Part shown: positions 1 through 64,000 of the stretch, one piece after another
How the letters are laid out: each line of letters opens with the position of its first letter
How positions within the stretch are numbered: the stretch's first letter is position 1
Source: Escherichia coli
Lineage (GTDB): Bacteria; Pseudomonadota; Gammaproteobacteria; Enterobacterales; Enterobacteriaceae
Strand: one strand, 5' to 3'
DNA: 64,000 bases
Assembly (NCBI RefSeq): GCF_003334305.1
Contig: NZ_QOWS01000002.1
The notes under the pieces: model-generated
Told to the model about the DNA's origin: nothing
The model's input: only the letters and a program-made list of their open reading frames with translations
Databases searched by the model: none
Program-made: the position numbers and the translations under genes

Positions 1-737
1 ATATTGCCAAAGCGTTACGTCTGGGCGTTGAAGATGTTTTGCTGAAACCAGTTAAAGATCTGAATCGCTTGCGCGAGATGGTTTTTGCCTGTCTCTATCC
101 CAGCATGTTTAATTCGCGCGTTGAGGAAGAGGAAAGGCTTTTTCGCGACTGGGATGCAATGGTTGATAACCCTGCCGCAGCGGCGAAATTATTACAGGAA
201 CTACAACCGCCGGTTCAGCAGGTGATTTCCCATTGCCGGGTTAATTATCGTCAATTGGTTGCCGCGGACAAACCCGGCCTGGTGCTTGATATTGCCGCAC
301 TTTCGGAAAACGATCTGGCATTTTATTGCCTTGATGTCACCCGAGCTGGACATAATGGCGTACTTGCTGCCTTGTTATTACGCGCATTGTTTAACGGATT
401 ATTACAGGAACAGCTTGCACACCAAAATCAACGGTTGCCAGAGTTGGGCGCGTTATTGAAGCAGGTAAACCATTTACTTCGTCAGGCCAATCTGCCGGGG
501 CAGTTTCCGCTATTAGTTGGCTATTATCATCGCGAACTGAAAAATCTCATTCTGGTTTCTGCGGGTCTGAATGCGACGTTAAATACCGGCGAACACCAGG
601 TGCAAATCAGTAATGGTGTTCCGTTAGGCACTTTAGGTAACGCTTATTTGAATCAATTGAGCCAGCGATGCGATGCCTGGCAATGCCAAATATGGGGAAC
701 CGGTGGTCGACTGCGCTTGATGTTGTCTGCAGAATGA
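1..737 (+). CDS. rssB: Response regulator RssB (RpoS turnover adaptor), 3' portion; 5' end lies outside the window
   Basis: ORF 39..737 stays open back to the window edge in the same frame; sits immediately upstream of galU as in E. coli; identity by synteny and recollection, not search. Confidence 0.75.
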   Translation, partial: IAKALRLGVEDVLLKPVKDLNRLREMVFACLYPSMFNSRVEEEERLFRDWDAMVDNPAAAAKLLQELQPPVQQVISHCRVNYRQLVAADKPGLVLDIAALSENDLAFYCLDVTRAGHNGVLAALLLRALFNGLLQEQLAHQNQRLPELGALLKQVNHLLRQANLPGQFPLLVGYYHRELKNLILVSAGLNATLNTGEHQVQISNGVPLGTLGNAYLNQLSQRCDAWQCQIWGTGGRLRLMLSAE

Positions 738-938
738 GCAAACGATAACGCGGGCTAAATTTGCATTACCTGCTAATGTCGGCTGGTGGTACTATCGTCG
801 CCATTCGTATAAGTAATTGTCTTAATTATGCTAACTCGCCTCCTTTTCAGAACTTAGCCCCTTCGGGGTGCTGATATACTGGGATGCGATACAGAAATAT
901 GAACACGTTCAAAACACGAACAGTCCAGGAGAATTTAA

Positions 939-1847
939 ATGGCTGCCATTAATACGAAAGTCAAAAAAGCCGTTATCCCCGTTGCGGGATTAGGAACCAG
1001 GATGTTGCCGGCGACGAAAGCCATCCCGAAAGAGATGCTGCCACTTGTCGATAAGCCATTAATTCAATACGTCGTGAATGAATGTATTGCGGCTGGCATT
1101 ACTGAAATTGTGCTGGTTACACACTCATCTAAAAACTCTATTGAAAACCACTTTGATACCAGTTTTGAACTGGAAGCAATGCTGGAAAAACGTGTAAAAC
1201 GTCAACTGCTTGATGAAGTGCAGTCTATTTGTCCACCGCACGTGACTATTATGCAAGTTCGTCAGGGTCTGGCGAAAGGCCTGGGACACGCGGTATTGTG
1301 TGCTCACCCGGTAGTGGGTGATGAACCGGTAGCTGTTATTTTGCCTGATGTTATTCTGGATGAATATGAATCCGATTTGTCACAGGATAACCTGGCAGAG
1401 ATGATCCGCCGCTTTGATGAAACGGGTCATAGCCAGATCATGGTTGAACCGGTTGCTGATGTGACCGCATATGGCGTTGTGGATTGCAAAGGCGTTGAAT
1501 TAGCGCCTGGTGAAAGCGTACCGATGGTTGGTGTGGTAGAAAAACCGAAAGCGGATGTTGCGCCGTCTAATCTCGCTATTGTGGGTCGTTACGTACTTAG
1601 CGCGGATATTTGGCCGTTGCTGGCAAAAACCCCTCCGGGAGCTGGTGATGAAATTCAGCTCACCGACGCAATTGATATGCTGATCGAAAAAGAAACGGTG
1701 GAAGCCTATCATATGAAAGGGAAGAGCCATGACTGCGGTAATAAATTAGGTTACATGCAGGCCTTCGTTGAATACGGTATTCGTCATAACACCCTTGGCA
1801 CGGAATTTAAAGCCTGGCTTGAAGAAGAGATGGGCATTAAGAAGTAA
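939..1847 (+). CDS. galU: UTP--glucose-1-phosphate uridylyltransferase
   Basis: 302 aa ORF, N-terminus [35 protein letters not shown] with nucleotidyltransferase G-rich loop; length matches GalU. Confidence 0.96.
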
Positions 1848-1870
1848 CATCCGTATCGGTGTTATCCACG

Positions 1871-1903
1871 AAACGGCGTTGAGCAATCGACGCCGTTTTT
1901 TTA
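1871..1903 (+). terminator. Rho-independent terminator downstream of galU
   Basis: Stem aaacggcgt/acgccgttt around a 10 nt loop, followed by a T-run (cgccgttttttt). Confidence 0.7.
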
Positions 1904-1940
1904 TAGCTTATTCTTATTAAATTGTCTTAAACCGGACAAT

Positions 1941-1968
1941 AAAAAATCCCGCCGCTGGCGGGATTTTA
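1941..1968 (-). terminator. Rho-independent terminator of hns (A-run/T-run flanked, potentially bidirectional)
   Basis: aaaaaatcccgccgctggcgggatttt: GC stem flanked by A-run and T-run, directly 3' of the hns stop. Confidence 0.75.
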
Positions 1969-1990
1969 AGCAAGTGCAATCTACAAAAGA

Positions 1991-2404
1991 TTATTGCTTG
2001 ATCAGGAAATCGTCGAGGGATTTACCTTGCTCATCCATTGCTTTTTTGATTACAGCTGGAGTACGGCCTTGGCCAGTCCAGGTTTTAGTTTCGCCGTTTT
2101 CGTCAACGTAGCTATATTTTGCCGGACGCTGAGCACGTTTAGCTTTGGTGCCAGATTTAACGGCAGCAAGGCTATTCAGCAGTTCGTTCGGGTCAATACC
2201 GTCAGCGATCAGCATTTCGCGATATTGCTGCAGTTTACGAGTGCGCTCTTCAACTTCAGCAGCAGCCGCGCTTTCTTCTTCGCGACGTTCGTTAACAACA
2301 ACTTCTAATTTTTCCAGCATTTCTTCCAGCGTTTCAAGTGTACATTCTCTTGCCTGCGCACGAAGAGTACGGATGTTGTTCAGAATTTTAAGTGCTTCGC
2401 TCAT
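1991..2404 (-). CDS. hns: Nucleoid-associated protein H-NS
   Basis: 137 aa [40 protein letters not shown]...; exact H-NS length and sequence as I recall it. Confidence 0.97.
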
Positions 2405-3008
2405 TGTAGTAATCTCAAACTTATATTGGGGTGGTTTGTTGAGGTAATAATAGAGCCTTAAATTCAGTTGTGCAATAGCCAGGAATGTAAGGAATTCAAA
2501 ATTGTTCTTTATTTTGTGCCGCCAATAAATATCTTTTCATAAAATTAGCCAGAAAAGACGCGGCATATAGCCCTATTTACACCGATGATTTCGCAGCACG
2601 TGAGGTTAAAACTTCCTGATTCATGTCACATTTTATGGGGAGATTATCGTAGGCTGACGACCTTTCAGTCTTCTGTATTAGTTGTGTTTACGAGAATTCC
2701 CTATTAAGCGAATGATGAAAAGTAGAACAGTCGCAATAAGAGCATGGACTTAGTATTGCACTATCTCCTGGAGGTCAACAGAGGGCTATTACTTGCGCAA
2801 CAGGTTAAAGATTGTGAATAGTTACCAGCAGTCATTTACCCGCTTATAACAAGCGAGGCAGTTGTAATGATAGCTCAGAAGGATTATGCAAGGCTTCGTA
2901 AGGGAGAACGCATATACCCACTTCTGTGCATACTGTTGAGCTGAAAAACTGACGAATTATGATAAACTCCAGCCAACTTTATTTCATATCATTGAGGGCC
3001 TGTGGCTG

Positions 3009-3626
3009 ATGGCACAGCTATATTTCTACTATTCCGCAATGAATGCGGGTAAGTCTACAGCATTGTTGCAATCTTCATACAATTACCAGGAACGCGGCAT
3101 GCGCACTGTCGTATATACGGCAGAAATTGATGATCGCTTTGGTGCCGGGAAAGTCAGTTCGCGTATAGGTTTGTCATCGCCTGCAAAATTATTTAACCAA
3201 AATTCATCATTATTTGATGAGATTCGTGCGGAACATGAACAGCAGGCAATTCATTGCGTACTGGTTGATGAATGCCAGTTTTTAACCAGACAACAAGTAT
3301 ATGAATTATCGGAGGTTGTCGATCAACTCGATATACCCGTACTTTGTTATGGTTTACGTACCGATTTTCGAGGTGAATTATTTATTGGCAGCCAATACTT
3401 ACTGGCATGGTCCGACAAACTGGTTGAATTAAAAACCATCTGTTTTTGTGGCCGTAAAGCAAGCATGGTGCTGCGTCTTGATCAAGCAGGCAGACCTTAT
3501 AACGAAGGTGAGCAGGTGGTAATTGGTGGTAATGAACGATACGTTTCTGTATGCCGTAAACACTATAAAGAGGCGTTACAAGTCGGCTCATTAACGGCTA
3601 TTCAGGAAAGGCATCGCCACGATTAA
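3009..3626 (+). CDS. tdk: Thymidine kinase
   Basis: 205 aa ORF with P-loop (NAGKST) and C-terminal zinc-binding Cys pairs; matches Tdk. Confidence 0.95.
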
Positions 3627-3640
3627 TAAGAATTTCTTTA

Positions 3641-3684
3641 CTGACAGGGTGAGCAGGGCACTTTTATCCTGTCAGTTCGTTTTA
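3641..3684 (+). terminator. Candidate terminator downstream of tdk
   Basis: 8 bp inverted repeat ctgacagg ... cctgtcag followed by ttcgtttta. Confidence 0.5.
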
Positions 3685-3875
3685 CGCACTTCTTCCGGGC
3701 TATATACCCTTCTCGGCAGTTTTTTAACGCCGCTATACGCCTCACAGGGCTCTTAAGCACCGACGTTGACTTGTGACCTGTAAAGTACAATATCCCTGTG
3801 TTTAGGCGTTATACATCGTCGCAAATATGATGAAGGCTAATGCTGTCGGTTTATGGAAAAGTTGCTTTGGGTAAA

Positions 3876-3902
3876 CAAAAAAACGGCCCCAGAAGGGGCC
3901 GT
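3876..3902 (-). terminator. Rho-independent terminator of adhE
   Basis: On the minus strand acggcccc-uucu-ggggccgu hairpin followed by a U7 run, immediately 3' of the adhE stop. Confidence 0.8.
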
Positions 3903-3927
3903 TTATATTGCCAGACAGCGCTACTGA

Positions 3928-6603
3928 TTAAGCGGATTTTTTCGCTTTTTTCTCAGCTTTAGCCGGAGCGGCTTCTTTTTTCGCTGCAGTTTCACCTTCT
4001 ACATAATCACGACCGTAGTAGGTATCCAGCAGGATCTGTTTCAGCTCGGAGATCAGCGGGTAACGCGGGTTAGCGCCGGTGCACTGGTCATCGAACGCAT
4101 CTTCAGACAGTTTATCCACGTTCGCCAGGAAGTCTGCTTCCTGAACGCCAGCTTCACGGATAGATTTCGGAATACCCAGTTCAGCTTTCAGCGTTTCCAG
4201 CCATGCCAGCAGTTTCTCGATCTTAGCAGCAGTACGGTCGCCCGGTGCGCTCAGACCCAGGTGGTCGGCAATTTCAGCATAACGACGGCGAGCCTGCGGA
4301 CGGTCATACTGGCTGAATGCAGTCTGCTTGGTCGGGTTGTCGTTCGCATTGTAGCGAATAACGTTACAAATCAGCAGGGCGTTTGCCAGACCGTGCGGAA
4401 TATGGAACTGGGAACCCAGTTTGTGCGCCATTGAGTGACATACACCCAGGAAGGCGTTCGCAAACGCGATACCCGCGATAGTCGCTGCACTGTGAACACG
4501 TTCACGCGCTACCGGATTTTTAGACCCTTCGTGGTAGGACGCTGGCAGATATTCTTTCAGCAGTTTCAGTGCCTGCAGAGCCTGACCATCAGAGAACTCA
4601 GATGCCAGTACAGAAACATAAGCTTCCATGGCGTGAGTTACTGCGTCCAGACCACCGAAAGCACACAGGGACTTCGGCATGTCCATAACCAGGTTGGCGT
4701 CGACAATCGCCATATCCGGAGTCAGCGCATAGTCTGCCAGCGGATATTTCTGACCAGTAGCGTCGTCAGTTACAACCGCAAACGGAGTGACTTCAGAACC
4801 TGTACCAGAAGTGGTGGTGACAGCGATCATTTTCGCTTTCACGCCCATTTTCGGGAACTTGTAGATACGTTTACGGATATCCATAAAGCGCAGCGCCAGC
4901 TCTTCGAAGTGAGTTTCCGGATGTTCGTACATAACCCACATGATCTTCGCGGCGTCCATCGGGGAACCACCACCCAGCGCGATAATCACGTCTGGTTTGA
5001 AGGAGTTTGCCAGTTCTGCACCTTTACGAACGATGCTCAGGGTCGGGTCCGCTTCTACTTCGAAGAAGACTTCAGTTTCAACGCCTGCTGCTTTCAGTAC
5101 GGAAGTGATCTGATCAGCATAACCATTGTTGAACAGGAAGCGGTCAGTCACGATGAGCGCACGTTTGTGGCCATCAGTAATCACTTCATCCAGCGCGATT
5201 GGCAGGGAGCCACGGCGGAAGTAGATAGATTTCGGAAGTTTGTGCCACAACATGTTTTCAGCTCGCTTAGCAACGGTTTTCTTGTTGATCAGGTGTTTCG
5301 GACCAACGTTTTCAGAGATGGAGTTACCACCCCAAGAACCACAACCCAGAGTCAGGGAAGGTGCGAGTTTGAAGTTATACAGGTCACCGATACCACCCTG
5401 AGACGCTGGGGTGTTAATCAGGATACGAGCCGTTTTCATTTTCTGACCGAAGTAAGAAACGCGAGCCGGTTGGTTATCCTGGTCAGTGTACAGGCAAGAG
5501 GTATGACCGATACCGCCCATAGCAACCAGTTTCTCTGCTTTTTCTACCGCGTCTTCGAAATCTTTAGCGCGGTACATTGCCAGAGTCGGGGACAGTTTTT
5601 CATGTGCGAACGGTTCGCTTTCATCAACAACGGTCACTTCACCGATCAGAATCTTGGTGTTTTCTGGTACAGAGAAGCCTGCCAGTTCAGCAATTTTATA
5701 GGCTGGCTGACCAACGATAGCCGCGTTCAGCGCACCGTTTTTCAGGATAACATCCTGAACAGCTTTCAGCTCTTTACCCTGCAACAGATAGCCGCCGTGG
5801 GTTGCAAAACGTTCACGTACAGCGTCATAAACAGAGTCAACAACAACAACAGACTGTTCAGAAGCACAGATTACGCCGTTGTCGAAGGTTTTGGACATCA
5901 GTACAGATGCAACTGCACGTTTGATATCAGCAGTTTCATCGATAACAACTGGAGTGTTGCCCGCGCCTACACCGATAGCTGGTTTACCGGAGCTGTATGC
6001 GGCTTTAACCATGCCCGGACCACCAGTCGCGAGGATCAGGTTGATGTCTGGGTGGTGCATCAGTGCGTTAGACAGTTCAACAGAAGGTTGATCGATCCAG
6101 CCGATCAGATCTTTCGGAGCACCGGCAGCGATAGCAGCCTGCAGAACGATATCAGCCGCTTTGTTGGTGGCATCTTTTGCACGCGGGTGCGGGGAGAAGA
6201 TAATGGCGTTACGGGTCTTCAGACTGATCAGCGATTTGAAGATAGCAGTTGAAGTCGGGTTAGTGGTCGGAACGATACCGCAAATAATACCGATTGGTTC
6301 AGCGATAGTGATGGTACCAAAAGTGTCGTCTTCAGACAGAACACCACAGGTTTTTTCATCTTTATAGGCGTTGTAGATATATTCAGAAGCAAAGTGGTTT
6401 TTGATCACTTTATCTTCGACGATACCCATGCCGGATTCGGCAACGGCCATTTTCGCGAGTGGGATTCGAGCATCTGCAGCAGCCAGAGCGGCGGCGCGGA
6501 AGATTTTGTCTACTTGCTCTTGAGTGAAACTGGCATATTCACGCTGGGCTTTTTTTACACGCTCTACGAGTGCGTTAAGTTCAGCGACATTAGTAACAGC
6601 CAT
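3928..6603 (-). CDS. adhE: Bifunctional aldehyde/alcohol dehydrogenase
   Basis: 891 aa [63 protein letters not shown]...; length and sequence match AdhE. Confidence 0.97.
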
Positions 6604-7079
6604 AATGCTCTCCTGATAATGTTAAACTTTTTTAGTAAATCATCTGCTCGAATACGAGAGTATAGTCAGTGCGGTGATGATTTGCTTAACCTATGAAAAT
6701 CAAAAGCTTACTCGCGCTCACACTCACTGTGATTTACTAAAAGAGTTTAAACATTAGAGTTATTATCTCTAATGCGTCACTTCCAGGTGGCGTAAGCAAG
6801 ATTACTCACTTCTGGGTACTGATTACGTGATCCAAATCAAATTTTTGCAAAGCTGACACCTTTCAGCATCGCTTTTCGCCATTATAGCTAACAGTTAATA
6901 AATTGTAGTATGATTTGGTGGCTACATTAGCATGTTTTGCACAACTAGATAACAATAACGAATGATAGCAATTTTAAGTAGTTAGGAGGTGAAAAATGCT
7001 GTCAAAAGGCGTATTGTCAGCGCGTCTTTTCAACCTTATTTATGGCTAACATTATCCGGCTTTTGCTTCGGAGCTAACC

Positions 7080-7727
7080 GTGATTCAGACCTTTTTTGAT
7101 TTTCCCGTTTACTTCAAATTTTTCATCGGGTTATTTGCGCTGGTCAACCCGGTAGGGATTATTCCCGTCTTTATCAGCATGACCAGTTATCAGACAGCGG
7201 CAGCGCGAAACAAAACTAACCTTACAGCCAACCTGTCTGTGGCCATTATCTTGTGGATCTCGCTTTTTCTCGGCGACACGATTCTGCAACTTTTTGGTAT
7301 ATCAATTGATTCGTTCCGTATCGCCGGGGGCATCCTGGTGGTGACGATAGCGATGTCGATGATCAGCGGCAAGCTTGGCGAGGATAAACAGAACAAGCAA
7401 GAAAAATCAGAAACCGCGGTACGTGAAAGCATTGGTGTGGTGCCATTGGCGTTGCCGTTGATGGCGGGGCCAGGGGCGATCAGTTCTACCATCGTCTGGG
7501 GTACGCGTTATCACAGCATTAGCTATCTGTTTGGTTTCTTTGTGGCTATTGCATTGTTCGCTTTATGTTGCTGGGGATTGTTCCGCATGGCACCGTGGCT
7601 GGTACGGGTTTTACGCCAGACCGGCATCAACGTGATTACGCGTATTATGGGGCTATTGCTGATGGCATTGGGGATTGAATTTATCGTTACTGGTATTAAG
7701 GGGATTTTCCCCGGCCTGCTTAATTAA
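7080..7727 (+). CDS. ychE: MarC-family inner membrane protein
   Basis: 215 aa hydrophobic multi-TM ORF with GTG start; position between adhE and oppA as in E. coli. Confidence 0.85.
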   Translation: MIQTFFDFPVYFKFFIGLFALVNPVGIIPVFISMTSYQTAAARNKTNLTANLSVAIILWISLFLGDTILQLFGISIDSFRIAGGILVVTIAMSMISGKLGEDKQNKQEKSETAVRESIGVVPLALPLMAGPGAISSTIVWGTRYHSISYLFGFFVAIALFALCCWGLFRMAPWLVRVLRQTGINVITRIMGLLLMALGIEFIVTGIKGIFPGLLN

Positions 7728-8464
7728 TTCCTTTCAAATGAAACGGAGCTGCCATGCTCCGTTTACTTCGTCATTATTTTTACTTTGTTCCCGCGCAGTT
7801 ATCAAAAGCAAAAGGAATAGGTAAAAATATTCTTCTCAAATTACAGTTAGTTATAAGGATTTCCTTAACTGCTTCTCCTCACCATCATGTTATTTTCGCC
7901 ACATCATAATCCTGGGCTTGCTGAAGAATAATTGAAATGATATTAGTAATTCCACTGCCTTTGGTAGAGGAAAGTGCTAAATAATAATCAATTGTTAAAT
8001 TATTGTGCATTTCACTACTGGAACTGTAATCAGAAAAGATAGACATGCTTAGCCAATCTCTATTTGATTGAATTGAAAGATGTTTGTTAAGGCATGGATG
8101 CAAGCTATAGATTCTGATACGGTCAATAAAAGAGAATTGCTTAACAATTTTGCAAAATGTATTGGCGAGTAAGAACCGCATTTGGTACTTTCCGGGCAAC
8201 CGCCAGACGATTATTTATTGGTAATGAGAATAATTAACAATTAAAGAGCGTCGCGAAAGAATAATGTGTCTCGACAGGGGAGACACAGTACGAATCGACA
8301 TAAGGTGATCGTCTGAATCACCAGAATAAATAAAGTCGGTGATAGTAATACGTAACGATAAAGTAACCTGACAGCAGAAAGTCTCCGAGCCTGTGCAGGG
8401 TCCCAATCCGGGATTACACATGCTGGTTAATACCAGTAATTATAATGAGGGAGTCCAAAAAACA

Positions 8465-10096
8465 ATGACCAACATCACCAAGAGAAGTTTAGTAGCAGCT
8501 GGCGTTCTGGCTGCGCTAATGGCAGGGAATGTCGCGCTGGCAGCTGATGTACCCGCAGGCGTCACACTGGCGGAAAAACAAACACTGGTACGTAACAATG
8601 GTTCAGAAGTTCAGTCATTAGATCCGCACAAAATTGAAGGTGTTCCGGAGTCTAATATCAGCCGAGACCTGTTTGAAGGCTTACTGGTCAGCGATCTTGA
8701 CGGTCATCCAGCACCTGGCGTCGCTGAATCCTGGGATAATAAAGACGCGAAAGTCTGGACCTTCCATTTGCGTAAAGATGCGAAATGGTCTGATGGCACG
8801 CCAGTCACAGCACAAGACTTTGTGTATAGCTGGCAACGTTCTGTTGATCCGAACACTGCTTCTCCGTATGCCAGTTATCTGCAATATGGGCATATCGCCG
8901 GTATTGATGAAATTCTTGAAGGGAAAAAACCGATTACCGATCTCGGCGTGAAAGCTATTGATGATCACACATTAGAAGTCACCTTAAGTGAACCCGTTCC
9001 GTACTTCTATAAATTACTTGTTCACCCATCAACTTCACCGGTGCCAAAAGCCGCTATCGAGAAATTCGGCGAAAAATGGACCCAGCCTGGTAATATCGTC
9101 ACCAACGGTGCCTATACCTTAAAAGATTGGGTCGTAAACGAACGAATCGTTCTTGAACGCAGCCCGACCTACTGGAACAACGCGAAAACCGTTATTAACC
9201 AGGTAACCTATTTGCCTATTGCTTCTGAAGTTACCGATGTCAACCGCTACCGTAGTGGTGAAATCGACATGACTTATAACAACATGCCGATCGAATTGTT
9301 CCAGAAGCTGAAAAAAGAGATCCCGGACGAAGTTCACGTTGATCCATACCTGTGCACTTACTATTACGAAATTAACAACCAGAAACCGCCATTCAACGAT
9401 GTGCGTGTGCGTACCGCACTGAAACTAGGTATGGACCGCGATATCATTGTTAATAAAGTGAAAGCGCAGGGCGACATGCCCGCCTATGGTTACACTCCAC
9501 CGTATACTGATGGCGCAAAATTGACTCAGCCGGAATGGTTTGGTTGGAGCCAGGAAAAACGTAACGAAGAAGCGAAAAAACTGCTGGCTGAAGCGGGTTA
9601 TACCGCAGACAAACCGTTGACCATCAACCTGTTGTATAACACCTCCGATCTGCATAAAAAGCTGGCGATTGCTGCCTCTTCATTGTGGAAGAAAAACATT
9701 GGTGTAAACGTCAAACTGGTTAACCAGGAGTGGAAAACGTTCCTCGACACCCGTCACCAGGGTACTTTTGATGTGGCCCGTGCAGGCTGGTGTGCTGACT
9801 ACAACGAACCAACTTCCTTCCTGAACACCATGCTTTCGAACAGCTCGATGAATACCGCGCATTATAAGAGCCCGGCCTTTGACAGCATTATGGCGGAAAC
9901 GCTGAAAGTGACTGACGAGGCGCAGCGCACAGCTCTGTACACTAAAGCAGAACAACAGCTGGATAAGGATTCGGCCATTGTTCCTGTTTATTACTACGTG
10001 AATGCGCGTCTGGTGAAACCGTGGGTTGGTGGCTATACCGGCAAAGATCCGCTGGATAATACCTATACCCGGAATATGTACATTGTGAAGCACTAA
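8465..10096 (+). CDS. oppA: Periplasmic oligopeptide-binding protein OppA (precursor)
   Basis: ORF trimmed to MTNITKRSLVAAGVLAALMAGNVALA signal peptide (543 aa); family 5 substrate-binding protein; first gene of an oppABCDF cluster. Confidence 0.93.
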   Translation: MTNITKRSLVAAGVLAALMAGNVALAADVPAGVTLAEKQTLVRNNGSEVQSLDPHKIEGVPESNISRDLFEGLLVSDLDGHPAPGVAESWDNKDAKVWTFHLRKDAKWSDGTPVTAQDFVYSWQRSVDPNTASPYASYLQYGHIAGIDEILEGKKPITDLGVKAIDDHTLEVTLSEPVPYFYKLLVHPSTSPVPKAAIEKFGEKWTQPGNIVTNGAYTLKDWVVNERIVLERSPTYWNNAKTVINQVTYLPIASEVTDVNRYRSGEIDMTYNNMPIELFQKLKKEIPDEVHVDPYLCTYYYEINNQKPPFNDVRVRTALKLGMDRDIIVNKVKAQGDMPAYGYTPPYTDGAKLTQPEWFGWSQEKRNEEAKKLLAEAGYTADKPLTINLLYNTSDLHKKLAIAASSLWKKNIGVNVKLVNQEWKTFLDTRHQGTFDVARAGWCADYNEPTSFLNTMLSNSSMNTAHYKSPAFDSIMAETLKVTDEAQRTALYTKAEQQLDKDSAIVPVYYYVNARLVKPWVGGYTGKDPLDNTYTRNMYIVKH

Positions 10097-10181
10097 TGGC
10101 AATACGTGGGGCAGGAGTGTCCTGCTCCACGGTGTCTGATTTTTATCGCATTACAGAAGGCACAGGCCAGAAGGTAGGGCA

Positions 10182-11102
10182 ATGTTAAAATTTATTCTAC
10201 GTCGCTGTCTGGAAGCGATTCCGACGCTATTTATTCTTATTACTATTTCGTTCTTTATGATGCGCCTCGCGCCGGGAAGCCCTTTTACCGGCGAACGTAC
10301 TTTACCGCCAGAAGTGATGGCCAATATCGAAGCGAAATATCATCTTAATGATCCGATCATGACACAGTATTTCAGCTACCTGAAACAACTGGCGCACGGT
10401 GATTTCGGTCCATCGTTTAAATATAAAGATTATTCGGTCAATGACTTGGTTGCATCCAGTTTTCCCGTTTCTGCCAAACTGGGAGCCGCAGCATTTTTCC
10501 TTGCGGTAATACTGGGTGTTAGTGCTGGCGTTATTGCCGCATTAAAACAAAACACCAAATGGGACTATACCGTGATGGGGCTGGCAATGACCGGGGTTGT
10601 TATCCCCAGTTTTGTGGTTGCACCATTATTAGTCATGATATTTGCGATCATTTTGCATTGGCTGCCGGGCGGTGGCTGGAATGGTGGGGCGCTTAAATTC
10701 ATGATATTGCCGATGGTGGCGTTGTCACTCGCTTATATCGCCAGTATTGCGCGTATTACCCGTGGCTCTATGATTGAAGTATTACACTCCAATTTTATTC
10801 GTACTGCCCGGGCGAAAGGGTTACCTATGCGGCGGATCATTTTACGTCACGCATTAAAACCTGCTCTGTTACCCGTGCTCTCTTATATGGGCCCCGCATT
10901 TGTCGGCATTATTACCGGTTCTATGGTTATCGAAACCATTTATGGTTTGCCGGGGATTGGACAACTGTTCGTTAATGGCGCATTGAACCGTGACTATTCC
11001 TTAGTGTTAAGCCTGACCATCCTGGTTGGTGCTTTAACCATTTTGTTTAATGCCATTGTCGATGTGCTATATGCGGTTATCGACCCGAAAATCCGTTACT
11101 GA
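10182..11102 (+). CDS. oppB: Oligopeptide ABC transporter permease OppB
   Basis: 306 aa multi-TM permease; length and position match OppB. Confidence 0.94.
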   Translation: MLKFILRRCLEAIPTLFILITISFFMMRLAPGSPFTGERTLPPEVMANIEAKYHLNDPIMTQYFSYLKQLAHGDFGPSFKYKDYSVNDLVASSFPVSAKLGAAAFFLAVILGVSAGVIAALKQNTKWDYTVMGLAMTGVVIPSFVVAPLLVMIFAIILHWLPGGGWNGGALKFMILPMVALSLAYIASIARITRGSMIEVLHSNFIRTARAKGLPMRRIILRHALKPALLPVLSYMGPAFVGIITGSMVIETIYGLPGIGQLFVNGALNRDYSLVLSLTILVGALTILFNAIVDVLYAVIDPKIRY

Positions 11103-11116
11103 TACTGGAGCTCGCG

Positions 11117-12025
11117 ATGATGTTAAGTAAGAAAAACAGCGAGACGCTGGAAAATTTCAGTGAAAAGCTGGAGGTCGAAGGGCGCAGCTTGTGGCAGGAC
11201 GCACGTCGACGTTTTATGCATAACCGTGCGGCGGTTGCCAGTCTGATAGTGCTGGTGCTGATCGCGTTATTTGTAATCCTGGCACCGATGCTTTCCCAGT
11301 TTGCCTATGACGATACTGACTGGGCGATGATGTCCAGCGCCCCGGATATGGAGTCCGGTCACTACTTTGGTACTGACTCATCCGGTCGCGACCTGCTTGT
11401 GCGCGTTGCGATTGGCGGGCGTATCTCACTCATGGTCGGTGTTGCTGCGGCACTGGTGGCTGTGGTCGTCGGGACACTTTATGGTTCGCTTTCCGGTTAT
11501 CTGGGCGGTAAAGTGGATTCGGTAATGATGCGTCTGCTGGAAATCCTCAACTCCTTCCCATTCATGTTCTTCGTCATTTTGCTGGTGACCTTTTTCGGTC
11601 AAAACATCCTGCTGATTTTCGTGGCGATTGGCATGGTTTCCTGGCTGGATATGGCTCGTATTGTGCGTGGGCAAACCCTGAGTCTGAAGCGCAAAGAGTT
11701 TATTGAGGCGGCACAAGTTGGCGGTGTATCGACATCGGGCATTGTTATTCGCCACATTGTGCCGAATGTACTCGGTGTGGTGGTGGTCTACGCATCACTT
11801 CTGGTGCCCAGCATGATCCTCTTTGAATCTTTCCTTAGCTTCCTGGGGTTGGGTACGCAAGAGCCGTTAAGCAGCTGGGGTGCATTGCTGAGTGATGGCG
11901 CGAACTCGATGGAAGTCTCTCCATGCTTATTGTTGTTCCCAGCGGGATTCCTCGTGGTGACGCTGTTTTGTTTCAACTTTATCGGCGATGGCTTGCGTGA
12001 TGCCCTCGACCCGAAAGATCGTTAA
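11117..12025 (+). CDS. oppC: Oligopeptide ABC transporter permease OppC
   Basis: 302 aa multi-TM permease; length and position match OppC. Confidence 0.94.
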   Translation: MMLSKKNSETLENFSEKLEVEGRSLWQDARRRFMHNRAAVASLIVLVLIALFVILAPMLSQFAYDDTDWAMMSSAPDMESGHYFGTDSSGRDLLVRVAIGGRISLMVGVAAALVAVVVGTLYGSLSGYLGGKVDSVMMRLLEILNSFPFMFFVILLVTFFGQNILLIFVAIGMVSWLDMARIVRGQTLSLKRKEFIEAAQVGGVSTSGIVIRHIVPNVLGVVVVYASLLVPSMILFESFLSFLGLGTQEPLSSWGALLSDGANSMEVSPCLLLFPAGFLVVTLFCFNFIGDGLRDALDPKDR

Positions 12026-12036
12026 GGAGTGCAGCC

Positions 12037-13050
12037 ATGAGCGTAATTGAAACTGCAACTGTGCCGCTCGCACAACAACAGGCTGACGCACTGCTGAACG
12101 TGAAAGATTTGCGTGTCACCTTTAGTACCCCGGACGGCGACGTCACGGCGGTCAATGATTTGAATTTTTCCCTACGTGCCGGAGAAACGCTGGGTATTGT
12201 AGGTGAGTCTGGTTCGGGTAAATCGCAAACTGCATTTGCGTTGATGGGCCTGTTGGCTGCCAACGGACGTATTGGCGGATCGGCAACCTTCAATGGGCGT
12301 GAAATCCTCAATTTGCCAGAGCATGAACTCAATAAACTGCGCGCTGAACAAATCTCAATGATTTTTCAGGACCCAATGACTTCGTTGAATCCCTATATGC
12401 GCGTCGGTGAGCAGTTAATGGAAGTGCTGATGCTGCATAAGAACATGAGCAAAGCTGAGGCGTTTGAAGAGTCGGTGCGGATGCTCGATGCGGTAAAAAT
12501 GCCGGAAGCGCGTAAACGCATGAAAATGTACCCGCACGAATTTTCTGGCGGCATGCGTCAGCGAGTCATGATTGCGATGGCATTGCTATGTCGACCTAAG
12601 CTACTGATTGCGGATGAACCCACTACTGCGCTGGACGTCACCGTACAGGCGCAGATCATGACGCTATTAAATGAACTGAAGCGGGAATTTAATACCGCCA
12701 TCATTATGATCACCCACGATCTTGGCGTGGTGGCGGGGATCTGCGACAAAGTGCTGGTAATGTACGCCGGGCGCACGATGGAATATGGCAATGCGCGCGA
12801 TGTCTTTTATCAACCCGTTCATCCTTATTCTATCGGTTTGCTCAACGCGGTGCCGCGTCTTGATGCGGAAGGTGAAACAATGTTGACCATCCCGGGTAAT
12901 CCGCCAAACTTGCTGCGATTACCGAAAGGTTGCCCGTTCCAGCCACGTTGTCCACATGCGATGGAAATTTGTAGTAGCGCACCGCCGCTGGAAGAGTTTA
13001 CGCCTGGCCGTCTGCGTGCTTGCTTTAAACCGGTGGAGGAACTGTTATGA
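12037..13050 (+). CDS. oppD: Oligopeptide ABC transporter ATP-binding protein OppD
   Basis: 337 aa; Walker [12 protein letters not shown] signature LSGGMRQR, C-terminal oligopeptide Cys motif. Confidence 0.95.
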   Translation: MSVIETATVPLAQQQADALLNVKDLRVTFSTPDGDVTAVNDLNFSLRAGETLGIVGESGSGKSQTAFALMGLLAANGRIGGSATFNGREILNLPEHELNKLRAEQISMIFQDPMTSLNPYMRVGEQLMEVLMLHKNMSKAEAFEESVRMLDAVKMPEARKRMKMYPHEFSGGMRQRVMIAMALLCRPKLLIADEPTTALDVTVQAQIMTLLNELKREFNTAIIMITHDLGVVAGICDKVLVMYAGRTMEYGNARDVFYQPVHPYSIGLLNAVPRLDAEGETMLTIPGNPPNLLRLPKGCPFQPRCPHAMEICSSAPPLEEFTPGRLRACFKPVEELL

Positions 13051-14051
13051 ATGCTGTAACTGAAGGAAGAAAAGTCCTCCTTGAAATCGCCGATCTTAAA
13101 GTGCACTTTGAAATCAAAGATGGCAAACAGTGGTTCTGGCAACCGCCGAAAACGCTCAAAGCCGTCGATGGTGTCACTCTTCGCCTGTATGAAGGGGAAA
13201 CATTAGGTGTGGTAGGGGAATCGGGATGCGGTAAGTCCACCTTTGCTCGCGCCATCATCGGTTTGGTCAAGGCGACCGACGGTCATGTTGCCTGGTTAGG
13301 TAAAGAGTTGCTGGGCATGAAGCCCGATGAATGGCGTGCCGTTCGCAGTGATATTCAGATGATTTTCCAGGATCCGTTGGCATCGCTAAACCCGCGTATG
13401 ACCATCGGCGAGATCATCGCTGAACCACTGCGTACTTATCATCCGAAAATGTCACGCCAGGAAGTTCGCGAGCGCGTGAAGGCGATGATGCTGAAAGTCG
13501 GGTTATTGCCTAACCTGATTAACCGCTATCCGCATGAGTTCTCCGGTGGGCAGTGCCAGCGTATCGGGATTGCTCGTGCTCTTATTCTTGAACCGAAGCT
13601 GATTATCTGCGATGAGCCGGTTTCGGCGCTGGACGTGTCAATTCAGGCGCAGGTGGTCAACCTGCTCCAGCAGCTGCAACGTGAGATGGGATTGTCATTA
13701 ATTTTTATCGCTCATGACCTGGCCGTGGTAAAACACATTTCCGATCGTGTGTTGGTGATGTATCTCGGCCATGCGGTAGAACTGGGGACCTATGATGAGG
13801 TCTACCACAATCCACTACATCCTTACACCAGGGCATTGATGTCGGCAGTCCCCATACCTGATCCGGATCTGGAGAAGAACAAAACCATCCAGTTACTGGA
13901 AGGGGAATTACCGTCGCCGATCAACCCGCCTTCCGGTTGTGTTTTCCGTACCCGTTGCCCGATTGCCGGTCCGGAGTGCGCCAAAACACGTCCTGTTCTG
14001 GAGGGGAGTTTCAGACACGCCGTTTCTTGCCTGAAAGTCGATCCGCTTTAA
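13047..14051 (+). CDS. oppF: Oligopeptide ABC transporter ATP-binding protein OppF
   Basis: 334 aa; Walker A GESGCGKS, signature FSGGQCQR; start overlaps the oppD stop (ATGA). Confidence 0.95.
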   Translation: MNAVTEGRKVLLEIADLKVHFEIKDGKQWFWQPPKTLKAVDGVTLRLYEGETLGVVGESGCGKSTFARAIIGLVKATDGHVAWLGKELLGMKPDEWRAVRSDIQMIFQDPLASLNPRMTIGEIIAEPLRTYHPKMSRQEVRERVKAMMLKVGLLPNLINRYPHEFSGGQCQRIGIARALILEPKLIICDEPVSALDVSIQAQVVNLLQQLQREMGLSLIFIAHDLAVVKHISDRVLVMYLGHAVELGTYDEVYHNPLHPYTRALMSAVPIPDPDLEKNKTIQLLEGELPSPINPPSGCVFRTRCPIAGPECAKTRPVLEGSFRHAVSCLKVDPL

Positions 14052-14060
14052 ACACAATAA

Positions 14061-14086
14061 GGGCTGACAGTTGTCAGCCCTTTTTC
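14061..14086 (+). terminator. Rho-independent terminator of the opp operon
   Basis: gggctgac-agtt-gtcagccc hairpin followed by ttttt, just 3' of the oppF stop. Confidence 0.85.
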
Positions 14087-14103
14087 ACGCCGAAAGCGAT
14101 TAT

Positions 14104-15928
<1,825 letters not shown>

Positions 15929-16070
15929 AGATTAGAAATCCTTTTGAAAGCGCATTGTTATGAGTTTACGCATATGGATTCATCTGGCAAATAAAAACGC
16001 GGGAAAAGCACTGGTCAGCGTCGGGGGCGGGGGTATAATGACCATTCTGTTATTGCATAGAGTAGTTAAC

Positions 16071-16244
16071 ATGAAGCGGAGTAGAACGGAAGTGGGGCGC
16101 TGGCGCATGCAGCGTCAGGCTAGCCGACGTAAATCGCGTTGGCTTGAGGGGCAATCGCGCCGAAATATGCGTATCCACAGCATCAGGAAGTGCATTCTAA
16201 ACAAACAGCGTAACTCGTTATTGTTTGCGATCTACAATATCTAA
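16071..16244 (+). CDS. yciY: Small highly basic protein YciY (57 aa)
   Basis: ORF trimmed to MKRSRTEVGRWRMQRQ...; matches my recollection of a small annotated K-12 ORF here; TATAAT-like hexamer about 30 bp upstream. Confidence 0.5.
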   Translation: MKRSRTEVGRWRMQRQASRRKSRWLEGQSRRNMRIHSIRKCILNKQRNSLLFAIYNI

Positions 16245-16251
16245 ATGTACT

Positions 16252-16270
16252 GGGCACCATTGCGGTGCCC
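16252..16270. terminator. Hairpin between convergent yciY and kch (candidate bidirectional terminator)
   Basis: gggcacc-attgc-ggtgccc inverted repeat between the two stops. Confidence 0.45.
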
Positions 16271-16298
16271 AATAAGTTTACTCTTTCGTCTTTAAACT

Positions 16299-17552
16299 CT
16301 ATTTTTGCACCGATTCTTTACTGTCAGCTTTCGTTTCTTGTTCATCGTTATCGCTGAAAATACCATGACCTGAGTTCAACAACATTGAAACGAGCATATC
16401 ATTATTAATCTCTTCACCGTTTAAAACTCGCGCCAGAATTTCGCTGCCAAACAGTTGCGGTGAGAGAATGATATCCGGATGTACCATCTTAATCTTATTC
16501 AGGTTTTTGCTATCACTGACGGCGAGAACTGTTTTGACATCACTGCTCATATCTTTTGCCGAGAGTACAACAAACGCGTTATCTGCATCGTTATCACTCA
16601 GCGCCAGAATGGCCCGGCATCGATCGATTCCCGCTTTCTTTAATACTGAACTGTCATTACTGTCACCGGGGATAACATCAGCGTTATCGCCTAAGCGTTG
16701 CTCAAGTTGCTTGATATCATCTTCAGGCAAGTTGCTGATAACCGTTACGTTTTGTCCGCGTTGATTCAGTTGCAGGATCGTATTGATGGCGAGAATCGAA
16801 TGTCCGCAAACAATAAAATGATCTTTACGATGCATTGTATGATTGTTTCCTTTTACAAGTTTGTTGAATCCCCCGCGGATAAGCGGACCAAAAATTGAGG
16901 TCATAGATGTGGCAAAAACGGTAATGCCGGAAATAATGACCGAAATAGTGAACAATCGTGCTGATTCAGAAACAGGGACAATATCTCCATAGCCGACGGT
17001 TGACATGGTTTCTATCGAAAAATAGAACGCGGTCATCAAACTTTCTATTCGCGGATTAAAACCTTCGCTTAAATAAAGCGCACCGTAGGTTGAGTAAAAC
17101 AGTAATGTCGTGAAACTAATAAATGCAAAAATTGTCCCGGCTGCGGCGCTACTGTGGGAGAAGTCTTTGCGCAGTATCAGCAAAAACACCAGCGTAAAAA
17201 TGCAAAATCCAATACTAAATTTCAGCCAGGGATAAAAATGCAGGGTGTAAATTAGCGCTATCAACAACAAAATGATACTGATTGCCCATGCGAGCTTTGC
17301 CCGGAACAGTAAGCCAATGGAGTTCAGGACAAGAAAGACGCCGAGCATAAATAGTGGGGCGTTTGCCAGCAAGGAGAGATCCAACTCTGAAAATGCTTTG
17401 ATATGGAAAATATCAAGCAAATTGACCGACATACCATAGATTGTTTTAAAAATAAGCAATCCATTTAAAAAGACGGCCAGCGCGAGAATGTCGTGCCGTA
17501 GGGTCACCCATAAATTTGTTGCTGTTTGTTTGAATGTAGCCCAGTGACTCAC
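16299..17552 (-). CDS. kch: Voltage-gated potassium channel Kch
   Basis: ORF trimmed to GTG start giving MSHWATFKQTATNL... (417 aa); selectivity filter TVGYGD and C-terminal RCK/TrkA domain. Confidence 0.9.
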   Translation of the reverse strand: MSHWATFKQTATNLWVTLRHDILALAVFLNGLLIFKTIYGMSVNLLDIFHIKAFSELDLSLLANAPLFMLGVFLVLNSIGLLFRAKLAWAISIILLLIALIYTLHFYPWLKFSIGFCIFTLVFLLILRKDFSHSSAAAGTIFAFISFTTLLFYSTYGALYLSEGFNPRIESLMTAFYFSIETMSTVGYGDIVPVSESARLFTISVIISGITVFATSMTSIFGPLIRGGFNKLVKGNNHTMHRKDHFIVCGHSILAINTILQLNQRGQNVTVISNLPEDDIKQLEQRLGDNADVIPGDSNDSSVLKKAGIDRCRAILALSDNDADNAFVVLSAKDMSSDVKTVLAVSDSKNLNKIKMVHPDIILSPQLFGSEILARVLNGEEINNDMLVSMLLNSGHGIFSDNDEQETKADSKESVQK

Positions 17553-17850
17553 TGATACCTCTGTAACCACAATTTTGTTTAATTATCTTAGCGTGCACAT
17601 TTTCTGAACATACATGCAGCGCGTGAATGTGTTAAACAATAGTAGATGACTTTATCGGCAGTAATCAAAGGTTTTGAGCGAGCAACTCTGCGTCAGGAAA
17701 GGGCATTTTCCTGAATATGTTCACATCATATAAAGAAATACAGATAAAGTTATTATCTGCTTGTGGTGGTGAATGCACTGACCGGCTATAAGGAAAGGCC
17801 AAACAAGAACACGGTTGCAAAAACCGTGCCCTTAAATATTGAATCTCTAT

Positions 17851-18147
17851 TCAGAACACTTTCTTAAATGGTTTCACTGAAACGTGTTCATAGACTCCTG
17901 CCGCTACGTACGGGTCAGCATCGGCCCAGGCCTGAGCTGCTTCCAGCGATTCAAATTCAGCAATAACGGTTGAGCCAGTAAATCCCGCAGCCCCTGGATC
18001 GTTACTGTCTACCGCTGGCATTGGACCAGCTGTCAACAAACGACCTTCATCATGCAGTAACTGTAAACGTGCTAAATGTGCCGGACGAACGGAAAGGCGT
18101 TTTTCGAGGCTATCAGCTTTGTCTTGAGCGTAAATAACATACAACAC
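17851..18147 (-). CDS. yciI: YciI-like protein (Dabb-type fold)
   Basis: ORF trimmed to GTG start giving (M)[17 protein letters not shown]..., 98 aa; start codon checked in sequence. Confidence 0.8.
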
Positions 18148-18370
18148 GGGCACAACTCCTTGTTCGGGAAAGTTGTAAAGTACGTTATTTGAAAGGGCGA
18201 AGATCTGCAACGGAAAGATGATGTCTTTGTTAAGACCATGCATAAATTAAGGTCAATTACGCCAAAAATGACATTTTCACTGATCCTGATCGTCTTGCCT
18301 TATTGAATATGATTGCTATTTGCATTTAAAATCGAGACCTGGTTTTTCTACTGAAATGATTATGACTTCA

Positions 18371-19090
18371 ATGACCCTTGATTTACCTCGCCGCTTCCCC
18401 TGGCCGACGTTACTTTCGGTCTGCATTCATGGTGCTGTTGTGGCGGGTCTGCTCTATACCTCGGTACATCAGGTTATTGAACTACCTGCGCCTGCGCAGC
18501 CAATTTCTGTCACGATGGTTGCGCCTGCTGATCTCGAACCGCCACAAGCCGTTCAGCCGCCACCGGAGCCGGTGGTAGAGCCAGAACCGGAACCTGAGCC
18601 GATCCCCGAACCACCAAAAGAAGCACCGGCGGTCATTGAAAAGCCGAAGCCGAAACCTAAGCCAAAACCGAAGCCGGTGAAAAAGGTACAGGAGCAGCCA
18701 AAACGCGATGTCAAACCCGTAGAGTCGCGTCCGGCATCACCGTTTGAAAATACGGCACCCGCACGCCTGACATCAAGTACGGCAACGGCTGCAACCAGCA
18801 AGCCGGTTACCAGTGTGGCTTCAGGACCACGCGCATTAAGCCGTAATCAGCCGCAGTATCCGGCACGAGCACAGGCATTGCGCATTGAAGGGCAGGTTAA
18901 AGTTAAATTTGACGTCACGCCGGATGGTCGCGTGGATAACGTACAAATCCTCTCAGCCAAGCCTGCGAACATGTTTGAGCGTGAGGTGAAAAATGCGATG
19001 CGCAGATGGCGTTATGAGCCGGGTAAGCCAGGCAGTGGGATTGTGGTGAATATCCTGTTTAAAATTAACGGCACCACCGAAATTCAGTAA
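18371..19090 (+). CDS. tonB: TonB energy transducer
   Basis: ORF trimmed to [33 protein letters not shown] (239 aa); Pro-rich (EP)n/(KP)n spacer and C-terminal TonB domain. Confidence 0.95.
18560..18690 (+). repeat. Short tandem codon repeats encoding the TonB proline-rich spacer
   Basis: Repeated gaa/gag-ccn then aag-ccn codon units encoding [12 protein letters not shown]...[12 protein letters not shown]. Confidence 0.8.
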
Positions 19091-19097
19091 GCAGAAA

Positions 19098-19127
19098 GTC
19101 AAAAGCCTCCGACCGGAGGCTTTTGAC
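19098..19127. terminator. Bidirectional rho-independent terminator between tonB and yciA
   Basis: Perfect 13 bp stem gtcaaaagcctcc / ggaggcttttgac with gacc loop; A-run and T-run give U-tracts on either strand. Confidence 0.85.
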
Positions 19128-19129
19128 TA

Positions 19130-19528
19130 TTACTCAACAGGTAAGGCGCGAGGTTTTCCTTCAGGATCAACCGCGACATACTTAAATAATGCTTCTGTCG
19201 CTTTATAGCGTTGCCCGATTGGTTCAGACGCTACTTTTTTCACCCACACTTCAATATTAATGCTGACCGATGTCGTCCCTTTCTGGACACAGCGTGCATA
19301 GCAGCACACCACATCGCCGACCGCAACCGGCCGTAAGAAAGTCATTCCTTCAACCCGCACGGTCACTACGCGACCGTGGGCAATTTCTTTCGCCAGAATA
19401 GCGCCGCCAATATCCATTTGTGACATTAACCAACCACCAAAGATGTCACCGTTGGCATTGGTATCGGCGGGCATGGCTAAAGTACGTAAAACAAGATCGC
19501 CCTGAGGGACGTTATGTGTTGTAGACAT
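19130..19528 (-). CDS. yciA: Acyl-CoA thioesterase (hotdog fold)
   Basis: 132 aa ORF, length and position match YciA. Confidence 0.9.
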   Translation of the reverse strand: MSTTHNVPQGDLVLRTLAMPADTNANGDIFGGWLMSQMDIGGAILAKEIAHGRVVTVRVEGMTFLRPVAVGDVVCCYARCVQKGTTSVSINIEVWVKKVASEPIGQRYKATEALFKYVAVDPEGKPRALPVE

Positions 19529-19632
19529 GGTAAAACCGACTTAAAAGGAAAATCACAGGCGCGATGCTACTATGATTTTCCTGAGGAGAACAGAGGAGAT
19601 ACAGCGCCAGCCCCGAAGGACTGGCAGTCTGG

Positions 19633-20172
19633 TTAGGATTTATCTTCCTGCGGCATGTGGCGGTAGATATAGATACCGCTTAACAATGTGAAGATTAAGG
19701 TAAGGGCGGTCAGTCCAAAGACTTTAAAGTTGACCCAAATATTTTGCGGCAGCCAGAATGCGATGTAGATGTTTGCCAGACCGCAAAGGATAAAGAAAAC
19801 AGCCCAGGCCAGATTCAGCTTCGACCATACCGGTTGCGGCAGCGTGAGTTCTTTACCCAGCATCCGCTGAATTAGCGGCTTTTTCATCACCCATTGGCTG
19901 ACTAACAGGGCTCCCGCAAACAGAGCATAAATGACTGTAACCTTCCATTTAATAAACTCATCATTGTGGAAGAACAGCGTCAAGCCACCGAAGACGACCA
20001 CCAGAACAAAAGTGATCAGGGCCATCTTCTCAACCTTACGAAAGCGAACCCAGCTATAGATAAGCACAATCGCCGTGGCGACGATCAGCGCCGCAGTAGC
20101 CGCATAGATGTCATAAATCTTGTAAAACGCGAAAAAGACAACCAGCGGTAAAAAATCAAGAAACTGCTTCAT
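19633..20172 (-). CDS. yciB: Inner membrane (septation-associated) protein YciB
   Basis: 179 aa multi-TM ORF, length matches YciB. Confidence 0.9.
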
Positions 20173-20201
20173 TTTACGATTCCGTAATCAAATGCTTAAG
20201 G

Positions 20202-20945
20202 TTATTGGCGAATCAACATATACAGGCGGAACAGATAGATGAGCAATATGGCAGAAATCAGGTTGCTCAAGGTGTTCGCCAGTACGGCACCAATTTCCGG
20301 GGTTAATGCGGCAAAAGAAGAGGCAAAAAGCAGCAACAGTGTTTTTGCCAGCAACCAGCTCAGTACTGCGGGTGCCACCAGACGCATATTCGCCCAAGTC
20401 AGCCGCATACTGCTACGCATCGAGGCAAAAATGCCCATTTTGTCCTGTACCAGCATCACCGGTGCCAGGGCCAGTAAAATGGCCATGATAATTCCCGGAA
20501 CGACCACCAGCATGATGCCAATCTGTACTAAAAGGGTAGTCAGAAAAATCAGAATAAATAACTTGGGCAATATCGGCGCACTGGCACCAATAGCTCGCAG
20601 CGCACTGACTCTCTGACCCGCAGACACCAGCTGGATAATTAATATTACGCCTCCGGCGAGAATGGCGTTACCGATTAATCCTGAAAAAGTGGACGCCGCT
20701 GAAGCCTGCAGCAAAATTTGTTGCTGTTCCGGTGACATATTCTGAACCAGGTCGAACAACCCACTACTGCCGCTAACGGGCACGCCGTCATTGAGCTGCG
20801 CAAGCTGTGCATCACTGGGTGAGAAAACATGCCCTAACACCACTGTGATAAACGCACATAGCAACGATACCAACAGAATGGTCATAAATTGATTACGGAA
20901 GAAATTTCCGGTGTCACGGTATACGGACTGCGCCGTGATAGACAT
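20202..20945 (-). CDS. yciC: UPF0259 inner membrane protein YciC
   Basis: 247 aa multi-TM ORF, length matches YciC. Confidence 0.9.
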
Positions 20946-21301
20946 GCACTCTCCTTGAGTTTTATGCAGGTGTTAATTAGCGGGCAATTGTACCCTGGTT
21001 AAGCCTCGGGTGGCAGCATCAGGTCTTGTATGGAAAAGCATATCTTTGTAAAGCGGAGGTAATTGCTGGCCTTCAGGCGTGGGCAAACCGCGGCAAGTGG
21101 CGAACGAGTTAATATTTGCGTAGCGAAAATATTTAAAAATTGATTTAAATCACGTTAACCAGGATTCTCAATGCAACTTCTAAATTAATCCAGATCAATA
21201 AATGGTGAATTATCATATGTAATGTGATCTATGTAGGATCATTTGTTACTCCAATGTAGGTATATTCGTCACGTTTTTATAACCATAACGACGGAGCGGA
21301 T

Positions 21302-21940
21302 ATGAAAAAGTTAACAGTGGCGGCTTTGGCAGTAACAACTCTTCTCTCTGGCAGTGCCTTTGCGCATGAAGCAGGCGAATTTTTTATGCGTGCAGGTTCT
21401 GCAACCGTACGTCCAACAGAAGGTGCTGGTGGTACGTTAGGAAGTCTGGGTGGATTCAGCGTGACCAATAACACTCAACTGGGCCTGACGTTTACTTATA
21501 TGGCGACCGACAACATTGGTGTGGAATTACTGGCAGCGACGCCGTTCCGCCATAAAATCGGCACCCGGGCGACCGGCGATATTGCAACCGTTCACCATCT
21601 GCCGCCAACACTGATGGCGCAGTGGTATTTTGGTGATGCCAGCAGCAAATTCCGTCCTTACGTTGGGGCCGGTATTAACTACACCACCTTCTTTGATAAT
21701 GGATTTAACGATCATGGCAAAGAGGCGGGGCTTTCCGATCTCAGTCTGAAAGATTCCTGGGGAGCTGCCGGGCAGGTGGGGGTTGATTATCTGATTAACC
21801 GTGACTGGTTGGTTAACATGTCAGTGTGGTACATGGATATCGATACCACCGCCAATTATAAGCTAGGCGGTGCACAGCAACACGATAGCGTACGCCTCGA
21901 TCCGTGGGTGTTTATGTTCTCAGCAGGATATCGTTTTTAA
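21302..21940 (+). CDS. ompW: Outer membrane protein W
   Basis: 212 aa ORF with signal peptide MKKLTVAALAVTTLLSGSAFA and beta-barrel ending in aromatic residue (YRF). Confidence 0.95.
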   Translation: MKKLTVAALAVTTLLSGSAFAHEAGEFFMRAGSATVRPTEGAGGTLGSLGGFSVTNNTQLGLTFTYMATDNIGVELLAATPFRHKIGTRATGDIATVHHLPPTLMAQWYFGDASSKFRPYVGAGINYTTFFDNGFNDHGKEAGLSDLSLKDSWGAAGQVGVDYLINRDWLVNMSVWYMDIDTTANYKLGGAQQHDSVRLDPWVFMFSAGYRF

Positions 21941-21999
21941 TTCCGCACAAAAACGACCCCGTAATATACGGGGTCAATAAGGACATGGTATAAAGGGTA

Positions 22000-22506
22000 T
22001 TATTTCTTCGCTTCTACGCCATCAGTTTCAGAACGAATTAAAAATTTCTCAGTTGTTTGCGGAATATGCTGAATCAGCCAGTCGGCCATTTGCTTTTCCT
22101 CATTTAAAATCGCTTCGATGATCGGAATTGAGACTGTATCACCGGCATTTTTTGCTGCTGCTAATAGTGAGGTGTAACAGGCGATTTCAAATTGCTCGAA
22201 GACATATCCGCTAATAGAGCCTTTAACTATTTCATCAGAAGGGAATATACCACCGATTGACTGCCCAAGCGCAGCCATTTTACTCATGGAATCTTTAATG
22301 ACTGAACGTGAAATGTCATTACGATCAAGAATAGTTTCCAGTTGAACAATCTGGTTTTTGGTTTCACTAAGATGTTGTTCAATACGAGCGCGTAGTTCAG
22401 GATAATTATCTATACGACTGGCCATGGATTCAAGCATAGATTCGGCTTGCTTTTCCATTGCGTGGGCGTCACGTAACCAGTCATGATAATGTTCAATACG
22501 ATTCAT
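22000..22506 (-). CDS. yciE: Ferritin-like DUF892 stress protein YciE
   Basis: 168 aa ORF; paralogous to the adjacent yciF; length matches YciE. Confidence 0.9.
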   Translation of the reverse strand: MNRIEHYHDWLRDAHAMEKQAESMLESMASRIDNYPELRARIEQHLSETKNQIVQLETILDRNDISRSVIKDSMSKMAALGQSIGGIFPSDEIVKGSISGYVFEQFEIACYTSLLAAAKNAGDTVSIPIIEAILNEEKQMADWLIQHIPQTTEKFLIRSETDGVEAKK

Positions 22507-22551
22507 GAAAATGTCCTCTTTATAAAATGACTAAAAGTTAAAATTCATATT

Positions 22552-23052
22552 TCAGGCTTTATTTTCGGCTTTCTTATTTACGTTATTAAGGGCCAGATCA
22601 GTCAGTTTGATGTCGGTGGCCTTTTCTTCTTCCAGGGTTTCTTTCAGAAGCTTCGCTGCTTTACGGTAACCTAATTGTTCAGCCAGCGTCGCTAATGTCC
22701 CGTAACTGGCAATCTCATAATGCTCGACTTTCTGTGCTGCGGCAATCAGTGCGGCATCACGCACTTCGTTTTTCTCGGTACTTTCGATGACCTCATTAGC
22801 TTCTTCAATAAGACCTTCCATTGCCACACATTTCATGCGCTTAATTTTCAGGTTCGATTCGGACTCCACAACTTGATCAATACGTTCAATCTGTCCATGA
22901 GTTTCCTCGAGGTGCGCATGAAAAGCCTGACTTAATTTTTCATTTGATGTTGCTCTTGCGAGTTTTGCCAGTGCCCGGGTTAATTGTTTTTCTGCGCTGT
23001 AGGTATCTGAAAGCAGGTGAATAAATACATCTTCAATGGTCTTGATATTCAT
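22552..23052 (-). CDS. yciF: Ferritin-like DUF892 stress protein YciF
   Basis: ORF trimmed to MNIKTIEDVFIHLLSDTYSAEKQL... (166 aa); start codon checked in sequence. Confidence 0.88.
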   Translation of the reverse strand: MNIKTIEDVFIHLLSDTYSAEKQLTRALAKLARATSNEKLSQAFHAHLEETHGQIERIDQVVESESNLKIKRMKCVAMEGLIEEANEVIESTEKNEVRDAALIAAAQKVEHYEIASYGTLATLAEQLGYRKAAKLLKETLEEEKATDIKLTDLALNNVNKKAENKA

Positions 23053-23137
23053 ATTTTTCTCCAGTGAAATCACTGCGAGCCATACGGCCCGCAGATGCAA
23101 TTATCTTTATCAGCTGATATTAATAATTAACGGTGAA

Positions 23138-23317
23138 TCAGGATTTACCTGATTTATTACCACCGCTTTGTTGACCGCCTTTTTTACCCGCTTCAGATGC
23201 GCGTTGCGGATCATTTTTAAAATTACCGCCGCTATGCTGACCGCCTTTACGGCCTGCGTCGGATGCCTTCTCACGGTCTTCGGCGAAATTTCCTGAACCA
23301 CCACGATGTTCGGCCAT
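23138..23317 (-). CDS. yciG: KGG-repeat stress-induced protein YciG
   Basis: ORF trimmed to MAEHRGGSGNFAEDREKASDAGRKGGQHSGGNFKNDPQRASEAGKKGGQQSGGNKSGKS (59 aa); the longer 78 aa reading is also possible. Confidence 0.8.
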   Translation of the reverse strand: MAEHRGGSGNFAEDREKASDAGRKGGQHSGGNFKNDPQRASEAGKKGGQQSGGNKSGKS

Positions 23318-23663
23318 GTTATTTCTCCCGTTGCGTTGCATTGTTTCATTAATATGAGTGTTGTGTGTCGACACTCATTAAAATTAGTCGCTAATGAGAA
23401 TTAGTCAAATTAAGCGCAACGAGAAGATAGAGGGAAAATATATTTTGAGGAACATTCTGGATATATTAACAATTACCTGAGGAATAAGTGACTTAGAGAA
23501 AATTATTGATTTTACTGGTGTTATGTTGCGGGATTAATTTGTTTGATTATATTACTGTTGGGCGGAAAAATGACGTAAGTTGACGTTCGACCGGGGTAAG
23601 CGAAACGGTAAAAAGATAAATATTAAATGAATTTAGGATTTTTCCGGCTTCATTAAAGAAAGT

Positions 23664-23692
23664 TAAAATGCCGCCAGCGGAACTGGCGGCTG
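23664..23692 (-). terminator. trp operon terminator (trp t)
   Basis: Minus-strand hairpin gccgccag / ctggcggc followed by auuuu, immediately 3' of the trpA stop. Confidence 0.8.
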
Positions 23693-23697
23693 TGGGA

Positions 23698-24504
23698 TTA
23701 ACTGCGCGTCGCCGCTTTCATCGGTTGTACAAAAACTTTCAGTGCCGCCAGCATTTTCTCTGGCTCATTAATATGTTGCTCGATGATTTTAACAATGGCC
23801 GAACCAGAAATCGCGCCCGCAGCTCCTGCATCAATCGCTGCTTTTACCTGATCCGGGGCGGAAATACCAAACCCCTGCAATGGAGGTGCAGCGTTGTACT
23901 CTTTCAGCTTCGCAACCAGATGATTGAGGGGTAACGCGGCGCGGTTTTCTGCGCCGGTCACGCCCGCTCGTGACAGCAAATAGGTGTAACCACGACCGTA
24001 AGAGGCTATCTGGCGCAGCAGGTCGTCATCGGCATTTGGCGGGCAGATGAAGATAGGTGCGACATTATGGCGCAACGCGGCCTGGCGGAAGGGCGCGGAC
24101 TCTTCAATTGGCACATCGGCAACCAGCACCGAATCGACGCCGACTTTCTCGCACTGGGCATAAAACTCATCAATGCCTTTGTTAAACACCAGATTGGCAT
24201 ACATCAACAGGCCAATGGGAATGGTCGGGTGTTTCTGGCGAATCAGTGCCAGCATTTCAAAACATTGTGCCGGAGTCACACCTGCCGCAAAGGCGCGCAG
24301 AGTGGCGTTTTGAATGGTCGGGCCATCCGCCAGTGGGTCGGAGAAGGGGATACCTAACTCCAGCGCGTCAGCACCGGCTTCAATTAGCGTATCGATAATT
24401 TTCAATGACTGCTCAATGCCCGGATCACCGAGCGTGACGAAAGGAACGAATGCGCCTTCTTTGCGCTCCTTCAACTGGGCAAACAGAGATTCGTAGCGTT
24501 CCAT
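23698..24504 (-). CDS. trpA: Tryptophan synthase alpha subunit
   Basis: 268 aa [60 protein letters not shown]... Confidence 0.97.
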
Positions 24505-25697
24505 CAGATTTCCCCTCGTGCTTTCAAAATATCGTGAACGGTGAAGATGTCTTTATCGCCGCGACCGGAAAGGTTAACCACCAGTAGCTGCTCTTTATCC
24601 GGGTTTTCGCGCATCATTTTCAACGCATGGGCCAGGGCGTGGGAGGATTCCAGCGCCGGGATGATCCCTTCGTGCAGGCACAGCGTTTTGAAGGCTTCAA
24701 GGGCTTCATCATCGGTAATAGACACGTAATCAGCGCGTCCAGTGCTGTTAAGATACGCGTGTTGTGGGCCGACAGACGGGAAATCCAGTCCGGCGGAGAT
24801 GGAGTAAGATTCTTCAATCTGCCCGTCTTCGGTTTGCATCATCGGCGCTTTCATACCGAAATAGATACCCACGCGACCATGTTTTAGCGGTGCGCCGTGC
24901 TCGCCAGTTTCGATACCGTGACCACCTGGCTCCACACCAATCAGGCCGACGTTGGTTTCATTGATGAAATCAGCAAACATGCCGATGGCATTCGAACCGC
25001 CGCCAACACAGGCGATAACGGCATCCGGCAGGCGACCTTCTCTTTCCAGAATCTGCGCTTTGGTTTCTTCGCCAATCATCCGCTGAAACTCACGCACAAT
25101 GGTCGGATAAGGATGCGGGCCAGCTGCGGTGCCCAGCATATAGTGCGCGGTTTCGTAACTACCGGACCAGTCGCGCAGCGCCTCGTTACAGGCATCTTTC
25201 AGCGTCGCGGAACCGCTATGCACCGGGATCACTTCCGCACCCATTAAGCGCATACGAAAAACGTTAGGCGACTGGCGTTCAACGTCTTTGGCACCCATAT
25301 AAATACGGCATTTCAGGCCGAGCAGGGCGCTGGCAAGGGCCGACGCCACGCCATGCTGACCGGCACCGGTTTCGGCGATGATTTCGGTTTTACCCATCCG
25401 CTTCGCCAGCAACGCCTGCCCCAGCACCTGGTTAGTTTTATGCGCGCCGCCGTGCAGCAAATCTTCACGCTTGAGATACAGCGTGGTGTTCGTCCCGGCT
25501 GTAATGTTCTGGCATTTGGTCAGCGCGGTTGGACGCCCGGCATAGTTTTTCAGCAGGTCGTTGAACTGAGCCTGAAATTCAGGATCTTTTTGCGCACTGA
25601 CAAAAGCTTCTTCCAGCTGGCGCAGAGCAGGCATCAGGATTTGTGGCACGTACATGCCGCCAAACTCACCAAAATAGGGGTTAAGTAATGTTGTCAT
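24504..25697 (-). CDS. trpB: Tryptophan synthase beta subunit
   Basis: 397 aa [28 protein letters not shown]...; 1 nt overlap with trpA. Confidence 0.97.
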
Positions 25698-25708
25698 TGT
25701 TCCTTTCC

Positions 25709-27070
25709 TTAATATGCGCGCAGCGTCTGGAAAACCGAGGCCAAAAGACGTGCGTCTTTGATGCCCGGTTGCGACTCTACAGCAGAATTAAAATCAAGTC
25801 CGGCGCAGCCGGTTTGTGCCGCTTCCACGCAGTTATCTGCGCCTAAGCCCCCCGCCAGCAGAACGTTGCCAAGCGATTGACCATTTAATAGTGACCAGTC
25901 AAAACGTTGCCCGCTTCCACCCTGGCCGTTGTCTAAAACATATTTATCAACGTGCTGAAACTCGCGGGCGGGCAGGGTTTCACCGACGCTTAATGCTTTC
26001 CAGATGGCAACATGTGCTGGCAGAGCTTCACGCAGCGTATCGATATACAGCTGTTCTTCATTACCATGCAGTTGCACTGCCGCCAGCGATAACACCTTAG
26101 CTTTGTCCACCACATCGGCAATATCGTGATTGCGGAACACGCCAACATACTGCAACGGTGCCGCAGCCATCACTTCCTGCGCCTGTTCAACGTTGACGCA
26201 ACGCGGTGATGTCGCAACAAAAATCAACCCACCGTAAATCGCGCCCGCGTCATAAGCTGCTTTAGCATCTTGCCCACGCGTCAGGCCACATACTTTATTC
26301 TCACCCAGCAACACCCGGCGCACGGCGGCGTGCAAATCGTCATGGGCCATCAACGCCGAACCAATCAGAAAACCGTTAGCGAAGTGGCTTAACTCGCGCA
26401 CCTGAGCGTAAGTATTGATGCCGGATTCGCTGATTACCGTCACGTTGTGCCCCAGTTTCGGCGCAAGCTCGCGGGTACGGTTGAGATCAATCGACAAATC
26501 ACGCAGATCGCGGTTGTTGATGCCAACGACCTTTGCCCCCAATGCAATGGCACGCTCCAGTTCCTCTTCATTACTGACTTCGGTCAGCACACCCATCTCC
26601 AGACTGTGGGCGACGGCGGCAAGCTGGCGATATTGTTCGTCATCCAGTACTGAAAGCATTAATAAGCAGGCATCAGCCTGGTAATAGCGCGCCAGATAGA
26701 TCTGGTAAGGATCGATAATGAAGTCTTTACATAAAATCGGCTGCGGGGCGATTTGGCTGACGATGGGGAGGAAATCAAAGCTCCCCTGAAAATATTTCTC
26801 ATCAGTCAGCACCGAAATTGCCGAAGCGTAATGTTTATAAATGGCGGCAATGCGTGCTGGATCGAAATCATCACGGATCACGCCTTTTGACGGCGACGCT
26901 TTCTTGCACTCCAGAATAAACGCCGTGCGCGCACCCTGTAGCGCATCATAAAAATGTCGCGTGCTCGGCTGAACCTCATTCTGAAAACTGGCCAGCGGTT
27001 GCTGCTGTTTGCGGGTTTCTACCCAAATCGCCTTGTCTGCGACGATTTTCGCTAAAACGGTTTGCATCAT
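25709..27070 (-). CDS. trpC: Bifunctional indole-3-glycerol-phosphate synthase / phosphoribosylanthranilate isomerase
   Basis: 453 aa ORF, position and length match TrpC(F). Confidence 0.96.
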
Positions 27071-28666
27071 TTACCCTCGTGCCGCCAGTGCGGTAACTCT
27101 GTCGTAAGCGGAACCACTGCGCAGTACCTCAAGAACGGTTTGCGCATTGGCTTGCAGATCTTCATGGCCATGCAGGCGCATTAACATGGCGACGTTCGCA
27201 GCGACGGCTGCTTCATGGGCGGCGTCGCCTTTACCTTGTAACAAGCGTGTTAAAATGTCACGGTTTTCTTCCGGTGTTCCGCCTGCCAGTTGCTCCTGGT
27301 GGTAGGGAGTCAGGCCAAAATCTTCAGCGGTCAATTGATAGCTCTTAATTTCGCCGTCATGCAGCTCGGCAACGATTGTCGGCGCGTGTAATGAAACTTC
27401 ATCCATCCCGCCGCTGTGCACCACCGCCGCGCGTTGATACCCCAGCACGCGCAAGGTTTCGGCAATCGGCAGCACCAGTTCCGGACTATAAACACCAATT
27501 AACGCCAGCGGCGGATGCGCCGGGTTAATCAATGGCCCCAGCACATTGAACAGGGTGCGGGTTTTCAGTTGCTGGCGAACCGGCATCGCGTGGCGGAATC
27601 CGGTGTGATACTTCGGCGCAAAGAGGAAACATACACCTAACTCATCCAGCGCCTGGCGCGATTTATCGGCGTTCATATCAAGATTAATACCGAACGCCGC
27701 CAGCAGATCGGACGAACCAGATTTACTGGAGACGCTACGGTTGCCGTGTTTCGCCACTTTCAGCCCACAGGCCGCGGCGACAAACGCACTGGCGGTAGAA
27801 ATATTGATACTGTTGCTGCCGTCACCGCCAGTACCGACGATATCAGCAAACAGATAATCCGGGCGCGGGAACGGCGCGGCGTTTTCCAGTAGCGCGGTTG
27901 CTGCTCCGGCGATCTCGTTCGGGTGCTCACCGCGAATTTTCATGCTCACCAGCGCCGCCGCCAGTTGTTCCGGCTTCAGCTCGCCACGCACCACCGCTGA
28001 AAACAGCTGGTGGCTTTCTTGTTGGCTAAGCGTCTGCGCCTGATACAGTTTTTCCAGAATCGGTTGCAGCGTGTTGGCTGGCTCTAGTTTCTGCTGCGCC
28101 CAGGCCAGCGTTTGTTCCAGCAGGCGAGCGCCCTGGGTGGTGAGAATGGATTCCGGATGGAACTGGAATCCACAAACGCGATCCGCATCGTGACGTACTG
28201 CCATCACCATGCCATTAAAATGGGCGTTGATGGTTAAACCGGCCGGAATGTTACTGCCAACCAGCGAGTGATAACGCGCCACCGGCAGCGGGTTTGTTAA
28301 TCCGGCAAACATCGCCTGACCGTCATGTTCAATGCTCGACGCTTTACCGTGAAGAATTTCGCCCGCCTGACCGACATACCCCCCATAAGCTTCGACAATC
28401 GCCTGATGACCGAGGCAAATGCCAATAATGGGCAGCTTGCCACGCAAGCGGGTGAGGAGTTCCGGCATACAACCGGCTTCGCTCGGCACACCGGGGCCAG
28501 GAGAAAGCATCAGTACCGGATTGCTCATCGTCGCCAGGCGTTCAATTAAGGTCTGCGCCGGAATATGGTTGCGGTAAATCACCACATTATGCCCATTGCT
28601 GCGCAACTGATCTGCCAGGTTGTACGTAAAAGAGTCGATATTATCGAGCAGCAGAATGTCAGCCAT
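27071..28666 (-). CDS. trpD: Anthranilate synthase component II / anthranilate phosphoribosyltransferase
   Basis: 531 aa [25 protein letters not shown]... with glutamine amidotransferase and PRT domains. Confidence 0.96.
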
Positions 28667-30228
28667 CAGAAAGTCTCCTGTGCATGATGCGCGGTGGCAA
28701 TAGCGCGCAGTACAGCGCGGGCTTTATTACGGGTTTCGTCGGCTTCCGACTGCGGAACAGAATCAAGGACTACGCCAGCACCGGCTTGCACGGTGGCGAT
28801 ACCGTTTTCCACCAGCGCCGAGCGGATCACAATGCAGGTGTCGAGATCGCCATGCGCGGTGAAATAACCTACCGCGCCGCCGTAGCTGCCGCGGCGACGA
28901 CCTTCCGCCTCGGCAATTAACTGCATGGCGCGCACTTTCGGCGCACCGCTTAACGTCCCCATATTCATACAGGCGCGGTAAGCGTGTAGGGCGTCGAGAT
29001 CGTGGCGCAGTTCACCGACCACGCGGGAGACCAGGTGCATCACGTAAGAGTAACGGTCAACTTTGGTGAGGTCGGCGACGTAGCGGCTGCCGGGGGTGCA
29101 AATGCGTGCCAGATCATTACGGGCAAGATCCACCAGCATCAGATGTTCAGAAAGCTCTTTATGATCGGTACGCATTTCCAGTTCGATGCGGCTGTCGAGG
29201 TCTCTGTCCAGCGAGCCATCGGCACGACGACCGCGTGGACGTGTTCCGGCAATCGGGTAGATCTCAATCTGGCGGCTGGTGGCGTCATACTTGAGCGAAC
29301 TTTCCGGCGACGCGCCAAACAGGGTGAAATCATTATCCTGCATAAAAAACATGTACGGGCTGGGATTACTCTTTTTCAGCACGTAATAGGCCGCCAGCGG
29401 TGACGGGCAGGGCAGAGAGAAACGGCGAGATGGCACCACCTGGAAAATTTCTCCAGCGCGAATCGCTTTTTGCAACAAACGCACTACGCCACCGAACTCT
29501 TCATCGCTCTGATTACATTCACAACGCATATGCGGCACGGAAACCACCGGCAGCGGCGGCGCGGCTTCGGTCAGTTGCTGACGTAGTTCGTTCAGGCGAG
29601 CAGTGAGACGTTGTTTTTCTTCTTCATTCGGAGCAAACAGGCTGGCCTGAATACGGGTGCTTTTTTTCTGATGGTCAATCACCATCAGAGTTTCAGCGAG
29701 ATAAAAACAGAAATCAGGGCAGTTATTTTCCGCTGACAGTTGCGGTAAATCTTCAAATCCCGCCACAAGGTCATAAGAGAACAGGCCGCCGAAGAACATT
29801 GCTTCTCGTTCTTCCTTCGGTACATTCAACAGATTCTGCAATAAACGGAAAGCGTCAAAAACCGAAAGGGAGCATAAGCGAGCGTCTTCATCCAGCAGTG
29901 GACTGACAGGGGGGAAGCGCAGCACACGGCAGTTTGGTGATTGTTCATTTTCCACACCCGCAGGCAGGGCGTTATCCAGTAGTGTCAGCAGGGCTTCGCC
30001 GTTGCCGGAAAGTGCCTGGATTGTGACAGTGTCACCTAAAGCTGTAATGCGCAGCGCACTGTCTACCAGCAGCAGGCTTTTTAAATCATCTTTGCTGTCG
30101 ATATCTGCGGATTCCAGCAGCAGCGTTGCCGGACGATCCCCACACAACTGGTGAAAAAGCGCGGTGGGATTGTCGCGATAAGCGCCTTCGCAGGTTAGCA
30201 GTTCGAGAGTCGGTTTTTGTGTTTGCAT
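28666..30228 (-). CDS. trpE: Anthranilate synthase component I
   Basis: 520 aa [64 protein letters not shown]...; 1 nt overlap with trpD. Confidence 0.97.
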
Positions 30229-30250
30229 TGTTATTCTCTAATTTTGTTCA

Positions 30251-30280
30251 AAAAAAAGCCCGCTCATTAGGCGGGCTGGG
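30251..30280 (-). promoter_or_regulatory. trp attenuator terminator (3:4 hairpin plus U-run)
   Basis: Plus strand aaaaaaagcccgctcattaggcgggct, i.e. on the transcript agcccgccuaaugagcgggcuuuuuuu, between trpL and trpE. Confidence 0.95.
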
Positions 30281-30319
30281 TATCTGATTGCTTTACGCAT
30301 GGTGAATACACTGCCCGTT

Positions 30320-30364
30320 TCAGGAAGTGCGCCACCAACCTTTCAGTACGAAAATTGCTTTCAT
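30320..30364 (-). CDS. trpL: trp operon leader peptide (14 aa, tandem Trp codons)
   Basis: Reverse complement reads atgaaagcaattttcgtactgaaaggttggtggcgcacttcctga = [14 protein letters not shown]. Confidence 0.95.
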
Positions 30365-30374
30365 TGTCGATACC

Positions 30375-30425
30375 CTTTTTACGTGAACTTGCGTACTAGT
30401 TAACTGGTTCGATGATTAATTGTCA
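30375..30425 (-). promoter_or_regulatory. trp promoter with TrpR operator
   Basis: Minus strand carries TTGACA (-35) and a TTAACTAGTACGCAAGTTCACGT-type operator palindrome upstream of trpL, as in the classic trp promoter. Confidence 0.85.
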
Positions 30426-30501
30426 ACAGCTCATTTCAGAATATTTGCCAGAACCGTTATGATGTCGGCGCAAAAAAAATTATCCAGAACGGGAGTGCGC
30501 C

Positions 30502-31383
30502 TTGAGCGACACGAATTATGCAGTGATTTACGACCTGCACAGCCATACCACAGCTTCCGATGGCTGCCTGACGCCAGAAGCATTGGTGCACCGTGCAGTC
30601 GAGATGCGCGTCGGCACCCTGGCGATCACCGACCATGACACCACAGCTGCAATCGCGCCAGCAAGAGAGGAAATTTCACGTTCGGGACTGGCGTTGAATC
30701 TTATTCCCGGCGTGGAAATTTCCACGGTCTGGGAAAATCATGAAATTCATATTGTCGGGCTGAATATTGATATTACTCATCCGCTAATGTGTGAGTTCCT
30801 CGCGCAGCAGACAGAACGGCGCAATCAGCGGGCGCAGCTGATTGCCGAAAGACTTGAAAAAGCGCAAATACCTGGGGCGCTGGAAGGCGCACAACGACTG
30901 GCGCAGGGCGGCGCAGTGACGCGCGGTCATTTTGCGCGTTTCCTTGTTGAGTGCGGCAAAGCCAGTTCAATGGCGGATGTCTTTAAAAAGTATCTGGCGC
31001 GCGGGAAAACCGGATACGTTCCGCCACAGTGGTGTACAATAGAACAAGCTATTGATGTCATTCATCATTCTGGCGGTAAGGCGGTGCTAGCTCATCCTGG
31101 GCGGTACAATCTTAGTGCTAAATGGCTGAAAAGATTGGTTGCGCATTTTGCCGAACACCACGGTGACGCGATGGAAGTCGCGCAGTGCCAGCAATCGCCC
31201 AATGAACGTACCCAGCTGGCGGCCCTTGCGCGTCAGCATCATTTATGGGCATCACAAGGATCTGATTTTCATCAGCCATGCCCGTGGATCGAACTGGGTC
31301 GTAAACTCTGGCTGCCCGCAGGCGTTGAAGGCGTCTGGCAGCTATGGGAACAGCCGCAGAACACCACAGAGAGGGAATTATGA
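30502..31383 (+). CDS. trpH: PHP-domain 5'-3' exoribonuclease TrpH / YciV (RNase AM)
   Basis: 293 aa ORF with TTG start, MSDTNYAVIYDLHSHTTASDG... PHP metal-binding motifs. Confidence 0.9.
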   Translation: MSDTNYAVIYDLHSHTTASDGCLTPEALVHRAVEMRVGTLAITDHDTTAAIAPAREEISRSGLALNLIPGVEISTVWENHEIHIVGLNIDITHPLMCEFLAQQTERRNQRAQLIAERLEKAQIPGALEGAQRLAQGGAVTRGHFARFLVECGKASSMADVFKKYLARGKTGYVPPQWCTIEQAIDVIHHSGGKAVLAHPGRYNLSAKWLKRLVAHFAEHHGDAMEVAQCQQSPNERTQLAALARQHHLWASQGSDFHQPCPWIELGRKLWLPAGVEGVWQLWEQPQNTTEREL

Positions 31384-32000
31384 GCCAGTTTTTTTATATT
31401 CATCCTGATAACCCACAGCAACGTCTGATCAACCAGGCGGTGGAGATCGTGCGTAAAGGCGGGGTGATTGTTTATCCAACTGATTCCGGCTATGCGCTCG
31501 GCTGTAAAATTGAAGATAAAAACGCGATGGAGCGTATTTGTCGTATTCGCCAGCTGCCGGACGGTCACAACTTTACCCTGATGTGTCGCGATCTTTCTGA
31601 ACTCTCGACCTATTCATTTGTTGATAACGTTGCGTTTCGTTTAATGAAAAACAACACGCCGGGCAACTATACCTTCATCTTGAAGGGGACGAAGGAAGTG
31701 CCACGCCGTCTGTTGCAGGAAAAACGCAAAACCATCGGTATGCGTGTGCCTTCTAACCCGATTGCGCAGGCGTTGCTTGAAGCACTGGGCGAACCGATGC
31801 TTTCCACTTCGCTAATGCTGCCAGGCAGCGAATTTACCGAATCCGATCCCGAAGAAATTAAAGACCGTCTGGAAAAACAGGTAGATTTGATTATTCACGG
31901 CGGCTATCTCGGGCAGAAACCGACAACGGTTATTGATCTTACCGATGATACGCCGGTCGTGGTGCGTGAAGGCGTAGGTGATGTGAAGCCTTTCTTATAA
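31380..32000 (+). CDS. yciO: YrdC/Sua5-family protein YciO
   Basis: ORF trimmed to MSQFFYIHPDNPQQRLINQAVEIVRKGGVIVYPTDSGYALGC (206 aa); ATG overlaps the trpH stop (ATGA). Confidence 0.88.
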   Translation: MSQFFYIHPDNPQQRLINQAVEIVRKGGVIVYPTDSGYALGCKIEDKNAMERICRIRQLPDGHNFTLMCRDLSELSTYSFVDNVAFRLMKNNTPGNYTFILKGTKEVPRRLLQEKRKTIGMRVPSNPIAQALLEALGEPMLSTSLMLPGSEFTESDPEEIKDRLEKQVDLIIHGGYLGQKPTTVIDLTDDTPVVVREGVGDVKPFL

Positions 32001-32100
32001 GTGCGTAACTCTGTATACTACGCGGCCTTAAAATGGCGCTATACGGCGCCATTGATTCTCCTGTTCGACGCCTGTGAAGGCGACACTAAAAGGAAGCTCT

Positions 32101-32973
32101 ATGAGCGAAAAATTACAGAAAGTGCTGGCCCGCGCTGGCCACGGCTCCCGCCGTGAAATCGAATCTATTATTGAAGCCGGTCGTGTGAGTGTTGATGGCA
32201 AAATTGCTAAACTCGGCGATCGCGTTGAAGTTACCCCTGGGCTGAAAATTCGTATCGATGGTCATCTGATTTCGGTACGTGAGTCCGCTGAACAAATTTG
32301 TCGCGTTCTGGCCTATTACAAACCGGAAGGTGAGTTGTGTACCCGTAACGATCCGGAAGGGCGTCCGACAGTGTTTGACCGTCTGCCAAAGCTGCGTGGC
32401 GCACGCTGGATTGCCGTAGGTCGTCTGGACGTTAACACCTGTGGTCTGCTGCTGTTCACCACCGATGGTGAACTGGCAAACCGTTTAATGCATCCAAGCC
32501 GTGAAGTTGAACGTGAATACGCCGTGCGTGTATTTGGTCAGGTTGACGACGCGAAACTGCGTGATTTGAGTCGTGGCGTGCAACTGGAAGATGGTCCGGC
32601 AGCTTTTAAAACCATCAAGTTCAGCGGCGGCGAAGGGATCAACCAGTGGTACAACGTGACTCTGACCGAAGGCCGTAACCGTGAAGTTCGTCGTCTGTGG
32701 GAAGCGGTTGGTGTGCAGGTGAGCCGCCTGATCCGTGTTCGTTACGGTGATATCCCACTGCCAAAAGGTCTGCCACGCGGTGGCTGGACGGAGCTGGACC
32801 TCGCCCAGACTAACTATCTGCGCGAACTGGTGGAGCTACCGCCAGAAACCAGCTCTAAAGTCGCTGTAGAAAAAGACCGTCGTCGCATGAAGGCGAATCA
32901 GATTCGTCGTGCGGTGAAACGTCACAGTCAGGTGAGCGGCGGTCGTCGTTCTGGCGGACGTAATAACGGTTAA
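32101..32973 (+). CDS. rluB: 23S rRNA pseudouridine(2605) synthase
   Basis: ORF trimmed to [21 protein letters not shown]...; S4 domain plus RsuA-type catalytic domain, Arg/Gly-rich C-terminal tail. Confidence 0.9.
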
Positions 32974-33012
32974 TCAAAGTATGCCGGACGTCATATCCGG
33001 CATTTTTACAGA

Positions 33013-33603
33013 TTAGTAATCAATCCCTATCTGCGCTTTTACACCGGCATCAAACGCATGTTTGACGGGGCGTAATTCACTTACCGTATCTGCCAGTTCA
33101 AGAATATCCCGATGACAACCACGACCCGTGATAATCACCGTCTGTTGATGTGGACGTTCATTTAACGCCTGCACCACTTCTTCCAGTGGCAAATAGTCAT
33201 ACGCCACCATATACGTCAGTTCATCAAGCAAAACCATATCCAGTGAGGAATCAGCAAGCATCCGCTTTGCATGTTGCCAGACTTCGCGGCAGGCGGCGGT
33301 ATCAGACTCGCGGTTTTGTGTATCCCAGGTAAAGCCCGTTGCCATCACCTGAAACTCAACGCCATGTGGCTCCAGCAGATTGCGTTCGCCATTAGGCCAG
33401 GTGCCTTTAATAAACTGCACGACGCCTACTTTTTTTCCGTGACCAACTGCGCGTGTTGCCGTACCAAATGCCGCGGTGGTTTTGCCTTTTCCATTGCCGG
33501 TAAAGACGATGATAATACCGCGTTCATCCTGGGCCTGGGCCACACGAGCATCTACTTTTTCTTTCACTCGCTGCTGACGCTGTTGGTAGCGTTCATCACT
33601 CAT
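33013..33603 (-). CDS. btuR: Cob(I)yrinic acid a,c-diamide adenosyltransferase
   Basis: 196 aa ORF with P-loop GNGKGKTTAAFG. Confidence 0.93.
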   Translation of the reverse strand: MSDERYQQRQQRVKEKVDARVAQAQDERGIIIVFTGNGKGKTTAAFGTATRAVGHGKKVGVVQFIKGTWPNGERNLLEPHGVEFQVMATGFTWDTQNRESDTAACREVWQHAKRMLADSSLDMVLLDELTYMVAYDYLPLEEVVQALNERPHQQTVIITGRGCHRDILELADTVSELRPVKHAFDAGVKAQIGIDY

Positions 33604-34358
33604 TGGGAAATTCCTGGTTTACGGCCCGGTTGGGCGTCAAAGGTCATGCCGGTTTTACGGCGGCTGTCATCGCCCATCAGCCAGAGGTAGAGCGGCATGA
33701 TATCAGCGGGTGTTTTAAGTTTCTGTGGATCTTCGGTCGGGAAGGCGCTGGCACGCATTGCGGTGCGCGTACCGCCTGGGTTAATGCAGTTGACACGCAG
33801 GCGCTGCTGATATTCATCGGCCAGTACCTGCATCATCCCTTCGGTGGCAAATTTCGACGCTGCATATGCACCCCAGTTAGCTCGTCCCTGACGTCCAACG
33901 CTTGATGAAGTAAAGACCAGTGAACCGGCGTCCGATTTGAGTAATAAAGGAAGCAGCGCCTGGGTGAGCAAAAAGGTGGCATTAACGTTGACCTGCATGA
34001 CGTCCTGCCAGACCTGCGGATTTTGTTCGCTCATTGGGCAAACATCGCCGAGCAATCCGGCATTATGCAAAACACCATCCAGACGCGGATAATTAACGGT
34101 AATGCGCTGTGCCAGTTGTTGGCAATCTTCGGACGTGCAGGTCAGCAAATCGAGAATAAACCACTGTGGCTGACGTCCAGTTTCTTCGTTTATGTGGCTG
34201 GCTACCTGACGTAATTTTTCTTCATTACGGCCCAACAGAATCACTGTCGCACCATAGCGTGCATACGTCATCGCGGCTTCACGGCCAATCCCATCGCTGG
34301 CTCCCGTCACCAAGATAATGCGATCATTGAGTAAATCTTGTTTTGGCTGGTAATGCAT
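33600..34358 (-). CDS. yciK: Short-chain dehydrogenase/reductase family oxidoreductase YciK
   Basis: 252 aa ORF with TGASDGIG cofactor motif; 4 nt overlap with btuR. Confidence 0.92.
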   Translation of the reverse strand: MHYQPKQDLLNDRIILVTGASDGIGREAAMTYARYGATVILLGRNEEKLRQVASHINEETGRQPQWFILDLLTCTSEDCQQLAQRITVNYPRLDGVLHNAGLLGDVCPMSEQNPQVWQDVMQVNVNATFLLTQALLPLLLKSDAGSLVFTSSSVGRQGRANWGAYAASKFATEGMMQVLADEYQQRLRVNCINPGGTRTAMRASAFPTEDPQKLKTPADIMPLYLWLMGDDSRRKTGMTFDAQPGRKPGISQ

Positions 34359-34577
34359 GGCTACTCCTCAACGACGTTGTCTGTCGCGCTGCCAGTGTAC
34401 TTTATGACTTTGGGGCTTTATGCCTGAAACAGAAGGGCATTTCAATCAGCCTGGGGCGATAACACCGCAAAATGGATACTTTTTCATACTTTCGCTGCAA
34501 TAACATCTCTGCGAGACGGCTTAACATGCCTGTTGTAAACTGTGAGCCAAAGCGTTGTTTAACCAAGGTGGGGACTC

Positions 34578-35627
34578 GTGGAATTGTTGTCTGAATATGG
34601 TTTGTTTTTGGCGAAAATCGTTACCGTTGTGCTAGCGATTGCGGCGATTGCCGCCATTATTGTCAATGTTGCTCAACGTAATAAACGCCAGCATGGCGAG
34701 TTACGGGTCAACAATCTCAGCGAACAGTATAAGGAGATGAAAGAAGAACTGGCCGCGGCGCTGATGGACTCACATCAGCAAAAACAGTGGCACAAAGCGC
34801 AGAAGAAAAAGCACAAGCAAGAAGCGAAAGCAGCAAAAGCGAAAGCCAAACTGGGCGAGGTGGCAACTGACAGTAAACCTCGCGTCTGGGTGCTGGATTT
34901 TAAAGGCAGCATGGACGCCCATGAAGTGAACTCGCTACGTGAAGAGATAACGGCGGTACTCGCAGCATTCAAACCGCAGGATCAGGTTGTGCTCCGTCTG
35001 GAAAGCCCTGGTGGCATGGTGCATGGTTACGGGTTGGCGGCTTCGCAGCTGCAGCGTCTGCGTGATAAAAACATTCCTTTAACTGTTACGGTAGACAAAG
35101 TCGCTGCCAGCGGCGGTTACATGATGGCCTGTGTGGCGGACAAAATTGTTTCCGCACCGTTTGCTATTGTGGGTTCCATTGGGGTGGTGGCGCAAATGCC
35201 CAACTTTAACCGCTTCCTGAAAAGCAAAGATATTGATATCGAACTGCACACTGCCGGGCAGTATAAGCGTACTCTGACCTTGCTGGGTGAAAATACCGAA
35301 GAAGGGCGGGAGAAATTCCGCGAAGAGTTGAACGAAACGCATCAGTTGTTTAAAGATTTTGTGAAGCGTATGCGTCCGTCTCTGGATATTGAACAGGTGG
35401 CAACGGGTGAACACTGGTACGGACAACAGGCGGTAGAGAAAGGCCTGGTTGATGAAATCAACACCAGTGATGAAGTTATTCTTAGCTTGATGGAAGGCCG
35501 TGAAGTGGTTAATGTACGCTATATGCAGCGTAAACGACTCATTGACCGATTCACCGGCAGCGCGGCAGAGAGCGCCGATCGATTGTTGCTACGCTGGTGG
35601 CAGCGGGGTCAAAAGCCATTGATGTAA
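34578..35627 (+). CDS. sohB: S49-family inner membrane peptidase SohB
   Basis: 349 aa ORF with N-terminal TM segment and ClpP/SppA-like domain. Confidence 0.93.
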   Translation: MELLSEYGLFLAKIVTVVLAIAAIAAIIVNVAQRNKRQHGELRVNNLSEQYKEMKEELAAALMDSHQQKQWHKAQKKKHKQEAKAAKAKAKLGEVATDSKPRVWVLDFKGSMDAHEVNSLREEITAVLAAFKPQDQVVLRLESPGGMVHGYGLAASQLQRLRDKNIPLTVTVDKVAASGGYMMACVADKIVSAPFAIVGSIGVVAQMPNFNRFLKSKDIDIELHTAGQYKRTLTLLGENTEEGREKFREELNETHQLFKDFVKRMRPSLDIEQVATGEHWYGQQAVEKGLVDEINTSDEVILSLMEGREVVNVRYMQRKRLIDRFTGSAAESADRLLLRWWQRGQKPLM

Positions 35628-35633
35628 AAGACA

Positions 35634-35660
35634 AACGCGAGGCTAAGACCTCGCGTTTTG
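35634..35660. terminator. Bidirectional terminator between sohB and yciN
   Basis: aacgcgagg-ctaaga-cctcgcgtt hairpin with flanking A/T runs. Confidence 0.7.
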
Positions 35661-35662
35661 CT

Positions 35663-35914
35663 TTAATCAACCAGATGATATTTTTCTGAAAGCACATGGG
35701 CCAGGTGTTTGAACATATTAAACACCGCGGTGCTTTTGGCTGTTGGCAATCCTTGTTCATCTAAAAAGTAGTCGCCGGTAAATACCAGCACGCCATTACG
35801 CTGCGTGACGCCGGTGGCTTCAATCCCTGCGAGCGTATCCTCATGCTCACGAATGATTTTGTTGGCCTCTTTCAACAGCGTTTCGCGGTCGATGGGTTGT
35901 GTCTCTTTGTTCAT
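35663..35914 (-). CDS. yciN: DUF2498 family protein YciN
   Basis: 83 aa ORF, length and position match YciN. Confidence 0.88.
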
Positions 35915-36293
35915 TATTTACTCCTTAAACAAGGACATTAGTCTACGCCAGGCATGGCTTGCAGACAAATATACCACGCTGGTGGCAAGAGCGCCTTACT
36001 GGTAACTTTGGATTTTGCATGCTAATAAAGTTGCGTATCGGATTTTATCAGGTACAGTGTGACGCTTTCGTCAATCTGGCAATAGATTTGCTTGACATTC
36101 GACCAAAATTCCGTCGTGCTATAGCGCCTGTAGGCCAAGACCTGTTAACTCAGTCACCTGAATTTTCGTGAACAGAGTCACGACAAGGGGTTGATATCCG
36201 CAGAGAACGAGTCCATATCGGTAACTCGTTGCCAGTGGAAGGTTTATCAACGTGCGACGCATTCCTGGAAGAATCAAATTAGGTAAGGTGAAT

Positions 36294-38891
36294 ATGGGTA
36301 AAGCTCTTGTCATCGTTGAGTCCCCGGCAAAAGCCAAAACGATCAACAAGTATCTGGGTAGTGACTACGTGGTGAAATCCAGCGTCGGTCACATCCGCGA
36401 TTTGCCGACCAGTGGCTCAGCTGCCAAAAAGAGTGCCGACTCTACCTCCACCAAGACGGCTAAAAAGCCTAAAAAGGATGAACGTGGCGCTCTCGTCAAC
36501 CGTATGGGGGTTGACCCGTGGCACAATTGGGAGGCGCACTATGAAGTGTTGCCTGGTAAAGAGAAGGTCGTCTCTGAACTGAAACAACTGGCTGAAAAAG
36601 CCGACCACATCTATCTCGCAACCGACCTTGACCGCGAAGGGGAAGCCATTGCATGGCACCTGCGGGAAGTGATTGGGGGTGATGATGCGCGCTATAGCCG
36701 AGTGGTGTTTAACGAAATTACTAAAAACGCGATCCGCCAGGCATTTAATAAACCGGGTGAGCTGAATATTGATCGTGTTAATGCCCAGCAGGCGCGTCGC
36801 TTTATGGACCGCGTGGTGGGGTATATGGTTTCGCCGCTGCTATGGAAAAAGATCGCTCGTGGTCTGTCTGCCGGTCGTGTGCAGTCGGTGGCGGTTCGCC
36901 TGGTGGTCGAGCGTGAGCGTGAAATTAAAGCGTTCGTGCCGGAAGAGTTCTGGGAAGTCGATGCCAGCACGACCACGCCATCTGGTGAAGCGTTGGCGTT
37001 ACAGGTGACTCATCAGAACGACAAACCGTTCCGTCCGGTCAACAAAGAACAAACTCAGGCTGCGGTAAGTCTGCTGGAAAAAGCGCGCTACAGCGTGCTG
37101 GAACGTGAAGACAAACCGACAACCAGTAAACCTGGCGCTCCTTTTATTACCTCTACGCTGCAACAAGCTGCCAGCACCCGTCTTGGATTTGGCGTGAAAA
37201 AAACCATGATGATGGCGCAGCGTTTGTATGAAGCAGGCTATATCACTTACATGCGTACCGACTCCACTAACCTGAGTCAGGACGCGGTAAATATGGTTCG
37301 CGGTTATATCAGCGATAATTTTGGTAAGAAATATCTGCCGGAAAGTCCGAATCAGTACGCCAGCAAAGAAAACTCACAGGAAGCGCACGAAGCGATTCGT
37401 CCTTCTGACGTCAATGTGATGGCGGAATCGCTGAAGGATATGGAAGCAGATGCGCAGAAACTGTACCAGTTAATCTGGCGTCAGTTCGTAGCCTGCCAGA
37501 TGACCCCAGCGAAATATGACTCCACGACGCTGACCGTTGGTGCGGGCGATTTCCGCCTGAAAGCACGCGGTCGTATTTTGCGTTTTGATGGCTGGACAAA
37601 AGTGATGCCTGCGTTGCGTAAAGGCGATGAAGATCGCATCTTACCAGCAGTTAATAAAGGCGATGCTCTGACGCTCGTTGAACTTACACCAGCCCAGCAC
37701 TTTACCAAGCCGCCAGCCCGTTTCAGTGAAGCATCGCTGGTTAAAGAGCTGGAAAAACGTGGTATCGGTCGTCCGTCTACCTATGCGTCGATCATTTCGA
37801 CCATTCAGGATCGTGGCTACGTGCGAGTAGAAAATCGTCGTTTCTATGCGGAAAAAATGGGCGAAATCGTCACCGATCGCCTTGAAGAAAATTTCCGCGA
37901 GTTAATGAACTACGACTTTACCGCGCAGATGGAAAACAGCCTCGACCAGGTGGCAAATCACGAAGCAGAGTGGAAAGCTGTACTGGATCACTTCTTCTCG
38001 GATTTCACCCAGCAGTTAGATAAAGCTGAAAAAGATCCGGAAGAGGGTGGTATGCGCCCGAACCAGATGGTTCTGACCAGCATTGACTGCCCGACTTGTG
38101 GTCGCAAAATGGGGATTCGCACAGCGAGCACCGGGGTATTCCTTGGCTGTTCTGGCTATGCGCTGCCGCCGAAAGAGCGTTGCAAAACCACCATTAACCT
38201 GGTGCCGGAAAACGAAGTGCTGAACGTGCTGGAAGGCGAAGATGCTGAAACCAACGCGCTGCGCGCAAAACGTCGTTGCCCGAAATGCGGCACGGCGATG
38301 GACAGCTATCTCATCGATCCGAAACGTAAGTTGCATGTCTGTGGTAATAACCCAACCTGCGACGGTTACGAGATCGAAGAGGGCGAATTCCGCATTAAAG
38401 GTTATGACGGCCCGATCGTTGAGTGTGAAAAATGTGGCTCTGAAATGCACCTGAAAATGGGGCGTTTCGGTAAATACATGGCCTGCACCAACGAAGAGTG
38501 TAAAAACACACGTAAGATTTTACGTAACGGCGAAGTGGCACCACCGAAAGAAGATCCGGTGCCATTACCTGAGCTGCCGTGCGAAAAATCAGATGCTTAT
38601 TTCGTGCTGCGTGACGGTGCTGCCGGTGTGTTCCTGGCTGCCAACACTTTCCCGAAATCGCGTGAAACGCGTGCGCCACTGGTGGAAGAGCTTTATCGCT
38701 TCCGCGACCGTCTGCCGGAAAAACTGCGTTATCTGGCCGATGCGCCACAGCAGGATCCGGAAGGTAATAAGACCATGGTTCGCTTTAGCCGTAAAACCAA
38801 ACAGCAATATGTCTCTTCGGAAAAAGACGGAAAGGCGACTGGCTGGTCAGCATTTTATGTTGATGGCAAATGGGTTGAAGGAAAAAAATAA
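36294..38891 (+). CDS. topA: DNA topoisomerase I
   Basis: ORF trimmed to [37 protein letters not shown] (865 aa); Toprim domain and C-terminal Cys4 zinc ribbons. Start taken from ORF-track arithmetic; my own count of the printed sequence put it 1 nt lower. Confidence 0.93.
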
Positions 38892-38922
38892 CCTTTAATT
38901 CTGTCAGGTTTTTATAAACAAA

Positions 38923-38950
38923 GGGTCGCGAAAGCGGCCCTTTTTTATTG
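38923..38950 (+). terminator. Rho-independent terminator of topA
   Basis: gggtcgc-gaaa-gcggccc stem-loop (one G-U pair) followed by tttttt. Confidence 0.8.
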
Positions 38951-39076
38951 CATATTATTTTTTCTTCACACCTATACACTAAGGCTATAAATGATATAGT
39001 GGTTATAGTTAGCACCTTTTTTATTATTAAATCGTATTAGTCACCCGCCAGGTGTGACGAAAAAACGATGTTCTGA

Positions 39077-40075
<999 letters not shown>

Positions 40076-40393
40076 TTTCTTGCGTTATTTTCGGCACCTT
40101 TTATGTAGCGAAGGTGCCGGAATATATTCTCTTTTGTTACTTATTTCTATACCGTGCACAATATTTTTATCCCTCATATTTATAGGGTAAATTACCTGTA
40201 AAGTAGTGTCTAATTACCCGCCTCGCAAACTCCAGTTTTCAAATATCTATTTCAGGTCAAAAGATTGAATTATTCACTGGAGACGATTCGTAAATTCGCT
40301 GGATTTTTGACTAAAGTTTCTTTAGGATTTGTCTCATCGTATGATTAATTACACCAATCGTTCAACGTCTTGCTGATAAGTGATGGCGATTAT

Positions 40394-40534
40394 ATGAGGT
40401 TAGCAATGCCTTCTGGAAATCAGGAACCCCGCCGCGATCCTGAATTAAAACGTAAAGCCTGGCTGGCGGTTTTTCTTGGTTCTGCACTTTTCTGGGTGGT
40501 TGTCGCACTGCTGATTTGGAAAGTGTGGGGATAA
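40394..40534 (+). CDS. ymiA: Small membrane protein YmiA (46 aa; alternative start at 40406 gives 42 aa)
   Basis: Micro-ORF MRLAMPSGNQEPRRDPELKRKAWLAVFLGSALFWVVVALLIWKVWG with one predicted TM helix; below the 60 aa ORF-track cutoff, read directly from sequence. Confidence 0.5.
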   Translation: MRLAMPSGNQEPRRDPELKRKAWLAVFLGSALFWVVVALLIWKVWG

Positions 40535-40536
40535 CT

Positions 40537-40704
40537 ATGGTCGGTCAGGAGCAACTGGAGTCGTCACCATTATGCCAGCATAGTGACAATGAAACAGAAA
40601 CGAAACGGGAATGTTCCGTCGTTATTCCAGACGACTGGCAACTAACATCGCAGCAGCAAGCCTTTATAGAACTGTTTGCTGAAGATGATCAGCCGAAACA
40701 ATAA
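40537..40704 (+). CDS. yciX: Small acidic protein YciX (55 aa)
   Basis: ORF trimmed to MVGQEQLESSPLCQHSDNETETKRECSVVIPDDWQLTSQQQAFIELFAEDDQPKQ; begins 3 nt after the ymiA stop. Confidence 0.5.
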   Translation: MVGQEQLESSPLCQHSDNETETKRECSVVIPDDWQLTSQQQAFIELFAEDDQPKQ

Positions 40705-41076
40705 TTATCATCATTCTTATTACCCATTTTTAATGAATTAAAGGGCTTTTAATACACCGCAGCAATAACAGCTTGAGTTATCTCAACACAAAATAATAAC
40801 CGTTAAGGGTGTAGCCTATGATCAACACAAATATGAAATATTGGTCCTGGATGGGCGCGTTTTCTCTGTCGATGCTCTTCTGGGCCGAACTCCTCTGGAT
40901 CATTACTCACTGATCCTTGACCCCGCTGCGGCGGGGTTGTCATTTGCTTTGCCACAAGGTTTCTCCTCTTTTATCAATTTGGGTTGTTATCAAATCGTTA
41001 CGCGATGTTTGTGTTATCTTTAATATTCACCCTGAAGAGAATCAGTGCTTCGCAACCCTGTCATTAAGGAGGAGCT

Positions 41077-43752
41077 ATGTCGTCAACCCTACGAGAAGCC
41101 AGTAAGGACACGTTGCAGGCCAAAGATAAAACTTACCACTACTACAGCCTGCCGCTTGCTGCTAAATCACTGGGCGATATCACCCGTCTGCCCAAGTCAC
41201 TCAAAGTTTTGCTCGAAAACCTGCTGCGCTGGCAGGATGGTAACTCGGTTACCGAAGAGGATATCCACGCGCTGGCAGGATGGCTGAAAAATGCCCATGC
41301 TGACCGTGAAATTGCCTACCGCCCGGCAAGGGTGCTGATGCAGGACTTTACCGGCGTACCTGCCGTTGTTGATCTGGCGGCAATGCGCGAAGCGGTTAAA
41401 CGCCTCGGCGGCGATACTGCAAAGGTTAACCCGCTCTCACCGGTCGACCTGGTCATTGACCACTCGGTGACCGTCGATCGTTTTGGTGATGATGAGGCAT
41501 TTGAAGAAAACGTACGCCTGGAAATGGAGCGCAACCACGAACGTTATGTGTTCCTGAAATGGGGAAAGCAAGCGTTCAGTCGGTTTAGCGTCGTGCCGCC
41601 AGGCACAGGCATTTGCCATCAGGTTAACCTCGAATATCTCGGCAAAGCAGTGTGGAGTGAATTGCAGGACGGTGAATGGATTGCTTATCCGGATACACTC
41701 GTTGGTACTGACTCGCACACCACTATGATCAACGGCCTTGGCGTGCTGGGGTGGGGCGTGGGTGGGATCGAAGCAGAAGCCGCAATGTTAGGCCAGCCGG
41801 TTTCCATGCTTATCCCGGACGTAGTGGGCTTTAAACTTACCGGTAAATTACGTGAAGGTATTACCGCCACAGACCTAGTTCTCACTGTTACCCAAATGCT
41901 GCGCAAACATGGCGTGGTGGGGAAATTCGTCGAATTTTATGGTGATGGTCTGGATTCACTACCGCTGGCGGATCGCGCCACCATTGCCAATATGTCGCCA
42001 GAATATGGTGCCACCTGTGGCTTCTTCCCAATCGATGCTGTAACCCTCGATTACATGCGTTTAAGCGGGCGCAGCGAAGATCAGGTTGAGTTGGTCGAAA
42101 AATATGCCAAAGCGCAGGGCATGTGGCGTAACCCGGGCGATGAACCGATTTTTACCAGTACGTTAGAACTGGATATGAATGACGTTGAAGCGAGCCTGGC
42201 AGGGCCAAAACGCCCACAGGATCGCGTTGCACTGCCCGATGTACCAAAAGCATTTGCCGCCAGTAACGAACTGGAAGTGAATGCCACGCATAAAGATCGC
42301 CAGCCGGTCGATTATGTTATGAACGGACATCAGTATCAGTTACCTGATGGCGCTGTGGTCATTGCTGCGATAACCTCGTGCACCAACACCTCTAACCCAA
42401 GTGTGCTGATGGCTGCAGGCTTGCTGGCGAAAAAAGCCGTAACTCTTGGCCTCAAGCGGCAACCGTGGGTCAAAGCGTCGCTGGCACCAGGCTCGAAAGT
42501 TGTTTCTGATTATCTGGCAAAAGCGAAATTGACACCGTATCTCGACGAACTGGGGTTTAACCTTGTGGGATACGGTTGTACCACCTGTATTGGTAACTCT
42601 GGGCCGCTGCCCGATCCTATCGAAACGGCAATCAAAAAAGGCGATTTAACCGTCGGTGCAGTGCTGTCCGGCAACCGTAACTTTGAAGGCCGTATCCATC
42701 CGCTGGTTAAAACCAACTGGCTGGCCTCGCCGCCGCTGGTGGTTGCCTATGCGCTGGCGGGAAATATGAATATCAACCTGGCTTCTGAGCCTATCGGCCA
42801 TGATCGTAAAGGCGATCCGGTATATCTGAAAGATATCTGGCCATCGGCACAAGAAATTGCCCGTGCGGTAGAACAAGTCTCCACAGAAATGTTCCGCAAA
42901 GAGTACGCAGAAGTTTTTGAAGGCACAGCAGAGTGGAAGGAAATTAACGTCACACGATCCGATACCTACGGTTGGCAGGAGGACTCAACCTATATTCGCT
43001 TATCGCCTTTCTTTGATGAAATGCAGGCAACACCAGCACCAGTGGAAGATATTCACGGTGCGCGGATCCTCGCAATGCTGGGGGATTCAGTCACCACTGA
43101 CCATATCTCTCCGGCGGGCAGTATTAAGCCCGACAGCCCAGCGGGTCGATATCTACAAGGTCGGGGTGTTGAGCGAAAAGACTTTAACTCCTACGGTTCG
43201 CGGCGTGGTAACCATGAAGTGATGATGCGCGGCACCTTCGCCAATATTCGCATCCGTAATGAAATGGTGCCTGGCGTTGAAGGGGGGATGACGCGGCATT
43301 TACCTGACAGCGACGTAGTCTCTATTTATGATGCTGCGATGCGCTATAAGCAGGAACAAACGCCGCTGGCGGTGATTGCCGGGAAAGAGTATGGATCAGG
43401 CTCAAGCCGTGACTGGGCGGCAAAAGGTCCTCGTCTGCTTGGAATTCGTGTGGTGATTGCCGAATCGTTTGAACGAATTCACCGTTCGAATTTAATTGGC
43501 ATGGGCATCCTGCCGCTGGAATTTCCGCAAGGCGTAACGCGTAAAACGTTAGGACTAACCGGGGAAGAGAAGATTGATATTGGCGATCTGCAAAATCTAC
43601 AACCCGGTGCGACGGTTCCGGTGACGCTTACGCGCGCGGATGGTAGCCAGGAGGTCGTACCCTGCCGTTGTCGTATCGACACCGCGACGGAGTTGACCTA
43701 CTACCAGAACGACGGCATTTTGCATTATGTCATTCGTAATATGTTGAAGTAA
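41077..43752 (+). CDS. acnA: Aconitate hydratase A
   Basis: 891 aa ORF with aconitase Fe-S ligand motifs and C-terminal swivel domain; length matches AcnA. Confidence 0.96.
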
Positions 43753-43758
43753 CAAGTA

Positions 43759-43793
43759 TTTGCTTGCCGGTTATTTTGCTTCCGGCAAGCAAA
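43759..43793. terminator. Bidirectional terminator between acnA and ribA
   Basis: Perfect 12 bp inverted repeat tttgcttgccgg / ccggcaagcaaa around an 11 nt T-rich loop. Confidence 0.7.
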
Positions 43794-43815
43794 CTAATTA
43801 CACAATGCAAGAGGG

Positions 43816-44406
43816 TTATTTGTTCAGCAAATGGCCCATTTTCTCGGCTTTGGTATCGAGATAATGTTCGTTATTGGGGTTACGACCTACAATCAATGGT
43901 ACGCGTTCAACAATATTAATCCCTGCTTCGGTCAGAATTTCGACTTTTTTCGGGTTATTGGTTAACAAGCGGACTTCATTGACGCCAAGGAGTTTGAACA
44001 TATCAGCGCAAAGAGTGAAGTCGCGCTCATCAGCGGCGAAGCCTAACTGGTGGTTAGCCTCTACGGTATCGTAACCTTGATCCTGCAGTGCGTAAGCGCG
44101 GATTTTATTCAGCAGACCAATGTTACGACCTTCCTGACGGTGATACAGCAAAATACCACGGCCTTCCTCGGCAATTTGCGTCAATGCCGCTTCGAGCTGG
44201 AAGCCACAATCGCAGCGCAAGCTGAACAGGGCGTCACCGGTCAGACATTCGGAATGGACGCGCGCAAGTACCGGGGTATGCCCGGAAATATCGCCATAGA
44301 CTAGCGCGACATGATCGTGTCCGGTTGCCAGTTCTTCAAATCCCACCATCAGGAAATCGCCCCATGGGGTTGGCAGTTTGGCTTCTGCCACACGTTTAAG
44401 CTGCAT
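43816..44406 (-). CDS. ribA: GTP cyclohydrolase II
   Basis: ORF trimmed to [26 protein letters not shown]... (196 aa) with zinc-binding Cys motif [15 protein letters not shown]. Confidence 0.93.
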
Positions 44407-44575
44407 GAAATTCTCCAGATAATGCTGGTTCTGTATTGGCTTATTTTGCCATAACGAGAAGGGGTTCACCTAATCACGACGCGTCGATCGTTCACGGAAT
44501 GGCACAAATCTGTCAATTTTTCCTGGAACTGGCGTTTTCAGTTATGATTGTGGGACTTATCAAAAAGGAGAGGCC

Positions 44576-45340
44576 ATGCGTTCGATTGCCAGACGTACCG
44601 CAGTGGGAGCTGCACTATTGCTTGTCATGCCAGTAGCCGTATGGATTTCTGGCTGGCGTTGGCAACCTGGAGAACAAAGTTGGCTACTAAAAGCGGCTTT
44701 TTGGGTTACTGAAACTGTCACCCAGCCCTGGGGCGTCATTACACATTTGATTTTATTCGGCTGGTTTCTCTGGTGTCTGCGTTTTCGCATTAAGGCTGCC
44801 TTTGTATTATTTGCCATTCTGGCGGCCGCAATCCTTGTGGGACAAGGCGTTAAATCCTGGATCAAAGACAAAGTCCAGGAACCACGACCTTTTGTTATCT
44901 GGCTGGAAAAAACACATCATATTCCGGTTGATGAGTTCTACACTTTAAAGCGAGCAGAACGCGGAAATCTAGTGAAAGAACAGTTGGCTGAAGAGAAAAA
45001 TATCCCACAATATTTGCGTTCACACTGGCAGAAAGAGACGGGGTTTGCCTTTCCTTCCGGTCACACGATGTTTGCTGCCAGTTGGGCACTGCTGGCCGTT
45101 GGTTTGCTGTGGCCGCGTCGGCGAACGTTAACCATTGCTATCTTGCTGGTCTGGGCAACGGGAGTCATGGGAAGCCGCCTGCTGCTCGGGATGCATTGGC
45201 CACGCGATCTGGTAGTAGCTACGTTGATTTCGTGGGCGCTGGTGGCGGTGGCAACGTGGCTTGCGCAACGAATTTGTGGGCCATTAACACCACCTGCGGA
45301 AGAAAATCGCGAAATAGCGCAACGAGAACAAGAAAGTTAA
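44576..45340 (+). CDS. pgpB: Phosphatidylglycerophosphatase B (PAP2 family)
   Basis: 254 aa multi-TM ORF with PAP2 motifs (PSGH, SRLLLGMHWPRD). Confidence 0.93.
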   Translation: MRSIARRTAVGAALLLVMPVAVWISGWRWQPGEQSWLLKAAFWVTETVTQPWGVITHLILFGWFLWCLRFRIKAAFVLFAILAAAILVGQGVKSWIKDKVQEPRPFVIWLEKTHHIPVDEFYTLKRAERGNLVKEQLAEEKNIPQYLRSHWQKETGFAFPSGHTMFAASWALLAVGLLWPRRRTLTIAILLVWATGVMGSRLLLGMHWPRDLVVATLISWALVAVATWLAQRICGPLTPPAEENREIAQREQES

Positions 45341-45488
45341 CGCTGGTTGATTTTCCGAATTTAGCCCTTAAATCATCAACAATGCGCGTGGATGCCATTT
45401 CGCAGACGGCGCGAAAATGGTACTTTAAAGGGCTATTGCGGTAAGTTGACCATAATTTATTCGCTCTAACCACATAACGGGAAGTAAT

Positions 45489-45797
45489 GTGAAATATTTA
45501 CTCATTTTCTTACTGGTGTTAGCGATCTTCGTGATTTCGGTCACGTTGGGTGCGCAGAACGATCAACAGGTGACGTTTAATTATCTGTTAGCGCAAGGGG
45601 AGTACCGTATTTCCACATTGCTGGCGGTATTGTTTGCTGCGGGGTTTGCTATCGGTTGGTTGATTTGTGGCCTGTTCTGGCTGCGAGTTCGTGTTTCCCT
45701 GGCGCGCGCTGAACGTAAAATAAAGCGACTGGAAAACCAGCTTTCACCCGCGACTGACGTGGCTGTAGTGCCGCACTCGTCAGCGGCGAAGGAATAA
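45489..45797 (+). CDS. lapA: Lipopolysaccharide assembly protein A
   Basis: 102 aa ORF, two TM segments; directly upstream of lapB. Confidence 0.9.
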   Translation: MKYLLIFLLVLAIFVISVTLGAQNDQQVTFNYLLAQGEYRISTLLAVLFAAGFAIGWLICGLFWLRVRVSLARAERKIKRLENQLSPATDVAVVPHSSAAKE

Positions 45798-45803
45798 CTT
45801 TCT

Positions 45804-46973
45804 ATGCTGGAGTTGTTGTTTCTGCTTTTGCCTGTAGCCGCTGCCTATGGCTGGTATATGGGCCGCAGAAGTGCGCAACAAAACAAGCAAGATGAAGCCA
45901 ACCGCTTGTCGCGTGATTACGTAGCGGGGGTTAACTTCCTGCTTAGTAATCAACAGGATAAAGCGGTAGACCTGTTTCTCGATATGCTTAAAGAGGATAC
46001 AGGCACCGTTGAAGCCCACCTTACGCTCGGAAACCTGTTCCGTTCGCGTGGCGAAGTTGATCGCGCTATTCGCATCCATCAGACCCTAATGGAAAGCGCC
46101 TCGCTGACCTATGAACAGCGTCTGTTGGCGATTCAACAACTAGGGCGTGATTACATGGCCGCCGGGTTATACGACCGCGCGGAAGACATGTTCAATCAGC
46201 TGACCGATGAAACTGACTTCCGCATTGGCGCTCTGCAACAGTTGCTACAAATCTACCAGGCTACCAGTGAGTGGCAGAAAGCAATTGATGTTGCCGAACG
46301 CCTGGTGAAGCTGGGTAAAGATAAACAGCGCGTCGAAATTGCCCATTTCTACTGTGAGTTAGCCCTGCAGCATATGGCCAGCGACGATCTCGATCGTGCC
46401 ATGACCTTGCTAAAAAAAGGGGCGGCGGCAGATAAAAACAGCGCCCGCGTATCCATCATGATGGGACGCGTGTTTATGGCGAAAGGAGAATACGCCAAAG
46501 CCGTCGAAAGTTTGCAACGCGTGATATCCCAGGACAGAGAACTGGTCAGCGAAACGCTGGAAATGTTGCAAACCTGCTATCAGCAGTTGGGTAAAACTGC
46601 CGAATGGGCAGAATTCCTGCAACGCGCGGTGGAAGAGAACACCGGTGCCGATGCTGAATTGATGCTTGCTGATATCATCGAAGCGCGCGACGGTAGTGAG
46701 GCCGCACAGGTCTATATTACGCGCCAGCTTCAGCGTCATCCGACCATGCGTGTGTTCCATAAGTTAATGGATTACCACTTAAATGAAGCGGAAGAAGGGC
46801 GTGCCAAAGAGAGCCTGATGGTGCTGCGTGACATGGTTGGCGAAAAGGTACGTAGTAAGCCTCGTTATCGCTGCCAGAAATGTGGTTTTACCGCATACAC
46901 CCTCTACTGGCATTGTCCGTCTTGTCGGGCCTGGTCAACCATTAAACCGATTCGCGGTCTTGATGGCCTGTAA
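45804..46973 (+). CDS. lapB: Lipopolysaccharide assembly protein B (TPR plus rubredoxin-like domain)
   Basis: 389 aa ORF with N-terminal TM, TPR repeats and C-terminal CQKCG...CPSC metal-binding motif. Confidence 0.94.
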   Translation: MLELLFLLLPVAAAYGWYMGRRSAQQNKQDEANRLSRDYVAGVNFLLSNQQDKAVDLFLDMLKEDTGTVEAHLTLGNLFRSRGEVDRAIRIHQTLMESASLTYEQRLLAIQQLGRDYMAAGLYDRAEDMFNQLTDETDFRIGALQQLLQIYQATSEWQKAIDVAERLVKLGKDKQRVEIAHFYCELALQHMASDDLDRAMTLLKKGAAADKNSARVSIMMGRVFMAKGEYAKAVESLQRVISQDRELVSETLEMLQTCYQQLGKTAEWAEFLQRAVEENTGADAELMLADIIEARDGSEAAQVYITRQLQRHPTMRVFHKLMDYHLNEAEEGRAKESLMVLRDMVGEKVRSKPRYRCQKCGFTAYTLYWHCPSCRAWSTIKPIRGLDGL

Positions 46974-47165
46974 TTTTTAAAAAAATCCTACTTTAGTTAC
47001 AACATACTAGTTATTGATGTTCCATTGTGCTCCGGCAACGACGGCGCAGAAAAAGCCTGCCAGGGGAAAAATCGCAACTGTTAATTTTTTATTTCCACGG
47101 GTAGAATGCTCGCCGTTTACCTGTTTCGCGCCACTTCCGGTGCCCATCATCAAGAAGGTCTGGTC

Positions 47166-47903
47166 ATGACGTTAACTGCTTCATCTTCTTCCCGCGCTGT
47201 TACGAATTCTCCTGTGGTTGTTGCCCTTGATTATCATAATCGTGATGACGCGCTGTCCTTTGTCGACAAGATCGACCCACGCGATTGTCGTCTGAAGGTC
47301 GGCAAAGAGATGTTTACATTGTTTGGGCCACAGTTTGTGCGCGAACTTCAACAGCGTGGTTTTGATATCTTTCTTGACCTGAAATTCCACGATATTCCTA
47401 ACACTGCTGCGCACGCTGTCGCTGCTGCAGCTGACTTAGGCGTGTGGATGGTGAATGTTCATGCCTCTGGTGGGGCGCGTATGATGACCGCAGCGCGTGA
47501 GGCACTGGTTCCGTTTGGCAAAGATGCACCGCTTTTGATTGCTGTGACAGTGTTGACCAGCATGGAAGCCAGCGACCTGGTCGATCTTGGCATGACACTG
47601 TCACCTGCAGATTATGCAGAACGTCTGGCGGCACTGACGCAAAAATGTGGCCTTGATGGTGTGGTGTGTTCTGCTCAGGAAGCTGTGCGCTTTAAACAGG
47701 TATTCGGTCAGGAGTTCAAACTGGTTACGCCGGGCATTCGTCCGCAGGGGAGTGAAGCTGGTGACCAGCGCCGCATTATGACGCCAGAACAGGCGTTGTC
47801 GGCTGGTGTTGATTATATGGTGATTGGTCGCCCGGTAACGCAATCGGTAGATCCAGCGCAGACGCTGAAAGCGATCAACGCCTCTTTACAGCGGAGTGCA
47901 TGA
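47166..47903 (+). CDS. pyrF: Orotidine-5'-phosphate decarboxylase
   Basis: ORF trimmed to [38 protein letters not shown] (245 aa); catalytic [10 protein letters not shown] motif. Confidence 0.93.
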
Positions 47904-48229
47904 TGAGTGATTCCAACAGCCGTCTGGTCTACTCAACGGAAACCGGACGTATTGATGAGCCCAAAGCGGCCCCTGTACGCCCTAAAGGCGACGGTGTGGT
48001 GCGTATTCAGCGTCAGACCAGTGGACGTAAAGGTAAGGGCGTTTGCCTGATTACCGGTGTCGATCTCGATGATGCCGAACTGACAAAACTTGCAGCGGAA
48101 CTGAAGAAAAAATGCGGCTGCGGCGGAGCAGTTAAAGATGGAGTTATTGAAATCCAGGGCGATAAGCGTGATTTATTAAAATCACTACTTGAAGCGAAAG
48201 GGATGAAGGTAAAACTCGCAGGTGGTTAA
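47900..48229 (+). CDS. yciH: SUI1/eIF1-like translation factor YciH
   Basis: About 108 aa ORF overlapping the pyrF stop (ATGA); start could be either of the two adjacent ATGs. Confidence 0.9.
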
Positions 48230-48235
48230 CATAAA

Positions 48236-48262
48236 AAGCCACGGATATATCCGTGGCTTTCG
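48236..48262. terminator. Bidirectional terminator between yciH and osmB
   Basis: agccacgga-tata-tccgtggct hairpin flanked by aaaaa and ttt. Confidence 0.75.
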
Positions 48263-48354
48263 AATATTTTACTGTGTGTATTATTCAGTTATTTCGTACT
48301 GAACAGAATCAAGCGTATTATAATTGCGAGTCGATAATCGACATTTATTTACGA

Positions 48355-48573
48355 TTATTTACCGACCTGGTGACCAATAACACCACCGACAGCTGCACCA
48401 CCTAATGTACCCAACGTACTGCCATCGGTCAGTACTGCACCGCCTAATGCCCCTGCACCCGCGCCGATTGCGGTGTTGCGGTCCCGTTTAGACCAGTTAG
48501 AACAGGCACTCAGAGACATTGCCAGGGTAATTGCCAGAACAGCCGCGGTCATTTTTTTGCTCGTTACAAACAT
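48355..48573 (-). CDS. osmB: Osmotically inducible lipoprotein OsmB
   Basis: 72 aa ORF with lipobox (LSAC) and Gly/Ala-rich body. Confidence 0.93.
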   Translation of the reverse strand: MFVTSKKMTAAVLAITLAMSLSACSNWSKRDRNTAIGAGAGALGGAVLTDGSTLGTLGGAAVGGVIGHQVGK

Positions 48574-48841
48574 AATACTCTCTCCTGAATTTATGATTCA
48601 CGGAAGTAAGCTCTCTATAACTATAATAGCTAAGAATAAGCCTGGTGAAATTATTCCGTGAAATCTGCTCGCGCGCAGGGTTATATCACGCAGGTGATAA
48701 TGACTTCCTGTTATATCGCTGATAATAATTTTATATCTTGAGAGTGTTAATAACAGGTAAATAGTCTTAATTATCAACCAGGAATCATCTTAGAGCGGAT
48801 GATTTGCCAAACTGCAAATCATCCGTAGAGAAGGGAAATGG

Positions 48842-49591
48842 TTAAATGTCAACGACGTGAACGGTGAGTTTACTGTGCTCAAGATGCATCAGATCGCTGG
48901 CGCGTATTTTCGAATCGGTAATCACGCGATTGAATCGCTCAACGGGACCGATGGAGTATGAATGTACAGCACCAAATTTCGAGCTGTCAGTCAGGACTAT
49001 CGCTTCGCACTCTTTTTCCAGCACGGCATTGACCACATCGGTACGCATCATATCGCGACCGGTGAATCCAGTTTCAGGTTGCCAGCCATCAATACCAATA
49101 AATGCTTTGCTGAAATGTACTTGCTGGATGCACTGGCGTGTCAAAGGGCCAACCATACTTTCGCTTTTTTTCTGGTACACGCCACCGAGCAAAATGACTT
49201 CACAAGGCGCGTCTTTCAGCAAATGCGCAATGTAGCTGCTGACTGTGATGATAGTGACATTTTTCTTCTGTTCGCCCAGAGTCCGGGCGAGCAGGGCATT
49301 GCTGCTACCATTTTCGATAAAGATGGTTTCGCCCGGTTGAACCAGTGACGCGGCAAACTCGGCGAGTTCACGCTTCAGCGTATAGTTGCTCATCATACGG
49401 GTTTCGACGTCATCACTATCAAGCGAAACTGCAAAGCCATGTGCACGGCGGAGGTAACTCAGTTTTTCGAGGGTGTTGAGATCCTGGCGAATGGTAACTT
49501 CAGAAACTCCAGTGGCTTTTGCCAGATCGGTTACGCTAACCTGACCCTGGTCAATGACCATCTGTAGAATAGTTTGTTGTCGGGAATTCAT
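48842..49591 (-). CDS. yciT: DeoR-family transcriptional regulator YciT
   Basis: 249 aa ORF with N-terminal HTH and DeoR C-terminal sugar-binding-like domain. Confidence 0.9.
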
Positions 49592-49680
49592 CGCTGTAAT
49601 TCTTATAACGTTATAATACTAAATAAAAAAATACTGACGCGCCGGGCATCCTCAAATAGGAAAACCTGAAGGCACGATTG

Positions 49681-49854
49681 TTAAATCTCCCACGGTGCCT
49701 TCGGGATGTCTGGCGTAGATTCAGCAACCTGGCGCAAGAGTTCTGCTTTAAGTATCTCGAGATTATGGATCGCAGAGTGGTAATCGCCTGCCACAAGGAT
49801 ATCTAACACAATATCAATACGTTCGGCAACGCGCTGGGCATCAAATTCAGACAT
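49681..49854 (-). CDS. yciZ: UPF0509 small protein YciZ
   Basis: ORF trimmed to [57 protein letters not shown] (57 aa). Confidence 0.75.
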
Positions 49855-50000
49855 CAAGGACATCCTTATAGCAAAAGTGGAAAATGAATAATGCAAAAAT
49901 TGCCGCTAAAAGAGAAGTGTTTAACAGCAACGGCTAATTATCATCCAGGAATACGATATATAATGACGGGATATAGCGCTAAGTATATATATTCATCTAC

Positions 50001-51986
50001 TTATGCGCGCTTCAGATAGCGTTTATACCAGCGTTCGAAGGCGACGGCGGGCATCGGTTTGGCAAACAAAAATCCTTGCCGCTCATTGATCCCGTTCTTG
50101 GTTAAAAAAGCATCTTCCTTTGCACTCTCTACACCTTCGGCGATCACCTGAAGATTCAATGCCTGGGCCACAGCGACGATCGCCCGGACCAGTGACTGCG
50201 AGACAGGTTGTTTGTGAATATCTCGAACAAAAACCTGGTCAAGTTTGATGGCATCGATCGGAAAGCGCGCCAGTTGCGAAAGTGAAGAGTAGCCGGTACC
50301 AAAATCATCCAGATGCACTTGCGCACCTAGTTGGCTAAATTGTTGAATAACAGACAGTGCCAGTTCATCATTCTCAATCAGACAACTCTCTGTCAGTTCA
50401 ACATCTATAGGGCAGTATTCAAAATTGAGTTCCTGGAGAACCTGTTTCAGGGCGGTGAAAATGGTTTGATCGGCGAGCTGACGTGCAGAAATATTTACCG
50501 CCACTCGCAGGTTAATACCTTTATCCCGCCACTTCGCCACCTGGCGTACGACATCGAGAATCACCCAACGGCCTAAAGGCACAATTAGCCCTGACTCTTC
50601 GGCGTAGGAAATGAAGTCCAACGGTGGAATCAACCCACGTTCAGGTGACTGCCAACGTACTAGTGCTTCCAGACTGCGCACTTCGCCACGCCAGGTGATT
50701 TTCGGTTGATAGTGAATAACCAACTGATCGTTTTCCAGTGCTTTACGCAAGTTGGTATCCAGCCAGAGATATTCAAATACCCGTTGATTCATTTCTGGGG
50801 TAAAAACGCAAAATTGTCCTCGTCCGCCTTCCTTCGCTGTGTACATTGCTGTGTCGGCGTGACGAATAATAGCCGTGCTGTCTGAACCATGTTCGGGAGA
50901 GAGTGCAATACCTACTGAACAGCTGGTATAAACTTCAATTAAACCAATGCGAAAGGGGAGCCGTAAGCGGGTCAAAATTCGTGATGCCATTGCTTCCAGC
51001 GCGCTTTGTGAGGTGTTGGATGCCAGTACCAGAAACTCATCGCCACCTGGACGCGCCAACACCTGGTCATGTTCGAGACAGCTTAAAATAGCCAATGACA
51101 CGTCGCGTAATAACTGGTCACCAAACAAATGCCCATAGGCGTCGTTGACCTTTTTGAAATTATCCAAATCAAGATACACAACCCCAACTTTATTGTTATC
51201 TGCATGATTAATAGCGTGATCGATTAAATCCTGCATTGCGTTACGATTCGGCAGTCCGGTGATACTGTCGGTATTTGCCAGAATACGCAGTCGCTCCTGA
51301 GCGCGGCGCTCTTCGGTAATGTCGGTGCCGGAACAGATTAAAAAAATCTCGTTTTTGCCACTGCCGCTGTGGACAAATTTATTGCGAAACAGAAACAGCC
51401 GCTGGCCTTTACGTGTTGGTATCCACAGTTCGACTTCATATGCATTGCCGCTTCGAAAAAATACACGGTTATTGCGCCTGGATGCCGCAGCTTCACGACG
51501 GCTCATAAACAGTTTAAACACGCTTTGGCCAATGACGTCGTGTTCTTTCAACCCAGTGTAATCTTCACATAACCGATTGAAGCGTTGGATATTCCCCCGG
51601 CTGTCGAGAATCACTATTGCGGAATGTGCTTCAGAAACTACCTGCTCAGCAAAGGAAAGCCCGTGTGATAAATCACGAGCAACCGCCGGTGTGTCATGCC
51701 ATGCAGACGCGTTGCCAGCCCATTCCCGTTTATTGATTTTTCGTCCTACCAGATGCACAGAAAGATCGCTTTCATCGACGGTCAGACTCATCATCAGGCT
51801 GGAGGTGATGACCGTCATTTCCCTGATGCGAGCAGCCTGTTCGGCAGATAACTGCAATGTACGATCAGGTTCTGTGGTTTCGGTGGTAGAAAAGCGCAAA
51901 ACATCGCTGCTTTCCGTCAACCGCCAGTATGGATTGTGCGATCCGAGAAAGTTGTACAACGTTGTGGACTCCCTAACGGTTTTCAT
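50001..51986 (-). CDS. pdeR: c-di-GMP phosphodiesterase PdeR (PAS-GGDEF-EAL)
   Basis: 661 aa ORF with PAS region, GGDEF-type domain (GGDEF) and EAL domain (EALVRW). Confidence 0.93.
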   Translation of the reverse strand: MKTVRESTTLYNFLGSHNPYWRLTESSDVLRFSTTETTEPDRTLQLSAEQAARIREMTVITSSLMMSLTVDESDLSVHLVGRKINKREWAGNASAWHDTPAVARDLSHGLSFAEQVVSEAHSAIVILDSRGNIQRFNRLCEDYTGLKEHDVIGQSVFKLFMSRREAAASRRNNRVFFRSGNAYEVELWIPTRKGQRLFLFRNKFVHSGSGKNEIFLICSGTDITEERRAQERLRILANTDSITGLPNRNAMQDLIDHAINHADNNKVGVVYLDLDNFKKVNDAYGHLFGDQLLRDVSLAILSCLEHDQVLARPGGDEFLVLASNTSQSALEAMASRILTRLRLPFRIGLIEVYTSCSVGIALSPEHGSDSTAIIRHADTAMYTAKEGGRGQFCVFTPEMNQRVFEYLWLDTNLRKALENDQLVIHYQPKITWRGEVRSLEALVRWQSPERGLIPPLDFISYAEESGLIVPLGRWVILDVVRQVAKWRDKGINLRVAVNISARQLADQTIFTALKQVLQELNFEYCPIDVELTESCLIENDELALSVIQQFSQLGAQVHLDDFGTGYSSLSQLARFPIDAIKLDQVFVRDIHKQPVSQSLVRAIVAVAQALNLQVIAEGVESAKEDAFLTKNGINERQGFLFAKPMPAVAFERWYKRYLKRA

Positions 51987-52185
51987 GATGCATATCCTCC
52001 GGTTAACAGCGGAGTCCGCGGTTAAATAAAAGGAACAACATGACTTACATGAAATTAACGGCGGCTAAACGCATTGTTTTTTTTATATATTTATTTGTAA
52101 TCCAGTTTTGGAAAAACGCCAGTTTTCAAACGAAAGTCAGTTAAAAAATCTGCCTGGATATAACGAAGGTAGAGCGGGGAAATAA

Positions 52186-52215
52186 ACGGCCCATCCATGA
52201 GGAATGGGCCGTGAA
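52186..52215 (-). terminator. Rho-independent terminator of rnb
   Basis: Minus-strand hairpin acggcccau...augggccgu followed by uuauuu, directly 3' of the rnb stop. Confidence 0.7.
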
Positions 52216-52221
52216 AGGAGA

Positions 52222-54156
52222 TTACGCGACCGGGCGCGCAATAATGCTGCGGGTTTCCATGCGGACTTCGGCAATGGTGACGTCAATAACGTCAGTTACT
52301 TTGTAAACCGTTTCACCTTTAATTTGTACAGTGCCGTTTTCCTGGCTGCAAACCAGTTCATCGCGCATAGCGTGTAAGAAAGGTGCCGGAATAAAGGCGA
52401 TAGCGCCGTTATCAACCAAACGCACACGCATGCCGCCACGGCTGATATCGACAATTTCCGCCGCGAAACGGGTGTCGGTCCCGGCTTTGTCTTTCAGGAA
52501 GCGTGCGTATAACCAGTCGCCAACATCACGTTCTGCCATCCGGTTGAGACGGCGACGCTCGGCCATTTGGACAGTGATTTCATCCTGTGGGCGCGTCGCA
52601 GTTTCGCCTTTGATAACCGCTTTCAGCAGACGGTGGTTGATCATGTCGCCATATTTACGGATCGGCGAAGTCCAGGTGGCGTATGCTTCCAGACCGAGGC
52701 CAAAGTGAGGACCGGGTTCAGTGCTAATTTCAGCAAATGACTGGAAGCGACGAATGCGGCTGTCGAGGAAACCAGTTGGTTGCGCATCCAGTTCACGACG
52801 CAGTTTGCAGAAACCGTCCAGCGTGAGCACTTCTTCGGCATCGACATGCAGACCGTGCGTTTTCAGCAACGCTGCCAGCGCGTCGGCATTCGCCGGATCA
52901 AAGCCCATATGCACGTTATAGATGCCAAAACCGAGCTTATCGCGCAGTACGCGGGCCGCACAAATGTTAGCGGCAATCATCGCTTCTTCGACGATACGGT
53001 TGGCAATGCGACGAGGCTCGGCGACGATATCCAGCACTTCACCTTTTTCACCGAGAATAAAGCGGTAATCCGGGCGATCTTTAAACACCAGTGCGTGGTT
53101 ATGACGCCACTCGCCGCGGCGTTGGCAAATTTGCGCTAGCAAACGGACTTGTTCGGCAATTGCTTCACTTTCAGGCTGCCAGTCACCGGTATTTTCCAGC
53201 CAGTCAGAAACCTGGTCATACACCAGCTTTGCTTTGGATTCGATGGTGGCGGCAAAGAATTCGATATTATCTTCAATGGTGCCATCAGCGGAGAGCGTCA
53301 TGCGGCATGCCAGTACCGGGCGGACTTCATTGGCGCGCAGTGAGCAGAGATCGTCAGAAAGCTCGCGAGGCAGCATAGGGATGTTGAAGCCAGGCAGATA
53401 GTTGGTGAATGCGCGAATTTTCGCGGCTTTGTCCAGCTTGCTGCCTTCAGCAATCCACGCGGTTGGATCGGCAATCGCCACAATCAGCTGAAGTTTGTCA
53501 TCCGGCAACGCCTTAGCGAAAAGGGCGTCATCCATATCTTCTGTGCTGGCACTGTCGATGGTGACAAAATCCAGCGCGGTCAGATCTTCACGAACCAGAC
53601 CTTCATCGAGCATTTCGGTAGCGACGCCGTCTGGTGCTTCTTTTTCCAGATTATGGCGCGCAAGGGTAACCCACCACGGTACAAAGTGGTCGTCACCAAA
53701 AGTGATGTATTGTGTCAGTTCAGCATAGAAAGAACGATCGCCTTTCAGCGGATGACGGCGCATTTCGGCAACCGCCCAGTCGCCTTCTTTAAACTCGTGG
53801 TTCAGGCCACGGGCTGCGCGGCAAGGAATGGCGTCTTTTAAGAGTGGATGATCAGGAACGATGGCCAGACGGTCATTTTTGCCCTGAACTTTACCCACGA
53901 AACGAGTCAGGAACGGTTCAACCAGTTCTTCTGGCTCTGCGGATTCACGTTCTTTTTCACTGTGGATCACCGCGATAATTCGGTCGCCATGCATGACTTT
54001 TTTCATCTGCGGCGGCGGAATGAAATAACTTTTTTGCGCGTCGACTTCCAGGAAGCCAAAGCCTTTTTCTGTGGCTTTTACCACCCCTTCAGCGCGTGGC
54101 GTCTGGGAATGCAGTTGCTGTTTAAGCTGCGCTAGCAGCGGGTTGTCCTGAAACAT
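52222..54156 (-). CDS. rnb: Exoribonuclease II
   Basis: 644 aa [42 protein letters not shown]... with RNB catalytic and S1 domains. Confidence 0.96.
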
Positions 54157-54223
54157 AATTGTCTATTTTGGTGGCCATTAGAGCGGCTGACAGTTTTACG
54201 CGAATCTGTCTGACGCGGCAAGG

Positions 54224-55351
54224 TTAATATGTCTCACCCAACGCGATTTTTAAGCGATTTATCCAGCCACACAGCCCGCTCCATACCAGCAGATTAATAA
54301 TCTGCGTTGATGATTTTTCGTGTTCGAGTAAAGGGCTGAACTGGGCGGCGCTAAAGCGATCGGGTGCTCGGGTCAGCCATTGTATCGCCTGAACGGTAGC
54401 GTGCTCAACAGAATGACGGTCAGCCCATTGGTTAATTTCATTTTCGCCCTTGCGCAGAAGGGGGCTGATTTTTTTATATTCATTTGATGAATCCATACAG
54501 GCGGCAAAACAAGCAGGACTGCCATTTATCCGCGCGCATAACAACGCCGCAAGCTTATTATCCGGCTGTGTATTAACCCGTGTACTGTTTAACAACCTTT
54601 CGAGAAGGGAAAGTGAAATAGGGTGGAGAGAGAGTGTTTCGGCCAGTTGGCAAAGTTCTGCTGTTGAACTTTTTGTGTACTCTTCAGGTAGTTTTTCCAC
54701 CTCATAGCTGCTTCGCCAGCGTATTGATTCATCAGCAAACAGTGACGCGTCGGCGTAGTTTTGTATTTCCAGACCGGGTAACCAGCGTACCGGGTGCCCG
54801 AGATAAGCCTGAAATGTCGCAATGGTCCGCGCCTGAAAGCCAATAAAACCAATGATTTGGTTAATGATCACACAGTCCCCGGCAGTAAGACCGACGTCAT
54901 TCAGATGCTGGCGCGATCGGTTGTCGATAATAGAAGGCGAGCTAGCCAGTTGGCGGGCATATTGCGTGATTTGTGCCAACCTATGATTGCTTTCCCTGGA
55001 GGAATCAGGCCCGGGGAGCGGCGTAAGTCGCGCCGAATAGTAGTTACATAACCGCTGGACGCCGCAAACCTGAGCAACCGTCAGGGCCGTAGACAAGCGT
55101 TCATAAGCGGTGAAGGTCTGTGAACGGGTCACGGTAAGCTGGTCAGGGAACAATTCCACTGCAAGAACGCGCGCAGGGACCAGCCATGAAAGGAAGGGAG
55201 CCAGCGTTTCTTCATCAAGGATCACGTCGAGCAGAAAGGGATCGCTGACCTTTGCGGCTTCCGGGACCAGAGGCAGAACGTCATACTCCGCAGTACTGGA
55301 TTGCGTTTCATGATACCAGTGGCTTTTGCCGGTGATGTGGCGTTGTTCCAT
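54224..55351 (-). CDS. yciW: CMD-domain putative oxidoreductase YciW
   Basis: ORF trimmed to [19 protein letters not shown]... (375 aa); start choice uncertain. Confidence 0.8.
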
Positions 55352-55495
55352 GGGCGCTCCTTGGTCGTAAAGGAAATCGTTATCCTGACGCAAGGCGGGA
55401 AGGGGAGAAAGACGGATCGGCGATAACAAATATCAGAAAGGTATAACAGAGATAACGGGCGGCAGAACGCCGCCCAATATTTACCAACAGAATGA

Positions 55496-56284
55496 TTATT
55501 TCAATTCGAGTTCGTTCATTGCAGCGATGCTGAAACCGCCGTCAACGTGGACCACTTCACCGGAGATACCGGCAGAGAGATCGGAGCACAGGAATGCCGC
55601 GGAGTTACCCACATCTTCAATAGTAACGGTACGGCGAATCGGGGTAACGGCTTCGCAATGAGCCAGCATTTTGCGGAAGTCTTTGATACCGGAGGCCGCC
55701 AGAGTACGGATCGGACCAGCAGAGATGGCGTTAACACGCACACCTTCCGGACCCATCGCGTTCGCCATATAGCGCACGTTCGCTTCCAGAGACGCTTTTG
55801 CCAGACCCATAACGTTGTAGTTCGGGATAGCGCGCTCAGCGCCAAGGTAGGAAAGGGTCAGCAGGGCAGAACCCGGATTCAGCATGGAGCGGCAAGCTTT
55901 TGCCATTGCAACGAAGCTGTAGGAGCTGATGTCGTGGGCAATTTTGAAGCCTTCACGGGTAACGGCGTTAACATAGTCACCATCCAGCTGATCGCCAGGT
56001 GCAAAACCAATAGAGTGTACGAAACCGTCAAATTTCGGCCAAACTTTCCCCAGTTCAGCGAACATGGTGTCGATGCTGGCATCTTCTGCAACATCGCACT
56101 GCAGAACGATGTCAGAACCCAATTGAGCGGCAAATTCTTCTACGCGGCCTTTCAGTTTGTCGTTCTGGTAGGTGAATGCCAGTTCAGCTCCTTCGCGGTG
56201 CATCGCCTGAGCGATACCGTAGGCGATGGATAGTTTGCTGGCAACACCGGTTACCAGAATGCGCTTACCGGAAAGAAAACCCAT
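55496..56284 (-). CDS. fabI: Enoyl-[acyl-carrier-protein] reductase (NADH)
   Basis: 262 aa [59 protein letters not shown]... Confidence 0.97.
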
Positions 56285-56439
56285 AGCTTTAATCCTTATT
56301 GTTGATGCTTGTTGTGCCTGAAAATCAGGCGATTCGTCGTTTTAGTAAACAGTACGAACAGATAAACGGTTATTATAATCAACCTGGCTGTGAGTAGCTA
56401 TAGTTGCCAGGTCCGACCGGAGCAGGCTGCGGCAGGGTG

Positions 56440-56670
56440 GGCGTTTTTCCCCTCACCCTAACCCTCTCCCCAGAGGGGCGAGGGGACCGTATTGTGCAAA
56501 TATTGTTACCCCAGCAACAAACAGGCTCATACAGCCCCTAACCCTTTCATGGCGATGGCTGGGACGGTTCAGACCTTGCCGAATATTCTCCAGCACCGTC
56601 TCCATGTTTTCACCACAACAGCTATTCGGCTCGGTCTGCCCCCTCGCTCTTTCAGGGAGAGGGTGACCGG
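56440..56670. repeat. Composite intergenic repeat: inverted C-rich/G-rich element pair plus a degenerate direct copy of the ycjD 3' end
   Basis: gaatattctccagcaccgtctcc occurs at about 56581 and again at about 56687 inside ycjD; cctcaccctaaccctctccccagaggggcgagggg (about 56450-56495) resembles the reverse complement of ggtcaccctctccctgaaagagcgaggggg at the ycjD 3' end (about 56633-56670). Confidence 0.6.
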
Positions 56671-57005
56671 CGGTTCAGTTCCTGCAGAATATTCTCCAGC
56701 ACCGTCTCCTCATTACAATCAATCTCGTTATTCCAGAAACGCAGCACGGTCCAGCCCTGCGACTCAAGCCAGCTAGTGCGCCTGGAATCATAGGCAACTG
56801 CTAAATCATGCTGCCCACCATCCAGCTCAACGACTACACGCGCCGAGCAGCAAGCAAAATCGAGAATGTAGCTCCCCACTGGATGTTGACGGCGAAATTT
56901 GAAATCACTAAAACGTCGGCTGCGAAGATATCGCCAGAGCTTTCGTTCCTGCAAAGTGAGATTGCGTCTTAAATCACGCGCATTTGATTTAATTTTATCT
57001 ATCAC
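56652..57005 (-). CDS. ycjD: DUF559 (Vsr-like endonuclease fold) protein YcjD
   Basis: 117 aa ORF with GTG start, MIDKIKSNARDLRRNLTLQERKLWRYLRSRRFSDFKFRRQHPVGSYILDFACC... Confidence 0.88.
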   Translation of the reverse strand: MIDKIKSNARDLRRNLTLQERKLWRYLRSRRFSDFKFRRQHPVGSYILDFACCSARVVVELDGGQHDLAVAYDSRRTSWLESQGWTVLRFWNNEIDCNEETVLENILQELNRRSPSP

Positions 57006-57046
57006 CTCATTCTGACAAGATTTAATCTTTTGTCAGAATGAGGTGA
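57002..57046. repeat. 17 bp perfect inverted repeat (candidate sap operon terminator; left arm covers the ycjD start codon)
   Basis: tcacctcattctgacaa - gatttaatctt - ttgtcagaatgaggtga, between the sapF stop and the ycjD start. Confidence 0.7.
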
Positions 57047-57072
57047 ATAATCTGGAAGGAGGATTCAGAAAA

Positions 57073-57879
57073 TTAGCGATCTTTACGCCACGCATCCGCC
57101 GTCAATGCCTCGCCAAAATGACCGGCAATCAGCCGTTTGGTGAGTTCATGCAGCGGCGATGCCAGCACATCCGCGGTGCTGCCTCGCTCGACAACCTCGC
57201 CCTGATGCATCACCAGCACCTGGTCGCTAATGTGCTTCATCATTCCGATATGCTGGGTAACATAAATATACGAAATGCCCTGTTTTTCCTGTAACTCCAG
57301 CATCAGATTAATCAACTGCGAACGCATCGACATATCCAGTGAAGCGAGGGCTTCATCGGCAATAATGACTTTTGGGCGCAATATCAGCGCGCGCGCCAGA
57401 CCCAGACGCTGTTTTTGTCCGGGTGCCAACATATGCGGATAGTAACTGACGTGATCCGGTAGCAGCCCAACCATACGCATCGTTTCAATAATCTGTTTGC
57501 GACGCTGTTCCGGTTCCAGGTCGGTGTTCAGGCGCAGTGGAAAATCCAGAATTTGCGAGATACGTTGACGGGGATTCAACGAGGTCGAAGGATCCTGAAA
57601 AATCATGCGAATACGCTGACTGCGGAAGGAATAATCGCCAAAATGCAGTGGATGATCGTCAATCAATAACTCGCCGCTGGTAGGCTCTATCATTCCCGCC
57701 AGCATTTTTGCCAGCGTGGATTTACCCGAACCATTCTCGCCAATAATCGCCAGTGTCTGGCCTTCACGTAGCGTAAAGCTCAAGGGTTTTACCGCTTCTA
57801 CGGTCTGACGACGAAACCAGCCGGTCCGGTAGCGGAACGTTTTACTTAAATTACGCACTTCAAGCAGCGTTTCGATCAT
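57073..57879 (-). CDS. sapF: Peptide/putrescine ABC transporter ATP-binding protein SapF
   Basis: 268 aa ORF, Walker A GENGSGKST; last gene of the sap cluster. Confidence 0.94.
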   Translation of the reverse strand: MIETLLEVRNLSKTFRYRTGWFRRQTVEAVKPLSFTLREGQTLAIIGENGSGKSTLAKMLAGMIEPTSGELLIDDHPLHFGDYSFRSQRIRMIFQDPSTSLNPRQRISQILDFPLRLNTDLEPEQRRKQIIETMRMVGLLPDHVSYYPHMLAPGQKQRLGLARALILRPKVIIADEALASLDMSMRSQLINLMLELQEKQGISYIYVTQHIGMMKHISDQVLVMHQGEVVERGSTADVLASPLHELTKRLIAGHFGEALTADAWRKDR

Positions 57880-57880
57880 C

Positions 57881-58873
57881 TCACTCTTTCTCCATGTTCA
57901 GCGGGAAATGACAGGCATAGAGATGATTTTTCGCCCCCGTCAAACGTGGCGTCACAATGCATTCTCGTTGTGCATACGGGCAACGTGGCCCCAGACGACA
58001 ACCAATCGGTAACTGTTCCAGCAGTGGGATAGCGCCGGGCAGCGTATTGAGGCGACTTTTATGCGGCATCGCGCTGCCGAAGTCTGGTATCGCGCGGATC
58101 AGCGCCTGGGTATAAGGATGATGTGGCATCGTCACCAACTCCTTACTCGGCGCGGTTTCCACTGTTTGACCGCAGTAAAGCACGTTAATTTTATCCGCCC
58201 ATTGGCTAAGCATTTGTAAGTCATGGCTGATAAGCAAAATAGTGGTATTGCTGTTTTGGTTGAGACGCGTCAGCAGGCGAAAGATTTGCGCCTGGGTTGT
58301 TGGCTCCATTGAGTTGGTCGGTTCGTCAGCAATCAGCAGACGCGGTTGATTCGCCAGTGCAATGGCTATCATCACTTTCTGACATTCACCTTCGGTCAAC
58401 TCATAGGGAAAACTGCGCATCGCATCTTTGTGATCTTTAATCCCCACGCGGTGCAGCAGTTCAATGGCACGGCGTTTGCGCCAGCCAAAACGCTGCCACC
58501 AACGGCCTTTATAGGTCCAGGCTGGGATGTTTTGCATCAACTGGCGACCCACACGTTCTGAAGGGTCAAGACACGACTGCGGTTCCTGGAAAATCATCGA
58601 CACGTTATGGCCAACCAGTTTGCGCCGTTCGCGTGCGGAGAGACGCAGCAAATCGATATCATCAAAACGCATACGGTCAGCAGTAACACGCCAGTTATCT
58701 TTATTCACCCCACAAATCGCTTTCGCAATCAAACTCTTGCCGGAACCGGATTCACCAACAAGACCGCGGATTTCACCTTCGGTTAAGGTCATACTTACCC
58801 GGTCGACGGCTTTAACCCACTCATCACCGGTTTTAAATTCAATGGTCAGGTTACGAATATCGAGTAATGGCAT
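57881..58873 (-). CDS. sapD: ABC transporter ATP-binding protein SapD
   Basis: 330 aa ORF, Walker A GESGSGKS. Confidence 0.94.
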
Positions 58874-59763
58874 TATTCCACCCCCGCAATAATCGCACGA
58901 CGAACGCCATCGCCAAGGAGGTTAACCAACAACACGCTAATCATAATTGCCGCACCTGGCAGCATGACAGTCCACGGGGCGACATAAATCAGTTCCAGCG
59001 CATCACCGAGCATCGCTCCCCATTCAGGCGAGGGGAGTTGTGCGCCGAGATCGAGAAAGCCCAGCGCGGCGATATCGAGAATTGCCATCGACAGTGCGCG
59101 GGTGATCTCGGTGACCAGCCCGGCGGTGATGTTTGGCATCACAGCAAACCAGAGAATATTCAGCGTTGATGCGCCATCCAGACGGGCGGCGATAACGTAC
59201 TCTTTTTCCAGTTCGTCATGCACCATGCTGTAAATCGAACGTACCATACGCGGCAGCAATGCCAGCCAGACAGCAAACATAGCGTGGGACAAACTCGGTC
59301 CGGCAAACGCTACAACGATAATTGCCAGCAGCAGCGAAGGGATCGCCAGTAAGGTATCCAGAATATGGTTAAGCACCGCTGAGCGTAGGCCGTGCGTCGC
59401 CCCGGCGAAGGTGCCCAGTACCAGGCCACAGATCGTCGCGGCAAGCGTCACCACAAATGCGCCACCCACGGTTGGCGCAGCTCCGCTCAGTAAACGGCTT
59501 AAAACATCGCGTCCGAGGTCGTCAGTCCCCAGGAAGAAAGAAACTTCGCCATAGCGCGACCATGACGGCGGCAATAATTGGTAACCGAGAAATTGCTGGT
59601 CGATGCCGTAAGGCGCAAACCAGCCGCCAAAAATACACAGTACAGCCAGCCCCGCGCAGCCGTACAGGCCGACCATCGCAGAGGCGTCACTATAAAATTT
59701 GCGCCAGGCGGTACGCAGCGTGCCCGGCGGGCGCTTTTCGCTGTATACGCTATCGTAAGGCAT
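58873..59763 (-). CDS. sapC: ABC transporter permease SapC
   Basis: 296 aa multi-TM ORF; 1 nt overlap with sapD. Confidence 0.93.
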
Positions 59764-60715
59764 ACCATTCCTTATGTTTCAGAGGGTTAGCCATGGCACC
59801 CAAAATATCAGAAATCACGTTAACAATAATGACCAGTGAGCCACACACCATCACTCCGGCGGAAATGGCTGCGTAATCCTGCTGGCGGATGGCGTTAATT
59901 AACCAGCGCCCTAAACCCGGCCAGCTAAAAACCATTTCGGTGATCATCGCCAGCGTCAGCATGGTGGAAAACTGTAAGCCCAGGCGAGGAATAACCGGCG
60001 GTAACGCGTTATGCAGAACGTGGCGACGCAAAATAGTAAAGCGCGACAAACCGCGGGTAGCCGCCGCTTTAACATAGTTCTGGTCATACACTTCGATAGT
60101 GCTGATACGCATCAGTCGGATCACTTCAGTTGTTGGCGCAACCGACAGGGTGATCACGGGCAATATCATATGGCGGATTGCGCTCATGATCATTTCATCC
60201 CGCCATGGTGAGTCCGAAAGCCAGGCATCAATCAACGCAAACCCGGTAATCGGTTTCACTTCGTAGAGCAGATCGAAACGCCCTGAAACGGGCAACCAAC
60301 CTAGCGTGAGTGAACAAAACAGCGTCAACAGAAGCGCCAGCCAGAACACCGGGATTGAAAAGCCCAGCAAGGCGATGGCGTTGATCAAGTTATCCTGCCA
60401 CTTATGGCGCGTAATCCCGGCAATCATCCCCACGGGGATGCCAACAATCAGCGCAAAACCGAAGGCGAGGATGCACAGTTCCATCGTCGCAGGGAAGACC
60501 TCTTTTAACTGTTCGGCAATCGGTTGACCGTTAATGCTGGAAACACCAAAATCCCAGTGGATCAGGCCGTTAAACCAGAACACCCAGGCATTCCACAGTG
60601 ACGCGCCTTGTAACGGCGCGTGTGGAGTGAAATAGCTCAAACTGAAGCCAACGAAGGTCAGCAGGAACAAGGTGACAATCAATAACAAAATGCGGCGTAA
60701 GGTGAAGATAATCAT
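59750..60715 (-). CDS. sapB: ABC transporter permease SapB
   Basis: 321 aa multi-TM ORF; overlaps sapC by 14 nt and sapA by 4 nt. Confidence 0.93.
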
Positions 60716-62355
60716 GGTTTTTTCACCTCATCCTGTTTCTCGCGATACACCCCAGCAAAGGAGGCGTTACCAAACGGGCTAAGTACCAGACCTTTGATAT
60801 CGTACCGATAGGCCTGCAAACGCAATGACGACGCCAGCGGCAGAATAGGTAATTCCTGCGCCAGAATACTCTGCGCTTCGTCATAGGCTTCAATACGCGC
60901 TGCCAGCTGCTGCGAGGAGAGCGCCTTACGCAACACGCTGTCGAATTTCGGATCGCACCAGTGGGCGAGGTTGGTCTGTGAATGAATTGCCGCGCAGCTC
61001 AGTAACGGACGGAAGAAACTGTCCGGGTCGTTACTGTCCGTCGCCCAACCGGATAACGTCAGATCATGGCTCATATCCATCAACCGCGCCTCCTGAAAGC
61101 GACCTTCTACCGGCACAATCACCACTTTTACGCCAACCTGCGCCATATCCGCCTGAATCAGTTCGGCAGTTTTCAGTGGACTGGGGTTCCACGCCTGCGA
61201 ACGTGTGGGCACCCACAGTTTCAGCGTTAAGTTTTCCAGCCCCAACGCCTTCAACTGTTCGCGCGATTTCGCCGGATTGTATTCAGTAATTTTAGCCTCG
61301 TTGTCATAGGCCCACGAGGCGCGCGGTAAAATAGAGGCCGCCGTTTCAGCCGTACCATAATAGATGGATTGCATCAGGCGCTGGTTATTAATCGCCAGTG
61401 CCAGTGCATGGCGGACAGCGGGATTATTTAGCGGCGGTTTGGCGGTGTTAAATGCCAGATAGGCGACGTTCATCCCAGGACGCAGCGTTAAACGCAAGCG
61501 CGGGTCGTCACGCAAAATGGATAGCTGGCTGGCAGCAGGCCAGGCCAGAACGTCGCATTCCCCGGTCAGGAGTTTCGACAGACGTCCGGTGCCGCCGGAG
61601 CCTAAATCCACCACTACCTGCGGCATTAACGGTTTACCGCGCCAGAAGTCATCATGACGTTGTAGGCGAATAAATTGCCCGGCGCGGTATTCCGACAACT
61701 GATACGGACCGGTGCCGACCGGTTGACGGTCGAGTTGCTCCTGGCGATCTTCTTTCTCTAACTTCCGGGCATATTCTGCCGACATGACCGAAGCATAATG
61801 GGTTGCGAGGTGCCACAAAAAAGAAGCATCCGGCTGGGCGAGTCGGAACTCAACGGTATGATTATCCAGTTTGCGGACGCTTTTCACGTTATCGGCAAAT
61901 TGCAGGCTGTCGAAGTAGGGGAAGTTGCTGCCGTTGACGTTATGCCACGGGTTGTTGCGGTCAAAAATTCGCTGGAAGGTAAACACCACATCGTCGGCAT
62001 TCATTTTACGAGTGGGAGTAAACCAGTCGGTTTTTTGAAACGGAACATCGCGACGCAGGTGGAAGCGATAGGTCGCGCCGTTGTCGAGTACTTCCCAGCT
62101 TTCGGCAAGTTCCGGCATCAGGCGATAGGTATAGGGATCGACATCCAGCAGTCGATCATAAAACTGGGCGGCAAGGGTATCGACAATTAACCCACTGCTC
62201 GCTTTGGATGGGTTAAAGGTGTTGACTTGCCCGCTGACGCAATAGACAAAACCGCTGTCGCGGATATCAGCATGCGGGGGGGATTCAGGCGCGGCGATTG
62301 CCTGACCACTCACAAGTCCAGCAATCACCAAAAGAGACGATAATACCTGGCGCAT
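60712..62355 (-). CDS. sapA: Periplasmic substrate-binding protein SapA
   Basis: 547 aa ORF with signal peptide [21 protein letters not shown]; family 5 substrate-binding protein. Confidence 0.94.
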
Positions 62356-62603
62356 AATATTAAGGGATTTTATGTAAAGAGGCTATCTTACTAATATTTA
62401 ATGACATTTGCCATTACCGTTTGTGTTCAGGGGTCGTAATGAGGGCCGTGTGGTTGGTCGTTGAACAGGTGGCGTCGCCATCTGTTCAACATTCGTACCC
62501 GTGATTTCTCTATAACTATAACTCACAGAACAACTTAGCGAGGAGCAGAGCGGTACGATCGTGAGAAACCCATTAAAGCACGCTGCAGTGCGTGTCATTG
62601 TTA

Positions 62604-62635
62604 GCCGGATGCGGCGTGAACGCTTTATCCGGACA
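62604..62635. repeat. REP (repetitive extragenic palindromic) element
   Basis: gccggatgcggcgtgaacgctttatccgga closely matches the E. coli REP consensus GCCGGATGCGGCGTGAACGCCTTATCCGGCC. Confidence 0.8.
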
Positions 62636-62667
62636 ACGATACTGACCGATCGTCTGCAATTAAATAA

Positions 62668-62913
62668 TTACTCATTACCCCATTGATTCAAAAACTCTGC
62701 GATCTCATCAATGCGTACGGGATTAATCCCCGCTTCAGCAGCCATTTCATGTTGGGCTTCTTCGCTGATCTCTTCATTGTTCATCAAACGGGTGAGCAGT
62801 AACTGGAAGTAGTGGGCCAGCGGTGTGCGTTCAGCCTCTGCGACAGGCTCTGCGCATTCGGTCGCGTACTCATCGGCAATATCAAAATATTTTAGCGGGA
62901 TATCGTGGTTCAT
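62668..62913 (-). CDS. ymjA: DUF2543 small protein YmjA
   Basis: 81 aa [84 protein letters not shown]. Confidence 0.88.
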
Positions 62914-62994
62914 TATTTGCCCCTGGGGTTAATGCGCTAAGCATAAGGGCGGATGATAGCACTCGTGATCCGGGTCATACATCTTTTTATAGTT

Positions 62995-63046
62995 AATGGC
63001 GCGGCGCGTTACCCTCAGGCAGGATAATGCGCCGCGCATCCGGCTA
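62995..63046. repeat. Degenerate REP-like palindrome immediately 3' of puuP
   Basis: cgcggcgc ... gcgccgcgcatccggc: partial REP core (GCCGGATGCG) with an 8 bp inverted repeat. Confidence 0.4.
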
Positions 63047-64000
63047 TTACGTTTCGCTCACCGGCGTTCTGTCACCTTCGTACAGCGGCACTTTGCGATA
63101 GCGGCGGATCAGATACCACAAATATGCGCCGCCTAACGAAGCCCATACCAGACCGAGTGTCAGTGACGTTGACTCTAGGTTAACCCACAGCACACCCACC
63201 GTCAGCGCGCCAACCAGCGGCATCAGCAAATAGTGGAAGTGTTCCTTCCAGCTTTTATTCATTCCTTTACGCCGCCAGAAATGATTAAACACCGACAGAT
63301 TCACGAAGGTAAACGCCACCAGAGCACCGAAGTTAATCAGTGCTGTCGCGGTGACTAAATCGAAGAACAGCGCCGACAGCGCGACAATCCCGACCATAAT
63401 GACGTTGAGTGCCGGGGTCCGCCATTTTGGGTGCACATAGCCAAACACGCGCTCCGGAAACACATTGTCACGTCCCATCACATACAGCAGACGCGACACG
63501 CTGGCATGTGAAGCCAGGCCAGAGGCTAACGTGTTCACAAACGTGGTGCAGAGGAAAATCGACTGGAAGAGCTTGCCGCCGACGTACAGCGCAATTTCAG
63601 GCAGTGCGGCGTCCGGGTCTTTAAAACGGCTGATATCAGGAAAGAACAGCTGCATAAAGAACGACGCAGCGATAAAGATAACGCCGCCGTATACCGCCGT
63701 CAGGAAGATGGCTTTCGGGATCACGCGTGCGGCGTCCGGCGTCTCTTCCGAAAGCGTGGTCACCGCATCGAAACCGAGGAACGAGAAACAGACAATCGTC
63801 GCCCCGGTAATAATCGGGATCAGGTGCGCGTTCTCGCTGATAAACGGCTGAAGTGACCAGACGGTGCCAACGCCTTCTCCTTTATGCAGTCCCTGAACTA
63901 CCAGGAAGATAAACACCACCATGATGGAGATTTGCACCAGTACAAACAGGGTATTGAAGTTAGCGACCAGGTTGACGCTCTTCAGATTCGCGGCGGTTAA
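63047..64000 (-). CDS. puuP: Putrescine importer PuuP (APC-family permease), 3' portion; 5' end lies beyond the window
   Basis: Minus-strand frame stays open to the window edge; multi-TM permease-like sequence; position after sapA-ymjA as in E. coli. Confidence 0.8.

Follow-up and report, generated by a model that had tools for sequence, protein, structure and literature searches.

The acnA and ribA genes of Escherichia coli converge on a short intergenic gap that holds a perfect palindrome. We analysed this element within a window, the whole stretch of 64,000 nucleotides under study, in which gene coordinates were assigned by transfer of RefSeq annotation. In the part of the window that contains acnA and ribA, the MG1655 coordinate equals the window position plus 1294754. 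The window is a piece of the Escherichia coli chromosome: a megablast search with positions 43000-44600 gave a match in 5423 of 5426 complete E. coli genomes, and the features beneath the matches were acnA, ribA, and pgpB. The coding sequence of acnA (aconitate hydratase A) occupies 41077-43752 on the + strand and ends in a TAA stop codon at 43750-43752. That of ribA (GTP cyclohydrolase II) occupies 43816-44406 on the - strand, which leaves a convergent gap of 63 nt between the two genes.

The palindrome is made up of a left arm (TTTGCTTGCCGG, 43759-43770), a loop of 11 nt (TTATTTTGCTT, 43771-43781), and a right arm (CCGGCAAGCAAA, 43782-43793), all three recorded without a strand. The stop codon of acnA lies 6 nt before the stem, and that of ribA 22 nt before it on the - strand. 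The arms are 100% complementary and form a perfect 12-bp stem, just as the initial annotation of this DNA had described for positions 43759-43793; the G+C content of the stem is 58%. Within the loop, the stretch TTTGCTT is a copy of the first 7 nt of the left arm. The folding energy of the RNA hairpin is -19.4 kcal/mol for the + strand (z -5.3) and -18.9 kcal/mol for the - strand (z -5.9), and none of 200 shuffles folded as stably. Small ORFs running over the hairpin started with TTG only, were 26-52 aa long, and had no support. No Rfam family matched the hairpin, either at the gathering threshold in a search of the whole window or at E <= 1 in a search of 43600-43950. The only Rfam matches in the window were to the sRNA STnc180, upstream of acnA (40745-40947, + strand, 198 bits), and to the trp operon leader (30250-30343, - strand, 93 bits).

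Long palindromes are strongly enriched in this window. It contains nine perfect stems of at least 10 bp with loops of up to 12 nt, against 0.8 in dinucleotide shuffles (n=40), and five perfect stems of at least 12 bp with the same loop limit, against 0.025 +/- 0.16 in 40 dinucleotide shuffles, an excess of ~200-fold over chance. Convergent gaps account for 1.8% of the window and hold seven of the nine stems of at least 10 bp (binomial P = 2e-11). The acnA/ribA palindrome is not a chance product. Six of the seven palindromes in convergent gaps display the classical shape of an A run, a G+C stem, and a T run, as exemplified by tonB (AAAAGCCTCCG...CGGAGGCTTTT) and osmB (AAAGCCACGG...CCGTGGCTTT). 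The acnA/ribA palindrome is the exception.

The initial annotation had named hairpins at four convergent pairs, namely tonB/yciA, acnA/ribA, yciH/osmB, and sohB/yciN, and all four exist. The tonB/yciA palindrome (AGTCAAAAGCCTCCG ac CGGAGGCTTTTGACT, 19097-19128) is a classical bidirectional intrinsic terminator of the A-run/stem/T-run type. The stem length of 13 bp given for it needs correction, as its arms are perfect over 15 nt and fold into 14 bp with a 4-nt loop. The hairpin between sohB and yciN (35627-35664) has A/T-rich flanks and a stem that is perfect over 10 bp and extends to 16 nt at 88%, and a primary Term-seq 3' end of sohB is assigned to it. The perfect palindrome between yciH and osmB (AAAGCCACGGATA/TATCCGTGGCTTT, 48235-48260) has arms of 13 nt. 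The description of all four as flanked by A and T runs holds for tonB/yciA, yciH/osmB, and sohB/yciN, but not for acnA/ribA, where the polarity is reversed and the runs lie inside the stem.

Two further features of the window were observed along the way. The longest perfect inverted repeat (57002-57046) has 17-bp arms (TCACCTCATTCTGACAA / TTGTCAGAATGAGGTGA) and an 11-nt loop. It lies outside the convergent gaps, in the stretch that separates the sapF stop from the ycjD start on the - strand, and was absent from the initial annotation. One of its arms contains ATGAGGTGA and therefore overlaps the annotated start codon of ycjD. Meanwhile, the offset between MG1655 and window coordinates shifts by ~2036 nt between tonB and rluB, at the yciO/rluB junction (~31900-32100). 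K-12 carries yciQ between yciO and rluB, the window and strain M8 are without it, and strain H15 has a different island there, with YagK/YfjJ, DUF4238, and recombinase genes. This junction looks like a variable insertion spot.

Terminator scoring sets the acnA/ribA hairpin apart from the terminators of the window. All hairpins were scored on both strands with a d score of the type of d'Aubenton-Carafa (1990), combined with modern energy parameters. As a ranking within the window only, the terminators of hns, adhE, oppF, tonB, yciN, osmB, topA, and rnb reached d values from about -2.5 to +64, with U-tail weights (nT) of 2.7-5.4. Among these, yciH/osmB scored +27.5 on the osmB strand, which is good, and -2.5 on the yciH strand, which is marginal. 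At acnA/ribA, there is no U-tract 3' of the stem in the direction of acnA (+ strand; nT 0.19-0.32, d -57), and no A-tract 5' of the stem that would give a U-tract in the direction of ribA (nT 0.39-0.65, d -52). The polarity of its A and T runs (TTTG...CAAA) is the opposite of that at tonB, osmB, yciN, hns, and adhE: T's occupy the 5' side, A's the 3' side, and both lie within the stem. The tails that follow the stem are CTAATTAC on the + strand, which reads TGAATTAC in K-12, and TACTTGTT on the - strand, which is without a run. Both are A/U-rich (7 of 9 nt). Furthermore, the 11-nt loop exceeds the 3-8 nt accepted by the terminator scan, so the hairpin was not called by it. With no U-tract on either side, release of RNA polymerase by the textbook intrinsic mechanism is unlikely.

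The d value of acnA/ribA resembles that of the hairpin at the 3' end of yciT (48796-48825, d -42), a perfect 12-bp stem without a U-tract. The primary 3' end of yciT reported by Adams et al. is at MG1655 1343547 on the - strand, which is position 48793 of the window and lies 3 nt beyond the end of the stem. Another 180 nt downstream, at 1343365 (-), there is a Rho region. The yciT hairpin is a clean local case of Rho termination combined with a protective hairpin. We counted the similar score, together with the 3' end and the Rho region of yciT, in favour of a model of pausing and trimming at acnA/ribA.

The initial annotation regarded the acnA/ribA palindrome as a genuine bidirectional intrinsic terminator, and a weak version of this is conceivable, in which the hairpin and its A/U-rich tail release the polymerase directly in both directions. 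The stability of the stem (-19 kcal/mol) suits such a role. The lack of a U run on either side, the reversed A/T polarity, a d of about -55 that falls far under every accepted terminator of the window, and a loop outside the usual range all argue against it. The position of the acnA stop codon adds to these objections, since a coupled ribosome only 6 nt upstream would be able to block folding of the hairpin. At the terminator tR2, termination dropped from ~90% to <10% when the distance to an upstream stop codon was shortened from 28 to 5 bp (PMC4824070), and we counted this effect, together with the 6-nt spacing at acnA, in favour of pausing and trimming as well. Even with the ends and the orthologous junctions described below in its favour, we regard a weak intrinsic terminator as improbable. 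The label of textbook bidirectional terminator does not fit acnA/ribA, with no U-tract on either strand and d of about -55.

The RNA ends at this site have already been mapped. A supplementary table of bioRxiv 10.64898/2026.03.23.713779, a 2026 preprint on REP elements, contains 306 bidirectional terminators mapped in vivo. Its columns include the overlap region, the predicted fold, the numbers of A and U in the flanks, and the growth phase of detection (log or stationary). The preprint attributes the table to a 'previous' study, described elsewhere in it as an in vivo genome-wide termination screen. The columns fit the wording of Wang et al. 2022 on the overlapping bidirectional sites found by SEnd-seq (Ju et al., 2019), and we infer from this that the source of the table is the SEnd-seq work published by Ju, Li and Liu in 2019. 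As given in the supplement, acnA:ribA is entry 107, with an overlap of + and - transcript 3' ends at MG1655 1338508-1338550, equivalent to 43754-43796 of the window. This puts the end of the acnA mRNA near 43796 and that of the ribA mRNA near 43754. The entry was detected in both log and stationary phase, and is listed with -22.4 kcal/mol, a stem of 14, a loop of 11, a 5' flank of GUAACAAC (4 A), and a 3' flank of AAUUACAC (2 U of 8 nt). The three other pairs of the initial annotation are in the same table (tonB:yciA #102, yciN:sohB #105, osmB:yciH #108), which means that the finding was already known; the table also lists oppF/yciU, yciY/kch, ompW/yciE, and rluB/btuR from the window (bioRxiv 10.64898/2026.03.23.713779). 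The acnA/ribA site is already catalogued as a site of bidirectional termination, and its convergent genes and the overlap of their 3' ends over one stem-loop are those of the overlapping bidirectional terminator class. In this respect the initial annotation was right, as the hairpin is common to the two genes and both transcripts end there. The hairpin in the yciY/kch gap (16242-16280; entry 101) likewise has no U-tail on either strand (d -47 and -33), so that the window itself contains a second member of the U-less subclass.

The mapped ends are located 3 nt beyond the 12-bp stem for acnA (+) and 5 nt beyond it for ribA (-). On both strands, this is 6-8 nt after the GC-rich 9-bp core of the stem, which is also the release point expected for a weak intrinsic terminator; together with the A/U-rich tails, it counts in favour of direct release. 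In the curated Term-seq data of Adams et al. 2021, no 3' end is listed at the acnA/ribA hairpin. We rejected this as evidence against termination, as tonB, yciA, osmB, and yciH are likewise missing from the list, and the absence is therefore uninformative. The SMRT-Cappable-seq supplement lists neither acnA nor ribA.

Membership in the catalogued class brings in another explanation, in which the hairpin only pauses the polymerase, and head-on and rear-end collisions between polymerases converging from acnA and ribA dislodge the complexes there, without the need for Rho or a U-tract. In Wang et al. 2022, the discoverers of the class that includes acnA:ribA call it unlike intrinsic terminators and state that its sites are not Rho-dependent. 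The absent U-tract fits this explanation, and a stem-loop was needed in vitro to fix the position of the collision, although that work used a different template from acnA/ribA. The efficiency of collisions rises with traffic density, yet the site was seen in log phase too, and acnA is a gene of stress and stationary phase (PMC4150767). The modest expression of acnA, dependent on conditions, weakens this explanation here. Read-through sensitive to bicyclomycin on both strands also speaks against collisions as the driving force. We consider this explanation possible but on the unlikely side.

The read-through in question comes from Supplementary file 2 of Adams et al. 2021, in which bicyclomycin-sensitive Rho regions are found downstream of the acnA/ribA hairpin on both strands. 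In the sense of acnA and antisense to ribA, the peak is at 44059 on the + strand (MG1655 1338813), 266 nt past the hairpin, with counts of 88/38/142/169, a Rho score of 2.76, and p 4.8e-6. In the sense of ribA and antisense to acnA, it is at 43237 on the - strand (MG1655 1337991), 522 nt past the hairpin, with counts of 158/16/92/79, a Rho score of 8.48, and p 4.5e-15. Downstream of the hairpin, the C/G ratio on the - strand was sustained at 1.3-1.8 over 100-560 nt, whereas on the + strand it reached only 1.2-1.56 at 260-360 nt, near the Rho peak (background 90th percentile 1.5). The C>G skew is therefore evident on the - strand but only modest on the + strand, and such a downstream signal is not specific, as tonB shows it too. 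These regions argue against direct release by a weak intrinsic terminator, but they were called in 800-nt windows, and comparable ones are also found past the true intrinsic terminator of tonB and past most of the other convergent junctions of the window. For these reasons the evidence from read-through is suggestive rather than decisive, and the Rho regions were set aside as proof of Rho dependence. The initial annotation had proposed read-through on one strand as the sign of unidirectional function. At this low resolution, it is seen on both strands (1338813 on the + strand, 1337991 on the - strand), and its presence after tonB keeps it from settling the matter. It could be that Rho acts at acnA/ribA only as a backup.

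We investigated the conservation of the hairpin within Escherichia and across the Enterobacterales. Each of 5414 E. coli genomes has it at a single place, and at least 5404 of 5411 complete E. coli genomes share an identical 35-nt core. A 51-nt query separated the genomes into identity bands of 1117, 2000, and 2297, and the polymorphic bases are those that abut the stem (43753-43758 and 43794-43796). The length of the stem accordingly depends on the haplotype: the window has 12 bp, the H52 type 13 bp, and K-12, through additional A-U and U-G pairs, 14 bp. Rare single-base variants of the stem were uncompensated. Between E. coli and the E69 lineage, there were 0 differences in 24 stem positions against 8 in 28 flanking positions (Fisher p = 0.005). 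Judged from these alignments, the acnA/ribA hairpin is under constraint.

The E69 lineage itself (L003; CP089930.1, 'E. coli E69', ~2114-2124) has arms identical to those of the window and an 11-nt loop that is reverse-complemented. Its loop matches that of the window at 9 of 11 positions after inversion and at 1 of 11 directly (permutation P = 0.008). The flip between the perfect inverted repeats was probably brought about by template switching or intramolecular recombination. The flipped query of a perfect palindrome is equal to its reverse complement and matches the opposite strand, so that the search can be read through coverage only; by this measure, the flipped form was present in 0 of ~5410 complete E. 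coli genomes (none covered at least 80% of the query).

Outside E. coli, a scan for RibA with one genome per species retrieved 80 Enterobacterales loci, in 61 of which acnA converges on ribA within 200 nt. A hairpin was found at every one of the 61 junctions examined. Terminator-like U-tails were present on both strands at 29 of them and on one strand only at 18. The remaining 14 had no U-tail on either strand, and these include both Escherichia lineages, several species of Enterobacter, Kosakonia, and Phytobacter, and the junctions with true REPs. Canonical arrangements of A run, stem, and T run are displayed by Citrobacter (AAAAAAGCCTGC-N4-GCAGGCTTTTT) and Pantoea (AAAGCCGGG...CCCGGCTTTTTT), and also by Kosakonia, Cedecea, and Erwinia. 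What stays constant across these junctions is thus the hairpin, and the U-tract can be dispensed with. The canonical bidirectional terminators at 29 of 61 junctions point to termination as the ancestral function of this junction, which counts in favour of a weak intrinsic terminator. In Escherichia, a hairpin without U-tails has taken the place of the textbook terminator.

Some of these junctions carry palindromes of another origin. A further Escherichia lineage (L004; NZ_JAATUR010000011.1, ~2112-2140) has a different U-less palindrome, TTTGCCGGATG-ATCCA-CATCCGGCAAA, with a REP-like stem, and true REP-like elements occupy the acnA/ribA junction in Superficieibacter, Pseudescherichia, and Escherichia sp. 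ESNIH1 (L009, L015, and L034). The Escherichia hairpin may have descended from a REP-type insertion. A stronger proposition is that it has no function as RNA and is now only what decay has left of a REP-like or mobile palindrome, or else a DNA site bound by a protein. Its core, GCCGG...CCGGC, is common to REP stems, and the L004 palindrome and the true REPs just mentioned point in the same direction. But it is present once in each of 5414 genomes, entry 107 has nothing in the REP column where neighbouring entries carry REP names, the hairpin is strongly conserved relative to its flanks, and RNA 3' ends have been mapped at it on both strands. We give hardly any credence to such a remnant. The reading as a transposon end, REP, or mobile element was rejected on the single-copy nature of the element. 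The warning of the initial annotation that this palindrome is not a transposon end is borne out by its single copy per genome, its lack of an Rfam family, and the absence of a REP annotation.

With the acnA mRNA ending at about 43796, the 3' UTR of acnA is essentially the hairpin alone, which raises the idea that it might be an autoregulatory element, in which apo-AcnA binds the stem-loop of its own 3' UTR and stabilises the mRNA. Apo-AcnA is said to bind the acnA 3' UTR, in work attributed to Tang and Guest in 1999. A well-characterised analogue exists in acnB, where apo-AcnB footprints a stem-loop just 3' of the ORF that is required for binding and protection, with proof from compensatory mutants (PMC4150767). 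The acnA/ribA hairpin does not resemble in sequence the stem-loop of acnB, CAGCG-CACG-CGCTG, and it lacks an IRE-like CAGUG loop: its loop is UUAUUUUGCUU, and its stem is perfect and without a bulge. It is not conserved outside Escherichia, where ordinary terminators take its place, and the inverted loop of E69 would change the RNA loop shown on the acnA mRNA. We found no mention of the acnA 3' UTR in PMC10594875 or PMC11052181. On balance, we consider such a role for AcnA very unlikely. The palindromic symmetry of the stem is perfect, so that it also forms the 3' end of the ribA mRNA, and an extended version could be imagined in which the Fe-S status of aconitase co-stabilises the acnA and ribA mRNAs through an apo-AcnA site. 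This extension, drawn from the same analogy, would be about as improbable. If true, one shared DNA element would couple acnA and ribA, and thereby riboflavin and flavin supply, to iron-sulphur cluster status, and the loop inversion of the sister lineage would swap which mRNA displays which loop.

Based on these findings, we propose that the acnA/ribA palindrome is a shared, non-canonical 3'-end element, acting as a pause site and a block to exonucleases, with release by Rho taking place downstream. We put the probability of this reading at about 50%. The hairpin probably marks and protects RNA ends rather than stopping RNA polymerase by itself. The transcript of either strand folds into the same 12-bp stem, or one of 14 bp with the K-12 flanks, at which the polymerase would pause or which it would pass. 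Rho would then end the untranslated read-through a few hundred nt further on, antisense within the opposing gene. Subsequently, the 3'-to-5' exonucleases PNPase and RNase II would trim the tail back to the stem, following the model of Dar and Sorek 2018, and thereby stabilise both mRNAs. Such trimming could account for steady-state 3' ends of both mRNAs 3-5 nt past the stem in the published mapping. When both genes are active, head-on collisions with opposing polymerases at the hairpin pause may contribute, in line with the model of Ju, Wang and Liu.

Overall, the observation of the initial annotation is partly confirmed and its interpretation partly supported: the shared 3'-end site is right, and the textbook label is wrong. 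Beyond correct annotation this matters little, except that such palindromes should not be taken for transposon ends. It is also a correction in that not every palindrome in a convergent gap is a textbook intrinsic terminator.

The proposed element has points in common with several known systems. Like REP elements, which Harris et al. (2026 preprint) propose to be partial, bidirectional, Rho-dependent terminators and blocks to degradation, it is an extragenic palindrome without a U-tract between convergent genes. Unlike them, it is single-copy, has no REP consensus, and is not annotated as a REP. It resembles the stem-loop in the acnB 3' UTR (Benjamin and Masse 2014, PMC4150767) in its position directly downstream of an aconitase ORF. 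The two have no sequence similarity, and whereas acnA has this single hairpin, the binding stem-loop of acnB is followed downstream by a canonical terminator of its own that bears a U7 tract.

The closest parallel to the proposed role is with the protective stem-loops of Dar and Sorek 2018 (PMC6061677). According to that study, Rho-dependent transcripts end right after stable stem-loops that lack U's, to which PNPase and RNase II trim them. Likewise, acnA/ribA is a stable stem-loop with no U's after it and no A-tract before it, a 3' end directly follows the stem, and C>G skew and bicyclomycin-sensitive read-through are found downstream. Unlike those stem-loops, the acnA/ribA palindrome would serve both strands, and dependence on Rho and exonucleases is here only putative.

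The tonB-yciA terminator (P14), described as bidirectional and Rho-independent by Postle and Good 1985, as cited in PMC4824070, shares with acnA/ribA a perfect palindrome common to both genes, a short convergent gap, and a start 6 nt after the upstream stop codon. It differs in its AAAA-GCCUCC...GGAGGC-UUUU structure, which provides a U-tract on each strand (nT 3.1-3.5; d, as a ranking within the window, of +7 to +10). The UUUG...CAAA of acnA/ribA has the opposite polarity, with nT of 0.3-0.65 and d, on the same ranking, of about -55. Compared with the 306 overlapping bidirectional terminators, acnA/ribA is the same in kind, being itself entry 107, and within the portion of the table examined it stands at the extreme for its long loop (11 nt) and its scarcity of U (2 of 8). 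It falls into a debated subclass, for which either Rho termination with exonuclease trimming or polymerase collision is invoked. The acnA/ribA junction is a convenient natural test case for this debate, with a canonical terminator at exactly the same position in close relatives such as Citrobacter.

Follow-up and report, generated by a model that had tools for sequence, protein, structure and literature searches.

The BoxC repeat, otherwise known as PIT or TMECO, has, to our knowledge, been discovered anew no fewer than five times, as a hairpin, triplex or quadruplex motif tied to local genome instability, and its origin and spread have never been explained; likewise, we know of almost no function assigned to DUF559, a large nuclease-fold family. 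Earlier descriptions of the repeat are reportedly those of Bachellier (1999) and of Hoyne and Maher (2000-2002). According to Holder et al. (PMC4666352), TMECO is the same repeat as the BoxC of the 1990s and as Hoyne and Maher's PIT elements. For BoxC they refer to Bergler et al. 1992, and since that work concerns envM (= fabI) the family was first named at the fabI-ycjD locus. The same motif was described by Kaplan in 2016 (PMC5100583) and as the palindromic repeat of Enterobacter 638 (PMC2869309), and it has been described as a hairpin/quadruplex switch, HPGQ being a further family name. In the published accounts BoxC is always intergenic, is not tied to mobile elements and has no partner gene (PMC4666352). 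Most BoxC loci are orthologous between strains and therefore give no sign of current mobility; TMECO loci are also far more variable between strains than control spacers, for which slippage or breakage at the structure was proposed (PMC4666352). In work cited by Holder et al., PIT elements displayed neither promoter nor terminator activity.

On the protein side, Vsr, DUF559 and the homing endonuclease I-Bth0305I form one PD-(D/E)XK clade (PMC3424549), and, as I-Bth0305I illustrates, a gene can achieve selfish mobility by means of a Vsr-like fold. Recent work found that a DUF559 protein of Caulobacter damages DNA once a solitary cytosine methylase has been removed; this was the sole functional datum found in a literature search for DUF559 function. 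A search whose coverage excluded most subscription journals found no paper connecting DUF559 with BoxC/PIT/TMECO/HPGQ. The repeat family, its type copy at fabI-ycjD and the ycjD/eef polymorphism are already published; the two-unit duplication and its conversion, the recognition of BoxC in the YcjD tail and, above all, the BoxC-type repeats on both sides of DUF559 genes across phyla appear to be undescribed in the searchable literature, and may have been described elsewhere.

The window, that is the whole 64-kb stretch of Escherichia coli DNA analysed here, carries sapF (57073-57879), ycjD and fabI (55496-56284) on the minus strand throughout (Table 1). This region is 99.5-100% identical to that of E. 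coli K-12 and B strains. The gene ycjD occupies an exchangeable slot, the limits of which are a hairpin that is probably the sapF terminator and a point near 56408. The ycjD haplotype is found in ca. 3,350 of 5,426 E. coli genomes, and in ca. 2,050 the slot holds an 8.4-kb eefRABCD efflux island, in agreement with PMC12817139, which also gives ycjD as longer by 12 nt in ST69 and ST182. The eef haplotype keeps the stem of the sapF hairpin and has a different loop. An Rfam scan of 55000-58000 produced sub-threshold miRNA models on this hairpin only, which are spurious. The start context of E. coli ycjD is weak, with GTG/ATA where other alleles have ATG. A promoter and terminator scan gave weak pattern matches only, among them one resembling a terminator (56523-56537, minus strand).

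Table 1. Features of the fabI-ycjD-sapF interval (positions in the window; a dot marks features given without a strand)
Feature	Position	Strand	Remarks
ycjD	56652-57005	-	ORF, 117 aa; DUF559, Vsr-like PD-(D/E)XK nuclease fold
ycjD-haplotype-specific segment	56408-57001	.	replaced in other genomes by the eefRABCD efflux island
Perfect hairpin, sapF-ycjD interval	57002-57046	.	start codon of ycjD within the hairpin base
BoxC-1, full-length, type A, one stem mismatch	56445-56498	-	strict TMECO core 56450-56484, G-rich strand on minus
BoxC-2, degenerate	~56535-56563	.	too decayed for the consensus; no longer folds
BoxC-3	56640-56666	.	third block lost by a 12-nt deletion, so that the strict consensus is unmatched in the window
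Tandem unit 1, decayed, distal	56500-56603	-	flank 56500-56534, degenerate BoxC-2 ~56535-56563, remnant of 13 ycjD codons 56564-56603
Tandem unit 2, in use	56604-56709	-	flank 56604-56639, BoxC-3 56640-56666, ycjD codons 99-117, stop 56652-56654
23-nt exact repeat, distal copy	56581-56603	.	exact match
23-nt exact repeat, proximal copy	56687-56709	.	inside ycjD, codons ETVLENI

YcjD belongs to the NCBIfam equivalog NF007294 (268 bits; cut-off 218), and precomputed annotation places PF04480 (DUF559) on all of its homologues. It matches the unpublished structure PDB 3HRL with E = 1e-27. In an hhalign comparison with Vsr (E = 1e-4), D49 stands opposite the catalytic D51 of Vsr; D49, E60, D62 and H66 are invariant in 21 homologues and make up the predicted nuclease active site. 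YcjD shares its fold and the position of the catalytic Asp with Vsr and I-Bth0305I (PDB 3R3P), the match to 3R3P being marginal (E = 0.38). It is unlike both in its setting, since ycjD in the window has no adjacent cytosine methyltransferase and no intron or intein context. A dN/dS of 0.19 against the MFDS allele points to purifying selection on the gene. Genes of the ycjD type were found in 34 of 72,556 plasmid records, mostly chromids or mislabelled chromosomes, and in two of 50,697 phage records. PADLOC returned no defence-system match for ycjD.

The spacer between ycjD and fabI consists of two layers, three BoxC copies and an old tandem duplication of about 105 nt. The initial annotation had recognised a C-rich/G-rich element in inverted orientation, had supposed that it might be a known interspersed E. 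coli family, and had concluded that the RSPSP end of YcjD is encoded by a repeat unit. These points stand, and the element can be named, on its match to the consensus, as BoxC = PIT = TMECO. The core of BoxC-1 fits CCCTCNCCC-N3-6-GGGNGAGGG-N3-GGGNGAGGG exactly, and the copy has the same sequence throughout as TMECO no. 9 (Holder et al. 2015, Table 1; MG1655 1,351,204-1,351,239). Read in the sense of ycjD it consists of the hairpin, TTA and GGGTGAGGG, in an orientation opposite to that of BoxC-2 and BoxC-3. The inverted arms (56461-56485 and 56640-56664) are 25 nt long and 80% complementary; BoxC-2 is a third, degenerate copy which had not been singled out. BoxC-3 contains ycjD codons 114-117 together with the stop codon, which lies in its loop, and to that extent it departs from the 'always intergenic' criterion of Holder et al. 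The energies of the BoxC hairpins are unremarkable for their base composition (z about -1.7).

A query containing BoxC-1 hit a median of 16 and a maximum of 28 places per genome in 5,419 complete E. coli genomes, and near-identical intergenic copies lie between aaeR and tldD, hybG and hypA, and tusA and zntA. A sensitive self-BLAST of the spacer against the 64-kb window gave no further copies.

The second layer begins with the 23-mer GAATATTCTCCAGCACCGTCTCC, which the initial annotation had reported as an exact duplicate some 100 bp apart, once inside ycjD and once downstream of it. It occurs exactly twice in the window, with 0 expected from 100 shuffles. Extended without gaps, the match covers 39 nt (90% identical) at a spacing of 106, and local gapped alignment of 56500-56603 with 56604-56709 gives 78 identities in 102 positions (76%), the score being 90 compared with 21 ± 4 (maximum 39) in 500 shuffles. 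The diverged similarity to the ycjD tail noticed beyond the downstream copy is thus a full two-unit duplication, longer than a patch of 23-40 nt. The units abut strictly head to tail at 56603/56604 without unique DNA between them, as in a tandem duplication, and each comprises, in the ycjD sense, the last 13 codons of ycjD, a BoxC copy and ca. 35 nt of 3' flank. With no more than two copies, and these 76% identical, the duplication in the E. coli region escaped Tandem Repeats Finder. Viewed locally, the spacer amounts to a known repeat together with an ordinary, decayed duplication. In line with the proposal of Holder et al. for TMECO loci, the duplication probably came about through slippage or an unequal exchange at BoxC, which is prone to form structures, and the exact 23-mer would be the product of gene conversion between the two units.

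Four ycjD alleles were aligned to follow this history. The two-unit duplication is present in every ycjD-bearing allele examined and is therefore older than their divergence, which reaches 13%. The K-12-type allele has lost CTCACCCCAACC (12 nt) inside BoxC, so that the third block and four codons are gone and SPSPQPSP* becomes SPSP*; this deletion accounts for the 12-nt difference in ycjD length between E. coli alleles. Alleles L003 and L004 have a complete TMECO, CCCTCGCCCTTTCAGGGAGAGGGTTGGGGTGAGGG, at the end of a ycjD of 120-121 aa, and BoxC-2 is more complete in L004, the ST69-type allele. The exact 23-nt identity is confined to the K-12-type allele, the others differing there or sharing another exact stretch. 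In K-12 the gene and the remnant have GGAGACGGTGCTGGAGAATATTC in common, including the A of GAGACGG and that of GAATATT, two bases which are absent from the genes of the other alleles and present in their remnants. In the MFDS allele the units share a different exact stretch of 21 nt, ATTCTGCAGGAACTGAGCCGC. Identity that depends on the allele in this way, as seen in the four alleles, looks like the mark of short gene conversions that happened repeatedly.

The units still recombine. In strain 21AR0133 (deletion allele L096) exactly 106 bp are missing between the repeats, one unit has been lost, and ycjD is fused to the remnant tail and annotated as a pseudogene. The head-to-tail units and this deletion agree with the earlier suggestion that the spacer bears the footprint of a small duplication. 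A Shigella dysenteriae protein runs from ycjD into the remnant frame, pointing to another rearrangement. With ordinary short tandem duplications undergoing concerted evolution the locus shares head-to-tail units, patchy exact identity that depends on the allele, and recombinational loss of one unit; it is unlike them in that the duplication begins at a structure-forming repeat which ends a nuclease gene, and in that equivalent arrays recur in other genera.

The downstream tail might instead be what is left of another DUF559-BoxC element, one which was inserted independently beside the resident one and has lost most of its gene. Several such modules do occur in one genome in some cases (four metagenome-assembled genomes have two DUF559-BoxC loci each), arrays of BoxC ends are common, and the enterobacterial order of gene, R end, spacer and L end could come from a tandem dimer of whole elements. 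Nevertheless we regard this as unlikely: the units abut exactly, their similarity runs on through about 35 nt of flank that is not BoxC, the first 23 nt of this flank are identical in both units of the MFDS allele, and neither an upstream-type end nor further gene sequence can be recognised between the units. The duplicated segment might also have been retained for a function of its own, for instance as an ORF of 50 codons (56453-56605; METVLENIRQGL...), as a small RNA, or in the regulation of fabI. The ORF does have an ATG, the segment lies 160-320 nt upstream of fabI, and public data cited in PMC12817139 report transcription around ycjD. Its frame, however, varies between alleles (the ST69-type allele has 1 nt inserted, and the start context is different in MB64 and MFDS), the whole unit is lost in one strain, no Rfam family was matched, and the ca. 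2,050 genomes without the entire segment still have fabI, all of which makes a retained function highly improbable. A tandem duplication of the BoxC-containing end of ycjD is preferred to both.

The initial annotation had proposed checking the ends of other DUF559 genes for this element, and the answer is strongly positive. Of 21 aligned homologues, 15, which come from about a dozen enterobacterial genera and are 56-67% identical, end in PSPRPSP* at a length of 120 aa. The tail codons are CCC TCA CCC CGN CCC TCT CCC, and the stop comes next, within the hairpin loop; this is the C-rich strand of a type-B BoxC. The DNA of the YcjD tail varies at the BoxC-loop codon only, with the gene body having a pS of 0.71-0.86 (saturated between genera) and a pN of 0.15-0.23. 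In wider relatives the stop codon stands before, within or after the BoxC motif, depending on the lineage. Since the tail DNA is constant and the stop shifts, the constraint acts on the nucleic acid and not on the peptide.

A scan of one genome per species yielded 583 relatives, from which 80 loci were kept, spanning Beta-, Gamma-, Alpha- and Deltaproteobacteria, Melainabacteria, Elusimicrobia, Chloroflexi, cyanobacteria and one planctomycete. The hairpin core, defined as CCCTCNCCC-loop-GGGNGAGGG with at most two substitutions and sought from -40 to +150 nt of the domain end, is present in 68 of the 80 (median offset +4), the expectation from 1.16 Mb of flanking DNA being 0.02 per search interval. 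Upstream of this 3' core the C-block, which is the third block, stands on the sense strand in 55 of the 68. A core also lies within 200 nt upstream of the gene in 56 of the 80 loci, and is followed by a G-block in 42 of these 56. Of the 66 non-enterobacterial loci, 49 carry the two ends, and arm variants at one end covary with those at the other (0/2000 permutations). The gene-carrying loci have one core per 9.7 kb. In the window and in other enterobacteria ycjD has BoxC on its 3' side only and no upstream copy, the arrangement being the 3' BoxC of the gene and then an inverted type-A copy. The TMECO-rich taxa Enterobacter, Azospirillum, Micavibrio, Methylococcus and Neisseria also yield a DUF559 gene; E. 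asburiae has 143 TMECOs.

The physical association of DUF559 genes with BoxC is thus a matter of observation, and the BoxC-ended gene is the ancestral, family-wide architecture of small DUF559 genes of the YcjD type. In this one respect the earlier reading, which implied a local rearrangement at the end of one DUF559 gene, did not hold. It is very unlikely that BoxC was inserted into the 3' end of an ordinary E. coli gene, rewriting its C-terminus as a lineage-specific accident. BoxC is indeed interspersed, and the K-12 tail RSPSP is unlike the tails of other alleles, but this difference is a 12-nt deletion within BoxC, and the idea is already contradicted by the presence of the same motif in the same place in ca. 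12 enterobacterial genera and many other phyla. Least credible of all is a chance resemblance in C/G-rich DNA, for which there is nothing beyond the biased base composition and which is already contradicted by the shuffling results (no two matches in any of 100 shuffles, and a score far above the maximum of 500) and by the reproduction of the structure in all alleles.

The position of the gene is not syntenic, being between sapF and fabI in E. coli, between hemW and yggM in Enterobacter and its relatives, and between cysP and yfeX in Klebsiella quasipneumoniae. An E. coli strain compared as an empty site for the Enterobacter hemW-ycjD-yggM arrangement has a different gene after hemW. Within phylogroups the BoxC copy number does not obviously track ycjD, there being 12-13 places in ycjD-positive ST69-type genomes and 12 in the ycjD-negative O157. 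The flanks of the DUF559 gene of N. gonorrhoeae have only degenerate BoxC-like copies and a 281-nt array, none of which matches the strict consensus, and the proposal that these flanking repeats are the two TMECOs recorded there by Holder was accordingly not confirmed.

The association was also recovered from the side of the repeat. Metagenomes were scanned for the two ends only, that is for GAGAGGG-N2-5-GGGNGAGGG, 340-370 nt of any sequence and CCCTCNCCC, with no protein information. At least 120 loci were found, and a YcjD-like ORF (E < 1e-5, median 126 bits) is present in 66 of the 120 listed. When the ends are symmetric enough to match on both strands the proportion with DUF559 is 44 of 48. 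The other loci have the appearance of BoxC arrays or of pairs that arose by chance in GC-rich DNA; by an earlier estimate such chance pairs might reach a hundred or more, and the loci without DUF559 therefore do not weaken the result. The layout is uniform. The 5' side reads flank, CCCTCTCCC-loop-GGGAGAGGG-N2-4-GGGTGAGGG, 10-25 nt and the ATG of DUF559, and the 3' side DUF559, CCCTCACCC-N2-4-CCCTCTCCC-loop-GGGAGAGGG and flank.

The gene-less TMECO pairs 1/2, 7/8, 10/11 and 12/13 of K-12 are exactly the two ends of this module, 16-27 nt apart, and doublets of a similar kind are present at environmental loci. The BoxC pair between hrpB and mrcB is absent, the interval being ca. 105 nt shorter, in ca. 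1,890 E. coli genomes, and a further strain has it collapsed into one hairpin. A target-site duplication was looked for at the filled and empty hrpB-mrcB sites of K-12 and at 26 metagenomic elements, and none was found. Arrays that start from the 3' BoxC of the gene recur, with units of 66 nt (3.1 copies) in K. quasipneumoniae, 74 nt (6.6 copies) in Pseudocitrobacter faecalis, 105 nt (6.2 copies) in Serratia oryzae, 103 nt (7.2 copies) in [Erwinia] mediterraneensis and ca. 281 nt in N. gonorrhoeae. The E. coli pair of 2 x 105 nt is a small and old case of these recurrent arrays. Short-read contigs stop directly after the DUF559 gene.

Two described arrangements are similar to the DUF559-BoxC module. 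As in REP/REPIN-RAYT, a usually single chromosomal gene is accompanied by a repeat which is also dispersed in the same genomes as singlets and inverted doublets; inverted copies on both sides of the gene are seen at most non-enterobacterial loci and on neither the window nor other enterobacterial genomes. The DUF559 gene is syntenic within families and not between them, and few plasmids or phages have it. The module may work in a similar way without belonging to that system: the enzyme is a Vsr-like PD-(D/E)XK protein of 110-120 aa and not an HUH (Y1) tyrosine transposase, and BoxC is a three-block triplex/hairpin motif. As in IS/MITE pairs, terminal inverted repeats of ca. 35 nt surround one ORF in a unit of ca. 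450-480 bp, gene-less versions exist with 18-49 nt between their ends, and the K-12 hrpB-mrcB pair is polymorphic for presence and absence. It is unlike these in lacking any visible target-site duplication, in having a protein much smaller than known transposases, and in that the DUF559 gene is a long-term resident under purifying selection. An analogy with integron cassettes and attC (a promoterless ORF with a 3' palindrome) was dropped for want of a GTTRRRY core and an integron context. The repeat itself agrees with BoxC/PIT/TMECO/HPGQ as published in its consensus, copy no. 9, multi-copy nature, types A and B, inverted A+B pairs and locally unstable surroundings. It differs in that the published family is intergenic and without a partner; here the last codons of ycjD lie within one of the copies, and across phyla members of the family stand on either side of a DUF559 gene.

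By analogy with IS/MITE or RAYT/REPIN pairs, the BoxC singlets and gene-less doublets would be satellites of the DUF559 module. Taken whole, an explanation which combines the BoxC spacer, its duplication and conversion, the family-wide DUF559-BoxC ends and the satellite inference is in our judgement highly probable. Which kind of system it is can be put forward only tentatively; on the likenesses above it may be a resident nuclease with satellite repeats, similar to RAYT/REPIN, or an IS with MITE derivatives. It is equally tentative, if quite conceivable, that BoxC represents the terminal inverted repeats and satellites of a phylum-spanning element of ca. 450 bp with the YcjD-type nuclease as its only gene, and that this nuclease would recognise and cut BoxC structures, and so spread, maintain or destabilise its copies.

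For the locus itself, the repeat has been named, the 23-nt identity explained and the ycjD variants of 117, 120 and 121 codons accounted for. For genome annotation, BoxC repeats break short-read assemblies and yield read-through tails (PLPQAGEG..., GEGE...) on annotated DUF559 proteins. For the two families, an orphan repeat gains a candidate partner enzyme, and the puzzles of BoxC and DUF559 merge into one question. If the proposed relationship is true, DUF559-BoxC would be a second, mechanistically different arrangement of a repeat with a resident nuclease beside REP/RAYT.

Among E. coli genomes the slot between fabI and sapF (window 56408-57001; comparison loci L002 and L005) holds either of two contents, namely ycjD with its BoxC composite in approximately 3,350 genomes, or an island of 8.4 kb in approximately 2,050. 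The island is eefRABCD, the products of which are a TetR regulator, an RND adaptor, an RND pump, an outer-membrane factor and an MFS transporter. The O157:H7 strain examined carries a frameshift in the RND permease of this island.

The perfect hairpin separating sapF from ycjD is probably the terminator of sapF. In the genomes which bear eefRABCD and lack ycjD its stem is kept, with a wholly different loop; Rfam returned only sub-threshold miRNA models at this position. The base of the hairpin contains the ycjD start codon. At the start (window 57003-57011) the K-12 type reads GTG then ATA, other alleles possess ATG (MDKIK...), and the spacing from the upstream GAGG to the ATG position is only about 2 nt. 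Translation initiation of ycjD looks weak and varies from allele to allele. Beyond the other end of the gene, the weak terminator-like hairpin in unit 1, the tandem unit which carries the decayed copy of the ycjD tail, possibly served at first as the terminator of ycjD; the corresponding sequence in unit 2 has degenerated.

Coordinates of the hairpins flanking ycjD and of the tandem arrays at the gene-end BoxC of DUF559 genes
Feature	Sequence or locus	Position	Strand	Remarks
Weak terminator-like hairpin then T-rich run (GGGCTGTATGAGCCT GTTTGTTGCT)	window	56523-56537	minus	flank part of unit 1
Perfect hairpin	window	57002-57046		17-bp stem; between sapF and ycjD
Tandem array	L013	10352-10556
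Tandem array	L024	10338-10825
Tandem array	L040	10341-10991
Tandem array	L088	10332-11076
Tandem array	L103	about 1996-2690

In E. coli 21AR0133 (L096) exactly 106 bp have been deleted between the 23-nt repeats (corresponding to window 56593-56698), joining ycjD to the remnant tail; this ycjD is annotated as incomplete by RefSeq. P0018, a 158-amino acid protein of Shigella dysenteriae annotated as a DUF559 protein, departs from the YcjD frame after WLESQGWT and reads across the downstream remnant and then BoxC-1 (…METVLENIRQGLNHPSHRHKRV…), implying a frameshift or deletion in this lineage.

The TMECO 1/2 BoxC pair between hrpB and mrcB (L100, K-12 164,547-164,631; also L101 and L102) is a discrete presence/absence polymorphism. 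The state without the pair, found in approximately 1,890 genomes, is about 105 nt shorter and has 8 unrelated nt in place of TMECO 1/2. In one strain the pair has collapsed to a single hairpin.

Logan short-read contigs carrying the Enterobacter and Klebsiella homologues (L011, L012, L015) stop 5-53 nt past the stop codon, as expected if assembly breaks at the BoxC repeat. In a Micavibrio MAG contig (L045, about 10005-10030) the BoxC that closes the DUF559 gene includes N characters, suggestive of a gap in the assembly at this repeat.

In five other genera tandem arrays begin exactly at the BoxC which ends the DUF559 gene, with 3 to 7 units of 66-105 nt, or of approximately 281 nt in Neisseria. 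In an Enterobacter sp. MAG (L021, 10320-10360) the type-B copy of the gene tail and the inverted type-A copy downstream have merged into one BoxC with loss of the spacer and the first C-block, the protein terminating in ...LLPSP*.

Follow-up and report, generated by a model that had tools for sequence, protein, structure and literature searches.

A long palindrome between sapF and ycjD of Escherichia coli embeds the promoter assigned to ycjD and may shield the gene from outside transcription

In Escherichia coli the spacer between sapF and ycjD holds a long perfect palindrome, which raises the question whether this structure serves the end of the sapABCDF transcript, the beginning of ycjD, or neither. 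The palindrome was analyzed within a window of 64,000 nucleotides, meaning the whole stretch of DNA under study, from whose first letter all positions are counted. An earlier note on this DNA had described a 17-bp perfect palindrome with an 11-nt AT-rich loop, located about 25 bp after the sapF stop codon and overlapping the GTG start of ycjD. All of these details proved accurate in coordinates and sequence. The arms TCACCTCATTCTGACAA (57002-57018) and TTGTCAGAATGAGGTGA (57030-57046) are complementary at 17 of 17 positions and flank an 11-nt A+T-rich spacer. The sapF stop codon at 57075-57073 (minus strand) is separated from the palindrome by 26 nt, and the annotated ycjD start GTG at 57005-57003 sits within the ycjD-proximal arm. 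The genes and the parts of the palindrome are arranged as follows.

57073-57879, minus strand: sapF
57030-57046, minus strand: sapF-proximal (5') arm, which reads TCACCTCATTCTGACAA on this strand, with a -35-like hexamer CTGACA at 57036-57031
57019-57029, minus strand: spacer or loop, 11 nt, A+T-rich
57002-57018, minus strand: ycjD-proximal (3') arm, TTGTCAGAATGAGGTGA, with an extended -10 element TGt-CAGAAT at 57017-57009
57003-57008, minus strand: continuation of the 3' arm, the 6-nt discriminator GAGGTG (57008-57003), which contains the GTG at 57005-57003 and precedes the predicted +1, A57002
56652-57005, minus strand: ycjD as annotated, 117 aa, DUF559 with a PD-(D/E)XK Vsr-like nuclease fold (PF04480, E 1.5e-49)
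55496-56284, minus strand: fabI

The palindrome is the longest perfect hairpin within the 64-kb window. When the window was shuffled 300 times with a first-order Markov model, no shuffle contained arms of 17 bp; the mode was 10 bp, and the maximum of 16 bp was reached once. A smaller run of 30 shuffles gave a single 16-bp outlier, and by our own calculation the analytic expectation for such a palindrome is approximately 7e-5 per window. Folding of the minus-strand transcript had been proposed as a check and gave a strong fold of -30.1 kcal/mol (z -5.75) in the sense of sapF and ycjD; the plus strand folds with -34.3 kcal/mol (z -5.53). A search of Rfam at a permissive threshold returned only generic miRNA-precursor hairpin matches of at most 25 bits, compared with gathering scores of 70-100.

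The position of the palindrome had led to the suggestion that it terminates the sapABCDF transcript, and the same note had called the minus-strand U-tract weak. The U-tract is indeed weak, as the sapF-sense tail past the stem, UAGAUAAAAUUAAAUC, contains U at two of its first eight nucleotides (UAGAUAAA). Intrinsic terminators are expected to have a G+C-rich stem and a loop of about 3-8 nt, while the arms of 17 bp hold 7 G+C among 17 bases (41%) and enclose an 11-nt loop. The palindrome was not called in a consensus terminator scan. The Term-seq tables of Adams et al. 2021, which cover three growth conditions, contain no 3' end and no Rho region between MG1655 positions 1,350,208 and 1,361,446, an interval in which low sap expression could hide one; the proposed 3'-end mapping thus found nothing at the palindrome. 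Position 1,350,208 is the fabI terminator, and window positions were converted to MG1655 positions by an offset of +1,294,755 that was verified on the yciT 3' end. This yciT end lies 4 nt downstream of a 12-bp hairpin that has no U-tract (window positions 48796-48825), which shows that hairpins lacking a U-tract can yield mapped 3' ends in the data of Adams et al. 2021. The palindrome is not a canonical terminator.

A broader role at the 3' end of the upstream transcript has to be considered as well. The palindrome might essentially be a sapABCDF 3'-end hairpin, acting as a terminator or as a barrier to 3' exonucleases, with the promoter hexamers and the overlap with the ycjD start described below being incidental. 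The strong stem follows closely on the sapF stop codon and is the sole strong hairpin after sapF in E. coli, where other genera have a hairpin of their own each, and the mapped end behind the yciT hairpin provides a precedent in the same window. The missing U-tract, the atypical stem and loop, the silent terminator scan and the lack of a nearby 3' end or Rho-termination region in the three growth conditions all speak against such a role. Like Rho-independent terminators and REP-type stabilising hairpins, the palindrome is a strong stem-loop soon after a stop codon, and its retention is tied to a co-directional upstream gene, as detailed below. Unlike them, it has neither a U-tract nor a mapped 3' end, is present in a single copy and is unrelated in sequence to REP, BIME and BoxC.

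Comparison with other genomes points to ycjD rather than sapF as the partner of the palindrome. YcjD was compared with species-representative genomes, which yielded 80 homologous loci. The enterobacterial homologues share 57-70% identity with YcjD and are found in contexts other than sapF: a hemW-yggN context (Enterobacter, Leclercia, Lelliottia, Yokenella and others), a context between a divergent yggM-like gene and yggN (Phytobacter, Pseudocitrobacter), a divergent cysP-yfeX context (Kluyvera, K. spallanzanii) and a location after a LysR-type gene (Cedecea). A leader of approximately 90 nt, consisting of a first small hairpin (hp1) and the palindrome, accompanies the homologues in at least three chromosomal contexts (sapF, hemW, cysP/yfeX). 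Starting directly past the upstream stop codon, the enterobacterial leaders can be aligned with the spacer of E. coli, and they share one order of elements, in which hp1 (CTGAA-N6-TTCAG/TTCCAG) is followed by TTCTGAC, a conserved core, and then by TGnCAnnnT-N6-ATG.

57051-57070, minus strand: hp1, a small hairpin directly after the sapF stop codon, TCTGAA-N6-TTCCAGA, degenerate here

In the relatives with a hemW context, hp1 is a terminator-like stem followed by TTTT. Its partners pair in 81.5% of cells against 18-58% when slid, with compensatory CG/UA and UA/GC pairs. The 3' flank of sapF in other genomes is occupied by different structures: a 15-bp stem followed by CUUUUUC is present in Enterobacter roggenkampii, and Klebsiella pneumoniae and a genome in which sapF abuts fabI also have hairpins 3' of sapF, whose sequences are unrelated to the palindrome. 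An ancestral sapF terminator is ruled out by these unrelated hairpins of Enterobacter, Klebsiella and the 'empty' sapF-fabI genome, and the palindrome is thus not an ancestral feature of sapF. It arrived with the ycjD cassette, a relationship that had been missed in the earlier note.

Dispersed repeat families (REP/BIME, ERIC and BoxC) were also considered as a source of the palindrome and rejected. At the sensitivity of BLAST, the palindrome occupies a single place in each of 3,317-3,379 E. coli genomes. A search of the window for further palindrome-like copies gave a single near-match with three mismatches, which is at chance level, and no true plasmid copies were found, as plasmid matches consisted only of mislabelled chromosomes or BoxC copies.

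The gene behind the palindrome encodes a full-length DUF559 protein, a family with a Vsr-like PD-(D/E)XK fold (PMC1189080). Its start codon differs between alleles.

57000-57002, minus strand: position of the ancestral ATG, which is ATA in the K-12-type window
K-12-type allele (this window): GAGGTG ATA GAT AAA ATT, 1420 genomes identical over 72 nt
Commonest other allele (L085): GAGGTG ATG GAT AAA ATA, about 1,800 genomes, with 19-bp arms and a 7-nt loop
CRE444-type allele: GTG ATG CAA, 114 genomes

At the position of the ATA of the window, all relatives carry ATG. In most E. coli alleles, too, the GTG is followed by an ATG, and ATG-bearing alleles are found in most of the remaining approximately 1,900-2,000 genomes. 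The K-12-type allele has no in-frame ATG anywhere, and its protein has no other Met codon. With the ATG changed to ATA and no other Met codon available, the annotated GTG is probably a fallback call, and by this comparison of alleles it is probably not the ancestral start of ycjD. Located in the stem and 5' of the predicted +1, the GTG at 57005 is likely to be a poor start or none. The gene is probably translationally crippled in K-12-type strains, although the K-12 open reading frame is still intact.

A promoter scan identified CTGACA-16-CAGAAT, preceded by TG, exactly within the palindrome and symmetrically on both strands. On the ycjD strand the -35 hexamer (57036-57031) is supplied by the sapF-proximal arm and the TGt-CAGAAT element (57017-57009) by the ycjD-proximal arm. 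This arrangement, CTGACA-16-TGt-CAGAAT, corresponds to a sigma-70 promoter with an extended -10 and has 9 of 12 matches plus the TG. A genomic-SELEX peak of the RpoD holoenzyme was reported in the sapF-ycjD spacer by Shimada et al. 2014, who gave CTGACA-16-CAGAAT as the ycjD promoter (PMC3946193); the published binding of RNA polymerase holoenzyme is in vitro and indicates neither direction nor activity. The sigma-70 promoter assigned to ycjD lies in the arms, which the first reading of the sequence had overlooked. The usual distance of 7 nt from the -10 places the predicted +1 at A57002, which is 3 nt past the annotated GTG. Because the palindrome is symmetric, a second promoter-like site faces the other way.

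57012-57039, plus strand: mirror-image promoter-like site CTGACA-16-CAGAAT, which would fire antisense into sapF; SELEX cannot resolve the direction

Promoter geometry was counted in an alignment of 34 leaders, which come from Escherichia, Enterobacter, Leclercia, Kluyvera, Phytobacter, Cedecea and others. The A2 and T6 positions of the -10 are kept in 33 of the 34 leaders, with positions 3-5 being variable, and TGn is kept in 27. A -35 with at least four of six matches at a distance of 16-17 nt is present in 21 leaders, and 31 leaders have exactly 6 nt separating the -10 from the ATG. None of the 34 leaders contains a Shine-Dalgarno (SD) sequence at functional spacing. Six homologues from Melainabacteria and cyanobacteria have TATAAT, TAAAAT or TAATAT exactly 6 nt before the ATG, and the homologues of the Xanthomonadaceae have ordinary AGGAGG leaders. 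A -10 that ends exactly 6 nt before the ATG predicts a leaderless mRNA without the hairpin. The arrangement resembles leaderless genes with a -10 just before the AUG, such as lambda cI transcribed from PRM and tetR of Tn1721, in the 6-nt discriminator of 31 of the 34 leaders and in the TATAAT-N6-ATG of the Melainabacteria homologues; it differs from them in that the ycjD start is predicted, that the weak -10 (CAGAAT or CAGAGT) relies on the TG, and that the window allele has ATA. Agreement of the -10 with the consensus is limited to 2-4 of 6 positions, and a simple promoter scan called no promoter in Enterobacter. The K-12 data of Kim et al. 2012 show no transcription start at the predicted position, and the starts assigned there to ycjD have 3-4 reads each and fall within sapF, 151-648 nt further upstream.

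The palindrome is under selection. In the alignment of the 34 leaders, its partners pair in 71.6% of cells against 39-49% with slid partners, and double changes are found in 30 cells against 17.3 +/- 2.8 in shuffles (0/500). Compensatory types occur in 7 of the 17 palindrome pairs. Conservation of both arms across Enterobacteriaceae had been named as a check on the palindrome, and homologous leaders do keep the pairing with compensatory changes. The same alignment bears on the suggestion that the palindrome could be a protein-binding site. An operator for a dimeric regulator, or for YcjD itself, that overlaps the promoter would agree with the perfect dyad over the -35 and -10 and with the DNA-binding nuclease fold of YcjD. 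Conserved half-sites at short spacing are not found, however, as the half-site centres lie 28 bp apart, and the arm sequences diverge freely between genera while complementarity is kept. At least one natural E. coli genome carries the spacer and inner stem bases in inverted orientation (L088 compared with L085; strain EC07), the window holds no second copy of the motif beyond chance, and Kluyvera-type leaders lack the dyad altogether. These observations tell against the protein-binding suggestion and make an operator very improbable.

Whether a leader forms the hairpin was found to correlate with the orientation of the upstream gene. Each leader was folded from -52 to +3. Among the 23 leaders located behind a co-directional gene (sapF or hemW), 22 reached a hairpin z <= -2.43, compared with z > -2.4 in all 11 leaders that follow a divergent gene, none of which has the hairpin; this correlation comprises about five independent genomic contexts. 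The exception is the Cedecea leader, which has a co-directional upstream gene and no hairpin. Promoter-like motifs are retained in both the co-directional and the divergent group. In the protein tree the copies with a yggM context nest inside the hemW clade, so that the difference in hairpins is not only a clade effect. A hairpin that is kept only behind a co-directional gene is expected if it acts on RNA entering from upstream, and the comparison thus fits a structure that matters only for outside transcripts. The start of ycjD is covered by the 3' arm, which contains the GTG and uses the A of the ancestral ATG as its closing base, and the closing pairs of the stem in the hemW group are formed by CAT and the ATG. 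The earlier note had proposed that the structure could occlude translation initiation of ycjD on read-through transcripts. This proposal gains comparative support from the hairpin over the start, its compensatory changes and its retention with co-directional genes only, from which we infer the occlusion itself.

These observations can be combined in a model in which ycjD has its own promoter together with a fold-back shield against outside transcription, a model we favor at slightly less than even probability. On the DNA level, the sapF-proximal arm would provide the -35 CTGACA and the ycjD-proximal arm the extended -10 TGtCAGAAT. Transcription would begin 7 nt past the -10 at the A of the ancestral ATG, and the mRNA of ycjD would be leaderless and include neither arm; both this in vivo start and leaderless translation are what we infer from the conserved spacing. 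With the promoter inside the repeat, only transcripts from outside hold both arms, the lack of the arms in the gene's own transcript being predicted from the geometry alone. On the RNA level, it would be sapABCDF read-through that carries both arms, folds with -28 to -33 kcal/mol and closes on the start codon. The read-through hairpin would mask the sole SD-like bases (GAGG) and would probably also act as a 3' barrier or stabiliser for the sap mRNA. Expression of ycjD would then come only from its own weak promoter and be shielded from outside transcription. In K-12-type strains, the model predicts poor translation. Without an SD sequence, read-through might go untranslated even if the hairpin were lacking, in which case masking would bring no benefit. 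The hairpin could also have been selected purely for the mRNA of the upstream gene.

Strains without ycjD are informative with respect to this last possibility. The palindrome segment is carried by only 3,379 of 5,426 complete E. coli genomes, and the remaining genomes have a 7.9-kb eefRABCD efflux island between sapF and fabI, a ycjD/eefRABCD polymorphism that has been described (PMC12817139). Homology between the ycjD-type and the eef-type breaks at window positions 57066/57065 and 56433/56432. The eef-type keeps both arms immediately past the break (CACCTCATCCTGA-N13-TCAGGATGAGGT; fold -33.2 kcal/mol), with a compensatory change of the U57037-A57011 pair to C-G relative to the ycjD-type. 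In these strains the hairpin forms the spacer between the convergent genes sapF and eefD, and its U-richer tail was flagged as terminator-like by the scan. The survival of the hairpin without ycjD argues for an additional service to the 3' end of the sap transcript, and from this comparison some 3'-end role of the palindrome for the sap mRNA is plausible. The terminator idea of the earlier note accordingly keeps a foothold in the eef-type strains, while it finds no U-tract, scan call or Term-seq end in its favor at the ycjD-type palindrome.

The arms, compensatory change and terminator-like tail of the eef-type strains, and the retention of the hairpin only with a co-directional upstream gene, also count in favor of the palindrome being essentially a hairpin for the 3' end of sapABCDF. 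They have to be set against the homology of the element to the leaders of ycjD homologues elsewhere and its absence from the ancestral sapF locus. Where there is no upstream co-directional gene, a sap 3'-end hairpin also leaves the conservation of A2, T6 and TG and the fixed 6-nt spacing to the ATG unexplained. We therefore regard this explanation as unlikely, while giving it some weight, and retain the combination of promoter and shield as the preferred reading.

The two homology breaks delimit a cassette whose further parts lie downstream of the ycjD coding region or at its end.

56433-57065, minus strand: whole ycjD cassette, delimited by comparison with eef-type E. coli
ycjD stop codon: lies in TCACCCTCTCCCTGA, a degenerate BoxC unit
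56565-56603: 39-nt duplicate of the ycjD 3' end (56671-56709), 90% identity
56449-56485: BoxC/TMECO unit

In the direction of transcription the cassette consists of the 3' part of hp1, the palindrome, ycjD, the degenerate BoxC at the stop codon, the duplicated ycjD 3' fragment and the BoxC/TMECO unit. Occurrence in at least three chromosomal contexts, the presence/absence polymorphism and BoxC-type terminal inverted repeats in other phyla would be compatible with a mobile element; the cassette is single-copy, and no transposition was seen. The palindrome might also be a structural relic without function, left by a cassette end or by recombination and then maintained or perfected through quasi-palindrome correction (template switching). 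Such a history would account for arms that grow from 12 bp in Escherichia sp. E1V33 and 14 bp in E69 to 17-19 bp in E. coli, and the inverted spacer of strain EC07 shows that the arms have exchanged intramolecularly. At this locus, a hot spot of recombination, ycjD and eefRABCD alternate, and the cassette contains BoxC-type repeats, which are reported to be associated with instability. A relic would not, however, be expected to maintain pairing and compensatory changes across genera at 60-66% protein identity, to lose the hairpin specifically at sites without a co-directional upstream gene, or to have intact arms in more than 3,300 E. coli genomes. It is considered improbable.

The surroundings of YcjD-like genes were also surveyed for BoxC-type repeats. 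Across the 80 homologue loci, BoxC-type motifs are densest just past the gene, where the first 100 nt hold 24.9 per kb, compared with 8.7 per kb in the 100 nt before it and 0.06 per kb in flanks at a distance of 1 kb or more. The flanks of YcjD homologues are mutually inverted repeats in 36 of 74 loci, scoring above every control, and in one locus (L063) inverted repeats of 41 nt that match at 40 of 41 positions abut the start and stop codons. A comparison of the 5' flank with the 3' flank revealed no terminal inverted repeats in the enterobacterial copies, and about half of the non-enterobacterial copies have them. TMECO/BoxC intrastrand-triplex repeats were described by Holder et al. 2015, with 23 copies in MG1655 and no associated mobility function found. 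Our literature search found no paper linking BoxC to DUF559.

The relationship of the palindrome itself to these repeats is limited. BoxC/TMECO repeats share the ycjD cassette (56449-56485 and the degenerate copy at the stop codon) and flank YcjD-like genes across phyla, but the palindrome is not a BoxC unit, and in Cedecea a BoxC is found separately, upstream of hp1 and the promoter segment. The palindrome as a diverged BoxC hairpin is unsupported given this separate Cedecea BoxC, and only the last approximately 10 nt before the ATG resemble GGGTGAGGGG. That the 3' arm (GAATGAGGTG-ATG) could descend from BoxC-type repeats, which have an end reading GGGTGAGGGG-ATG, is suggested by no more than this weak resemblance. 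It can tentatively be proposed that ycjD with its two 5' hairpins and BoxC flanks is a decaying resident of a family of miniature elements found across phyla, which would consist of a DUF559 nuclease gene and BoxC/triplex terminal inverted repeats. The orphan BoxC/TMECO copies of E. coli would then be solo or non-autonomous derivatives, comparable to REP/REPIN for RAYT, and the palindrome would be a shield in the style of IS200 and IS10 combined with a leaderless promoter. This wider proposal is on balance doubtful, and the association of BoxC with YcjD is a lead, not a demonstrated mechanism.

Fold-back protection at the edge of a small gene is familiar from insertion sequences. The left end of IS200 carries a terminator hairpin against impinging transcription and a second inverted repeat that sequesters the tnpA start (PMC4513863). 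The ycjD cassette is similar in having two successive inverted repeats at the 5' edge of a small, selfish-looking gene with a weak promoter of its own, the first (hp1) being terminator-like with TTTT in the hemW-context copies and the second covering the translation start. It differs from IS200, whose own mRNA holds the SD-sequestering hairpin, in that the ycjD mRNA is predicted to be leaderless and to start 3' of the hairpin. The cassette also lacks a transposase, shows no recent mobility and has one copy per genome, and the ycjD side of the likeness is known from sequence comparison. In IS10/Tn10 and IS50 the promoter lies inside an inverted repeat, and transcripts from outside alone carry both arms and fold back over the start. 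The protection of IS10/Tn10 from external promoters was reportedly worked out by Davis, Simons and Kleckner in 1985. The palindrome shares this fold-back logic; unlike the IS10/Tn10 and IS50 repeats, its arms are perfect and far longer, the start lacks an SD sequence, and the position of the promoter relative to the arms is predicted. The arrangement is thus known from insertion sequences, and its presence here is a tidy rather than a revolutionary finding.

For the annotation of E. coli, these results mean that calling GTG the start of ycjD (b1289) is probably an artefact, caused by a mutation of ATG to ATA that only K-12-type strains carry, and that the real ycjD is likely leaderless. The sapF-ycjD spacer would be a hairpin-embedded promoter rather than a plain terminator. 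It would provide a chromosomal example of a gene that keeps its own promoter within an inverted repeat while outside transcripts are folded shut, a strategy so far documented mainly for insertion sequences and here attached to a nuclease-like gene. The BoxC-bracketed YcjD-like genes found in many phyla offer a candidate enzyme for a long-known repeat family without a known mobility function.

The leader of ycjD, a gene for a DUF559 protein with a Vsr-like nuclease fold, contains a small hairpin in addition to the palindrome, and two further perfect hairpins were found elsewhere in the window:

57051-57070, minus strand: small hairpin hp1 (TCTGAA-N6-TTCCAGA), directly 3' of the sapF stop codon
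48796-48825: 12-bp perfect hairpin 3' of yciT that lacks a U-tract
19097-19128: 14-bp perfect hairpin, AGTCAAAAGCCTCC-GACC-GGAGGCTTTTGACT, flanked by A and T runs

All ycjD leaders retain hp1, with compensatory changes. As its stem is followed by TTTT in the copies located after hemW (hemW-context), hp1 is terminator-like there. A Term-seq 3' end was mapped 4 nt below the stem of the yciT-downstream hairpin (window 48792, MG1655 1,343,547), and the 14-bp hairpin looks like a bidirectional intrinsic terminator.

The codon at 57000-57002 (minus strand) is ATA in the window; ATG occupies this position in every relative and in most alleles of E. coli. Since an in-frame ATG is wholly absent from K-12-type ycjD, the annotated GTG start is doubtful. 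Among the Melainabacteria and cyanobacterial homologues, six (L035, L046, L052, L054, L058 and L061) carry TATAAT, TAAAAT or TAATAT exactly 6 nt 5' of the ATG, which would be a clear leaderless-gene signature. One record, L022, is titled Chryseobacterium sp. 18061 and shows an Enterobacter-like hemW-ycjD-yggN locus; this assembly is likely contaminated or mislabelled.

Approximately 38% of complete E. coli genomes carry the 7.9-kb eefRABCD efflux island in place of the 633-bp segment 56433-57065, which includes the hairpins, ycjD and BoxC. In the eef-type (L001/L004), both palindrome arms are retained beside sapF; one base pair differs by a compensatory change, and the loop is new and GC-rich. 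Comparison of E. coli EC07 (L088) with the commonest non-K-12-type allele (L085) revealed that the palindrome spacer and inner stem bases are inverted (AGAGATTAAATCT versus AGATTTAATCTCT), a natural flip between the palindrome arms. The palindrome also has a predicted mirror promoter:

57012-57075, plus strand: region with the predicted mirror promoter of the palindrome, which would read antisense into sapF

Transcription from it would start near 57046. It is followed by a strong SD-like AAGGAGG at 57056-57062 (plus strand), for which no canonical start codon was found at normal spacing. According to PMC12817139, public data show both transcription and translation on the antisense strand close to the 5' end of ycjD.

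Three repeat features are located at or downstream of the ycjD 3' end:

56449-56485, minus strand: BoxC/TMECO unit CCCCTCGCCCCTCTGGGGAGAGGGTTAGGGTGAGGGG, downstream of ycjD
56640-56666: degenerate BoxC/TMECO unit over the ycjD stop codon
56565-56603 and 56671-56709: 39-nt direct repeat (90% identity) duplicating the ycjD 3' coding end (ETVLENIxQxLNR)

No mobility gene was found for the TMECO repeat in the paper describing it (Holder et al. 2015). In a set of 80 loci with ycjD homologues, drawn from many phyla, BoxC/TMECO-type motifs are enriched approximately 400-fold directly 3' and approximately 145-fold directly 5' of the gene, and in 36 of 74 loci they form terminal inverted repeats adjoining the start and stop codons. 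Because the 39-nt duplicate of the ycjD 3' end is flanked by two inverted BoxC units, nested or tandem cassette remnants are suggested.
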